Positions 1 to 64,000 of a stretch of 64,000 nucleotides of DNA are shown piece after piece. The notes under the pieces were generated by a model that did not search any database, was not told where the DNA came from, and saw only the letters and a list, made by a program, of their open reading frames with translations. The position numbers and the translations under genes were made by a program. Every line of letters begins with the position of its first letter. Within the stretch, counting starts at the first letter, position 1. Where the stretch lies: positions 2,170,001 to 2,234,000 of the forward strand of contig OZ024764.1 in assembly GCA_964016885.1 (NCBI GenBank). The letters are read 5' to 3'. The stretch comes from Eledone cirrhosa. Its lineage: Eukaryota.

Positions 1-2564
1 GATCTGCTAATATGCAGATCTGGCTGATCAGTGGATCTGCTAATATGCAGATCTGGCTGATCAGTGGATCTGCTAATATGCAAATCAGGCTGATCAGTGG
101 ATCTGCTAATATGCAGATCTGGCTGATCAGTGGATCTGCTAATATGCAGATCTGGCTGATCAGTGGATCTGCTAATATGTAGATCTGGCTGATCAGTGGA
201 TCTGCTAATATGCAGATCTGGCTGATCAGTGGATCTGCTAATATGCAGATCTGGCTGATCAGTGGATCTGCTAATATGCAAATCAGGCTGATCAGTGGAT
301 CTGCTAATATGCAGATCTGGCTGATCAGTGGATCTGCTAATATGCAGATCTGGCTGATCAGTGGATCTGCTAATATGTAGATCTGGCTGATCAGTGGATC
401 TGCTAATATGTAGATCTGGCTGATCAGTGGATCTGCTAATATGCAGATCTGGCTGATCAGTGGATCTGCTAATATGCAGATCTGGCTGATCAGTGGATCT
501 GCTAATATGTAGATCTGGCTGATCAGTGGATCTGCTAATATGCAGATCTGGCTGATCAGTGGATCTGCTAATATGTAGATCTGGCTGATCAGTGGATCTG
601 CTAATATGCAAATCAGGCTGATCAGTGGATCTGCTAATATGCAGATCTGGCTGATCAGTGGATCTGCTAATATGCAGATCTGGCTGATCAGTGGATCTGC
701 TAATATGTAGATCTGGCTGATCAGTGGATCTGCTAATATGCAGATCTGGCTGATCAGTGGATCTGCTAATATGCAAATCAGGCTGATCAGTGGATCTGCT
801 AATATGCAGATCTGGCTGATCAGTGGATCTGCTAATATGCAGATCTGGCTGATCAGTGGATCTGCTAATATGTAGATCTGGCTTATCAGTGGATCTGCTA
901 ATATGCAGATCTGGCTGATCAGTGGATCTGCTAATATGTAGATCTGGCTGATCAGTGGATCTGCTAATATGCAGATCTGGCTGATCAGTGGATCTGCTAA
1001 TATGCAGATCTGGCTGATCAGTGGATCTGCTAATATGCAAATCAGGCTGATCAGTGGATCTGCTAATATGCAGATCTGGCTGATCAGTGGATCTGCTAAT
1101 ATGCAGATCTGGCTGATCAGTGGATCTGCTAATATGTAGATCTGGCTGATCAGTGGATCTGCTAATATGTAGATCTGGCTGATCAGTGGATCTGCTAATA
1201 TGCAGATCTGGCTGATCAGTGGATCTGCTAATATGTAGATCTGGCTGATCAGTGGATCTGCTAATATGCAAATCAGGCTGATCAGTGGATCTGCTAATAT
1301 GCAGATCTGGCTGATCAGTGGATCTGCTAATATGCAGATCTGGCTGATCAGTGGATCTGCTAATATGTAGATCTGGCTGATCAGTGGATCTGCTAATATG
1401 CAGATCTGGCTGATCAGTGGATCTGCTAATATGCAAATCAGGCTGATCAGTGGATCTGCTAATATGCAGATCTGGCTGATCAGTGGATCTGCTAATATGC
1501 AGATCTGGCTGATCAGTGGATCTGCTAATATGTAGATCTGGCTTATCAGTGGATCTGCTAATATGCAGATCTGGCTGATCAGTGGATCTGCTAATATGTA
1601 GATCTGGCTGATCAGTGGATCTGCTAATATGCAGATCTAGCTGATCAGTGGATCTGCTAATATGCAGATCTGGCTGATCAGTGGATCTGCTAATATGCAA
1701 ATCAGGCTGATCAGTGGATCTGCTAATATGCAGATCTGGCTGATCAGTGGATCTGCTAATATGCAGATCTGGCTGATCAGTGGATCTGCTAATATGTAGA
1801 TCTGGCTGATCAGTGGATCTGCTAATATGTAGATCTGGCTGATCAGTGGATCTGCTAATATGCAGATCTGGCTGATCAGTGGATCTGCTAATATGTAGAT
1901 CTGGCTGATCAGTGGATCTGCTAATATGTAGATCTGGCTGATCAGTAGATCTGCTAATATGTAGATCTGGCTGATCAGTGGATCTGCTAATATGTAGATC
2001 TGGCTGATCAGTGGATCTGCTAATATGCAAATCAGGCTGATCAGTGGATCTGCTAATATGCAAATCAGGCCGATCAGTGGATCTGCTAATATGCAAATCA
2101 GGCTGATCAGTGGATCTGCTAATATGCAAATCAGGCTGATCAGTGGATCTGCTAATATGCAAATCAGGCCGATCAGTGGATCTGCTAATATGCAAATCAG
2201 GTTGATCGTTGGATCTGCTAATATGCAGATCTGGCTGATCAGTGGATCTGCTAATATGCAAATCAGGCCGATCAGTGGATCTGCTAATATGCAAATCAGG
2301 CCGATCAGTGGATCTGCTAATATGCAAATCAGGCTGATCAGTGGATCTGCTAATATGCAAATCAGGCCGATCAGTGGATCTGCTAATATGCAAATCAGTG
2401 GATCTGCTAATATGCAAATCAGGCTGATCAGTGGATCTGCTAATATGCAAATCAGGCCGATCAGTGGATCTGCTAATATGCAAATCAGGCCGATCAGTGG
2501 ATCTGCTAATATGCAAATCAGGCCGATCAGTGGATCTGCTAATATGCAAATCAGGCCGATCAGT
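1..2564. repeat. 33-bp tandem satellite (GATCTGCTAATATGCAGATCTGGCTGATCAGTG), about 77 units, runs off the window start
   Basis: Direct 33-bp periodicity with variants TGTAGATC, TGCAAATCAGG and GGCCGATC. Confidence 0.98.
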
Positions 2565-2710
2565 GAGTGTATATTTCAGAAAATATCATATATTTTCACT
2601 AGCTCTGACAGTTGGGAGGTAAGCAAAATAAGGTACATTCGTGTCTGCCATTTTGTTTATATGCCAACACAAGAGCAAGAATGAAGGGGTTATTCTAATT
2701 ATTACATATA

Positions 2711-3885
2711 CGAGGGGGGATCAAAAAGTTCGCAGAATTTTTCAGAAAATATTCTATTTACCTTCAATTTATTTTTCTACATAGTTGCCATCCAGGTCAA
2801 TACACTTCACAAGGCGATGCTTCCAGCTTCGTAAGCCGTCTCTAAAGAAAGTTGAAGGCCTTGTTCGAAGCCATGTGTTGGCAGTGTTTTTAGCTTCTTC
2901 AACACCACTAAAACGGGTTCCCTTTAGCATTTCTTTGAGTTTTGGAAAGAGAAAAAAGTCTGATGGGGCTAAATCTGGACTATAAGGTGGGTGAGGAAGC
3001 ACTTCCCATTGAAATTCTCGAAGAACTTCTTTTGCAACCCGCGCAGAATGCGCTGGTGCATTGTCATGGTGAAACAAGATCCCACCATGAAGTTTCCCTT
3101 TTCGTTTCTTGACTAATGCCTCTTTCAGCTTCCTTAAAACATTTGCATAGTAAGCTCCTGTCACAGTTCTTTGACCTTCAAGATAATCTATTAGTCTGAA
3201 TCCCCAAAATTGGTGGCCATCACTTTTTGATCCGACTTTTGAGATTTGAACTTGATTGGCCCCGATGATCCACGTAGAAGCCACTGTTTTGACTGCTGTT
3301 TGGATTCAGGATCATACTGGTAGATCCAGGTTTCATCAACTTCAATTTTGTTTAATATCGCGAAAGACAGATCACTTCGAAGAATCAGCAGATCAGGGCG
3401 CAACGCTTTTGGGACCCATCGCGCTGAAAGCTTGCTTAGTCCCAAATTATCGTGCAGAATTGAAAGTCTGAGCAGTCTCAACGTTTTGGTCATTTTTTGA
3501 TGTTCCTAGTCTTCCACTGCGATGGTCGTCTTCAAGGTCGTCTCTCCCTTGTTTGAATCGCTGAATCCCCTTGTCGACAGCAGTTTTCTTTGGAGCAGTA
3601 CTACCGTAAACTTTAACTAAAGCCTCCATAATCTGTGTCCCTTTCCATTTGAGTTTCACCAGAAACTTGATATTCGATCTCATCTAAAAATAACTATTTT
3701 CCATTGTTCCAAAAAGAGGCTTTTTAAAGAGTGTCAGTACTGTACAATAGTCCGCGCATAACTGACTGCAAGTGACTAATAGCAAGGTAAAGACCCAGTG
3801 ACAATGTTCTGACATGTTTAATATTGTTTTAACCTATTTTTTTCTTACTACGATAAAATTCCGCAAAATTTTTTATCCCCCCTCG
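2711..3885 (-). mobile_element. mariner (Tc1/mariner) DNA transposon, decayed
   Basis: Imperfect ~30-bp TIRs CGAGGGGGGATCAAAAAG... / ...TTTTTTATCCCCCCTCG, each flanked by TA, enclosing transposase remnants. Confidence 0.95.
2769..3683 (-). pseudogene. mariner transposase, frameshifted over three ORF fragments
   Basis: Motifs WVPKAL, DETW, HHDNAPAH, HPPYSPDLAPSDF; N-terminal HTH-like region. Confidence 0.95.
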
Positions 3886-3904
3886 TATATATATATATAT
3901 ATAT

Positions 3905-4513
3905 AAGTATGTATACATATATATATATACAGACATACAGTAGTATGTATATATCTACATACATGCACACATATATATGTACGTATGGGTTTACTGAACA
4001 TTTATTATAATGCTCGGTTTGTTTGTAAACAAACAAACAGCCCGAATTAAGCCGTACAGTGTTCGGCAACCATCGTTGCCCTTTTGTTCAACACTGACAA
4101 AGGAACGATATACTAGTTTCTAGCTTATTAGCTATCATCAGCACCGTATACCTTCCTGTCAGATGATTGAACATTTGAAAGTATATACTTTCCTTATGCA
4201 TATTAACGGCTGAGCAGCCTAATTTGCATATCGAGTGAGTTAGTCAGCCGGGCGCACCGAAAACGATAAATGGAAAAGAATGAAATGAAATTTCATTTCC
4301 CACTCATAGTACGGCTGATACTTAAATATAAGTATGTATACGTACATACATATATGTGTACAGACGTACAGTAGTATGTATATATATACACACATGCACA
4401 CATGTATACATGTATACATGTATACATATATGTATGTACGTATACATACTTATATTTAAGTATCAGCCGTACTAAGAGTGAGAAATTTCATTTCATTTCA
4501 TTCTTTTCCATTT
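3905..4513 (-). mobile_element. Diverged dispersed copy (just over one unit) of the 468-bp HHR repeat, with 5' fold-back at 4267-4513
   Basis: Colinear with the reverse complement of the 43.7-51.4 kb monomer; terminally redundant. Confidence 0.9.
4086..4172 (-). ncRNA. Type I hammerhead ribozyme
   Basis: Minus strand reads ACGGTG-CTGATGA-TAGCT aata AGCTA-GAAAC ta GTA-TATCGT; distal helix I AAGG/CCTT, CTGACA/TGTCAG, GTTCAA/TTGAAC. Confidence 0.85.
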
Positions 4514-4558
4514 ATATATATATATATACATGTACACATTTTCATGCACACACACACA

Positions 4559-4592
<34 letters not shown>

Positions 4593-4597
4593 CGTGT

Positions 4598-5375
4598 ATC
4601 ATCCTCATCATTGTCATCGTTTAACATCTATCTTCCACGCTAGCATGGGTTAGACGGGAATTGTTCCACTTGAGGCAAAGTTGGTTGGGTAACCGTGTCT
4701 TGCTCGTATAGGACTATCTGGCAGGTTTTCGACGGCTGGATGCCCTTCCTAACACCAACCACATTTACAGTGTGGACTGGGAACTTTTTACCGTGTTACC
4801 TACACGGCCACATTACAGCGTGGACTGTGTGTTTTTTCGTGACACCTACATGATCTCGATCTCATTATCTCATTTATTTGGACTGGATGTTGTGGTACCA
4901 ACTTTATAGAAAGAGGGTGGTGTTGGTGGGAGTGGGAGGATAGGGTAGGGATAGTGGATTGGGGTGTATGTTTGGTTAAGAGGGGCCTACTGACTGTAGG
5001 TTAACTTTGTACATAGGCAAGGTGGGTCTCCTGTATTACTGCGTAGCACCAAATATCTCGGTCCAGTGACAATGTCTTGGAGAGGTGTAAGTGTGTAAGG
5101 TCAGAATTTATCAAGTCATCCCAGGTTTTTCTAGGTCTACCTACTCCGTAAGTTCTGTCTATTTTGATCGCCCTGCACTTTTTTATATAGCTGTCGTCTT
5201 TCTTGCGCATCACGTGGCCATACCAACGTAGTCTTCTCTCGAGTAAACAACATCTGATCCCTCTTATTCCTAATTTCTCACTTAGTTCATTTATGCTTTG
5301 CTGTTCACGTATATTACTATTACACATCCAGCGGAGCATGCATGCTTCATTCCTCTCCAGTCTGCGCAGGTCCTC
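4598..5375 (-). mobile_element. RTE LINE 3' fragment
   Basis: RRLRWYGHVMR...GRPRKTW C-terminus plus the shared 3'UTR and degenerate (GAT)n tail. Confidence 0.9.
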
Positions 5376-5489
5376 TGTATGTGTATATATATATATATAT
5401 CAATATATATATATACACTCCACTTCGACCAAGCGTGAATCTAATATATCTGGGTACAACTGCCTCCTGTGTTTTGTTCTCCATTTTCA

Positions 5490-5633
5490 ACTATATAAAT
5501 ATATATATATATATATGTGTGTGTGTCTGTGTATATGCGTGTGTGTGCATATGTGTATGTGTGCGCGTGTGTATATGCGTATGCATGTATGTGTGTGTAT
5601 GTGTTTGTGTGTTTATGTGTGTGTGTGTGTTTA

Positions 5634-5683
<50 letters not shown>

Positions 5684-6346
5684 CGTATGTATATATATAT
5701 ATATGTATGTGTGTATATCTGTGTATGTATATGTATATATATATATATATATGTATGTGTATATGTGCGTGTGTATATGTATTTGTGTGTATATGTGTAT
5801 ATGTATGTGTGTGTGTATATGTATGTGTGTGTATATGTATGTGTGTGTATATGTATGTGTATATATATCTGTGTGCATATATATATGTATGTGTATATAT
5901 ATCTGTGTGCATATATATATGTATGTGTATATGTGTATATGTGTATGTGTGTATGTGTATGTGTGTGTATATGTGCATATGTATATGTGTATATATATGT
6001 GTGTATGTATGTGTATATGTGTATATGTGTATGTGTGTATGTGTATATGTGTATGTGTATATGTGTATATGTGTATGTGTGTATGTGTATATGTGTATAT
6101 TATTATCCACCACTTCACACCTATTAAAATGTCAACTGTATTTTTAGTTAGGTTCTCATTAATTATGACTCATGTCACATACATGGGTAGACACACACAC
6201 ACACACACACACACATACACACACACACATATAGATATATACATATATACATACACACATACATATATATATACATACATATATACATACATATATACAC
6301 AAACATATATATAGATATATACATACATATATACATATACATATAT

Positions 6347-6379
<33 letters not shown>

Positions 6380-7194
6380 GATATATACATACATACATAT
6401 ATACATACATATATATATATATACACATATATATAGATATATACATACACATATACATACATATATACATACATATATACACACACACACATATATATAT
6501 ATGCAGTAATACAGAGTACCCGACCTCCCATGGGTACAAGCTGAAGCATATACACAATATGCCCCCCCCCCCCCACTGCAAGGTGGTGATGGAGGTGCCA
6601 CGGCAAAAAAGCACCCAGCCCACACTGTAAAGTGGACGTGTAGGCGCCACAAAAAAGCACCCAGCACTCACTGTAAATGAGGTTGGTGTTAGGAAGGGCA
6701 TCCAGCTGTAGAAATCAAGCCAGATCAGTTCCTGTATGAGCAAGGCATGGTCAGCCGACCGGACACTGCCTACAACAGGACAACTCGTCTAACTCATGCT
6801 AGCGTGGAAGAACAGACGTAAAACGGTGATGATGATGATGATGATATATATATATATATACATACATACACATATACATACATATATACATACACATATA
6901 CATACATACATATATACATACAGACATACATATATGTACATATACATATACACACATATATATGTATATATACATACATACACATATACATACATATATA
7001 CATACACATATACATAGATGTACATATACATATATATATACATACACATATATATATATATACATACACATATATAGATATATGTGTATATACATATATG
7101 TATATATATATATATATATATGTGTGTATGTATATATATATATATATGTGTGTGTATGTATATATATATATGTGTGTATGTATATATATATATA

Positions 7195-7230
<36 letters not shown>

Positions 7231-7250
7231 CAGTCATACATATATACAAT

Positions 7251-7316
<66 letters not shown>

Positions 7317-7473
7317 TATACATATATATATATACACACATATACAGCTACACACTCACATATATATATACATATACGTATATATATATATGTGAGTGTG
7401 TAGCTGTATATATGTGTATATGTTTATATGTATATACGTGTGTGTGTATATATATATGTATATATATGTATGC

Positions 7474-7507
<34 letters not shown>

Positions 7508-7592
7508 CATGTATGAGTAGATGTGTATGTATACATATATATATATATGTGTGTGTATGTATATATGTATGACTGTATATATATATATATGT
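5490..7592. repeat. (TA/TG/CA)n microsatellite field, interrupted by an RTE 3'UTR copy at about 6500-6845 (+)
   Basis: Dinucleotide composition; the insert matches the RTE 3' end with (GAT)n tail. Confidence 0.95.
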
Positions 7593-7751
7593 AAGGAAAG
7601 TCAATTAAATTGAGCCCAGTTTATGACTGGTACATTGTCTACCTTGCTTTCAAGGTTGAGGAAAAGGAAGTTAACCTCGGTGGGATTTGAAGCAGAAGAA
7701 ATACTTCAAAGAGTTTCTTCTGACATTCAAACGATTCTGCCAACAACTCGG

Positions 7752-8714
7752 TTACCCCAGCTAATAACCCACCCAACCCCCTCAGGCCCCCTCCTGTTAC
7801 CCCCGGCTAATAACCCACCCTACCCCCACAGGCCCTCTCCTGTTACCCCCGGCTAATAACCCACCCTACCCCCACAGGCCCTCTCCTGTTACCCCCGGCT
7901 AATAACCCACCCTACCCCCACAGGCCCTCTCCTGTTACCCCCGGCTAATAACCCACCCTACCCCCACAGGCCCTCTCCTGTTACCCCCGGCTAATAACCC
8001 ACCCTACCCCCACAGGCCCTCTCCTGTTACCCCCGGCTAATAACCCACCCTACCCCCACAGGCCCTCTCCTGTTACCCCCGGCTAATAACCCACCCTACC
8101 CCCACAGGCCCTCTCCTGTTACCCCCGGCTAATAACCCACCCTACCCCCACAGGCCCTCTCCTGTTACCCCCGGCTAATAACCCACCCTACCCCCACAGG
8201 CCCTCTCCTGTTACCCCCGGCTAATAACCCACCCTACCCCCACAGGCCCTCTCCTGTTACCCCCGGCTAATAACCCACCCTACCCCCACAGGCCCTCTCC
8301 TGTTACCCCCAGCTAATAACCCACCCAACCCCCTCAGGCCCCCTCCTGTTACCCCCGGCTAATAACCCACCCTACCCCCACAGGCCCTCCCCTGTTACCC
8401 CCGGCTAATAACCCACCCAACCCCCTCAGGCCCCCTCCTGTTACCCCCGGCTAATAACCCACCCTACCCCCCACAGGCCCTCTCCTGTTACCCCGGCTAA
8501 TAACCCACCCAACCCCCTCAGTCCCCCTCCTGTTACCCCGGCTAATAACCCACCCAACCCCCTCAGTCCCCCTCCTGTTACCCCGGCTAATAACCCACCC
8601 AACCCCCTCAGGCCCCCTCCTGTTACCCCGGCTAATAACCCACCCAACCCCCTCAGGCCCCCTCCTGTTACCCCCGGCTAATAACCCACCCTACCCCCAC
8701 AGGCCCTCTCCTGC
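7752..8714. repeat. 46-bp C-rich minisatellite, about 21 units
   Basis: Unit GGCTAATAACCCACCCTACCCCCACAGGCCCTCTCCTGTTACCCCC, period 46. Confidence 0.97.
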
Positions 8715-8809
8715 TAAGTAACACACAATTGGTACTTCCCGTGTTATTGTTGGCAGCACTAACCTTCCCAAAACTTCAACAATATCTATTTCAACAAACA
8801 ATTTCAGCA

Positions 8810-10085
8810 TTCAGTAATCAGAACAAGGGAGGTAGGTGTAAAAGCCTAACTCACTATCTTCAATTTGGTTTTCGTCCCAGCCCTTACCTATGGTCATGAA
8901 TCTTGTGTAATGACTGAAAGAATGATTGTGAATACAAGTGGCTGAAATAGGGTTCTTCCGAAGGGTCTTTGGAGTTACGTTACTCGATAGAGCTCGTAGC
9001 TCGTAGCTCGTAGATCAGAGAGTCAAACTAGGTGCAGCTGTTACTTCACTAAATTGAGAGATTACAGTTCTGATACTACAGACATGTGGTTAGAATGTGT
9101 CAGGAAAGAATTTCTTAATTGAGAGATCACAGCTCTGATACTACAGACATGTGGTTAGAATGTCTCAGGAAAGAATCTCTTAATTGAGAGATCACAGCTC
9201 TGATACTACAGACATGTGGTTAGAATGTCTCAGGAAAGAATCTCTTAATTGAGAGATCACAGCTCTGATACTACAGACATGTGGTTAGAATGTCTCAGGT
9301 AAGAATCTCTGAATTGAGAGATCACAGCTCTGATACTACAGACATGTGGTTAGAATGTCTCAGGTAAGAATCTCTGAATTGAGAGATCACAGCTCTGATA
9401 CTATAGACATGTGGTTAGAATGTCTGAGGAAAGAATCTCTTAATTGAGAGATCACAGCTCTGATACTACAGACATGTGGTTAGAATGTCTCAGGAAAGAA
9501 TCTCTGAATTGAGAGATCACAGCTCTGATACTACAGACATGTGGTTAGAATGTCTCAGGAAAGAATCTCTGGATTGAGAGATCACAGCTCTGATACTACA
9601 GACATGTGGTTAGAATGTCTCAGGAAAGAATCTCTGAATTGAGAGGTCACAGCTCTGATACTACAGACATGTGGTTAGAATGTCTCAGGAGAGAATCTCT
9701 GGATTGAGAGATCACAGCTCTGATACTACAGACATGTGGTTAGAATGTCTCAGGAAAGAATCTCTGGATTGAGAGATCACAGCTCTGATACTACAGACAT
9801 GTGGTTAGAATGTCTCAGGAAAGAATCTCTGAATTGAGAGGTCACAACTCTGATACTACAGACATGTGGTTAGAATGTCTCAGGAGAGAATCTCTGGATT
9901 GAGAGATCACAGCTCTGATACTACAGACATGGGGTTGAAACCAACTGGCAGGAGACTCGGAGTTAGACCCTTGGCAAGATGGTTGGCTAACATCTATGAG
10001 CTTGGCTGGTCTTGCTTGAGAATCCAGCCAAATCAGTTGGAGACGGTTACTTCTGACAAAATCCATTGGAAAAGGTGTTTGAGGA
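8810..10085 (+). mobile_element. RTE-like LINE 3' fragment containing a 65-bp tandem expansion (about 9054-9930, about 13 units)
   Basis: Degenerate translation VFVPALTYGHES..MTER and IERSQL..Y.HVVRMSQERI; period 65. Confidence 0.85.
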
Positions 10086-10099
10086 TATATATATATATA

Positions 10100-10310
10100 T
10101 ATGGACCTATTATTTTTATCTAAAGACATTTTTTCCAATTCCACCCCACCTGTCCCCTCAATCTATTTTATTTCTCATTCTTTTTTCTGATGAAGGACTA
10201 GCGTCCGAAACGTTAAGACCCTCTTCCTGCTATATCAAGCGTTAAACTAATATATCCCTTCCATATACTGTACTGATTGTGTTTTTATTTCTGTTTAACT
10301 TTTATATACA
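10100..10310 (+). mobile_element. Short HHR-bearing repeat (Penelope pLTR-like); second copy at 35970-36180
   Basis: Two near-identical copies, the first flanked by (TA)n on both sides, both containing an HHR core. Confidence 0.75.
10183..10218 (+). ncRNA. Minimal type I hammerhead ribozyme
   Basis: TTTT-CTGATGA-a-GGAC tagc GTCC-GAAA-CGTT-AAGA; palindromic AACGTT in place of helix III. Confidence 0.75.
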
Positions 10311-10342
10311 AACATATATATATATATATATGTAAATATATA

Positions 10343-13300
10343 TCATCATCATCATCATCATCATCGTTTAACGTCCATATTCCACGCTAGCATGGGTCTG
10401 GACGGGAGTTTTCCCACTTGAGGCAAGAGTGGTTGTCTTGCTCGCATAGGACTGTCTGGCGGGTTTTCTACGGCTGGATGCCCTTCCTAACACCAACCAC
10501 GTTTACAGTGTGGGACTGGGAGGTTTTTACCGTGTTACCTACACGGCCACATTACAGCGTGGACTGTGTGTTTTTTTGTTGTGACACCTACACGACCTCA
10601 TTTGTTTCGGGCTGGATGTTGTGGTACCAACATAACTTTACATTGGAAGGGGCGGTGTGGATGGGGTGTGGGTAGTGGGACGGGGGTGTATTTTGTTAGA
10701 GGTGCCTACTGACTGTAGTAGGTTTCACTTTGTACTTAGGTAAGGTGGGTCTTCTCTATTACTGTGTAGCGCCAAAGATCTCGGTCCAGTGACATTGTCT
10801 TGGAGAGGTGTAAGTGTGTGAGGTCGGAATTTATCAGCTCGTCCCAGGTTTTTCTGGGTCTGCCTACTCCGTGGCTACCGTCTATTTCTATTGACCTGCA
10901 CTTTTTTATACAGCTGTTATCTTTCATGCGCATCACGTGACCATACCAACGTAGCCTTCTCTCGAGTAAACAACATCTGATCCCTCTTATTTCTAATTTC
11001 TCCATTAGTACGTTTATGCTTTGCCGTTCACGTATATTACTATTGCACATCCAGCGGAGCATGTAAGCTTCGTTCCTCTCTAGTCTGCGTATATCCACTG
11101 CACACAATGCCCAAGTCTCACTGCCATGCAACATTGCTGTTCGTATGCAGGCATCATACAACCTGCCTTTCATTTTTAGGGAGAACCCTCTAGCGGCTAA
11201 TAGTGGTTCTGACTACTGTACTTTCAGAGCACCCTCCCCCACTGTTGATTTTGTCACCCAGGTAACGGAAGGTGTCCACTATTTCTATAGAACCATCTGT
11301 GCAATGGAAGGAGCTAGTATCCTGTGGGTACTTGCTGCTACTTATTGCACCAGAGCACCGGCCACATATAAAATCTATGTTCTTAGTTAGCTTACCTGTG
11401 ATCCCACTACATCTTTTATGTACCCATACTTTGCATTTGGGACTTAAAAATGGAATTTCTGCCTACTACTTTCCTACAAACTGAGCATGGCCATTTCCCA
11501 GAGGGGACCAGTGCCCTATTTTCCTTCCTACATACTAGAACTTTTAGTCTTAGACAAGTTAATTTTAAGGCCTTTTGATTCTAGGCCATGCTTTCATGTT
11601 TGGAATTTCTTCTCTAGTTCAGCCATAGATTCAGCTATGAGAGTTAGATCATCTGCGTATAGAAGTTCCTATGGGCAGCCGGTCTTGAACTCCTCTGTTA
11701 TAGCCTGAAGGGCAATAATAAATAGGAGGAGGCTAAGGACAGAGCCTTGATGAACACCTACTTTTACGATAAACTCTTCACTATATTCATTGTTAATTCT
11801 AACCTTGCTGACTGTTTCTTTATACATGGCTTGTATAGCTCTCACAAGCCATTCATCTACACCTAGTTTCTTAAGGGCCCACCAGATAATGGAGTGATAA
11901 AGGCTTTCTCCAAGTCTACAAAAGCTAAGTAGAGGGGTTTACTTTTAGCTAGGTACTTCTCTTGTAGTTGACGTACAAGGAAAAGAGCGTCTGTGGTACT
12001 TTTACCTGACACAAAACCAAACTGCATTTCATCTAGATCAATTCGTTCTATGATTAGTTGCACTATAACTCTTTCTGTGACCTTCATGACCTGGTCAACT
12101 AACTTAATGCCTCTATAGATTCCCCTATCTAGAGCATCTCTTTACTCTTGTAGCAGTTAAAGATGCTGCTGCTACACCAATCCTTTGATATGACTCCATT
12201 CTGTATTACTTGGTTAACTATCCGGGTGACCATAGCATGTCCCACCATTCCAGATGCCTTCAACATCTCAGCAACTATCTCCGAAGGCCCAGCTGCCTTT
12301 CCTGTCTTCATATCTTTGATTGCCTTACTTATTACACTACCTTTAACTTGCACCACTGGTCGCTCTATTGGATCAATTTGGGGCAGACTATCTTTTTCCC
12401 CACTTATTCTCCTCATTTAATAGTGTCTCGTAGTGACACTTCCAGGCTATCTTCTTATCAGCATCAGTGAGGGCAAGTACATCGTTACGGACACACTTCT
12501 CCCCGACAATATCACGGTTTTCCTTGACACATTGTCTAGCAATCCTGAACACCTCGTGTTTTTGGTCCTCACGTTGTAGAACATGCTTGAACTTTCTATC
12601 CTCTGCTTCCCTTCTTGCAAGGTACACTTGTGTCCTAGCTTTTCTCCTGGCCACTTGATAGTGTTCTCTACTTCCCCCATCCCGCCATACTTTCCAAGCC
12701 TGCTTTTTGGCCTTGATTGACTCCTCCACCTTACTGTTTCACCACCAAGTTACTCTCCTCTTGTGTATAGGTCTACTCCAGCCAGATTTCATCCATTGCC
12801 TTCAGCAGGTTAGCTTTCAGGAATTCCCACTGTTCCTCTATATTGTACGTCGCTAATTATTCTTCCTTACTGTCAAAAGCATCAAGTAATATGCTTTTAA
12901 ATTTGTTACTTGCGCTGGGGTCCTTTAGCTTCCATATTTTTCTCCTGAGGATAGTCCTCCTCTGTTGTCGAGTACCTCTATTCCTGACTACAAGGTCGCT
13001 AACTATGAGGCTATGTTGGGAGGTGCATTCTTCATGGGGGAAGGACTTAGTGTTTACAACAGACACTCTGTCACGTCTTCTAGTAAGGATATAATCTATC
13101 TGGCTGGCATGTTCCCCTGATCTATAGGTGATCAAGGGATTGTCTCGTTTTTTGAAGTTTGTGTTACAGATAGTTGGGTTATTATCATCACAGAATTCCA
13201 AGATTCTGAAGCCTTCCTTATTTCTATTTCCAACCCCATAGCCTCCATGGATTCCATCATAGCCATCACAATGTTGTCCAACGTGACCATTTAAGTCGCC

Positions 13301-13890
13301 AGCAATAATTATGTAGTCACTGTCGGATATTTGGGAGGTAGTGAGCATCAATGTCTCATAGAACCTGCCTTTTATAACTTCAGGTAGGCCAGATTGGGGT
13401 GCATAAGCGGATATAATTGATATAGTAGTTCTATTTAGGACTAGTATTATTTTAATTATTCACTCTATTCACTCTATTTACGGCAATTATCTTATCTACC
13501 CATTTTTCTGCTAACATAATTCCTACACCACCCAGCCCGTTGTCATTTCCCACCCAGAAAAGTTTATAGCATCGTTTTTTTTACCCACAATGAATCTAGC
13601 AGACCCACCCCTCCACCTAGTCTCTTGAACACAACAAACATCAACCTCCTTACGTTGAAGCATCTCTACAACCTCGTTTGAGCGACCTTTCAAAGTGCCT
13701 ACATTCATGGTACCAACTCTGAGGTTTTGGGTTTCGTTGGGCGGGTGGAAGGGATGGGTTGGAGGCGCAGGGAGAGGTGTGGGAGATGGAATTATGTTGG
13801 TCATCTGTGTCTGAAATAAAGAGGGGTCCTTGCATTCTCGTCCTGCAGCAGGAGGTGAATTTATCTTTATCTTTGACATTGTCATTGAGT
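10343..13890 (-). mobile_element. Near full-length degenerate RTE-clade LINE (APE endonuclease + reverse transcriptase)
   Basis: GTMNVGTLKG...CVQETRWRG, AGDLNGHVG, SQIDYIL, QFGFVSGKSTTDA, AFVDLEKAF, LLYADDL, RRLRWYGHV; (GAT)n tail; many stops and frameshifts. Confidence 0.96.
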
Positions 13891-13927
13891 GTTCAGATTG
13901 TTCAGACTCTCCAAATTCTGTAGTCTA

Positions 13928-13963
<36 letters not shown>

Positions 13964-14214
13964 TACCAGTGCATATATATATATAGGAACGATCGGCTTT
14001 CGTCAAATCGGACCGAGGGAACAATGTTTCCGTTGGTCTTTCCTATTGCTAATACTATCTATCGGTCGCAACTCCAGGTAGAAGGAGCAACGTGAAATAA
14101 AGTGTCTTGCTCAAGGACATAACGCATATATGAAGCACATGGCTTAGTGGTTAGAGCATTGGGCTTGCAATCGAAAGGTTGTGAGTTCAATTCTAAGATT
14201 GCGTGATGTGGTAA

Positions 14215-15170
14215 AAAATTCATTGTACAAACTTATGATGGAGCGAGTGCAAGCAAGAATAAAGGAGATTTTTGGTTCAACGTCATCTTTGTTCATTGTT
14301 ATGCACATTCACTTAATTTGGTACTATCTCAATCAGTTTCAAGTATTCGTGAATGTCGAATTTTCTTTCAAACTTTAAAAGGAATTTCATCTTTTTTTAC
14401 TAAATCAACAATTCGAATAGCTCTTTTGGATGAAATCGTTGGAAGGCAATTTCTAAAATTACCTGAGACACGTTGGAATTATTCATCTCGACAGGTATCT
14501 ATTTTATCCAATAAAATTACTATGTTTTCTGACCTATTTTCAACAATATTAGAAACTCCAGACGATTGGAATGCTTCAGAATTAGCAGAGGCGAGAGGGT
14601 TTGTTGCAATCCTCGAAGATTTTCAATTTAGATTTCTGTTAGTAGTTTTTGAAACCATATTGGAGGCACATGGCTTAGTGGTTAGAGCATTGGTCTTGCA
14701 ATTGAAAGGTTGTGAGTTCAATTCTCAGACCGGGTGATGTGTTGTTTCCTTGAGCAAGACACTTTATTTCACTTTGCTCCAGTTTACTCAGCTGTAGAAA
14801 TGAGATGATAGGGACTGGGGTCCCTATCATTCCACTGTAAAGTGGTCATGGAGGCGCCACGGCAAAAAAAGCACCCAGCACTCACTGTAAATGAGGTTGG
14901 TGTTAGGAAGGGCATCCAGCTGTAGAAATCAAGCCAGAATCAGTTCCCGTTCCACCCTTGCAAGCAGGGAAAAAGCGGACGTAAAATGAAATGATGATGA
15001 TGATGATGATATTGTGTGGGTCAGAAATTCTCTTTTCGATTCTTCAAAAAAGTTCACTTGATATTTCGAGGTGCATTCACGAGGTGGAAAACTACCAAAA
15101 ACAATTAGTTAATATCAAGAACAACAAATTTGAGGAATTTTACTGCCGGGTTCTGGATGATGTTGCTGAT
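14215..15170 (+). pseudogene. hAT-superfamily transposase fragment, split by a SINE
   Basis: FVHCYAHSLNLVLSQS...FFQTLKGISSFF...LPETRWN; transposase-like sequence resumes after 15010 (ILFSILQKSSLDI). Confidence 0.85.
14662..15010 (+). mobile_element. tRNA-derived SINE with CORE-like centre and RTE-derived 3' tail
   Basis: A box TGGCTTAGTGG, B box GAGTTCAATTC, CCTTGAGCAAGACACTT, 3' end shared with the RTE, (GAT)n tail, ATATTG target duplication. Confidence 0.92.
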
Positions 15171-15299
15171 TGATTTGCTGTACAAATATAGAATCGTAAT
15201 ATATATGTCACTCCACTGTACATCAATATATATATATATATGTATCTGTATGTCTCTTGCGTTGGAAAGGAGGTCAATCATGTGTACAAGCATTGAAAA

Positions 15300-15348
15300 A
15301 TGGTCCGAAGACTCCAAGCCTAGGTTTGGATGAAACAATTGTAAGTGG
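15300..15348 (+). ncRNA. Degenerate hammerhead-like motif
   Basis: CCGAAGA (core mutated)-c TCCAAGC ctag GTTTGGA t-GAAA-CAATT-GTA; palindromic ACAATTGT; proximal helix I poor. Confidence 0.45.
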
Positions 15349-15682
15349 ATAAATGCTTTGAACATAGCTTTGATTCTTGTGAATTCTATATAACTGCTCT
15401 GTAGAACAACTGATGTTATTACATTGAGCTATTTATCTTACTGGTAATAAGGTAGTAATAAATTACTGTCTTTCACTGTTTAGGGTTTAAAATATACTTA
15501 ACTATAAATAGTATCCTTAATACATATATATATCATCATCATCATCGTTTAACGTCCGTGTTCCATGCTTGCATGGGTTTGGACGGAGGGTTTTCCCACT
15601 TGAGGCAAGAGTGGTTATCTTGCTCGCATAGGACTGTCTGGCGGGTTTTCTACAGCTGGATGCCCTTCCTAACACCAACCAC

Positions 15683-16860
<1,178 letters not shown>

Positions 16861-17084
16861 TTAGTTGGTCTTGAAATCAGGGGTTACTCAGTGTATATAG
16901 GAGGTGAGGTCACTCTAAATATGTTACCAAGTAAAAACTAAGTGGTTTTTAAGGGAGACACGAAAATAACAAAAACAATTGTTTCGACTATAGGCACAAC
17001 GCCAGCAATTTGAAGGGGAGGGGAAGTCGATTAAATTGACCCCGATGTATTACTGGTATTTTATATTATCAACCCCGTACTGAT

Positions 17085-18197
17085 CATCATCATCGTTTAA
17101 TGTCTATCTTCCACGCTAGCATGGGTTACACGGGAGTTGTCCCTCTTGAGGCAAGGTTGGTCGGGTGACCGTGTCTCGCTCGTATAGGACTATCTGACAG
17201 GTTTTCTACGGCTGGATGCCCTTCCTAACAACAACCATATTTACAGTGTGGACTGGGAGGTTTTTACCGTGTTACCTACACGGCCACATTACAGCGTGGA
17301 CTGTGTTTTTTTGTTGTGACACCTACACGGCCACATTACAGCGTGGACTGTCTTTTTTTGTTGTGACACCTACACAACCACATTACAGCGTGGACTGTGT
17401 GTTTTTTGTCATGACACCTACACGGCCACATTACAGCGTGGACTGTGTTTTTTTGTTGTGACACCTACACGGCCACATTACAGCGTGGACTGTCTTTTTT
17501 TGTTGTGACACCTACACAACCACATTACAGCGTGGACTGTGTGTTTTTTGTCATGACACCTACACGGCCACATTACAGCGTGGACTGTGTTTTTTTGTTG
17601 TGACACCTACACGGCCACATTACAGCGTGGACTGTCTTTTTTTGTTGTGACACCTACACAACCACATTACAGCGTGGACTGTGTGTTTTTTGTCATGACA
17701 CCTACACGGCCACATTACAGCGTGGACTGTGTTTTTTTGTTGTGACACCTACACGGCCACATTACAGCGTGGACTGTCTTTTTTTGTTGTGACACCTACA
17801 CAACCACATTACAGCGTGGACTGTGTGTTTTTTGTCATGACACCTACACGGCCACATTACAGCGTGGACTGTGTGTTTTTGTCGTGTTACCTACACAGCC
17901 ACATAACAGTGTGGTCTGTGTATTTCTTTTTGTCGTGACACCTACATGATCTCGATCTCATTATCTCATTTATTTAGGACTGGATGTTGTGGTACCAACT
18001 TTACAGAGAGAGGGTGGTGTGGGTGGGAGAGGGGTAGTTGGGGTAGTGGGTTGGGGTGTATATTTGGTTAAGAGGTGCCTACTGACTGTAGGTTTCGCTT
18101 TGTACTTAGGCAAGGCGGGTCTCCTGTATTACTGCGTAGCGCCAAAGCTCTCGGTCCAGCGACATTGTCCTGGAGAGGTGTAAATGTGCAAGGTCCG
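17085..18197 (-). mobile_element. RTE 3' fragment with tandem expansion of a ~45-bp 3'UTR unit (17265-17945)
   Basis: Matches the RTE 3'UTR; unit GACACCTACACGGCCACATTACAGCGTGGACTGT repeats with a 3-unit higher-order period. Confidence 0.9.
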
Positions 18198-18369
18198 ATT
18201 TTCTCATGTCATTCTAGCTTTCATAACAATGAAAATTATTGTGTACAGTGCTCAGGTGCACTACACTCATCAAAGGTGCATGTATAGTACATAGAATAAT
18301 GTATAAATGTCAGGAAAGTAAACAGTATACAAGTCATGATATACACACACACACACACACACACATATA

Positions 18370-18768
18370 TCTCTTCTTCTTCTTCACCCAATTATTCCTT
18401 AGAGAGTCGTGGGGCAGAGTCCTCAAACTTTCCCTCCAGCAGCTCCTCTCAGAAGCAATCGTCTCGAACTGGATCCCCAACCATGTTATCCAATCATCTT
18501 ACTCAAGGTCTACCCCTGTGTCTCCTGCCGGTTGGTTTTTGCCCATTAAATCTGCCCAGCAATTCTTTCCTCAAACATTCTAACCACATGATTGTAGTAT
18601 CAGAGCTGTGGTCTCTCAGTTCAGAGATTCTTTCCTGAGACATTCTAACCACATGTCTGTAGTATCAGAGCTGTGGTCTCTCAATTCAGAGATTCTTTCC
18701 TCAGACATTCTAACCACATGTCTGTAGTATCAGAGCTGTGATCTCTCAATTCAGAGATTCTTTCCTGA
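18370..18768 (-). mobile_element. RTE-like 3' fragment with three copies of the same 65-bp unit seen at 9.05-9.93 kb
   Basis: Reverse-complement match to 9054-10085. Confidence 0.8.
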
Positions 18769-18769
18769 G

Positions 18770-19095
18770 CCTCATCCTCAGTGTATACTGATTAATGTTC
18801 AGAGCCATCCTCAGCATTCTCGTGTAGCACCCATCCACCATCTGAGTGAGTTTCTTGGTCAGTGTCCAAGTCTCAGACCCGTACAGCAGCACAGACTCCA
18901 GTACAGCAATGAAGAGGCGGATTTTCAGGTCTTCACGAAGGTCCGACTTCCACACCGATCTCAAGCTGTGGCACGCCGCCCAGGCTTTGCTCTTCCTCTC
19001 AACCACATCATCTTCCATATTCCCAATCTCTGCTCCCAAATACAGGAAGTCCTCGACCAATTCTAGCGGCTTCCCACCTACATTCTCTACCAGTG
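18770..19095 (-). mobile_element. RTE-group LINE RT C-terminal fragment (distinct family)
   Basis: VEDFLYLG...KIRLFIAVLESVLLYGSETWTLT...YTRMLRMALN. Confidence 0.88.
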
Positions 19096-19854
19096 GGAGC
19101 CCCTACATGGACACACTGGAAGAGGAAGACCAAGGTTAACGTATGTTGATACCCTAAGGACAGACACTGGTCATGGCAGCGATAATGAGGGACAGAGGAC
19201 ATGGCAGCGATAATGAGGGACAGAGACTGCTGGAGAGAACTCGTCCATGGATCTCGGGAATTTTACCCGCCCTAAAATAGAATATATAGATTTCCCCTAT
19301 TTTTTTCATAAGTAGGTACCTACACATGAGAGCTGACGTAGGTTAATTCTGTCCACTTGTTTTGTGTCTTTCTCTTTCATGTTTCAAGATCAATAGAGCC
19401 CCGCATCCCCCATGTTTCGTTCCCAGGGAAGAAAAGAAGGGTTTACAGAAAAGATCTCAATATTTGTTTATATCAACTTAGCTGCTACTTTATCTAAGAG
19501 TCACCTGTTTAATGACTCACAAGGATATTGTGCTGCCCTCGCCCACACCTGAACCCCTTCTCTACTTCAATCCCCTTCTCCCCCTCTCATCTCCACTCTA
19601 ACCCCCTCCCCCACTTCAATCCTTTCTCCCCCCCCCCCACCTCTTGTATGTGAGGTGTGAGGTGGGGGTCTCCCCTCACCCCCTCCTTTCTGAGTGGTAA
19701 TGGAGTGTAGTCTGAGGGAGTTTTAGCTGTTATTCCTAACAACCAGGTAGAGGACTCTCACATCAGCTCATGCATGAATACAAAAGGTTGGAATTTGAGG
19801 GAGAATTGGCTGCTATTCCTATCATGTCTAGCTTCCATTTATATACACACACAC

Positions 19855-19968
<114 letters not shown>

Positions 19969-20031
19969 ATGTGTGTATATATATATATATATGTGTGTAT
20001 GTGTATATATATATATATATATATGTGTGTG

Positions 20032-20086
<55 letters not shown>

Positions 20087-20211
20087 GTGTATATATATAT
20101 GTATATATGTAAGTATATATATGTATATATATATATATATGTATATATGTATATATATATGTGTATATATATGTGTATATATATATATATATGTGTGTGT
20201 ATATATGTATG

Positions 20212-20258
<47 letters not shown>

Positions 20259-20445
20259 ATATATATATGTATATATGTATATATGTATATATGTATATAT
20301 ATATATGTGTATATATATATATGTGTGTGTATATATATATATGTGTGTATATATATATATGTGTATATATATATATATACATATATATATAGGTGTATAT
20401 ATATATGTGTATGTATATATATATATTTATATATATATATGTATA

Positions 20446-21050
20446 CTAGCAGTGGTACCCGGCGTTGCACGGGATAAGGTATTATGGAACGCGGGCCGCC
20501 AACAGACCTAATCGTGGAAAAACTGCATGCCTGGACAATATGTAAAGAAAATAAACCAAATACTCTGATGGCTGGATAATCTTTAAGATTTTCCTCGATG
20601 GAGCAGGAAAAAGGCAGGTTTTCACCTAATGCGGGCCCTAGGGGATCAAGAAAATGAATTTTTTTTTGTGCATAATATGCCTTGAAATTTCGGGAAAATT
20701 GGCTAGACGTAACGTCTCAAAAAAGCCCTAAAAAGCTGAAAGAAATGAAGTTTTTCTCCTAATGCGGGCCCTAGGCCATAAAAAAGTTGGGTTTTCTTTG
20801 CTCACGGTATGAAGAAGAGACTGACTAATACATAGTTACAATTTCAAGGAAATCGGTCTGACGTAACGCCTAAAAAAACGCAGTTTTTCACCTAATGCGG
20901 GTCCTAGGGGATCAAAAAGTTGAATTTTTTATGTGCATAAAACTCCCTGAAATATAAACATGTAAAGTTTGAAAAAGATCGGTTGGGTACTTCTCAGGTT
21001 TGACAAAGACACACACACACACATTCATACATCCTTCCTCATTTATTTAT
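20446..21050 (-). mobile_element. Non-autonomous Helitron-like element
   Basis: Minus-strand 3' end: hairpin CCCG tgcaacgc CGGG, then CTAG|T; three internal CCTAATGCGGG(C/T)CCTAGG repeats. Confidence 0.65.
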
Positions 21051-21480
21051 ATATATATATATATATATATTAAAATAACAGATTAAAGTTTAGCCAAAGA
21101 ATCGTTGCTTTCACCCTTAACGGGATCTTCTGAAACTAAAAACATCAATCTGTGAACGCAGAAGTAAATATTTTAAAAAACGTTGCAACCGAAGGAAAAC
21201 AGGAAGACGATACTTTGGTTCGTGAAGACGTTCCCTGGCAATGGACGAATGTCGTAATGCAGACAGCCAGGCATACAGACAGATATTATAAGAGCACGAC
21301 AGAGATGGATAACCGGCACCTAACCCCCCTTTAACAACAGAAAATTGAAACAAAAAAGCGGCACTTAATATCTTTACACCGCAAGTAATATATAAATGCA
21401 AGTTTGAAGTCAATCGGAGTAGAAATGTGGATTTGTATATACTTTGTAAAAATGAGGACACACACACACAGACAACATCA

Positions 21481-21541
<61 letters not shown>

Positions 21542-21663
21542 CGAAGGAAATGTGGTAAGGAACCAGGTGGACCATAACGCACCAAAGTACTCAATACTTA
21601 GGGTAGTAGAGTGGTTAATAGGAACGAGTCGGAGTCCTACTCGTTCCTATATATATATATATA

Positions 21664-22960
21664 TCATCATCATCTTCGTTTAATGTCCATTTTCCACGCT
21701 AGCTTGAGTTAGACGGGAGTTGTCCCAATTTGAGTCGAGGTTGGTCGGGTGACCGTGTCTCGCTCATATAGCACTATCTGGCAGGTTTTCTACGGCTGGA
21801 TGCCCTTCCTAACACCAACCACATTTACAGTGTGGAACTGGGAACTTTTTACCGTGTTACCTACACGGCCACATTACAGCGTGGACTGTGTGTTTTTTGT
21901 CATGACACCTACACAATCTCGATCTCATTATCTCATTTATTTGGACTGGATGTTGTGGTATCAACTTTACAGAGAGAGGGTGGTGTTGGTGGGAGTGGGA
22001 GGATAGGGTAGGGGGAGTGGATTGTGGTGTATATTTGGTTAAGAGGTGCCTACTGACTGTAGGTTTTGCTTTGTACATAGGCAAGGCGGGTCTTCTGTAT
22101 TATTGCGTAGCGCCAAAGATCTCGGTCCAGTGACATTGTCTTAGAGAGGTGCAAGTGTGTAAGGTCGGAATTTATTAGATCATCGCAGGTTTTTCTGGGT
22201 CTGCCTACTCCGTAGCTTCCATCAATTTTGATCACCCTGCACTTTCTTTATACAGCTGTCGTCTTTCATGCGCATCACGTGACCATACCAACGTAGTCTT
22301 CTCTCGAGTAAACAGCATCTGATCCCTCTTATTCCTAATTTCTCACTTAGTTCATTTATGCTTTGCTGTTCACGTATATTACTATTACACATCCAACGGA
22401 GCATGCAAGCTTTGTTCCTCTCCAGTCTGCGCAGATCCTCTGCACACAATGCCTTTCATTTTTAGGGAGAAACCTTTAGCGGCCAATAGTGGTATAAGCT
22501 CTCTGAACTTTTTCCATCCCGTTCTGACTCTGGCTACTGTACTTTCAGAGCACCCTCCACCACTGCTGATTTTGTCACCCAGTTAACGGAAGGTGTCCAC
22601 TATTTCTATAGAACCATCTGTGCAATGGAAGGAGCTAGTATCCTGTGGGTACTTGCTACCACTTATTGCACCTGAGCACCAAACACATATAAAATCTATG
22701 TTCTTAGTTAGTTTACTTGTGATCCCACTACATCTTTTATGCACCCATACTTTGCATTTGGGAGATAAAATGGAGTTTCTGCCTACTCCATTCCTACACA
22801 CCAAGCATGGCCATTTCCCAGAGGGGACCAGTGCCCTATTTTCCTTCCTACATACTAGAACTTTAGTTTTAGACAAGTTAACTTTAAGGCGTTTTGATTC
22901 TAGGCCATGCTTCCAAGTTTGGAATTTCTTCTCTAGTTCAGCCATTAATTCAGCTATGAC
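21664..22960 (-). mobile_element. RTE LINE 3' fragment
   Basis: Same family as 10.3-13.9 kb; PHD-like Cys/His cluster and C-terminal motifs. Confidence 0.92.
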
Positions 22961-23627
22961 AGTAGGGTGTGATTTGAGGGAGTTTGGCTGCTATTTCTAC
23001 CAGGTCTAGCTACCATGTAGAGGTCTCCTTCATACATAAGACAGTAGGGTGTGATTTGAGGGAGAGTTGGCTGTTGGTGATCTTGAAGGTGGCAGCAGTG
23101 TGTGAGTGTGGTGGTGGGGAGGGTTTATACTATTGCTTCTGATGATGATGGTGGTGGTGGTGGCGATGGTGATGATGCTGGTGACTACTAAAACTACTAC
23201 TTGACTGAAAGAGAGAGAGGGGGGGGGGTGCGAGCATGTGTGAGTGAGTCCCTGAGTGGAGGAGGGAGTGGAGTGTAGCTCTCAACACGTCGTGGGAAAA
23301 GAATTCAAGACAAATTCTCATCTCTCCTTCATCTACTCTCACTAGCATCTCTCTCTCCTTCCCTCTCTATCTCTCTCTCCCTCTCTCTCTCCCTAACAAT
23401 CTCTCTCTCTCTATCTCCCTCTCTATCTCTCTCTCCCTATCAATCTCACTCTCTCTATCTCCCTCTCCCTATCTCCCTATCAATCTCTCTCTATTTTATT
23501 AATACTTATATTTTAATATTAATAACTCCAGAAAATTATTTTTCCGTTGAGTGCTTCCAATCTACTGTAAAACTCATTCTTTGACATAATCATTGAATAT
23601 TGTTCAACAATTTAATATATATATATA

Positions 23628-24020
23628 TCATCATCATCATCATCATCATTTTACATCCACTTTTCCCTGCTTGCAAGGGTGGGACAGGAACTGATTCTGG
23701 CTTGATTTCTACAGCTGGATGCCCTTCCTAACACCAACCTCATTTACAGTGAGTGCTGGGTGCTTTTTTGCCATGGCACCTCCACAACCACTTTACAGTG
23801 AGTGCTGGGTGCTTTTTTGCCGTGGCACCTCCACGACCACTTTGCAGTGGAATGATAGGGACCCTAGTCCCTATCATCTCATTTCTACAACTGAGTAAAC
23901 TGGAGCAATGTGAAATAAAGTGTCTTGCTCAAGGAAACAACACATCACCCGGTCTGAGAATTGAACTCACAACCTTTTGATTGCAAGGCCAATGCTCTAA
24001 CCACTAAGCCATGTGCCTCC
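23628..24020 (-). mobile_element. tRNA/CORE-like/RTE-tail SINE copy
   Basis: Reverse complement of 14662-15010. Confidence 0.92.
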
Positions 24021-24273
24021 ATATATATCCCTCCCGCTCTCTCTCTCTCTATATATATATACACACACAAATATATATATATATATATATTTGTGTATAG
24101 TGGTAGCTATGGTGCTTCCATAGGAGGTATGCCAAAATTAGCACTTGATATTCCTCAGAGTAGAGTGTAGATATTATCAAGAAAACGAAAAATCAGTGAT
24201 GCATCTGGACTTAGTTTATTTCGTGTTACAAATGTTTCACCGGCATGTAGCTCGAGTCATGGTCCTTGTATGG

Positions 24274-25179
24274 ATCTGGCTGATTCTACTTCTGCGGGTT
24301 CTTTCAGACACGTCTGTTATGTCCGGAGCAAATTTTATCACTGGGGTGTTGTCATCAAAACAACCCCTCAAAAAAACCTTCTGTCCACTCTTGTCATGCC
24401 ATTGGCTGTTTTTACTCCGCGTCATCACAAGTACTGGTCAATATCTGCTGCCACACAGTTCATCAACTATTTTCCGTCCGACATATTTCAATGGAGTCAT
24501 GCTGGGTTCAGTACTTCACACGTCTGCTCACACTTCAGGGTAAGCACCCACACATACTAGAATAAACAGTGTGAGCAGATGTGTGAAGTACTGAACCCAG
24601 CATGACTCCATTGAAATATCACCATCATCATTTCATTTTACGTCCGCTTTTCCCTGCTTGCAAGGGTGGGACGGGAACTGATTCTGGCTTGATTTCTACA
24701 GCTGGATGCCCTTCCTAACACCAACCTCATTTACAGTGAGTGCTGGGTGCTTTTTTTTGCCGTGGCACCTCCACGACCACTTTGCAGTGGAATGATAGGG
24801 ATCCCAGTCCTATCATCTCATTTCTACAGCTGAGTAAACTGGAGCAATGTGAAATAAAGTGTCTTGCTCAAGGAAACAACACATCACCCAGTCTGAGACT
24901 TGAACTCACAACCTTTCGATTGCAAGCCCAATGCTCTAACCACTAAGCCATGTGCCTCCATGTCGAAATATGTCGGACAGAAAATAGTTGATGAACCGTG
25001 TGGCAGCAGATACTGACCAGAACTTGTGATGACATGGAGTAAAAACAGCTAATGGCATGACAAGAGTGGAAAGAGGGTTTTTTGAGGGGTTGTTTTGATG
25101 ACAACACCCCAGTGATAAAATTTGCTCTGGACATAACAGACGTGTCTGAGAGAACCCGCAGAAGTAGAATCAGCCAGAT
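24274..25179. repeat. Fold-back inverted duplication (~260-bp arms) with a SINE inserted in the right arm (about 24620-24960, minus strand)
   Basis: Arms are diverged reverse complements; the insert matches the SINE family. Confidence 0.9.
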
Positions 25180-25204
25180 TATATTTTTATATATATATAT
25201 ATAC

Positions 25205-25643
25205 GGGGAGACCCAAGATGACTTGGGATGAGGTGATAAAAGCCGACCTTACCCAACTACACCTCTCAAAGTCAATGACACACGACCGTGACTTCTGGCG
25301 TCACGCAGTAATACAGGGTACCCGACCTCCCATGGGTACATGCTGAAGCATATAAACAATAATATGCCCCCCCCCCCCCCCGCAAGGTGGTCGTGGAGGT
25401 GCCACGGCAAAAAAAAAGCACCCAGCCCACACTGTAAAGTGGACGTGTAGGCGCCACGAAAAAGCACCCAGCACTCACTGTAAATGAGGTTGGTGTTAGG
25501 AAGGGCATCCAGCTGTAGAAATCAAGCCAGATCAGTTCCTGTATGAGCAAGGCATGGTCAGCCGACCAGACACTGCCCACAACAGGACAACCCGTCTAAC
25601 CCATGCTAGCGTGGAAGAACGGACGTAAAACGGTGATGATGAT
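25205..25643 (+). mobile_element. RTE 3' fragment
   Basis: Matches the 3' end of the 36.2-38.4 kb subfamily. Confidence 0.88.
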
Positions 25644-25813
25644 ACGATATATTAACAAATGGAAACTATATTTATAAAACCATATCTATTTCATTATACA
25701 TATTTCAAGGACACCAAATTAAATTATGGTGTGCTTTCATCAGAGAAAATATAATATAGATCAGTTTTATAAGGGTATGTCAATATTTATTTATAAAACT
25801 GATCTATATTATA

Positions 25814-25874
25814 TTTTATCTGATGAAAGCACACCATAATTTAACTTGGTGTCCTTGAAATATGTATAATGAAA
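25814..25874 (+). ncRNA. Type I hammerhead ribozyme; mirror copy at 25689-25749 (-)
   Basis: TTTTAT-CTGATGA-AAGcACACCA..TGGTGTcCTT-GAAA-TATGT-ATA-ATGAAA. Confidence 0.75.
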
Positions 25875-26017
25875 TAAATATGGTTTTATAAATATAGTTT
25901 CCATTTGTTAATATCGTATGTTTACTCCAAATACTTGTTGAGTGCTTTATATCAGTTATAAAAATATTTGCTTGTTGTATCACAACAATTTAAATAGAAC
26001 TTTTGCATATATATATG

Positions 26018-26367
26018 AGCGCCTCTTTGATCTCCATGTGTCTAACACACGTGGACATGCCTACAAAATCAGAAAACAGCACAGCTCCCATGACTTTCGT
26101 AGACATTTTTTCACGCTCAGAGTTGCTGAAGCATGGAACAAACTCCCTGCGTCAGTTGTTAGCTGCCGAGACACTGCATCCTTTAAGACACTCATGCTTC
26201 CCGAAATACGCCAAAACTACACCTGATGTACCCCTTCCATACACATGCACACATGTGTGTACCATGACTCATGCACTGTTCATTTTCCTGATGTTTGTAC
26301 ATTACCCTATGTACTATACATACACTTTTGATGAGTTGTGGTGCACCTGGGCACTGTACACAATATT

Positions 26368-26390
<23 letters not shown>
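26018..26390 (+). mobile_element. CR1/L2-group LINE 3' end
   Basis: NTRGHAYKI...RRHFFTLRVAEAWNKLPASVV...SFK followed by a (TTA)n tail. Confidence 0.85.
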
Positions 26391-26399
<9 letters not shown>

Positions 26400-26831
26400 T
26401 ATAGATTAGAGCAAACATCACGGGCGCTCTATCTCAAAATTATTTTTGAAAAGCATTAGAAATGCGCAACCGGTAAAACTTAAAACCAAAACTGAATACT
26501 AACCAATACTATTACTAATTTTCACTTATTCCTCATTCAACTATTTTTCACTGGGAACAATTTGTCAGCATTTTCTTTTCCTTTTACCAATATATATATA
26601 TCATCATCGTTTAACGTCCCTGTTCCTCGCTTGCATGGGTTTGGACGGGGGTTTTCCCACTTGAGGCAAGAGTGGTTGTCTTGCTCGCATAGGACTGTCT
26701 GGCGGGTTTTCTACAGCTGGATGCCCTTCCTAACACCAACCACATTTACAGTGTGGGGCTGGGAGGTTTTTACCGTGTTACCTACACGGCCACATTACAG
26801 CGTGGACTGTCTGGCGGGTTTTCTACAGCTG

Positions 26832-26878
<47 letters not shown>

Positions 26879-27087
26879 AAAGTAAAAAACAACAACACAG
26901 GAGTACAAGTTACAAAAGGTATTAGTTTCACGCTTAGTGAGAGTGGGAGTGTGGGTGCGATGTTTTGGACATAATCCTTTCATCAGGAGATATATATATC
27001 CCTTTATATCTAGCTATCTCCTTCTATCTCTCTCTCTCCTCTTCTTTATATATCTATCTATCTCTGTGTCTATCATCTCTCTCCCAC

Positions 27088-27644
27088 CACCATAGACCCT
27101 CTCTCTCTTTCTCTCTCTCTCTCTACCATAGACGCTCTCTCTCTCTACCATAGACCCTCTCTCTCTACCATAGACCCTCTCTCTTTCTCTCTACCATAGA
27201 CGCGCTCTCTCTCTACCATAGACCCTCTCTCTTTCTCTCTACCATAGACTCTCTCTCTTTCTCTCTACCATAGACGCTCTCTCTCTCTACCATAGACCCT
27301 CTCTCTCTCTACCATAGACCCTCTCTCTTTCTCTCTACCATAGACTCTCTCTCTCTCTCTCTACCATAGACCCTCTCTCTCTCTACCATAGACCCTCTCT
27401 CTCTACCATAGACCCTCTCTCTTTCTCTCTACCATAGACCCTCTCTCTCTACCATAGACTCTCTCTCTGTCTTTCTCTCTCTACCATAGACCCTCTCTCT
27501 CTCTACCATAGACCCTCTCTCTTTCTCTCTACCATAGACGCTCTCTCTTTCTCTCTCTACCATAGACTCTCTCTCTCTCTACCATAGACCCTCTCTCTTT
27601 CTCTCTCTCTACCATAGACTCTCTTTCTCTCTCTCTACCATAGA

Positions 27645-27676
<32 letters not shown>

Positions 27677-27872
27677 ACCATAGACCCTCTCTCTTTCTCT
27701 CTCTCTACCATAGACCCTCTCTCTTTCTCTCTCTCTACCATAGACTCTCTTTCTCTCTCTCTACCATAGACCCTCTCTCTCTTTCTACCATAGACTCTCT
27801 CTTTCTCTACCATACACCCCCTCTCTCTCTCTTTCTCTCTCTCTACCATAGTCCCTCTTTCTCTCTCTCTCT
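27088..27872. repeat. (CT)n-ACCATAGAC compound minisatellite
   Basis: ACCATAGAC repeated with variable CT spacers. Confidence 0.95.
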
Positions 27873-27887
27873 ACATATCTATCTATA

Positions 27888-29628
27888 TGAGCCGTTCCAT
27901 ATTACGCGATCCATTCGACAGAGATGCCCTCTCTCCTCCCTTCTGTACGTACTGACTCTCGAGCCACTACTGCGGAAGTTGGAGCTATTGCAGGGCATCC
28001 CTCTGGAACCGGGACTGCGGAAAGCGGCGTCGGCCTACGCCGATGACGTGACAGTAATGGTGTCGAGCGCCTCGCAAATCGAGGAAGTCGGCACCTTACT
28101 AAAGGAATACGAAAGTCTCACAGGAGCGAAGCTGAACCGGGACAAGTCCATCGGTTTGCAACTCGGATCGTGGAGAGGCAGACCGATGCCTTCCGATGGC
28201 GTCGTCGGACGCTGGACGGAAGGACCGGTAAAGCTGCTCGGGGTCTGGTTTGGTCCGGACCTCCAGGTGGAGAAGAACTGGAACGAAGTGACGGCCAAGG
28301 TGTTTGCACTCACCCAGAAGTGGGCCGAGTGCAAACTATCCTTGAAAGGTTGAGCGGAGGTGGCGAACACTTTTATAGCGTCCGCCATCTGCTACCGCTT
28401 GACCATCGTGCCTTGTCCAGCCAAAACGCTCGCCAAAATGGAGCGCGCGCTCTTCCGATTCCTTTGGAAGAGGCGGGCTCCTTTGGTGAGAAGATCCATC
28501 TGCTGCCAACACCCTTCTAAGGAGGGCTGGGGATGCCGTGGTTGACGATGCGCAAACACGCGCTCAGGCTGCGGCATCTCTACGTATTCCTCACCGGACA
28601 ACCGGTGTGGGCCCCGTTCGTGAGGCGAGCCTTCCCACGACTCGTCTCGCTGACCGAGCTGCAGTCCTTGGTCAAGCAGAGACCGAGGAAAATGGGCGAC
28701 TGGCACATCGAATGTGCTCAGGCGCTCACAGCCCTCTGGCAGGTGGACCCGGCGATCAGTGGAGACTCCACTTCGTCATTCTATAGAGGGTTGGTCCGCA
28801 GCAAGTGCGACGACGCGCTCGGTGAAACTCTGGGCGTAGAGGAAGATGAACTGGCCAGTCTGTTCGGTAGGACCTTCCGCCCGGGACCAATGGACAACTT
28901 CCAAAAGTCCCTGGCCTGGCAGTGCTACCGAGGAGCTCTACCAGTTCGAGACATGCTCTACAGACATGGGCGCCCGGGCAGGGACCCTGCAAAAAAGATC
29001 TGTCCGAGGTGCGTGCGAGACGAAGAAACCGTCGCGCACGCATTCATACACTGCCCGGGCGTCACTGACCTGTGGGGCTATGTAGAACGACTATTGTCGC
29101 GGGTGGGACAAATCCAGTTGACCCACCCTCCTTCAAACACGAAGGAGAGGCGGTTTTCCTTTGTGTGATAGCTATGGCGAAAGAGGTTGTATGGTGGACA
29201 AGGTTGAAAGGGCTGAGGTCAGACACCTTTCTCTCCGGCCAACAACTGATTCTTTTTTTCAAATACCACTTTGGAAGAAGAATCAGGATGGAGAGAGAGG
29301 TGCTGTACCCCAGCAAGTTTTATGAAAGGTGGGTGAAAGTGGCGAGAATGGCCTGAGTGAATGGGCCTTCTCTCTATATCAGCCTGTAGGTTGAGGAAAA
29401 GGAGGAGGAGAGGAAAGGAGTACAAGCTCCTTGTACTCCTGGATATGAGGGTTGCACATTTTTTTTCGGGGGTATGTGTTACCCATATAAACTGTCTCCC
29501 TCTATTGGGGAAAATCGACTAACTTTTAAATTCCATCTGTGATAACATTTTACACGTTTTTATTGTATGTAAACTTCCTCCTTTGTATTTGTCCCCTTCT
29601 TTTGTGCCCCTGTGGCTAATAAAGAAAT
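27888..29628 (+). mobile_element. L1/Tx1-clade non-LTR retrotransposon, 5'-truncated and degenerate
   Basis: SAYADDVTV, GAKLNRDKS, VKLLGVWFG, LSLKG, C-terminal CPRC..ETVAHAFIHC knuckle, AATAAA near the end. Confidence 0.92.
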
Positions 29629-29637
29629 ATATCTATA

Positions 29638-29837
29638 TGAGCGTCAGCTGAAAAGTTCATAGTCTGACCAAGATACTCTCATGGAATGACCAAATGAGGT
29701 TTATTTTACCACATAGTCCCTGGAAAGAAACACAATGCAGTTATCAATAAGAAGAGTAGAAATTAATGCGTGCAAGATTTCACAGCCCTAGCATCACTCC
29801 GTCATAGTCAGCCTATGAACTTTTCAGTCCACTCTTG
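29638..29837. mobile_element. mariner-type MITE, 200 bp
   Basis: TIRs containing CTGAAAAGTTCATAG / CTATGAACTTTTTCAG, TA on both flanks. Confidence 0.8.
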
Positions 29838-30221
29838 TATATCTCTCCATCACCAACACCTTTTCACCCCACTTCTCTCCTCTACCACCCACCACCACCA
29901 CCACTATCATCACCACCACCACCACCATTACCACCACCACCATTACCATCACCACCATCAACACCACCACCATCAACACCACCACCACCAACACCACAGT
30001 TGGTAATAGGGTCAGACCAGATGTCTCCCTCCAGCTGTGAACAGATGCAGTCCAGATGTAATATGTAGTATAGTTTTGAATGAGCAAAATAAACCACAAA
30101 TGTGTATATAATTATGTACATGGGAATATATACACACACACATGTTTATATATATATATATGATATATATATATATATAAATATATATATACATACACAC
30201 GTTTATATATATATATATATA

Positions 30222-30270
<49 letters not shown>

Positions 30271-30306
30271 CACACACATACATATATATATACATACATA
30301 CACGTT

Positions 30307-30348
<42 letters not shown>

Positions 30349-30511
30349 TATACACACGTTTGAGTGTATGTATATATATATATAATATATACATATACGT
30401 TTGTATATATATATATAATATATATACATACACGTTTGTGTATAAATATATATATATAATAAATACATACACGTTTGTATATATATATATATATATGAAT
30501 ATACACACGTT

Positions 30512-30554
<43 letters not shown>

Positions 30555-30604
30555 TACACGTTTGTATATATATATATATATATATGAATATATACACACA
30601 TGTT

Positions 30605-30647
<43 letters not shown>

Positions 30648-30853
30648 TACACGTTTGTATATATATATATATATATATATGAATATATACACACATGTTT
30701 GTGTGTATATATATATATATATCAAGAAGTAGTTCCAGAACTGTTAGTTCACCATACCATGTGGTGAACTAACAGTTGTGTTACTACTTCTACCAAACTT
30801 GTCCCATGCACTGAGTGCTCTACTACTACAGTTATAACCCTCGAGTGTTCTAC

Positions 30854-30884
<31 letters not shown>

Positions 30885-30888
<4 letters not shown>

Positions 30889-31190
30889 TCGGCCGAGGAT
30901 GGCTAACATACAACATCCAGGCCGAAACAAATGAGATCGTGTAGGTGTCACGACAAAAAAACACACAGTCCACGCTGTAATGTGGCCGTGTAGGCAACAC
31001 AGTAAAAACCTCCCAGCCCCACACTGTAAATGTGGTTGGTGTTAGGAAGGGCATCCAGCTATAGAAAACCCGCCAGACAGTCCTATGCGAGCAAGACAAC
31101 CACTCTTGCCTCAAGTGGGAAAACCCCCGTCCAAACCCATGCAAGCGTGGAACACGGACGCTAAACCTGATGATGATGATGATGATGATA
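30885..31190 (+). mobile_element. RTE 3'UTR fragment
   Basis: Match to the RTE 3'UTR with (GAT)n tail. Confidence 0.88.
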
Positions 31191-31492
31191 TATATATATG
31201 TATATATATAGGGAGACACAAAGCAGGCTCTGTTTACCAACAGCTAGCAAATTTGAAAATTAAGTAGTAACATGTGCTTACGCCATATTTGACTAAATAG
31301 AATTAGTCTGTTAGTTGAGATTTAAAAAAACCCCTCTGAATGGAAAAAAAGGATGAGTATTGACGTATATGGGGCACGAACCCACATCTTTGGTTTGCCG
31401 GTCCAATGCAGGGTTATTTAAAATCCCAACTAACAGACTAATTCTATTTAATCAAATATGGCGTAACAACATGTTACTACCTAATTTATATA

Positions 31493-32100
31493 TTAGGAGT
31501 AGATGAATGGCTTGTGAAAGCATGTATAGGGGAGCAGTCAAAAGTTAGAGTTAGTAATGACTATAGAGAGGAATTTAGCATACAGGTCGGTGTCCAACAG
31601 GGCTCTGTTCTTAGCCCTCTCCTGTTCATTATAGTTTTGCAGGCAATAATGGAGGAGTTTAAGACCGGATGCCCATGGGAACTCCTGTATGCGGATGATC
31701 TTGCACTTATAGCTGAATCCATGGTGGAACTAGAGAAGAAATTCCAAACATGGAAGCAGGGTCTAGAAAGAAGGAGCCTCAGAACGGCAAAGTATAAACG
31801 AATTAAGAGAGAGAGACTGAGCATAAGAGGAATCAAATGCTGTGTGCAGGAGAGGCGGTTGCGTTGGTAGGGACATGTGATGCGTATGAAGGATGACAGC
31901 TGCATAAAAAGGTGCAGAGCACTAGAAGTCGATGGAAGCCGCGGAGTGGGGAGACCCAGGAAGACCTGGGATGAGGTGATAAAAGCCGACCTTACCCAAT
32001 TACACCTATTAAGGACAATGACACATGACTGAACTCTGGCGTCACACAGTAATACAGAAGACCCGACCCCCCACGGGAACAAACCAAAGCTGAAGTATAT
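31493..32100 (+). mobile_element. Internally deleted RTE RT fragment
   Basis: GVQQGSVLSPLLF, LLYADDLAL, ERRLRW. Confidence 0.9.
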
Positions 32101-32297
32101 AGTGTGAAACAGAATGTCAGCTTCTCTCCCTTCTTTTGCCGATAAAAAAAAAAATAAGTGACATAGTCATACTTTAAAAATGATAGCGCAAGGTCTTCAA
32201 AATGTTTTTAATTAAACATACGGTATATTGCCAAATATACTATACATACATTCATGTATACATCGCTATTTCAGAGCACCAATCCTTATATATATAT

Positions 32298-32491
32298 AAT
32301 AGGAACGAGTAGGACCCCGACAGCTGAGCTCAAGCCGTTTCGACGGCTAATTAGTCCAGAATTAGCCGTCGAAACGGCTTGAGCTCAGCCGTCGGGGTCC
32401 TACTCGTTCCTATTACCCACTCTACTACCCTAAGTATTGAGTACTTTGGGGCGTTATGGTCCACCTGGTTCCTTACCACATTTCCTCCGTT
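32298..32491 (+). mobile_element. Short fold-back repeat with the 3' half of a hammerhead; relatives at 21540-21650, 38435-38638 and 38652-38825
   Basis: GAAA-CGGCT tgagctc AGCC-GTC helix III; palindrome 32298-32414; shared tail ending in (TA)n. Confidence 0.65.
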
Positions 32492-32580
32492 ATATATATA
32501 TATATATATATATAACCCATGCTAGCATGGAAGATAGACATTAAACGAAGATGATGATGATATATATATATATATACACA

Positions 32581-32937
32581 CAGTTGTCCCCAGTATTTGC
32601 AGGAGTTATGTTCCCAGAACACCCACAAAGAGTGAAAAACCATAAATATTGGACGTGGTCCATAAAAATGCCTATAAATGTCAAAATACAACGTAAAATA
32701 TAATAAAAAAATAGGGAGAGTCTTATACGAAGGGGCGTCCAATAGGCCAGCAAATACAGTATATTGTTGCTGATAATTTAGTGTTAAATATATATTGCCA
32801 TGAAAAAAGCCATAAAAGATCAACGGAAGATATTTACAACTCCATGAATATTTGGTGGTTTCCACAAACAATTATTGGTTAGGTTCTTAGGAAAATTCTG
32901 TGAATAACTGGGACTGCGAATGTCCTGGGGTACACTG
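32581..32937. mobile_element. Probable Tc1/pogo-type MITE
   Basis: Degenerate TIRs CAGTTGTCCCCAG...TTTGCAG / CTGCGAA...CTGGGGTACACTG. Confidence 0.5.
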
Positions 32938-33211
32938 CCCCAGTTTCCTTCTCCTCTCTCCCTCCCTCCACTGACCACCACCTCTACACGCCACACACCC
33001 TTTCACCACTTATTTTCATTTTCATTTTTTTCCCTTCTTTTTAATGTCTTTAAAACCACCCACCCCCACCCCCTCTCGGAACTCTTTTCCTTCCCACCTG
33101 TCTCCTGATGAAGGGCTTATGTCCGAAACATCGTCCCACCCACCCCACTCTCAAGCGTGAACCTGAAACCAACACTGTTAGTACTGCACTCCTTGTTTTT
33201 ATTTTGTTCTT

Positions 33212-33256
<45 letters not shown>

Positions 33257-33340
33257 ATAATAATAAATTTGAAGACTAAAATCCAAAGAGGGCTCGATAA
33301 GGATAAATATATATCAAATATATAAGAACCCTAGAGCAAA

Positions 33341-33468
33341 TATTTATTAAAATAACAGATTAAAGTTTAAGCAAAGAATCGCTGCTTTCACCCTTAACGG
33401 GATCTTCAGAAGATCCCGTTAAGGGTGAAAGCAGCGATTCTTTGCTTAAACTTTAATCTGTTATTTTA

Positions 33469-33475
<7 letters not shown>
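33341..33475. ncRNA. Perfect fold-back centred inside a hammerhead core; related copy at 21070-21140
   Basis: Minus strand CTGAAGA-tCCC gttaa GGGt-GAAAGCAG..TTGCTT-AAACT; the 21-kb copy supplies the AGTTT strand of helix I. Confidence 0.65.
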
Positions 33476-33504
<29 letters not shown>

Positions 33505-33508
<4 letters not shown>

Positions 33509-34366
33509 GCCAAATTACCCGCGCCTTGCTGCGTTTCACACATTTTTTTTTGTAAGAAAATGATGATTGATTTTAAATCAGTGATATAATTTATGGAGAA
33601 AACTCTGCATTTCAATATTACTCCATGTAAAATGTAATACATGAAAAATTGGAAAACATTATTTTTTGTAATATATTTTGTAATAAGGCGGGGGATTGGC
33701 AGTATTGGTAGAAGGTCGGGTGCCATGCTTTGCAGCATAGAGTTAGACCCCTTTATGGTGGGAGTTCAAATCCCGCCGAGGTTCACTTTGCCTTTCATCC
33801 TTACGGGGTCGATAAAATAAAGTACCAGTAATGTACTGGAGTAATTGCTGGCCTTGTGCCAAAAGTAGAAACAATTATATTTTGTACTATATCAAATCAA
33901 AATTACATTATTAAATCTTATTCTTATTTTGTTTCTTGTAAATCATTTTTTTTTCAAAATATTAATTCTAAACTTGATAATTTCATTTTTGTGTAAAACA
34001 TTATTTTCAAATTAGAAATTCAAAGTTCCAATACTCAAGTTATGGGGTTCCAAAATTTTCACTATAGGGGGTTTAACCCCCATTAGGGTGTCTTAATATT
34101 ATTGAAATTTGCTGAAATTTTGTAAATAGGCATCTTATCTTGTTATTTACCTATGGTTTAAATTTCATATAAATTGAAGGGAAAAACTTTTCAGCGGGGC
34201 TTTTGTGCCGCCGGGGGAACCCTTTGAATAAAATGAAATATACTTATGCAAGTACCCTGGTCAATGTAGTTTCAGAATATATATGGTTATGGGGGGGGGG
34301 GGGGGGTCTATCTCCAAAACCATAGGAGGAGTTCGTGAACAAACAAACAAACAGACAGGAACTACA

Positions 34367-34375
<9 letters not shown>
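33505..34375 (-). mobile_element. Non-autonomous Helitron derivative containing a SINE (33687-33878, +)
   Basis: 3' hairpin plus CTAG|T on the minus strand; homologous to 39740-40600; the SINE has a B box and GCCTTTCATCCTTACGGGGTCGATAAAAT (Deu/Nin-like domain). Confidence 0.75.
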
Positions 34376-34413
<38 letters not shown>

Positions 34414-34601
34414 GTAGATAAATCTACCAAAATATACGGTAGTGTCCAATCCGTATGAAGAACTCAATGTAATCCAAATATCATGGAAAGAGAAGATGTA
34501 TTCAAAAATGTTTTCGATGAAAAACAGGAAAACAGAGTCAAGATAAATTAAAAAAAACAATGAATAAAAACAAAGAAACAGTTCCTTATATTAAAGAATT
34601 C

Positions 34602-34735
34602 ATCATTTTACAATCGTTTCTAGGATATATATGTGTGTGTTGGTATGTATATCATATAGATCTATGTAAAATTTTTACAAACTATCAGAGGGAATATACA
34701 TACCTACACATATATATGCTGTCTTCAGAAATAAT
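34602..34735 (-). ncRNA. Type I hammerhead with long helix II (same family as 59622-59755)
   Basis: Reverse-complement homolog; fold-back starts immediately upstream. Confidence 0.7.
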
Positions 34736-34778
34736 CTGAAGACAGCATGTATATGTGTAGGTATGTATATTCCCTCTG

Positions 34779-34978
34779 NNNNNNNNNNNNNNNNNNNNNN
34801 NNNNNNNNNNNNNNNNNNNNNNNNNNNNNNNNNNNNNNNNNNNNNNNNNNNNNNNNNNNNNNNNNNNNNNNNNNNNNNNNNNNNNNNNNNNNNNNNNNNN
34901 NNNNNNNNNNNNNNNNNNNNNNNNNNNNNNNNNNNNNNNNNNNNNNNNNNNNNNNNNNNNNNNNNNNNNNNNNNNNNN
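34779..34978. other. Assembly gap, 200 N
   Basis: Run of N. Confidence 1.
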
Positions 34979-35243
34979 TAAATAGAACTTCTACATATAT
35001 ATATATAATATATAAGAACAAAAGATGGTTAAAAGAGTTCCATGTATTTTATTATGCGCATTTCAAAAACAAACGTCATCATGCAATAATATTTGTGTTT
35101 TCATCAGATAAAACAGGAAGACATGATATGAAGGTTAAAAAATACTTGTGGATAGTGCAGTTTTAAATCAACATATCAACATATGTTGATTTAAAACTGC
35201 ACTATCCACAAGTGTTTTTTAACCTTCATATCATGTCTTCCTG

Positions 35244-35310
35244 TTTTATCTGATGAAAACACAAATATTATTGCATGATGATGTTTGTTTTTGAAATGCG
35301 CATAATAAAA
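35244..35310 (+). ncRNA. Type I hammerhead ribozyme; mirror copy at 35047-35113 (-)
   Basis: TTTTAT-CTGATGA-helix II-GAAA-TGCGC-ATA-ATAAAA; perfect 6-bp helix I; palindromic ATGCGCAT. Confidence 0.8.
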
Positions 35311-35494
35311 TACATGGAACTCTTTTAACCATCTTTTGTTCTTATATATTATATATATATATGTAGAAGTTCTATTTAAATTGTTGGGATACAACAAGCA
35401 AATATTTTTATAACTGATATAAAGCACTCAACAAATTTTTGGAGTAAAAATACGATATTAATAAATGGAAACTATATTTATAAAACCATATTTA

Positions 35495-35555
35495 TTTCAT
35501 TATACATATTTCAAGGACACCAAGTCAAATTATGGTGCACTTTCATCAGATAAAA
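35495..35555 (-). ncRNA. Type I hammerhead (25.8-kb family) within fold-back 35455-35667
   Basis: Reverse-complement homolog of 25814-25874. Confidence 0.72.
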
Positions 35556-35668
35556 TATAATATAGATCAGTTTTATAAATAAATAAATAAATTTGACTTG
35601 GTGTCCTTGAAATATGTATAATGAAATAAATATGGTTTTATAAATATAGTTTCCATTTGTTAATATAT

Positions 35669-35728
<60 letters not shown>

Positions 35729-36052
35729 TATATATATAAAGGAAAAGAATGACTTGACTTGTTTTAAACAATTTGATTTAGTTTTATGATATTATAATTT
35801 TACAATAAACCAAATTGTAAAATTATAATATCATAAAACTAAATCAAATCGTTTAAAACAAGTCAAGTCATTCTTTTCCTTTTTTTAAATATACCTAACT
35901 GCACCAAGGATTTCACACATTTTCATATATATATATATATATTTATATATTGCAAGATATGTCAACATGAATGGACCTGTTATTTTTATCTAAAGACATT
36001 TTTTCCACTTCCATCCCACCCGTCCCCTCAATCTATTTTATTTCTCATTCTT

Positions 36053-36088
36053 TCTTCTGATGAAGGACTAGTATCCGAAACGTTAAGA
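36053..36088 (+). ncRNA. Minimal hammerhead ribozyme (10.2-kb family)
   Basis: TCTT-CTGATGA-aGGA..TCC-GAAA-CGTT-AAGA; helix I TCTT/AAGA. Confidence 0.75.
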
Positions 36089-36184
36089 CCCTCTTCCTGC
36101 TATATCAAGCGTTAACCTAATATATCCCTTTCATATACTGTACTGATTGTGTTGTTATTTCTGTTTACCTTTTATATATATATA

Positions 36185-38389
36185 TCATCATTACTGTTTT
36201 ACGTCCGTTCTTCCATGCTAGCATGGGTTAGACGGGTTGTCCTGTTGTGCTCATACAGGAACTGATTCTGGCTTGATTTCTGGATGGTCTTCCTAACACC
36301 AACCTCATTTACAGTGTGGGCTAGGTGCTTTTTTTCCGTGGCGCCTACACGTCCACTTTACAGTGTGAGCTGGGTGCTTTTTTGCCGTGGCACTTCCATG
36401 ACCACTTTGCAGTGGGAGGGTGTGGGGGCATATTGTCTATATGCTTCACCTTGTACCCATGGGAGGTCGGGTACTCTGTATTACTGCGTGACGCCAGAGG
36501 TCATGGTCGTGTGTCATCACCATTGAGAGGTGTAATTGGGTAAGGTCGGCTTTTATCACCTCATCCCAGGTCTTCTTGGGTCTCCCCACTCCGCGGTTTC
36601 CATTGACTTCTAGTGCTCTGCACCTTTTTATGCAGCTGTCATCCTTCATACGCATCACATGTCCATACCAACGAAACCGCCTCTCCTGCACACAGCATTT
36701 GATTCCTCTTATGCTCAGTCACTCTCTCAATTCATTTATGCTTTGCCGTTCGCGTATATTACTGTTACACATCCATCGGAGCATGAAGGCTTCGTTTCTT
36801 TCTAATCTACGTAAGTCTTCCACCTTCAGCGCCCAGGTCTCACTACCATGTAACATTGCTGTTCGGATACACGCATCATACAGTCTGCCTTTCATTTTGA
36901 GGGAGAAGCCTTTTGCAGCTAGCAGTGGTTCCCTGAACTTCATCCATCCCGTTCTTACCCTAGTTATTGTACTTTCTGAACACCCACCTCTGCTGCTAAT
37001 TCGGTCACCTAGGTAGCAGAAGCTGTCTACTGTTTCTACAGAGCCCCTCCCAGAGATTGGTGGTACTTGTTTCCTGTGGCTGTTTGCTGCTTGCTGTCCC
37101 AGCACAGCTGCTACATGTGAAGCCTACATTCTTAATTAAGCTTCCTGAGATCCCGCTACATCTCTTGTGTACCCATTGTTTGCATTTGGGACAGAGAATG
37201 GAGTTCCTACCTACACCTTTCCTACATACTGAGCAAGGCCATTTCCCTGAGGGGATCTGGGTTCTGTTTTCTCGTCTACTTACAAGGACCCTAGTCTTTG
37301 TCATGTTGACTTTGAGACCCTTTCTTTCTAGTCCTTGCTTCCAAGTTTGGAATTTCTTCTCTAGTTCTACCATAGATTCAGCTATAAGTGCGAGGTCATC
37401 TGCATACAGGAGTTCCTATGGGTATCCGGTCTTAAACTCCTCCGTTATTGCCTGCTGGACTATGATGAACAGGAGGGGGCTAAGAACAGAGCCCTGTACG
37501 CTAAATTCCTCGCTATACTCATTGCTAATCCTAACTTTGCTGACTGCTCCCCTATACATGGCTTGTACCGCTTTCACAAGCCATTCATCTACTCCTAGTT
37601 TTCTAAGAGCCCACCAGATGATAGCACGTGGAACTCTATCAAAGGCTTTTTCGAGATCGACGAATGCCAGGTAGAGTGGCTTACTTTTAGCTCGGTACTT
37701 TTCCTGTAACTGCCTCACAAGGAGGAGGGCATCAGTGGTGCCTCTTCCTGGTACAAACCCAAATTGCATCTCATCTAGTTTCACCCGGTCCCTAATCAAC
37801 TGTGCTATAACTCTTTCTGTTACTTTCATGACCTGGTCCATCAGCTTTATACCTCTATAGTTTCCTCTATCTAGTGCATCACCTTTACCTTTGTAGCAGT
37901 AGACAATGATGCTACTGCACCAATCTTTTGGTATGGCCCCCTCTAGTATTACCTGGTTAACGATACGTGTGGTTATAGTGTGACCTACAGACCCAGATGC
38001 CTTCAGCATCTCGGCAGCTATACCCGATGGACCGGTTGCCTTCCCCATCTTCATATCTCTGATTGCCTTACTTACTACGCTGCCGCTGACTTGTACTGCT
38101 GGTCCCTCTATAGGGTCTACGTGGGGTAGGGTCTCTTCTTCCCATGCATTCTCCTCATTTAGTAATCTATCATAATGACTCTTCTATGCATCTTTCTTCT
38201 CAGCAGTTGTGAGGGCAAGCTCACCTTTATCATTCCGGATACACTTCTCTCCAATGACATCACAACTATCTCTGACACACTGCCTCGCAATCTTGAACAC
38301 CTCCTGTTTCTGGTCCTCACGTTGCAAAACATGCTTGAATTTTCTATCCTCTGCTTCCCTCCTAGCTAAGTATACTTGTCGCCTAGCTT

Positions 38390-38390
<1 letters not shown>
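36185..38390 (-). mobile_element. RTE LINE, 5'-truncated, second subfamily
   Basis: NYRGIKLM, QFGFVPGRGTTDA, AFVDLEKAFDRVP, QGSVLSPLLF, PHD-like insert, RWYGHV. Confidence 0.96.
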
Positions 38391-38437
<47 letters not shown>

Positions 38438-38832
38438 GAATGAAATGTGGTAAGGAACCAGATGGACCATAATGCACCAGAGTACTCAATACTTAGGGTA
38501 GTAGAGTGGGTAATAGGAAAAAGTATGACCCCAATGGCAGAGCTCAAGCCATTTCGACGGCTATTTCTGGACACAAGAGTTCAGAAATAGCCGTCGAAAC
38601 GGCTTGAGCTCTGCTGTCAGGGTCATACTTTTTCCTATATATATATATATATAAAACGAAGGGAGTGTGGTAAGATACCAGATGGACCATAACCCACCAG
38701 AGTACTCAAGACTTAGGGTAGTAGAGTGGGTAATAGGAAAAGAGTCAGGGACCAAGGTTGCTGAGCTCAGGCCATTTCAACAGCTAGATCCAAACTGAGG
38801 TTGAAATGGCCTGATTCTTTTCCTATAAATAT

Positions 38833-39735
38833 ATCTAAACTATAATAAAGTAAGGAGTGCGGGACTGTGTCCTGAATATATTTTTTTACCCCGTTTGTAA
38901 AATAAGTTGGATTACTTAGAATAAATAATTGTTTCTACTTTGGCACAAGGCCAGCAATTACCCAGTGTATTACTGGTACTTTATTTTATCGACCCCATAA
39001 GGATGAAAGGCAACGTTAACCTCGGAGGGATTTGAACTCAGAATGGCAAGGGCCGTAACTCTATGTGTCAAAGCATGGTGTCCGACCCTCTACCGATATT
39101 GCCAATCCACCGCCTGAATAAATAATTGTTTCTACTTTGGCACAAGGCCAGCAATTACCCAGTGTATTACTGGTACTTTATTTTATCGACCCCGTAAGGA
39201 TGAAAGGCAAAGTTAATAATGAATGAATATTACATAATTTATCTACTAAATTTCGTGGCTGTTGATTAAATATATTTTATAGCTTATTTAAAGATCTTTA
39301 AAATTCACTTCTTTAAAATTATCAAATGTCAACACTTCCGGTTAGCGGCCGTTATATTATAACACTTATAATTGCATATATTTCCATCTCTAATTTTCTC
39401 CTAATACAGTTTATATATAATGTCGTCTTTTTTTTAATATATCATGGATTACTGATTACAGAAGACAGTGTAACATAGGCTTTGTTCAATTTCTGTGTAT
39501 ATTGTCAATTACGATTTTATTTGATGTATCATATCTACAGGTATATATATTTGTGTATAATATCAATATACACACTACACATGTATCATATCTACATGTA
39601 TATATACTTGTGTATAATATCAATATACACACTACACATGTATCATATCTACATGTATATATACTTGTGTATAATATCAATATACACACTACACATGCGA
39701 GCAGAAAAGCACCCAAAGGGTGGTTTTTGTGCTAG
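38833..39735 (+). mobile_element. Non-autonomous Helitron-like element with nested SINE copies (38925-39215) and a 3x ~55-bp repeat
   Basis: Starts TC after A; ends with hairpin AAAAGCACCC aaa GGGTGGTTTT then CTAG|T. Confidence 0.65.
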
Positions 39736-39739
39736 TTTA

Positions 39740-40600
39740 TATAAAGTTGTAGTTCCTGTCTGTTTGTTTGTTCGTGAACTCCTCCTATGGTTTTGGAGAT
39801 AGACCCCCCATAACCATATATATTCTGAAACTACATTGACCAGGGTACTTGGATAAGTATATTTCATTTTATTCAAAGGGTTCCCCGGGGGCACAAACTT
39901 CCGCTGAAAATCTTTTCCCTTCGATTTATATGAAATTTAAACAAGATTTGATGCCTATTCACAAAATTTCAGCAAATTTCAATAATATTAAGACACCCTA
40001 ATGGGAGTTAAACTCCCTATAGTGAAAATTTTGGCCAATAAATGGAACAAGATGTGTTGTAACAAGATTGCATGAGAACTTGATTGAAGCAACCATTATA
40101 TTCGGGGCTTACAAAGGTCAAGCTCTTCTCATTCCGAGAATTCCACTTATACCAAGTGACAGCAAGTTGCCTTTTACATTTAAGAGGCTGCAGTTCCCAG
40201 TGAGGCCATGCTTTGCCATGAGCATCAATAAGAGTCAAGGTCAAACTTTCTAAACTATTGGTATAGATCTGACAAACCCATGTTTCAGTCATGGCATGTT
40301 TTATGTGGCTGTTTCAAGGACAGGAACTTCAAAAAATCTCTACATTTTAGCCAATCAGAGAAAGACAAGAAATGTTGTTTACCCTGAAGTTCTTCATTAG
40401 GACAAATTATGAAATATATTTTCATGTATTTATTATGTTAAAAAATAAATAATTAAACCTTGAATTTCTAATTTGAAAATAATGCTTTACACAAAAATGA
40501 AATTATCAAATTTAGAATTAATATTTTGAAAAAAATTATTTACAAGAAACAAAATAAGAATAAAATTTAATAATGTAATTTTGATTTGATATATTACAAA
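39740..40600 (+). mobile_element. Helitron derivative carrying a helicase fragment
   Basis: Homologous to 33880-34375 (-) and includes Pif1-type helicase coding sequence. Confidence 0.8.
40035..40400 (+). pseudogene. Helitron RepHel Pif1-like helicase C-terminus
   Basis: LIPRIPLIP..FKRLQFPVRPCFAMSINKSQGQTF*, then FSHGMFYVAVSR and NVVYPEVL. Confidence 0.93.
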
Positions 40601-40601
40601 A

Positions 40602-40912
40602 AATAATTGTTTCTACGTTAGGCACAAGGCCAGCAATTACCCCAGTACATTACTGGTACTTTATTTTATCGACCCCGTAAGGATGAAAGGCAAAGTTAAC
40701 CTCGGCGGGATTTGAACTCAGATAATAAATAGACGTAACTCTATGCTTCAAAGCATGGCGTCCGACCCTCTACCGATACTGCCAATCCACTGCCCTGAAG
40801 AAATAATTGTTTCTATGTTAGGCACAAGGCCAGTAATTACCCAGTGCATTACTGGTACTTTATTTTATCGACCCCGTAAGGATGAAAGGCAAAGTCAACC
40901 TTGGCGGGATTA
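40602..40912 (-). mobile_element. Tandem SINE copies (Deu/Nin-like family); others at 59260-59440 (-) and 61180-61350 (+)
   Basis: Match to 33687-33878. Confidence 0.88.
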
Positions 40913-41039
40913 ATGTTTTCCAATTTTTGGATATTTAGCTTCAGCTTTCTCATGGAGTCCCACCATAGCTATATTATAAATCTATCTCATTTTTATAGCT
41001 ATGTATATATATGTGTGGGTATGATCACTAGCTTCACAA

Positions 41040-42660
41040 ACACCACCACCACTGCTACCATCATCATCATCATCACAAGCACCAGCACTACTGCACACTA
41101 CCACCACCACTATAACCAACACTACCACCACCTCTACTACCTCGCCCACTACCACAACCACCACCACCACCACTACAACCAACACTACCACCACCTTTAC
41201 TACCTCACCCACTACCACAACCACCACCACCTCTACTACCTCACCCACTACCACAACCACCTCTACTACCTCATCCACTACCAAAACCAACACTACCACC
41301 ACCACCACCTCTACTACCTCACCCACTACCACAACCACAACCACCACTACAACACTACCACCACCACCACCTCTACTACCTCACCCACTACCACAACCAC
41401 CACCACCACCTCTACTACCTCACCCACTACCACAACCACCACTACAACCACCACCACCTCTACTACCTCACCCACTACCACAACCACCTCTACTACCTCA
41501 CCCACTACCACAACCAACACTACCACCACCACCACCACCACCTCTACTACCTCACCCACTACCACAACCACCACCACCACCACCACCTCTACTACCTCAC
41601 CCACTACCACAACCAACACTACCACCACCACCACCACCACCTCTACTACCTCACCCACTACCACAACCACCACCACCACCACCACCTCTACTACCTCACC
41701 CACTACCACAACCACCACCACAACCACAACCAACACTACCACCACCACTACCACCTCTACTACCTCACCCACTACCACCACCACCACAACCAACACTACC
41801 ACCACCACCACCTCTACTACCTCACCCACTACCACCACCACCACCACCACAACCAACACTACCACCACCACTACCACCTCTACTACCTCATCCACTACCA
41901 CCACCACCACCACAACCAACACTACCACCACCACCACCACCTCTACTACCTCATCCACTACCACCACCACCACAACCAACACTACCACCACCACTACCAC
42001 CTCTACTACCTCATCCACTACCACCACCACCACCACCACCACCACTACCACCAACACTACCACCACCACTACCACCTCTACTACCTCATCCACTACCACC
42101 ACAACCAACACTACCACCACCACCACCTCTACTACCTCACCCACTACCACCACCACCACCACAACCAACACTACCACCACCACCTCTACTACCTCATCCA
42201 CTACCACCACCACCACCACCACAACCAACACTACCACCACCACTACCACCTCTACTACCTCATCCACTACCACCACCACCACCACAACCAACACTACCAC
42301 CACCTCTACTACCTCATCCACTACCACCACCACCACCACAACCAACACTACCACCACCACCACCACCTCTACTACCTCATCCACCACCACAACCAACACT
42401 ACCACCACCACTACCACCTCTACTACCTCATCCACTACCACCACAACCAACACTACCACCACCACTACCACCTCTACTACCTCATCCACTACCACCACCA
42501 CCACCACAACCAACACTACCACCACCACTACCACCTCTACTACCTCATCGACTACCACCACCACCACCACAACCAACACTACCACCACCACCACCTCTAC
42601 TACCTCACCCACTACCACAACCACCACTACCTTACCTACCACCACCACCACCACCACCAT
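41040..42660. repeat. (ACC)n-derived compound minisatellite
   Basis: ACC/ACT triplets with recurring CTCTACTACCTCA. Confidence 0.95.
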
Positions 42661-43016
42661 ACAGAGATAACCAGTACAAACACTACAACTTGACCTTTGA
42701 CTTTTCAAATGTTGACCTCCTGACCTCTGCCTCCACAAATCTGTGTCACTCAATTAGCTGAAACTCTTTTAAAATATGCAAGTTACCATGGTAACCAAAT
42801 CTAGAAAAGAAAGGTTGTTAACTTCGTAGTAGCTACACCTGCTAGACATAGCAGCCAAACTCCCTTAAATCACACCCTAGTTGTATGGTTCTATGTATGT
42901 ATGCATATATATATATATATATATATATGCATATATATATATACATATATAGATAAATCTACCACAATATACGGTAGTGTCCAATCCGTATGAAGAACTC
43001 AATGAAGTCCAAATAT

Positions 43017-43049
<33 letters not shown>

Positions 43050-43056
43050 ATACATG

Positions 43057-43096
<40 letters not shown>

Positions 43097-43098
43097 TG

Positions 43099-43196
<98 letters not shown>

Positions 43197-43202
43197 CGTG
43201 TA

Positions 43203-43490
<288 letters not shown>

Positions 43491-43504
43491 TATATATGTA
43501 TACA

Positions 43505-43538
<34 letters not shown>

Positions 43539-43544
43539 CGTGTA

Positions 43545-43646
<102 letters not shown>

Positions 43647-43650
43647 CATG

Positions 43651-43681
<31 letters not shown>

Positions 43682-43682
43682 G

Positions 43683-46600
43683 TTGAAACAAAATGAAAAC
43701 GAAATTTCATTTCTCACTCTTAGTATGGCACTTACTTATATAAATTCAGGCTGTTCAGTTTGTTTACAAACGAACAAAGCGACGTTAGCGCCGCTAAACT
43801 GATACGTGCATATATGTATGTGTACCTGTATGCATATGTATGTATATATGTATATATATATATATATATGTGCATGCTACTGTACGTCTGTATACATATA
43901 TGTATGTACGTATACATGCATACTTACATTTAAGTAAGTGCCATACTAAGAGTGAGAAATGAAATTTCGTTTTCATTTTGTTTCAATTTATCGTTTTCGG
44001 TATGCCTGACCGATTTAACTCACTCAATATGCAAATTAGGCTGCTCAGCCGTTAATTTTCATAAGGAAAGTATATACTTTCGAACGTTCAACTATCTGGC
44101 AGATGGGTAAACGGTGCTGATGATAGCTAACAAGCTTGAAACTAGTACATCGTTCCTGTGTCAGTGTTGAACAAAAAGGTGACGTGGTTGCCTTAACACC
44201 GTATGGCATAAATTCAGGCTGTTCAGTTTGTTTACAAACGAACAAAGCGACGTTAGCGCCGCTAAACTGATACGTGCATATATGTATGTGTACCTGTATG
44301 CATATGTATGTATATATGTATATATATATATATATATGTGCATGCTACTGTACGTCTGTATACATATATGTATGTACGTATACATGCATACTTACATTTA
44401 AGTAAGTGCCATACTAAGAGTGAGAAATGAAATTTCGTTTTCATTTTGTTTCAATTTATCGTTTTCGGTATGCCTGACCGATTTAACTCACTCAATATGC
44501 AAATTAGGCTGCTCAGCCGTTAATTTTCATAAGGAAAGTATATACTTTCGAACGTTCAACTATCTGGCAGATGGGTAAACGGTGCTGATGATAGCTAACA
44601 AGCTTGAAACTAGTACATCGTTCCTGTGTCAGTGTTGAACAAAAAGGTGACGTGGTTGCCTTAACACCGTATGGCATAAATTCAGGCTGTTCAGTTTGTT
44701 TACAAACGAACAAAGCGACGTTAGCGCCGCTAAACTGATACGTGCATATATGTATGTGTACCTGTATGCATATGTATGTATATATGTATATATATATATT
44801 ATATATATGTGCATGCTACTGTACGTCTGTATACATATATGTATGTACGTATACATGCATACTTACATTTAAGTAAGTGCCATACTAAGAGTGAGAAATG
44901 AAATTCGTTTTCATTTGTTTCAATTATCGTTTTCGGTATGCCTGACCGATTTAACTCACTCAATATGCAAATTAGGCTGCTCAGCCGTTAATTTTCATAA
45001 GGAAAGTATATACTTTCGAACGTTCAACTATCTGGCAGATGGGTAAACGGTGCTGATGATAGCTAACAAGCTTGAAACTAGTACATCGTTCCTGTGTCAG
45101 TGTTGAACAAAAAGGTGACGTGGTTGCCTTAACACCGTATGGCATAAATTCAGGCTGTTCAGTTTGTTTACAAACGAACAAAGCGACGTTAGCGCCGCTA
45201 AACTGATACGTGCATATATGTATGTGTACCTGTATGCATATGTATGTATATATGTATATATATATATATATATGTGCATGCTACTGTACGTCTGTATACA
45301 TATATGTATGTACGTATACATGCATACTTACATTTAAGTAAGTGCCATACTAAGAGTGAGAAATGAAATTTCGTTTTCATTTTGTTTCAATTTATCGTTT
45401 TCGGTATGCCTGACCGATTTAACTCACTCAATATGCAAATTAGGCTGCTCAGCCGTTAATTTTCATAAGGAAAGTATATACTTTCGAACGTTCAACTATC
45501 TGGCAGATGGGTAAACGGTGCTGATGATAGCTAACAAGCTTGAAACTAGTACATCGTTCCTGTGTCAGTGTTGAACAAAAAGGTGACGTGGTTGCCTTAA
45601 CACCGTATGGCATAAATTCAGGCTGTTCAGTTTGTTTACAAACGAACAAAGCGACGTTAGCGCCGCTAAACTGATACGTGCATATATGTATGTGTACCTG
45701 TATGCATATGTATGTATATATGTATATATATATATATATATGTGCATGCTACTGTACGTCTGTATACATATATGTATGTACGTATACATGCATACTTACA
45801 TTTAAGTAAGTGCCATACTAAGAGTGAGAAATGAAATTTCGTTTTCATTTTGTTTCAATTTATCGTTTTCGGTATGCCTGACCGATTTAACTCACTCAAT
45901 ATGCAAATTAGGCTGCTCAGCCGTTAATTTTCATAAGGAAAGTATATACTTTCGAACGTTCAACTATCTGGCAGATGGGTAAACGGTGCTGATGATAGCT
46001 AACAAGCTTGAAACTAGTACATCGTTCCTGTGTCAGTGTTGAACAAAAAGGTGACGTGGTTGCCTTAACACCGTATGGCATAAATTCAGGCTGTTCAGTT
46101 TGTTTACAAACGAACAAAGCGACGTTAGCGCCGCTAAACTGATACGTGCATATATGTATGTGTACCTGTATGCATATGTATGTATATATGTATATATATA
46201 TATATATATGTGCATGCTACTGTACGTCTGTATACATATATGTATGTACGTATACATGCATACTTACATTTAAGTAAGTGCCATACTAAGAGTGAGAAAT
46301 GAAATTTCGTTTTCATTTTGTTTCAATTTATCGTTTTCGGTATGCCTGACCGATTTAACTCACTCAATATGCAAATTAGGCTGCTCAGCCGTTAATTTTC
46401 ATAAGGAAAGTATATACTTTCGAACGTTCAACTATCTGGCAGATGGGTAAACGGTGCTGATGATAGCTAACAAGCTTGAAACTAGTACATCGTTCCTGTG
46501 TCAGTGTTGAACAAAAAGGTGACGTGGTTGCCTTAACACCGTATGGCATAAATTCAGGCTGTTCAGTTTGTTTACAAACGAACAAAGCGACGTTAGCGCC

Positions 46601-49600
46601 GCTAAACTGATACGTGCATATATGTATGTGTACCTGTATGCATATGTATGTATATATGTATATATATATATATATATGTGCATGCTACTGTACGTCTGTA
46701 TACATATATGTATGTACGTATACATGCATACTTACATTTAAGTAAGTGCCATACTAAGAGTGAGAAATGAAATTTCGTTTTCATTTTGTTTCAATTTATC
46801 GTTTTCGGTATGCCTGACCGATTTAACTCACTCAATATGCAAATTAGGCTGCTCAGCCGTTAATTTTCATAAGGAAAGTATATACTTTCGAACGTTCAAC
46901 TATCTGGCAGATGGGTAAACGGTGCTGATGATAGCTAACAAGCTTGAAACTAGTACATCGTTCCTGTGTCAGTGTTGAACAAAAAGGTGACGTGGTTGCC
47001 TTAACACCGTATGGCATAAATTCAGGCTGTTCAGTTTGTTTACAAACGAACAAAGCGACGTTAGCGCCGCTAAACTGATACGTGCATATATGTATGTGTA
47101 CCTGTATGCATATGTATGTATATATGTATATATATATATATATATGTGCATGCTACTGTACGTCTGTATACATATATGTATGTACGTATACATGCATACT
47201 TACATTTAAGTAAGTGCCATACTAAGAGTGAGAAATGAAATTTCGTTTTCATTTTGTTTCAATTTATCGTTTTCGGTATGCCTGACCGATTTAACTCACT
47301 CAATATGCAAATTAGGCTGCTCAGCCGTTAATTTTCATAAGGAAAGTATATACTTTCGAACGTTCAACTATCTGGCAGATGGGTAAACGGTGCTGATGAT
47401 AGCTAACAAGCTTGAAACTAGTACATCGTTCCTGTGTCAGTGTTGAACAAAAAGGTGACGTGGTTGCCTTAACACCGTATGGCATAAATTCAGGCTGTTC
47501 AGTTTGTTTACAAACGAACAAAGCGACGTTAGCGCCGCTAAACTGATACGTGCATATATGTATGTGTACCTGTATGCATATGTATGTATATATGTATATA
47601 TATATATATATATGTGCATGCTACTGTACGTCTGTATACATATATGTATGTACGTATACATGCATACTTACATTTAAGTAAGTGCCATACTAAGAGTGAG
47701 AAATGAAATTTCGTTTTCATTTTGTTTCAATTTATCGTTTTCGGTATGCCTGACCGATTTAACTCACTCAATATGCAAATTAGGCTGCTCAGCCGTTAAT
47801 TTTCATAAGGAAAGTATATACTTTCGAACGTTCAACTATCTGGCAGATGGGTAAACGGTGCTGATGATAGCTAACAAGCTTGAAACTAGTACATCGTTCC
47901 TGTGTCAGTGTTGAACAAAAAGGTGACGTGGTTGCCTTAACACCGTATGGCATAAATTCAGGCTGTTCAGTTTGTTTACAAACGAACAAAGCGACGTTAG
48001 CGCCGCTAAACTGATACGTGCATATATGTATGTGTACCTGTATGCATATGTATGTATATATGTATATATATATATATATATGTGCATGCTACTGTACGTC
48101 TGTATACATATATGTATGTACGTATACATGCATACTTACATTTAAGTAAGTGCCATACTAAGAGTGAGAAATGAAATTTCGTTTTCATTTTGTTTCAATT
48201 TATCGTTTTCGGTATGCCTGACCGATTTAACTCACTCAATATGCAAATTAGGCTGCTCAGCCGTTAATTTTCATAAGGAAAGTATATACTTTCGAACGTT
48301 CAACTATCTGGCAGATGGGTAAACGGTGCTGATGATAGCTAACAAGCTTGAAACTAGTACATCGTTCCTGTGTCAGTGTTGAACAAAAAGGTGACGTGGT
48401 TGCCTTAACACCGTATGGCATAAATTCAGGCTGTTCAGTTTGTTTACAAACGAACAAAGCGACGTTAGCGCCGCTAAACTGATACGTGCATATATGTATG
48501 TGTACCTGTATGCATATGTATGTATATATGTATATATATATATATATATGTGCATGCTACTGTACGTCTGTATACATATATGTATGTACGTATACATGCA
48601 TACTTACATTTAAGTAAGTGCCATACTAAGAGTGAGAAATGAAATTTCGTTTTCATTTTGTTTCAATTTATCGTTTTCGGTATGCCTGACCGATTTAACT
48701 CACTCAATATGCAAATTAGGCTGCTCAGCCGTTAATTTTCATAAGGAAAGTATATACTTTCGAACGTTCAACTATCTGGCAGATGGGTAAACGGTGCTGA
48801 TGATAGCTAACAAGCTTGAAACTAGTACATCGTTCCTGTGTCAGTGTTGAACAAAAAGGTGACGTGGTTGCCTTAACACCGTATGGCATAAATTCAGGCT
48901 GTTCAGTTTGTTTACAAACGAACAAAGCGACGTTAGCGCCGCTAAACTGATACGTGCATATATGTATGTGTACCTGTATGCATATGTATGTATATATGTA
49001 TATATATATATATATATGTGCATGCTACTGTACGTCTGTATACATATATGTATGTACGTATACATGCATACTTACATTTAAGTAAGTGCCATACTAAGAG
49101 TGAGAAATGAAATTTCGTTTTCATTTTGTTTCAATTTATCGTTTTCGGTATGCCTGACCGATTTAACTCACTCAATATGCAAATTAGGCTGCTCAGCCGT
49201 TAATTTTCATAAGGAAAGTATATACTTTCGAACGTTCAACTATCTGGCAGATGGGTAAACGGTGCTGATGATAGCTAACAAGCTTGAAACTAGTACATCG
49301 TTCCTGTGTCAGTGTTGAACAAAAAGGTGACGTGGTTGCCTTAACACCGTATGGCATAAATTCAGGCTGTTCAGTTTGTTTACAAACGAACAAAGCGACG
49401 TTAGCGCCGCTAAACTGATACGTGCATATATGTATGTGTACCTGTATGCATATGTATGTATATATGTATATATATATATATGTGCATGCTACTGTACGTC
49501 TGTATACATATATGTATGTACGTATACATGCATACTTACATTTAAGTAAGTGCCATACTAAGAGTGAGAAATGAAATTTCGTTTTCATTTTGTTTCAATT

Positions 49601-51411
49601 TATCGTTTTCGGTATGCCTGACCGATTTAACTCACTCAATATGCAAATTAGGCTGCTCAGCCGTTAATTTTCATAAGGAAAGTATATACTTTCGAACGTT
49701 CAACTATCTGGCAGATGGGTAAACGGTGCTGATGATAGCTAACAAGCTTGAAACTAGTACATCGTTCCTGTGTCAGTGTTGAACAAAAAGGTGACGTGGT
49801 TGCCTTAACACCGTATGGCATAAATTCAGGCTGTTCAGTTTGTTTACAAACGAACAAAGCGACGTTAGCGCCGCTAAACTGATACGTGCATATATGTATG
49901 TGTACCTGTATGCATATGTATGTATATATGTATATATATATATATATATGTGCATGCTACTGTACGTCTGTATACATATATGTATGTACGTATACATGCA
50001 TACTTACATTTAAGTAAGTGCCATACTAAGAGTGAGAAATGAAATTTCGTTTTCATTTTGTTTCAATTTATCGTTTTCGGTATGCCTGACCGATTTAACT
50101 CACTCAATATGCAAATTAGGCTGCTCAGCCGTTAATTTTCATAAGGAAAGTATATACTTTCGAACGTTCAACTATCTGGCAGATGGGTAAACGGTGCTGA
50201 TGATAGCTAACAAGCTTGAAACTAGTACATCGTTCCTGTGTCAGTGTTGAACAAAAAGGTGACGTGGTTGCCTTAACACCGTATGGCATAAATTCAGGCT
50301 GTTCAGTTTGTTTACAAACGAACAAAGCGACGTTAGCGCCGCTAAACTGATACGTGCATATATGTATGTGTACCTGTATGCATATGTATGTATATATGTA
50401 TATATATATATATATATGTGCATGCTACTGTACGTCTGTATACATATATGTATGTACGTATACATGCATACTTACATTTAAGTAAGTGCCATACTAAGAG
50501 TGAGAAATGAAATTTCGTTTTCATTTTGTTTCAATTTATCGTTTTCGGTATGCCTGACCGATTTAACTCACTCAATATGCAAATTAGGCTGCTCAGCCGT
50601 TAATTTTCATAAGGAAAGTATATACTTTCGAACGTTCAACTATCTGGCAGATGGGTAAACGGTGCTGATGATAGCTAACAAGCTTGAAACTAGTACATCG
50701 TTCCTGTGTCAGTGTTGAACAAAAAGGTGACGTGGTTGCCTTAACACCGTATGGCATAAATTCAGGCTGTTCAGTTTGTTTACAAACGAACAAAGCGACG
50801 TTAGCGCCGCTAAACTGATACGTGCATATATGTATGTGTACCTGTATGCATATGTATGTATATATGTATATATATATATATATATGTGCATGCTACTGTA
50901 CGTCTGTATACATATATGTATGTACGTATACATGCATACTTACATTTAAGTAAGTGCCATACTAAGAGTGAGAAATGAAATTTTGTTTTCATTTTGTTTC
51001 AATTTATCGTTTTCGGTATGCCTGACCGATTTAACTCACTCAATATGCAAATTAGGCTGCTCAGCCGTTAATTTTCATAAGGAAAGTATATACTTTCGAA
51101 CGTTCAACTATCTGGCAGATGGGTAAACGGTGCTGATGATAGCTAACAAGCTTGAAACTAGTACATCGTTCCTGTGTCAGTGTTGAACAAAAAGGTGACG
51201 TGGTTGCCTTAACACCGTATGGCATAAATTCAGGCTGTTCAGTTTGTTTACAAACGAACAAAGCGACGTTAGCGCCGCTAAACTGATACGTGCATATATG
51301 TATGTGTACCTGTATGCATATGTATGTATATATGTATATATATATATATATATGTGCATCCTACTGTACGTCTGTATACATATATGTATGTACGTATACA
51401 TGCATACTTAC
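43683..51411 (+). mobile_element. 468-bp HHR-containing tandem array (retrozyme-like), about 16.4 units, preceded by a ~55-bp inverted fragment (43683-43738)
   Basis: The ORF track recurs every 468 bp (once 464); 16 HHR copies; long (TA)n on both flanks. Confidence 0.93.
44086..44172 (+). ncRNA. Type I hammerhead ribozyme, first of 16 array copies; predicted cleavage after GUA at 44147
   Basis: AACGGTG-CTGATGA-tAGCT aaca AGCTt-GAAAC ta GTA-CATCGTT; distal helix I GGG/CCT, CTGGCA/TGTCAG, GTTCAAC/GTTGAAC. Confidence 0.88.
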
Positions 51412-52685
<1,274 letters not shown>

Positions 52686-52758
52686 TCTTTTACTCTTTTA
52701 CCTGTTTCAGCCATTCGGCTGAGGCCATGCTGGGGCACCGCCCTTGTTGCTACACATT

Positions 52759-55700
52759 TTATCTCCAGCCTGTATAGGTTGGCCACTGGTGTAGGAGGGA
52801 GTTTGTTGCTGCTGCCCTTAGGTTTCCCTCGTGTCTTGCTGTGGGCTCATCCGGGATCCTGGATAACAAGGTGTCGAGATGTTTCTTAAAGACATCCACC
52901 TCCACGTCATGCAAGTCTCGCAGATGCCTCGGCAGCCTGTTGAAGAGTTGAGGGCCCTTGAATCCCAGGCTATTGCAATACCTGCTCCTTATTCTAGATG
53001 TGGAAGACGGGACCTTTGGCACCACACAGTGACGTCCTGTTCGACGGTTGGTCCAGCTCCCAATGCCAAAGTTTGGTGCTAGTCCCTCCAGGATTTTCCA
53101 CATGTAGATCACTGCGTATCTCTCCCGTCTTCGCTCCAAGGAGTAGAGGTTCAGTTCCTTCAGCCTCTCCCAGTAGCTTGTCTCCCTCATCTTGGCAATC
53201 CTCTTGGTGTAGCTTCGCTGGATTGCCTCAAGCTCTGTGGTTAGTTTGACACTATGGGGTGACCACAGCTGGGAGCAGTAGTCCAGGCGGCTTAGGACAA
53301 AAGTCCTCCACAGTGTCAACATGGTGTCTCGATCTCTTGTAAGGAAAGTCCTCAAGATCCAGCCAGCGAATCGTCTACATGCTGTCGCCACCTTCATGAT
53401 GTGTGAAGAAAAAGATGCATCATCGCTCATGTCTATGCCCAGGTCTCGTATCGATTTTGACACGGGGATATCGGTCCCTCCTGGTCCTGTGTAGCTGTGT
53501 TCCGCTATATTTGTGTTTGTGTTTGCAGGTTTGTATTGTAGGGCTTGAAATTTGCCAGCATTAAACTGCATGTTGTTTTCTTCCGCCCATCTGTATATGG
53601 CATCCAGATCCTGCTGTAAGAGGGCAGCGTCAGCCGGGTTTTTGATTGCCTGTGCTACCTTAGTGTCATCAGCATAGCTAGTGAGGGATGTTGTTGCATG
53701 CACCACAGAGGGCATGTCCGAGAGAGCCACCAAAAACAGTAGTGGTCCCAGGACTGTCCCCTGAGGCACCCCACTTGTTATCGGTGTTTCTCTCGAGAGG
53801 GCCCCATTTGCTGCGACTGCCTGGCTTCTGTCCCTCAGGAAGCCATGCAGCCACTCACCTACTTTTCCAGTTATGCCGAGTCCGTGTAGTTTGTGACATA
53901 TCATTCCGTGGTCGACCTTGTCAAAGGCCTTCGCAAAGTCAAGATATATCACGTCTACATGTGAGCTGTCTAGTAGCTGTCTCAGTACCCAGTCGTAGTG
54001 ATGTAGCAGCTGTGTAAGGCAGCTTCTTCCTGGGCGGAAGCCATGTTGCGTGCTAGTCAGGCGGTCATTTTCTTCGAGGAAAGTGATTAGTTTCTTTCTG
54101 ATGACTCGCTCCATGACCTTACTGATATGCGACGTCAGGGAGACTGGCCTATAGTTCTTGGCCTCCGCTCTACTACCTCCTTTATGGATAGGGCATATTG
54201 TGCCTTCTTTCAGCTCCCTGGGTAGTACACCGCTAGCCAAGGAGCTTCTGAAGAGCATCTTCAGTGGAGTTGCTAAGGCCCGCTTACATATTTTTAGGAG
54301 AACTGCTGGGAATCCATCAGGTCCAGCAGCCGAGTCTGTTCTAATTTCATCAATGGCGTACACCACATCCTCCTCCGTTATGTCTATGTGGTTGATGGTT
54401 GCCATTTCTTGATGTAGTGTTGTGGCATCAAAGAACTCCTCTGGCTTCGTTATTTGCATGTGCCTCAGTGGACATGTGAAGACACTTTTGTACTGTTCGT
54501 TCAGTATTTCACATATCTCTTGGGGATTTTCGGTTAATGAACTGTCCGTGTGGAAGAGTGGTCCAATCTTGCAGTGTACTGAGGCAGTTTCTTTTGCAAA
54601 TTTAAAGAAGGCCTTAGGGTTTGTTTTAATGTTTTCTATGGCCCTGTTCTCTTTCCTTGCCCTCTCATTCTCATGTGAAAGCTTGAGTGCAATCTCGGTG
54701 TCAAGTAGTGCACGTTTCAAATAGGATTCCTTCTTGTTTTGGTTTTGTTGACTATTCAACTGGTTTGAGAGTTTAGTTCTACGTCTCATAAGGATTTTCC
54801 TATCTCTGGGAATAAGATTTTTGTGTCTGTTTGCCTCTTTCTCCGGGACACACTTTTTGCATATGGTGTGTATCGTTGTCATGAAGTGTTGAAATTGTGT
54901 GTTAGTGTCTTGTGTGGCGATGTTTGCACTCCATGTTTGCTTCCGGATTTCATTCTTAATCTTCTTCCAGTCAGCCCCGTAGAAGTTAAGGCTGGATAGC
55001 GTCCCGGAGCTTCTTGGTGGTTTTGTCTCTGTTGGTTCTCTTGGACCACATATCATTAGCTCTACCAAGTTATGATCCGAGAGAATTGTTGGTGTCACCT
55101 TTACATTGTGGATGAGCACTTCGTTGTTTGTAAAACAGAGGTCCAGGACATTTTCGCCTCTTGTTGGGAGGAGTATTGCTTGCTCCATGAACAGCCTGTG
55201 TGTGAGGGCCAGCAGGGATTCCGTCTGTCTCTGTTCTATTGACGTCATTCCAGGGAGGAGGTGGCCCTCAGGCCATTTGACCTTTGGTAGGTTGAAGTCT
55301 CCCAGCAGTAGGATGTTGAGACCCTGGTCCAGTTTGTCAAGGACCTCTTCTATCCTACTTAGGCTATCCTCAAATTTACCCTCATGACTGGGGGCATCGG
55401 GCGGCCGATATGTGACACATATTACCGTCTGTAGTTGCTTCATATGTATTATCAGTGTGTCACAGACTGAGTTTGAATGTGTCAACAGTACAATTGGTGT
55501 GACATCTTCACGGATATACAGAGCAACCCCACCATGAGTTCTCTCCTTCCTGTCCGAACGAAATACAGTATATTTCGGTATATGTATTTCTGCATCTGCT
55601 ATACTGCTTGTCAGGTGCGTTTCGGTTAGTGCCATGCATAGTGCTTGATTGCTTATGGCTAAGTCTCCCAGGTAGGAAATTTTACTCATGTTGCTGAGTT

Positions 55701-55800
55701 TCACCAGGCCCCTGACATTCAGCAGCAGCACTGGTGTGACTTTTGGGGTGCCAGTAATGGCTGTCGGTATGACACCTGGTCTGGTGTCAGCGGCGGCCAC
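52759..55800 (-). CDS. LINE ORF2: APE endonuclease + reverse transcriptase, 1013 aa
   Basis: LNVRGL, LTETHL, YRPP, LGDFNLP, LDLCF, SDHN; [54 protein letters not shown]. Confidence 0.97.
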
Positions 55801-56681
55801 TCTGGGTCCCTTAACTGCGGTGGTCTCGAGTGCTGGTGTGGATGACCCTGGCTCTGGAGACGATGCAGCCAGGTCAGCTGTCCCACAATCTTCTCTGCCA
55901 TCACTAAAAAATTTTTCTGATCTGCTGCTGCCATCTGTATCTCGTCGGCATGTGCGTGCCTTCTCCTTGTTGGTGCAGCACGCGCGACATCAGCATACTT
56001 CTGGAGCGGCTTATTTCGGCTTTGGCTGGGGCATGTTGCGCGAGTATGATGGGCATAGTTCGTTTGAGACCTAGGGTGGGCGAATCTGCATCCCATCCCT
56101 GTCTCTCCATGCCAGCATGTCCCGTTCTTGAAAAACTTGCACATTACTTGGTGTTTTTTGCTCCCAGTGTCTCGGTGCTTTCTGTTCTTTCTTTGAACAG
56201 TTGTCCACTGGTCCCTCTGCGCTTGGTTCTCCTTCGGAAGGTGATTTCGCTTTTCACCTTTGCCCTTAGCTTGTTGGTTGCCCGGCCTGCCCTTCCTGCC
56301 TGTAGCGGAGGGTATATCATTTTCTTTCAGGTCCGTGCTTGTGCTCTCCTCCTTTTCTTTTTCCCTTTCCTTTTCCTCTTCCTTTTCCCTCTCCTTCTCC
56401 TCATCCCTCCCTTCGGTTTTCTCCTCCCTGAGGACACGGCTTAGCATCGCCATATGAGGCGCTATGAGGACATACGCCTTCTCAATTTCTTTTCTCTTTC
56501 TCTCTATCTGTACCAGGGTCCTCATAAACCCATGGCTCTTCAGGTTCTCCGCCATCTTTTTGCTTGGTGGAGACCCATCAGCCATAGTCCACCCCTTGAT
56601 CAAAACCGCTAGTTCAATCTTCGACCAGTTTCGCTGACTCCTGATTTCACATTTTTCCCATTTTTCCTGCATGCAGTCCAT
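55719..56681 (-). CDS. LINE ORF1 (~320 aa from MDCMQEK) with Myb/SANT-like motif and CCCH zinc finger
   Basis: NWSKIELAVLI...MAENLKSHGFMRTLVQIERKRKEIEKAY; CKFFKNGTCWHGETGMGCRFAH; the upstream ORF extension is mostly CT-repeat UTR. Confidence 0.8.
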   Translation of the reverse strand: MDCMQEKWEKCEIRSQRNWSKIELAVLIKGWTMADGSPPSKKMAENLKSHGFMRTLVQIERKRKEIEKAYVLIAPHMAMLSRVLREEKTEGRDEEKEREKEEEKEREKEKEESTSTDLKENDIPSATGRKGRPGNQQAKGKGEKRNHLPKENQAQRDQWTTVQRKNRKHRDTGSKKHQVMCKFFKNGTCWHGETGMGCRFAHPRSQTNYAHHTRATCPSQSRNKPLQKYADVARAAPTRRRHAHADEIQMAAADQKNFLVMAEKIVGQLTWLHRLQSQGHPHQHSRPPQLRDPEWPPLTPDQVSYRQPLLAPQKSHQCCC

Positions 56682-56900
56682 TTCGCTGTGGAGGGGAGAA
56701 AGAGGGACAGTGGGAGGTGTAGAGTAGAGGTTAGAGAGGGACAGAGTGAGGGAGGGAGATAGAGATATAACTCCAGTGAGAGAAAAAGAGAAACAGAAGA
56801 AAAGAAAAGAAAAGGGGGAGACAGAAGAGGGGAGCGAGAGAGATAGAGGGGAGCGAGAGAGATAGCGGGAAGAGTGGGGGGGGTCAGAGGGAGAGAGAGA

Positions 56901-56932
<32 letters not shown>

Positions 56933-57616
56933 CTCGTTGATCTAGAGAGAGGGAGAAAGAGAGCTCGTTGATCGAGAGAGAGAGAGGGGGAGAGAGAGAG
57001 AGAGAGGAAGGAGAGAGATAGAGACAGCGTGAGAGCGTGAGCAACTGCAGTTCATAAATATAAAAATAAATTTTTAAATCTAAATTTAAATTAATGAATG
57101 GGAGAAACCGGAAACAGAGATATAGAAACACGATGTAAATGTCTGTTTACAAATATACAGAGTTATTGTAATATCAGCATATCATACAAGAAACAACGAA
57201 ATCGGGTCAAATACAGATAAGATTATACAAAATCAAACAAGATTATATCAAATTAAATTATGTTACTCAGAAATATCAAAGTTAATACAAAATTGCTTAA
57301 GCTAAACCAAAATGCTCTGTATGAAACAAAAATAGAAAGCACGTGTGTGTGTTGTCTCCCATGAATGAATCATACAGTGAAAATAAACATGTTCAAAACG
57401 GTAATATATGTAAAATATACTTCAAAATAATTGCGACAAAGCACAAAAACTTATCTTTTTTGTATGTTTTCCTTGTCCTCTGAAGAATTAAAACCATACA
57501 TAAATCCGATTACTGTCGATTTAAAATATTAAAATTTCAAAATCCGGAGAGACGACAATCCACATCTTATACCAACAAGTGCCAAGCCTATATATATATA
57601 TATATGTATATATATG

Positions 57617-57665
<49 letters not shown>

Positions 57666-57703
57666 ATATATATATGTATATATAAATATATATATATATG
57701 TAT

Positions 57704-57769
<66 letters not shown>

Positions 57770-57854
57770 GTATATGTATATATGTATATATATATATGTA
57801 TATATATATATGTATATATATATATGTATATATGTATATATATATATATCTATG

Positions 57855-57885
<31 letters not shown>

Positions 57886-58011
57886 GTATATATATATATA
57901 TACATATATATGTATATATATATATAGATCTATATATATGTATATATATATATGTATATATATATATGTATATATATATATGTATATATATGTATATATA
58001 TATATATATGT

Positions 58012-58061
<50 letters not shown>

Positions 58062-58072
58062 GTATATATATG

Positions 58073-58104
<32 letters not shown>

Positions 58105-58156
58105 TATATATATGTAAATATATATGTATATATATATGTATATATATATATATGTA

Positions 58157-58203
<47 letters not shown>

Positions 58204-58225
58204 GTAGATATGTATATATAGATCT

Positions 58226-58279
58226 AAGTATGTATGTATACGTACATACATATATGTATACAGACGTACAGTAGCACGC

Positions 58280-58310
<31 letters not shown>

Positions 58311-58842
58311 TATACACATATGCATACAGGTACACATACATATATGCACGCATCAGTTTAGCCGACGTTTATTATAACGCAGCTTTGTTCGCTTGTTTGT
58401 CAACAAACTGAACAGCCTGAATTTATGCCATACGGTGTTAAGGCAACCACGTCACCTTTTTGTTCAATACTGACACAGGAACGATGTACTAGTTTCAAGC
58501 TTGTTAGCGATCATCAGCACCGTTTACCCATCTGCCAGATAGTTGAACGTTCGAAAGTATATACTTTCCTTATGAAAATTAACGGCTGAGCAGTATATAC
58601 TTTCGAACGTTCAACTATCTGGCAGATGGGTAAACGGTGCTGATGATAGCTAACAACCTTGAAACTAGTACATCGTTCCTGTGTCAGTGTTGAACAAAAA
58701 GGTGACGTGGTTGCCTTAACACCGTATGGCATAAATTCAGGCTGTTCAGTTTGTTTACAAACGAACAAAGCGGCGTTATAATAAGCGTCTGCTAAACTGA
58801 TGCGTGCATATATGTATGTGTACCTGTATGCATATGTGTATA

Positions 58843-58873
<31 letters not shown>

Positions 58874-58985
58874 GCATGCTACTGTACGTCTGTATACATA
58901 TATGTATGTACGTATACATACATACTTACATTTAAGTAAGTGCCATACTAAGAGTGAGAAATGAAATTTCGTTTTCATTTTTTTT
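58226..58985. mobile_element. Head-to-head fold-back copy of the 468-bp family with two HHRs (58480-58524 -, 58633-58677 +)
   Basis: Both arms match the array monomer; junction near 58590. Confidence 0.92.
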
Positions 58986-59002
58986 TTTCAACTTATATAT
59001 AG

Positions 59003-59074
<72 letters not shown>

Positions 59075-59077
59075 CTA

Positions 59078-59117
<40 letters not shown>

Positions 59118-59621
59118 TAGATAGATAAATCTACCACAATATACGGTAGTGTCCAATCCGTATGAAGAACTCAATGTAATCCAAATATCATGGAAAGAGA
59201 AGATGTATTCAAAAGTTTTTTCGATGAAAATCACAGGAAAACAGAGTCAAGATCAATTAATTGTCTCTACTTTAGGCACAAGGCCAGCAATTACCCAGTG
59301 CATTACTGGTACTTTATTTTATCGACCCCGTAAGGATGAAAGGCAAAGTCAACCTCGGCGGGATTTGAACTCAGATCGTAAAGGCACGTAACTATGTTGG
59401 AAAGCATGGCGTCCGACCCTCTACTGATACTGCCAATCCAGAGTCAAGATAAATTAATAAAAACAATGTATAAAAACAAAGAAACAGTTCCTTATATTAA
59501 AAAATTCATCAGTTTACGATCGTTTCTAGGATATATGTGTGTGTATTGGTATGTATATTATATAAATCTATGTAAACATTTTACAAACTATCAGAGGAAA
59601 TACCTACACATATATATGCTG

Positions 59622-59755
59622 ATTATTTCTGAAGACAGCATATATATGTGTAGGTATGTATATTGCCTCTGATAGTTTGTAAAATGTTTACATAGATCTA
59701 TATGATATACATACCAACACACACATATATATCCTAGAAACGATCGTAAAATGAT
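59622..59755 (+). ncRNA. Type I hammerhead with ~100-nt helix II domain, in fold-back 59449-59813
   Basis: ATTATTT-CTGAAGA-(ATATATATGTGT..GGTATGTATAT / ATATACATACC..ACACATATATAT)-GAAA-CGATC-GTA-AAATGAT; palindromic ACGATCGT. Confidence 0.75.
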
Positions 59756-60075
59756 GAATTTTTTAATATAAGGAACTGTTTCTTTGTTTTTATTCATTGT
59801 TTTTATTAATTTATATACATATATTATATATATATATATATCAAAATGAAAATCCGAAGGGAAAGTAAAATTCCAATTATTTAATCACGACACATGTTTC
59901 AATAAGAGATAGATTGATTGTGAAGTAATGATCGATTATCACCGATCTCATCAGGTGAAAAGGAATTGTCTTCGAATTCTTGATATGAGGGAGAAAAGAT
60001 AACGATGTTCTCTCACAGAATTCATTCCCTCATATTTTTTCTCCCTCATATCAAGAATTTGAAGACAATTCATTT

Positions 60076-60149
60076 TCACCTGATGAGATCAGTGATAATC
60101 GATCATGGCTTCACAATAGATCTATCTCTTATTGAAACATGTGTCGTGA
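60076..60149 (+). ncRNA. Hammerhead-like motif with atypical domain II, in fold-back 59840-60194
   Basis: TCAC-CTGATGA-GATC..GATC hairpin plus ~29 extra nt-GAAA-CATGT-GTC-GTGA. Confidence 0.55.
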
Positions 60150-60329
60150 TTAAATGATTGGAATTTTACCTTGCCTTCAGATTTTCATTTTGATACTTAT
60201 ACTCCGTTTTACATCATCTAGCTGTTCCCTTGAATGGAATGGGAGATATACAAAAGCGTGGAGAACTTATTGCTAACATAAATTTATTGGACCATTTTAC
60301 ACAACCAATAATGCACCTTACTATATAAC

Positions 60330-60377
<48 letters not shown>

Positions 60378-60409
60378 GAACTAAGTGAGAAATTAGGAAT
60401 AAGAGGGAT

Positions 60410-60660
60410 TAGTGTGGACTGGGTGTTGTTTGTTGTGACACCTACATGACCACTTTACAATGTGGACTGGGTACTTTTTCTTGTGACACCTACATGACCA
60501 CTTTACAGTGTGGACTGGGTACTATTTCTTGTGACACCTACATGACCACTTTAAAGTGTGGACTGGGTACTTTTTGTTGTGACACCTACATGACCACTTT
60601 ACAGTGTGGACTGGGTACTTTTTGTTGTGACACCTACATGACCACTTTACAGTGGGAGGG
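60410..60660. repeat. 44-bp tandem repeat derived from the RTE 3'UTR unit
   Basis: GTGACACCTACATGACCACTTTACAGTGTGGACTGGG repeated about 5 times. Confidence 0.88.
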
Positions 60661-60907
60661 GGTGGAGGCATCAGATGCAAATGGCCAAGTAGGACATTCA
60701 AACATAACCATCAGGACACTGGCCTCACTGGATGAGATTCTCTTGCTGTGATGAGACATGTGGGAAGTCTAGGCCAAGAACTTGGTGTATGTTTCACCCT
60801 CGAAGGAGAGATGACATAAGAAGGGGGAGTTTGTTCTCAACTATCCTGTCATGTCATGACCAACATACACAGATCAAAGTATATATATATGTGTATATAT
60901 ATATATA

Positions 60908-61802
60908 CTAGCTAAAGTACCCGTCCTTTGGACAGTTCAAGTAGCTTTCGATGTAGCTCATTAAACTAAACAAAGTAAATTTGAATACATAGAAGAAAAA
61001 CGTACTTTATGTAAACATGAAAACCTTAGGCACTATTCCAGCGAAATAATTAATATGTGAGCTCGGTGTCATCCATTAAACCATGTAACAACAGAAATCC
61101 AGTCTAGGTATACATTTTTTTGACAACAGTAAAAGGGCATCATGAAATAGAGAATTGAAGTGAATAATAGACACTATTTAGCAGTAGAGGGTTGGACGCC
61201 ATGCTTTCTAGCATAGTTACGTCCCTTTACAGTCTGAGTTCAAATCCCGCCGAGGTTAACTTTGCCTTTCATCCTTACGGGGTCGATAAAATAAAGTACC
61301 AGTAATGTACTGGGTAATTGCTGGCCTTGTGCCAATAGTAGAAACAATTATGTACAAAGCATAATATTGTAAAAGTTATGACATCACTTAATGTCTGAAC
61401 ATCAAGCTTGAAACGATAAATTATACAATGTCAAATCTATAACTTAACTTAGTAATCTGTTAGAAATTGCTGCTTGTGAAATATATAAAATGATATTGTT
61501 AGTCTCAAGGAAGCGTACTTTTGTTTCAAGTACAAAGAGTAAATTAAAATCCGAATGAGCCGAATTACGAAAGATAACTCTTGTCTTACTTAATCACGAA
61601 AATTCACACAAATAACCGAAACTTTTTTAATGTCTCCAAAAGCCCCAATATCGATTTTTGAAAGCCTTTGTAGATCATGTACAAGTTTTGTGCAAGGAGA
61701 AGCTCTGTAAAAAATTTCAAAGAAATTGCATGAATGGTTTAGAATATATGAGCCCTCATTAAAAATTGTCCACACACATATACAGAAAACTTTGTCTCTA
61801 TA
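60908..61802 (-). mobile_element. Non-autonomous Helitron-like element with a nested SINE
   Basis: Minus-strand hairpin CTGTCC aaa GGACGG followed by CTAG|T. Confidence 0.6.
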
Positions 61803-62231
61803 TATATATACAGATATGTGTGTGTGTATATATATATATATATGTGTGTGTGTATATATATATATATGTGTGTGTGCGTATATATATATATATAAGGGAT
61901 AACAAAATATCGTTATAGGTAATCCAGTTAGAGGTTGTGAGTACTTCGTATTATGGATAGTTTTAGCGTACGGCGTTGTTTGACTCAACAAGAGGTTTCC
62001 GTAGGTGGTGAGTTTATGAGTTCACTTGAATTCTTATGTAAGTTTATCTTGGAGTAATAATATTGAAAGAGTGAAGAATAACATGGTCAACAGTACAAAA
62101 AAAGTTTTTTTTTACAGTCTTAACAATTGTTTCACTGATTAAGTTGTCTAAAAATTGCTGAACACTTGGAGCTGTGCCACTCAGTTTTAAATACGTTGTT
62201 AGCTTAACCAGATCATCAGAAAAACTGAGTT

Positions 62232-62337
62232 TCTCTGATGATCTGGTTAAGCTAACAACGTATTTAAAACTGAGTGGCACAGTTCCAAGTGTTCAGCAAT
62301 TTTTAGACAACTTAATCAGTGAAACAATTGTTAAGAC
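62232..62337 (+). ncRNA. Hammerhead-like motif with long helix II, in fold-back 62067-62388
   Basis: CTGATGA-tCTGGTTAAG...CTTAATCAGt-GAAA-CAATT-GTT; palindromic AACAATTGTT; helix I weak. Confidence 0.6.
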
Positions 62338-62399
62338 TGTAAATAAAACCCCTTTTTGTACTGTTGACCATGTTATTCTTCATTCTCTCTATATGTATA

Positions 62400-62430
<31 letters not shown>

Positions 62431-62513
62431 GTTAATCTCAGGTTCAATCGGAGGTAACCACAGTAAGTAAGGTACTCAAAATATATAAATACCACCATAT
62501 TACATTGATAGTC

Positions 62514-62564
62514 GGCTTCCTGATGATTTCTTCTGAATGAAACAGTTCTAGTCCTGTAGAAGCC
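62514..62564 (+). ncRNA. Type I hammerhead ribozyme with all three helices
   Basis: GGCTTC-CTGATGA-tTTC ttct GAAt-GAAACAG ttctagtc CTGTA-GAAGCC. Confidence 0.85.
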
Positions 62565-62574
62565 ATTTCTATAC

Positions 62575-62610
<36 letters not shown>

Positions 62611-62614
<4 letters not shown>

Positions 62615-62968
62615 CGACCTCCCATGGTAATACAGAGTACCCGACCTCCCATGGGTACAAGCTGAAGCATACAGACAATATGCCCCTACACCCCCCATCG
62701 CAAGGTGGTCGTGGAGGTGCCACGGCAAAAAAGCACCCAGCCCACACTGTAAAGTGGACGTGTAGGCGCCACGAAAAAGCACCCAGCACTCACTGTAAAT
62801 GAGGTTGGTGTTAGGAAGGGCATCCAGCTGTAGAAATCAAGCCAGATCAGTTCCTGTATGAGCAAGGCAAGGTCACCCGACCGGACACTGCCCACAACAG
62901 GACAACCCGTCTAACCCCATGATAGCATTGAAGAACGGACATAAAACGGTGATGATGATGATGATGAT
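62611..62968 (+). mobile_element. RTE 3'UTR fragment
   Basis: Match to 25300-25643 with (GAT)n tail. Confidence 0.88.
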
Positions 62969-63014
62969 ATATATATATACACCATTTTACTGCAATTTTT
63001 CCCCCCACACACAC

Positions 63015-63047
<33 letters not shown>

Positions 63048-63117
63048 AAGTGCATGTGTGTGTGTATATATATATGTATATGTGTGTATGTGTATATATA
63101 TATATATTATATATATA

Positions 63118-63360
<243 letters not shown>

Positions 63361-63564
63361 ATATATATATATATATTATATATATATATATATTATATAT
63401 ATATATATATTATATATATATATATTATATATATATTATATATATATATATATATATATTATATATTATATATATATATATATTATATATATATATATAT
63501 ATTATATATATATATATATTATATATATATATTATATATATATATATTATATATATATATATAT

Positions 63565-63626
<62 letters not shown>

Positions 63627-63634
63627 ATATATAT

Positions 63635-63684
<50 letters not shown>

Positions 63685-64000
63685 TATTATATATATATTA
63701 TATATATATGTACATGAATGTATAAAAAAATATGTGCAGTTTCTCAATTTAGAAAAGAAAACAATGTTTTGACAAGTTAAACTGATGTCAGAGATAGTTG
63801 AGGGGTGTGGGTGATGTGGGGTGTTGGGGTGGTGGGGGTAGGGGGTAGGGGTGGGGTAGGGTGGGGGCGTCGGGGTGGAGTGTATGTATGTGTGTGTATG
63901 TATCATTGTATGTGTGTGTGTGTGTGTATGTGTGAGTATATGTATGGGGGTGTATGTATGTGTATGTATCATTGTATATATGTGTGTCTATATGTGTGAG

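What the first reader, a model, noticed from the sequence alone, without database searches (positions are those of the whole stretch)
43683..51411. Hammerhead-ribozyme satellite: about 16 near-identical 468-bp units resembling a retrozyme concatemer
Seen: every unit has an intact type I HHR core (CUGAUGA, GAAA, GUA site), a 7-bp proximal helix I extended through bulges by about 16 more bp, and a palindromic ACUAGU in place of helix III. The unit has no credible ORF. Known: non-LTR retrozymes and the newt and schistosome HHR satellites are tandem repeats whose multimeric transcripts self-cleave to monomers (circular in retrozymes), and palindromic helix III allows dimeric HHRs. Inference: a transcript through this array would be cut into 468-nt monomers that could circularise. 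This is a candidate circular-RNA retroelement family, long for its class and possibly undescribed in this lineage.
Basis: partly seen in the sequence, partly recalled or inferred. Interest (0 to 1): 0.93.

Follow-up and report, generated by a model that had tools for sequence, protein, structure and literature searches.

The report
Penelope-copied hammerhead RNA repeat family
This array is one insertion of a young, very abundant non-coding repeat with a predicted self-cutting RNA motif; its copies sit in the genome as back-to-back arms with two fixed ends, which indicates that a Penelope-type jumping-gene enzyme likely copied a single small RNA, probably a circle, many times over from both sides of a DNA break.

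Summary
Observation confirmed: 16.4 copies of a 468-bp unit (43740-51413), each with a type I hammerhead motif, plus a 56-bp inverted stub (43683-43738), all inside (TA)n. It is a dispersed family, not a local satellite: 10,391 exact hammerhead cores genome-wide. Copies form head-to-head arms that end at two fixed unit positions 62 nt apart, one of each in all 76 classable pairs. This is the Penelope-like (PLE) 'tail' footprint; the stub is that tail. Variants fixed across whole insertions are enriched for A>G on the RNA strand (16/31 against 24/158). One insertion carries seven clustered A>G changes in 11/11 units of both arms, a haplotype found nowhere else. So one edited RNA unit was copied repeatedly, likely a circle (about 65%). 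Arms do not stop at the ribozyme cut. The unit has a U6-like promoter motif pair. Verdict: a new member of the metazoan non-LTR retrozymes (non-autonomous PLE passengers). Its value is genomic evidence for a proposed rolling-circle step. Not shown: cleavage, RNA, circle, helper PLE. This scan already reported this or sister families on other DNA of this genome.

The parts
43013..43681 (.). (TA)n left flank, the target repeat
43683..43738 (-). Inverted second arm: 56 bp, unit positions q252-q307 (q1 = base after the ribozyme cut). This is the bare PLE-type 'tail' between the two fixed start sites; it lacks the last 5 nt of the usual q312 end
43740..51413 (+). Main arm: 16.4 head-to-tail 468-bp units, inner end q61, outer end q250
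43800..43920 (+). TA-rich long hairpin of the unit (first copy; q121-240); holds most array-fixed A>G changes in the family
43930..43991 (+). 62-nt tail between the two inferred reverse-transcription start sites, q250 (43929) and q312 (43991), first copy
44028..44039 (+). Octamer-containing 12-mer identical to the motif at -78 of one of this genome's U6 genes (first copy; q349-360)
44070..44077 (+). TATA-like box matching the -31 box of this genome's U6 genes (first copy; q391-398); predicted start near q422 (44101)
   Evidence: start site is inference
44087..44172 (+). Type I hammerhead motif with extended helix I (first of 16); core 44110-44154; predicted cut after 44147, repeating every unit to 51163
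51414..52685 (.). (TA)n right flank
58225..58996 (.). Second, independent two-armed insertion of the same family in (TA)n (minus arm ends near q250, plus arm at q312)
3887..4515 (.). Old, diverged two-armed copy (73-83% identity) in (TA)n

Best explanation
The array is one insertion of a dispersed non-coding 468-bp hammerhead-motif repeat, likely written into DNA by a borrowed Penelope-like (PLE) reverse transcriptase-endonuclease that copied one RNA monomer, probably circular, over and over. Steps: (1, inferred, ~0.4) a U6-like promoter in each unit, or read-through from outside, makes multimeric RNA. (2, inferred) The hammerheads, as dimers or with protein help, cut it into 468-nt monomers that a host ligase closes. 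(3, inferred from sequence scars) The structured RNA is A-to-I edited. (4, footprint shown, enzyme inferred, ~0.93) A Neptune/Nematis-type PLE protein cuts both strands of (TA)n; one DNA end primes at q250 and the other at q312. (5, single-unit template ~0.8, closed circle ~0.65) Each polymerase runs round the template for a variable number of turns. (6, shown) The two copies are joined head to head, mostly with 1-4 nt of overlap. Here the q312 copy stopped where the other began, leaving the bare tail, and the q250 copy gave 16.4 units; later DNA-level expansion may have added some.
For: Dispersed: 10,391 exact cores, control 0. Fixed ends: 90 of 117 at q250 and 110 of 121 at q312; 218 of 238 with a TA-rich flank. 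Of 98 head-to-head pairs in 147 loci, 76 had both ends classable and all 76 had one of each; 30 of 30 in loci not chosen on ends (44 pairs, 14 unclassed). Bare-tail arms 9 of 76 against 1.15 expected, p 3.5e-6. Frangieh 2024 showed a PLE protein cutting and extending both strands from two internal sites that delimit the tail. Coding PLEs here show the same two-end pattern in (TA)n and similar hammerheads. Array-fixed substitutions: 16 of 31 A>G against 24 of 158 singletons, p 3e-5; A>G:T>C 16:5. L242: seven clustered A>G in 11 of 11 units, both arms; the only other genome match is an old copy with four of the seven. Daughters of one sub-lineage gain further variants in every unit of both arms (L146 15 of 15, L148 13 of 13). 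L128: a 7-nt loss abutting the cut in 5 of 5 junctions, found at no other locus. Arms cross the cut 372 times and stop there 4 times against 3.1 expected.
Against: No RNA, cleavage or circle was observed. Frangieh 2024 found uncut RNA to be the main substrate in vitro and no RNA-seq reads starting at the cut. 1 of 9 Xenopus dimers cleaved. Some arrays are mixed or periodic: L104, L105, L209, L220; the 27-unit arm at C3:180.04 Mb has 5- and 10-unit blocks, so multi-unit templates or DNA-level expansion also occur. In L031 and L212 a variant fixed in one arm is absent from the other. About 14 of 60 loci chosen on a q250 end look single-armed. The window's own array has no private fixed variant, so the single-template test cannot be applied to it. 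Outside the TA run the strand bias is weak (8:3, p 0.08). Junction deletions are not clearly enriched (6 loci against 2 in a control window). No helper PLE sharing sequence was found in 50 PLE loci.
Confidence: 0.68

Rival explanations
1. PLE-driven insertion from long, uncut linear transcripts of existing arrays, with uniformity made afterwards by unequal exchange or gene conversion in DNA. The hammerhead would be weak or idle.
For: Uncut RNA was the main substrate in vitro. Periodic and mixed arrays exist. A weak excess of inner ends at q397-432 (19 against 10.8, p 0.015, post hoc bin) lies near the predicted start.
Against: Editing of a linear multimer would differ between units, yet A>G is enriched among array-fixed changes and not among singletons. 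The seven-change haplotype and the junction loss have no source array in the assembly. New variants span both inverted arms. No excess of stops at q415-428 (6 against 4.2).
Confidence: 0.15
2. The template is one cut linear monomer, and the polymerase jumps repeatedly from its 5' end to its own 3' end, so no ligation is needed.
For: Explains the single-unit bottleneck and the repeated junction loss equally well. A few arms end within 5 nt of the cut.
Against: Junctions are exact: 10 matches with a loss of 2 nt or more against about 10,400 intact cores, and no excess of stops at the cut in 372 crossings. Jumps are expected to leave stops and added bases (recalled from R2). Added bases were not searched genome-wide.
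Confidence: 0.13
3. An ordinary DNA satellite, or a left-over terminal repeat of a coding PLE, amplified only at DNA level.
For: Li 2026 proposes local amplification of PLE termini. DNA-level block duplication is seen in one array.
Against: At least 922 separate q312 ends, two fixed ends, RNA-strand A>G bias and nested sub-lineages on 9 contigs. No ORF joined to any sampled copy; the three unit matches in PLE loci are separate insertions.
Confidence: 0.04

Closest known systems
Metazoan non-LTR retrozymes (Cervera and de la Pena 2020, PMC7229834; parts 2-4 of 6 read, supplement not readable)
   Same: Non-coding tandem units with one type I hammerhead each, low GC, thousands of copies, palindromic minimal helix III; the U.U at the base of helix II matches axolotl HHR_Amex2, which cleaves best as a dimer. 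Circle-templated copying by PLEs is proposed there.
   Different: That paper shows circles but no insertion footprint; the parts read do not describe two-armed insertions, fixed start sites or editing scars. Here the RNA is not shown. Unit slightly above its 150-450 bp range.
Non-LTR retrozymes as non-autonomous PLE derivatives (Li, Clavereau, Pollet 2026, 10.64898/2026.07.22.740005; parts 1-3 of 5 read, supplements not seen)
   Same: Co-occurrence with PLEs; unit length and copy number within its ranges.
   Different: Rests on sequence similarity to PLE termini in 35 genomes, none molluscan by its class list, and leans to local DNA amplification. Here no such similarity was found, but the PLE insertion footprint is direct.
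Endonuclease-positive PLE insertion units, Neptune/Nematis type (Craig 2021, PMC8557442, passages; Frangieh 2024, PMC11167929, parts 1-2 of 4)
   Same: Partial tandems, adjacent inverted 5'-truncated copy, one-sided tail between two internal start sites, AT-rich or (TA)n targets, hammerhead in the repeat.
   Different: No ORF; tail 62 nt rather than 30-40; AT microhomology at both starts, whereas the anole enzyme started without homology; up to 16 or more full turns per arm.
Newt satellite 2 and schistosome hammerhead satellites (seen only as a passage and reference titles in PMC2220036, and in PMC7229834)
   Same: Hammerhead tandem repeats with an internal promoter (snRNA-type Pol II in newt, Pol III in schistosome).
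   Different: Here the motif pair resembles this genome's U6 rather than U2 promoters; activity untested.

Membership tests
Metazoan non-LTR retrozyme | Head-to-tail units of a few hundred bp, each with a type I hammerhead | tested here: met
   no Rfam model reaches its cut-off
Metazoan non-LTR retrozyme | No coding capacity | tested here: met
Metazoan non-LTR retrozyme | Dispersed, high copy number, co-existing with coding PLEs | tested here: met
Metazoan non-LTR retrozyme | Self-cleavage of the transcript | not testable with these tools
   needs in vitro assay
Metazoan non-LTR retrozyme | Expressed as monomeric circular RNA | not testable with these tools
   no RNA data obtained; indirect genomic support
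Non-autonomous PLE passenger | Adjacent inverted 5'-truncated arm | tested here: met
   98 head-to-head pairs in 147 loci; about 14 of 60 loci single-armed
Non-autonomous PLE passenger | Two fixed internal 3' ends that delimit a tail | tested here: met
   q250 and q312, 76 of 76 classable pairs; 62 nt, longer than the 30-40 nt described
Non-autonomous PLE passenger | Microsatellite target like that of the genome's coding PLEs | tested here: met
Non-autonomous PLE passenger | Sequence shared with the terminal repeat of an identified coding PLE | tested here: inconclusive
   none in 50 loci sampled from 10,597 GIY-YIG candidates; sample small
Autonomous PLE | RT plus GIY-YIG ORF between terminal repeats | tested here: not met
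Plant-type LTR retrozyme | Type III hammerhead in two LTRs around a unique core | tested here: not met
   type I topology, pure tandem
Locus-confined satellite DNA | Few long arrays without retro-insertion marks | tested here: not met
   median arm 650-780 nt
U6-type (type 3 Pol III) promoter | Upstream element and TATA box at the spacing of the host U6 genes | tested here: inconclusive
   both motifs present and kept in old copies, spacing 42 against 46-48 nt; whole-region alignment beat all but about 1 of 200 shuffles for one of five U6 loci only

The most novel reading that the evidence does not exclude
The genome preserves a direct record of rolling-circle reverse transcription of a ribozyme-made RNA circle: a self-promoting, self-cutting 468-nt RNA is edited, circularised and then copied by two PLE polymerases at once from both ends of one break, for up to 16 or more turns. 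The element is an RNA parasite with its own U6-like promoter that hijacks a PLE with which it shares no sequence, and the same route would explain the tandem and inverted structure of PLEs in general.
Probability: 0.55. Interest if true: 0.8.

Novelty: new member of a known kind. Interest (0 to 1): 0.6.

Why it matters
Circle-templated copying by PLE enzymes was proposed in 2014 and 2020. The one in vitro PLE study read here points instead to uncut linear RNA. The searches run listed no paper that, from its title, abstract start or the parts read, shows the step from genome sequence or describes such a family in cephalopods; subscription papers, Repbase/Dfam and two supplements were not seen. 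This family gives a very young 468-nt substrate with mapped start sites, natural marks that trace one template through a whole insertion, and near-intact candidate helper enzymes in the same genome, so the question becomes directly testable. An enzyme that writes many-turn concatemers from a small RNA circle into a chosen repeat would also be of interest as a tool.

Tried and rejected
DNA search of the own genome returned nothing because common words are skipped; patterns were used instead. Rfam: no hammerhead at cut-off; miRNA hits are TA-repeat noise. Sequencing runs: no RNA holder listed; contigs from four runs of unknown kind cannot tell RNA from trace DNA and were not used. Helper search: 50 GIY-YIG loci, at least six coding families, none sharing sequence with the unit; the family with the nearest tail length (64-69 nt, L081 type) shares only a 12-mer that old copies lack, so it is a candidate only. 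The adjacent LINE (52759-55989) was rejected as helper: APE-RT type, no shared end. Enrichment of ligation scars: not supported. Run-off at the ribozyme cut or the predicted start: not supported. An early 59-nt stagger was an alignment overrun; the ends are 62 nt apart. Two apparent same-type pairs were a nested insertion and an arm ending in the internal TA run. 108A>G, first taken as private to L118, proved to be a sub-lineage mark. One script crashed (after printing the unit counts) and one timed out. The newt promoter paper was not held. The host was not identified; a mollusc, probably an octopod, is a guess from recalled SINE motifs, earlier scan notes and bivalve-associated relatives of the PLE protein.
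Full report
Coordinates q1-q468 count within the unit from the base after the predicted ribozyme cut (q1 = window 44148).

OBSERVATION. The array is real: period 468, 16.4 copies, 99% matches, 43740-51413, with 16 hammerhead motifs and 12 of 15 full units identical. The remaining differences are each confined to one unit. The motif has the type I core, a 4-bp helix II closed by U.U, a palindromic 2-bp helix III and a long interrupted helix I. Rfam does not call it (HH9 18.5 bits against 52). Among 12 copies picked to span subfamilies, changes fall at the free core position 7 and loop II, helix pairs are kept in 93% of cells, and two pairs change on both sides (related sequences inflate such counts). 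No useful ORF exists. The first 56 bp of the finding (43683-43738) are an inverted stub, q252-q307, and the whole lies between long (TA)n tracts.

FAMILY. The exact 36-nt core occurs 10,391 times in the 3.0-Gb genome, control 0; a young-subfamily motif occurs 4,465 times; an exact q312 end followed by TA occurs 922 times and a young-type q250 end 478 times (the patterns cover different subfamilies). Two more insertions lie in the window. Earlier notes of this scan describe this or sister families elsewhere in the genome; a look-up by sequence and one by place showed nothing. I had reached the two-armed PLE reading before that call. The leads on editing and on a promoter came from note e1-8803865 and were tested here.

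INSERTION FOOTPRINT. I mapped arms in 147 loci from the start of several hit lists, mostly on contigs C1 and C2, so the sample is not random. Of 279 arm ends not cut by a locus edge, 117 lie near q250, 121 near q312 and 41 elsewhere, partly mapping failures in old or nested copies; 90 are exactly q250 and 110 exactly q312, and 218 of 238 have a TA-rich 30-nt flank. There are 98 head-to-head pairs; 76 have both ends classable and every one has one end of each kind, including 30 of 30 among loci not chosen on ends. 47 of the 76 inner joints overlap by 1-4 nt. Arms cross the ribozyme cut 372 times and stop within 5 nt of it 4 times (3.1 expected). Of 60 loci chosen on a q250 end, 32 showed the opposite end by a strict pattern, 6 ran off the locus, and of the other 22 about 14 look single-armed. 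Craig 2021 (passages) describes this layout for PLEs. Frangieh 2024 (parts 1-2) showed a PLE protein cutting and extending both DNA strands from two internal RNA sites that bound the tail.

HELPER. The genome has 10,597 GIY-YIG candidates, 150 scored. [quoted passage not shown] Three families show two staggered ends in (TA)n, with tails of about 64-69, 42-52 and 38 nt (counted by eye). One has a hammerhead of the same build, with U.U and a palindromic helix III. None of 50 PLE loci shares terminal sequence with the unit, so the helper is unidentified.

TEMPLATE. Variants were called in young units only; units over about 2% diverged, 20 nt at inner ends and the loci chosen on 108A>G were dropped. 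Of 31 distinct substitutions fixed in all covering units (three or more) of an array, 16 are A>G on the hammerhead strand and 5 are T>C; of 158 single-unit substitutions 24 are A>G and 22 T>C (Fisher p 3e-5; outside the ambiguous TA run 8 of 18 against 13 of 130, p 8e-4, but strand bias there only p 0.08). Polarity is relative to the window's unit. This is the pattern expected from A-to-I editing of a template that is then copied whole. Of 40 variants fixed in one arm where the other arm covers the site, 31 are fully shared; 7 of the 9 others come from two separate insertions in one locus, and 2 are real exceptions. The clearest case is L242: seven A>G changes within 47 nt, hitting both promoter-like motifs, in 11 of 11 units of both arms. 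A genome-wide pattern finds these 11 and one old-subfamily copy that has only four of the seven. A sub-lineage with three shared changes sits at 11 loci on 9 contigs, and five of them add further variants in all units of both arms. L128 lacks the 7 nt next to the cut in 5 of 5 junctions, a change found at no other locus. Each such insertion thus passed through one unit. A source array missing from this assembly cannot be excluded. Against uniform simplicity: 8 of 65 arrays have partly shared changes, about four of them truly mixed, and one 27-unit arm has 5- and 10-unit blocks, so multi-unit templates or later DNA expansion also occur. The window's array is the second-longest arm mapped, matches a haplotype seen at five other loci, and shows no block structure. 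That fits one recent event but does not prove 16 turns.

TRANSCRIPTION. Three independent U6 promoter types in this genome share an octamer-like motif at -76 to -78 and a TATA box at -31; the unit has the same 12-mer as one of them at q349 and the same box at q391, spaced 42 rather than 46-48 nt. U2 promoters lack the motif in the 120 nt examined. Old copies keep both motifs. Whole-region alignments were mostly not better than shuffles, and four T4 runs could stop Pol III, so this step is a lead only.

COMPARISON. It works like, and on all testable features belongs to, the metazoan non-LTR retrozymes (Cervera 2020, parts 2-4), which Li 2026 (parts 1-3) treats as non-autonomous PLE derivatives. 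Cervera 2014 (parts 1-2) and 2020 propose circle-templated copying. Frangieh 2024 found that uncut RNA sufficed and that the ribozyme needed protein. The searches named under Why it matters listed no paper showing the step from genomic copies. The supplement of Cervera 2020 could not be read and that of Li 2026 was not seen; either could bear on novelty.

VERDICT. A new member of a known kind. PLE mobilisation is close to certain (~0.93), a single-unit template likely (~0.8), a closed circle probable (~0.65). Interest 0.6, because the family turns a long-proposed step into a defined experiment.

Noticed in passing
window 52759-55989 (-): Uninterrupted 1,076-codon LINE ORF (APE endonuclease plus RT) whose 3' end abuts the array's right (TA)n flank; further ORF-like frame at 55719-57146.
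   Followed up: partly
window 42950-43010 and 59125-59190: The same ~60-nt sequence borders (TA)n tracts twice in the window and a similar start flanks L205; possibly the end of another TA-associated repeat.
   Followed up: no
window 24889-24952 (-): tRNA-like Rfam hit (32.5 bits), probably a SINE head.
   Followed up: no
window 1-2565, 7751-8713, 9052-9936, 17231-17946: Minisatellites of 33, 46, 65 and 47/142 bp; the 47-49-bp unit recurs at 23735, 36308 and 60411.
   Followed up: no
L081, L082, L090, L092 (3' repeat): This abundant young PLE family has a hammerhead-like motif with the U3-A8 core variant reported for Schistosoma in PMC4209133, and a 3' UTR of over 1 kb.
   Followed up: partly
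L159-L178 (G000 C19:31.78-31.84 Mb, C5, C9): U6 genes form a ~1.8-kb tandem cluster; the octamer-like motif sits at about -77, far closer than the vertebrate distal element (recalled); some cluster copies have this region replaced.
   Followed up: partly
L179-L203 (G000 C3:307.35-307.45 Mb): U2 genes form a 2.2-kb tandem cluster and carry a TATA-like box near -32.
   Followed up: no
L116/L157, L124, L152: Young insertions nested inside the TA-rich parts of older copies of the same family: the element carries its own target.
   Followed up: partly
L031:2372-5840: Arms arranged tail to tail around 1.2 kb of TA repeat instead of head to head; unexplained.
   Followed up: no
L104; L144+L145; L151: Periodic variant patterns (3-, 5- and 10-unit blocks); in L104 a 3-unit block appears in both arms, hinting at a multimeric template.
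   Followed up: partly
L264:4653-4986: Old copy with many A>G changes, four at the same sites as in L242: recurrent editing hot spots.
   Followed up: partly

Follow-up and report, generated by a model that had tools for sequence, protein, structure and literature searches.

Animal non-LTR retrozymes, their circles and their partnership with Penelope-like elements (PLEs) have been proposed in PMC7229834 and in a 2026 preprint (bioRxiv 10.64898/2026.07.22.740005). Reverse transcription of such circles into tandem cDNA was put forward by Cervera & de la Pena 2020 (PMC7229834), and circles had already been suggested as templates of longer-than-unit PLE copies (PMC4209133). In the anole, a PLE that favours AT-rich DNA cleaves the two strands of its target and extends each of them. 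It begins reverse transcription at two neighbouring internal sites, between which the genomic tail lies; in vitro it uses unprocessed RNA, and hammerhead cleavage is not needed (PMC11167929). A tail on one of two inverted arms, and (TA)n targets, have been described for other PLEs (PMC3846280, PMC8557442). How retrozymes move, and how the tandem and inverted structures of PLEs form, have been called open questions (2026 preprint; PMC8557442). The accessible parts of PMC7229834 and the 2026 preprint contain no map of insertion ends, inverted arms or tails, and a literature search, with most subscription papers outside its scope, found no paper in which the two-site ends or the inverted arms of an animal retrozyme are mapped. 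Both the general model and the kind of element described here have been published before; the value of the present case lies in footprints of PLE-driven two-site priming that can be counted.

We analysed a window of 64,000 nucleotides from Eledone cirrhosa, numbered from its first base. The insert under study (43683-51413) measures 7.73 kb, tail arm plus array, and lies between a left (TA)n tract of 0.7 kb (43013-43682), the insertion target, and a right one of 1.3 kb (51414-52684). Unit position 1 is the base that follows the predicted hammerhead cut, first met at 44148. Next to the left tract stands a minus-strand arm, here called the B arm, that consists of the tail only (43683-43738); by sequence comparison it is the reverse complement of unit positions 252-307 with 56/56 bases exact, its outer end lying at a fixed site B and its inner end at a site A. 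One extra T (43739) marks the head-to-head junction, beyond which the plus-strand A arm (43740-51413) runs through 16.4 tandem units of 468 bp from unit position 61 to site A (250). On the plus strand of the first unit follow a TA-rich hairpin block ending at site A (43802-43929, unit 123-250), the tail segment between the two sites (43930-43991, unit 251-312) and a type I hammerhead motif (44111-44153, predicted cut after 44147), present in 16 copies in the array. The original prediction took the 56-bp piece for a 5' inversion of an internal part of the unit, joined directly to the forward array. The complementarity holds to the last base and the piece adjoins the array, but with one base in between, and it is the terminal tail arm of the element rather than a 5' inversion. 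Likewise the array does start and stop at different unit positions within (TA)n, 61 and 250, but the second of these is a fixed end and not an arbitrary one.

The units of the array are nearly uniform. Twelve of the 15 full hammerhead-to-hammerhead units are identical, and among five deviant units no variant is common to any two: unit 2 carries three single-base deletions and a 3-base insertion that resemble read error, 4 bases of TA are missing from unit 12, and two substitutions, C289T and G197C, mark unit 15 and the last partial unit respectively. Because the units are near-identical and their variants unshared, the insert was most likely laid down in one event, and on this point the original prediction stands. 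The insert is made up of 468-bp units only and holds no open reading frame for a reverse transcriptase (RT) or a GIY-YIG nuclease, unlike an autonomous PLE. Other sequences in the neighbourhood include a fragment of another TA-abutting repeat (42930-43010 and 59120-59190), which also flanks a retrozyme locus elsewhere (L066), and a minus-strand LINE-like sequence, recognized by eye, at about 52.7-56.6 kb beside the right TA tract. Further young minisatellites of 33, 46 and 65 bp occupy 1-2565, 7751-8713 and 9052-9936 of the window, with 95-96% matches.

The unit has a GC content of 0.36, appears non-coding as judged by eye, and occurs both in tandem and dispersed in many copies. As read from the sequence, its predicted hammerhead comprises a 6-bp helix I, CUGAUGA, helix II, GAAA and a 1-bp helix III closed by a palindromic CUAG loop, and all core bases and helices of a type I hammerhead are present in 16 units of the array. 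A 1-bp helix III has been reported in metazoan hammerheads acting as dimers (PMC4209133, PMC7229834); of nine predicted Xenopus hammerheads, eight were inactive (bioRxiv 10.64898/2026.07.22.740005). The Rfam model Hammerhead_HH9 matches the unit with 18.5 bits (E 0.16), below the gathering threshold, and other Rfam matches were discarded as miRNA noise driven by TA. Folding of the unit is more stable than in 100 shuffles (z = -9.0, 0/100 as stable), largely through the TA hairpin. In the 3.0-Gb genome a 37-mer of the core occurs 10,333 times without mismatch, and its reversed control not at all. With a putative type I hammerhead in each tandem unit, a short low-GC unit and coexisting PLEs, the element classes as a non-LTR retrozyme.

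Words of the unit also occur in sequencing runs labelled as about 15 organisms (runs X1-X20). Among the four of 24 runs examined, contigs of run X2 contain the unit at a summed depth near 10^6 with the unit-to-unit joint visible, runs X1 and X6 contain only traces at depths of 7-50, and none of 12.8 million raw reads of run X23 contains it. We read these words as trace carry-over of a high-copy repeat rather than as horizontal transfer.

We mapped the ends of the element in 113 loci: a first sample of 76, 20 places with a 448T variant, and 17 arrays picked for length or variants. The first sample consists of the loci behind the first 100 among the matches listed for each of two patterns, all on contig C1, together with the three copies in the window; the 113 loci are thus a small, pattern-selected share of some thousands. 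Of 213 arms, 177 end at one of two sites whose windows together cover only 36 of the 468 unit positions: 73 at unit 243-258 (site A, around 250) and 104 at 293-312 (site B, around 310), about 60 nt apart. The other 36 end elsewhere, and in several of these the end falls within the TA run or coincides with the edge of the locus. Loci selected by the tail favour B, and those selected by the hammerhead show identical ends. Terminal matches to the tail pattern all end in one short stretch (55/55), and 53 of the 55 run into (TA)4.

The two sites are, moreover, used in pairs. The 113 loci contain 79 head-to-head pairs, 22 of which have an unclassable end; of the 57 with both ends classable, 56 combine A with B, one is B+B and none is A+A (P 4e-16 against 0.5), the A+B share by sample being 32/32, 12/13 and 12/12. 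We have met no earlier quantification of so nearly strict a pairing, or of the stopping of B arms at site A described below, in the accessible parts of the literature. The sole B+B pair (L149, contig C1 about 130.64 Mb) has its left flank and junction in common with L150 (about 130.73 Mb) and differs in its right flank, and probably arose by recombination of a young copy with an old one. For the other orientation, the two arrangements that come closest belong to the complex loci L057 and L136. Inner ends, by contrast, spread over the whole unit. At tight junctions the arms overlap by 1-5 nt in 43 of 63 cases, with a few fold-backs at palindromes, and there is no pile-up of inner ends near the hammerhead cut (4/101 within 5 nt, 3.1 expected). 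In one locus (L154:1538-1818) an arm has its end two bases beyond the predicted hammerhead cut; a short duplication of the cut-site sequence comes next. A comparison of sequence distances, smaller within a locus than to the nearest other locus in only 8/25 loci, was dropped as uninformative.

The other two copies in the window obey the same rule. An older copy of about 80% identity (3905-4515) has a minus arm with an outer end of A type, judged by eye, and a plus arm (4419-4515) with a B end; in the other (58225-58996) the minus arm runs from unit 362 to 247, an A end, and the plus arm from unit 390 to about 310, a B end, with the junction at 58592. In all three copies one outer end thus lies at unit 247-250 or so and the other at about 307-312, and they differ only in the inner junction (61/252, 362/390 and about 198/210). 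The original prediction had seen inversions in the two dispersed copies, and both are indeed two-armed and head to head; it had also taken them for different circular permutations, which their like outer ends contradict. Permuted, terminally redundant copies had been expected from a circle entered anywhere, combined with a 5' inversion. The spread of inner junctions over the whole unit agrees with such random permutation, but once ends are mapped onto the unit the outer ones prove fixed, not permuted, with 177/213 arms ending at two sites and 56/57 pairs of A+B type. Shared fixed ends, which the original prediction had itself named as counting against it, are thus what the outer ends of the sampled loci show; for these ends the account is refuted, and as a whole it is barely credible.

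The same counts bear on the assembly. Near-identical units between long TA tracts, and homopolymer deletions in unit 2 of the kind typical of long-read error, could mean that the array length or the junction is an artefact. The junction, however, follows the A+B rule like 55 other pairs, contigs of run X2 independently contain the unit-to-unit joint, and both ends of the array lead into non-array sequence; the count of 16 units is that of the assembly, and an artefact is very improbable.

Two-site ends of the A+B kind are the signature known as the PLE tail, and intact PLEs of this genome display it likewise. The genome holds 10,595 GIY-YIG candidates, 150 of which were scored and 20 of which were fetched as loci, several with long open frames. 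Among the eight loci scanned for domains, four have RT and GIY-YIG, two RT only and two GIY-YIG only; open frames with both domains reach 938 aa (L111:2009-4822) and 1096 aa (L113:775-4062), so that the retrozyme does co-occur with autonomous PLEs. In four PLE loci the nuclease is preceded by a CxxxxCxxC finger, a feature reported for the Neptune and Nematis clades (PMC8557442). The PLE families of L111, L113, L116 and L126 each have their own two ends, a one-arm tail and a TA target: in L116, L113 and L126 two head-to-head arms lie in (TA)n and only one of the two bears a tail, of 64, 38 and 41 nt respectively, the tail of L116 having 3,583 exact copies. At L039 a retrozyme arm is joined head to head with an arm of the L116 PLE family, and at L038, L058, L059 and L077 single retrozyme arms have partner arms of other TA-abutting families. 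Likeness between the retrozyme tail and the PLE tails was rejected as a further link, the best match being a 12-mer that 46/300 shuffles also reach. None of the 20 GIY-YIG loci examined, of the 150 scored, has the unit as its own terminal repeat.

From the fixed ends, the A+B pairing, the TA target, the like anatomy of autonomous PLEs and the homogeneity of the units we conclude that the insert very probably arose by PLE-driven, two-site retrozyme insertion in a single event, whatever the shape of the template. In the mechanism we propose, the non-coding hammerhead retrozyme would be copied in trans by a PLE protein with RT and GIY-YIG domains. This enzyme would cleave a (TA)n tract on both strands; reverse transcription of the retrozyme RNA would be primed at site B (around 310) by one of the resulting DNA ends and at site A (around 250) by the other. 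Both cDNAs would then extend towards the 5' end of the RNA, halt at variable points and be joined head to head. In the insert studied here, the B cDNA would have come to a halt at site A, 56 nt from its start, and 16.4 units would have been copied into the A cDNA. Since the latter would have crossed the hammerhead cut site 16 times, its template would not have been a cut linear monomer. Target duplication is not readable inside TA.

Where the B cDNA halts suggests how the two reactions may be related. B arms stop beside site A, at 251-266, in 9 of 62 tight pairs (1.2 expected, P 4e-6), which fits a collision of the B cDNA with a complex primed at A on one and the same RNA. Of 29 passes of A arms through 251-266, three also end there, so the sequence itself may account for part of this stall. 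The five single B arms with partner arms of foreign families indicate that two RNAs can serve one event. In view of these stops and foreign partners, that a single RNA served both arms is something we infer; the identity of the enzyme and the order of priming likewise belong to the proposed model.

Inverted, two-part inserts can also be produced by L1-type twin priming. In its classical form the outer end of one arm is predicted to adjoin the inner end of the other. The array conforms, with its outer end (250) next to the inner end of the tail (252), and the LINE-like sequence mentioned above could be taken to point to an ordinary LINE (APE-RT) enzyme. Nevertheless, there is no poly(A) or fixed repeat tail at the 3' end, both sites of priming lie internally at fixed positions, the majority of arms overlap instead of abutting, and elements with RT and GIY-YIG have the same anatomy. 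The probability of twin priming is accordingly very slight.

Within the two-site PLE event, the shape of the template can be approached through the variants of the units. The lack of a pile-up at the hammerhead cut, together with arms that cross it up to 26 times, means that cut linear monomers are not the main template. In favour of a monomer circle, the two arms of a young insert are built from a single unit type, which differs between loci (466, 468, 474, 495 and 502 bp), and the rare variants 347T (38 matches) and 363A (11 matches) mark small lineages of uniform arrays. The longest case (L166-L169, contig C1 about 292.769-292.789 Mb) is a 20-kb head-to-head insert with 26 units in its A arm and 17 in its B arm, nearly identical; none of its 10 length-deviant and two substituted units is in register between the arms. 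In L075 the variants are private to each unit. Another locus departs from this homogeneity: in L080/L145 (C1 about 69.578-69.587 Mb) the order (448T,41)(33)(41) occurs twice in the B arm and once in the A arm. Counted from the outer ends, the two arms are in register save for an offset of one unit, and the register is not palindromic. Ordered mixed units in both arms are beyond what a monomer circle can give, and L080 is best explained as the product of a mixed multimer template; no source array for its pattern was found in the assembly. At L162 two unit-specific variants are common to both arms, which also fits conversion between the arms, and L146, L152 and L159 are weak cases of such sharing. 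The homogeneity expected from a monomer circle is thus seen in the focal array, L166-L169, L171 and L173 and not in L080, with L162 ambiguous.

Several loci also contain locally repeated blocks: L034 and L152 have variants repeated with a period of two, L170 a nested 9A, and L080 its trimer twice. Such blocks are what would be expected if a short PLE-type insert of one or two units plus tail had later grown to 16 units through slippage or unequal crossover, and local amplification after PLE insertion has been proposed (bioRxiv 10.64898/2026.07.22.740005). For the focal array later expansion is nonetheless improbable, as its five deviant units have no variant in common, many inserts are multi-unit in both arms with one unit type, and L075 has private variants only.

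For a two-site PLE event with the array copied in one step, another genomic array, of 17 units or more, may alternatively have supplied the template as a long linear transcript left uncleaved. Arrays of at least 17 units do exist (L166-L169, L174), the order of units in L080 and the weaker sharing in L162, L146, L152 and L159 are of the kind such a transcript would leave, and the anole PLE took unprocessed RNA in vitro (PMC11167929). However, linear copying by itself can neither make arrays longer nor bring a new variant into every unit, as is seen in the uniform 347T and 363A arrays; the insert of 26 and 17 units has no deviants in register; and the pattern of L080 has no second array in the assembly, while L162 also fits arm conversion. 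We regard the linear multimer as plausible, though distinctly less than an even chance. The focal array is too uniform to decide between circle and multimer from its own units; overall we lean slightly towards a monomer circle as its template, and rolling-circle copying is compatible with the data but unproven. In its fullest form the circular model would have an RT dimer of the PLE prime both ends of the cut TA at two sites 60 nt apart on one circle, with both subunits rolling, for up to 26 and 17 turns; we would put this a little short of evens. If true, double rolling-circle reverse transcription would have left direct footprints in the genome in the form of these arrays, and a single step would suffice to create an array of satellite size.

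Independently of the template, a young high-copy family provides countable footprints of the reaction, namely two fixed start sites, one per arm, a stall of one arm where the other starts, and arms of at most 26 units, and it indicates that one insertion can yield a tandem array kilobases long. The exact positions and candidate partner enzymes given here are available for in vitro work.

Compared with known systems, the element resembles animal non-LTR retrozymes in its non-coding, low-GC tandem unit with one type I hammerhead each, in forming anything from dimers to large multimers, and in its thousands of copies alongside PLEs; its helix III, with 1 bp and a palindromic tetraloop, is like that of axolotl HHR_Amex1. 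Its 468 bp exceed the 170-400 nt given in PMC7229834 and fall inside the 51-972 bp of Li, Clavereau & Pollet 2026. Unlike animal non-LTR retrozymes as described in the accessible literature, the unit bears its own TA block, and unlike Xenopus retrozymes it has no sequence link to a PLE terminal repeat in the 20 GIY-YIG loci examined here. Another parallel is offered by Chlamys PLEs such as MRC1 (PMC8557442), also non-autonomous, moved by PLEs and present in multicopy head-to-tail insertions. MRC1-type elements resemble their autonomous partner at the 3' end, whereas no similarity to a partner was found for the retrozyme in the loci examined here, and the Chlamys PLE clade is described as lacking canonical hammerheads, whereas the retrozyme has a predicted one. 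With EN+ PLEs the element shares head-to-head inverted, 5'-truncated arms with the tail on one arm (PMC11167929, PMC3846280, PMC8557442), two adjacent internal start sites of reverse transcription, (TA)n or AT-rich targets, and palindromes at some junctions. It differs from them in having no open reading frame, a longer tail (about 60 nt, against 30-40) and arms that reach 26 units.
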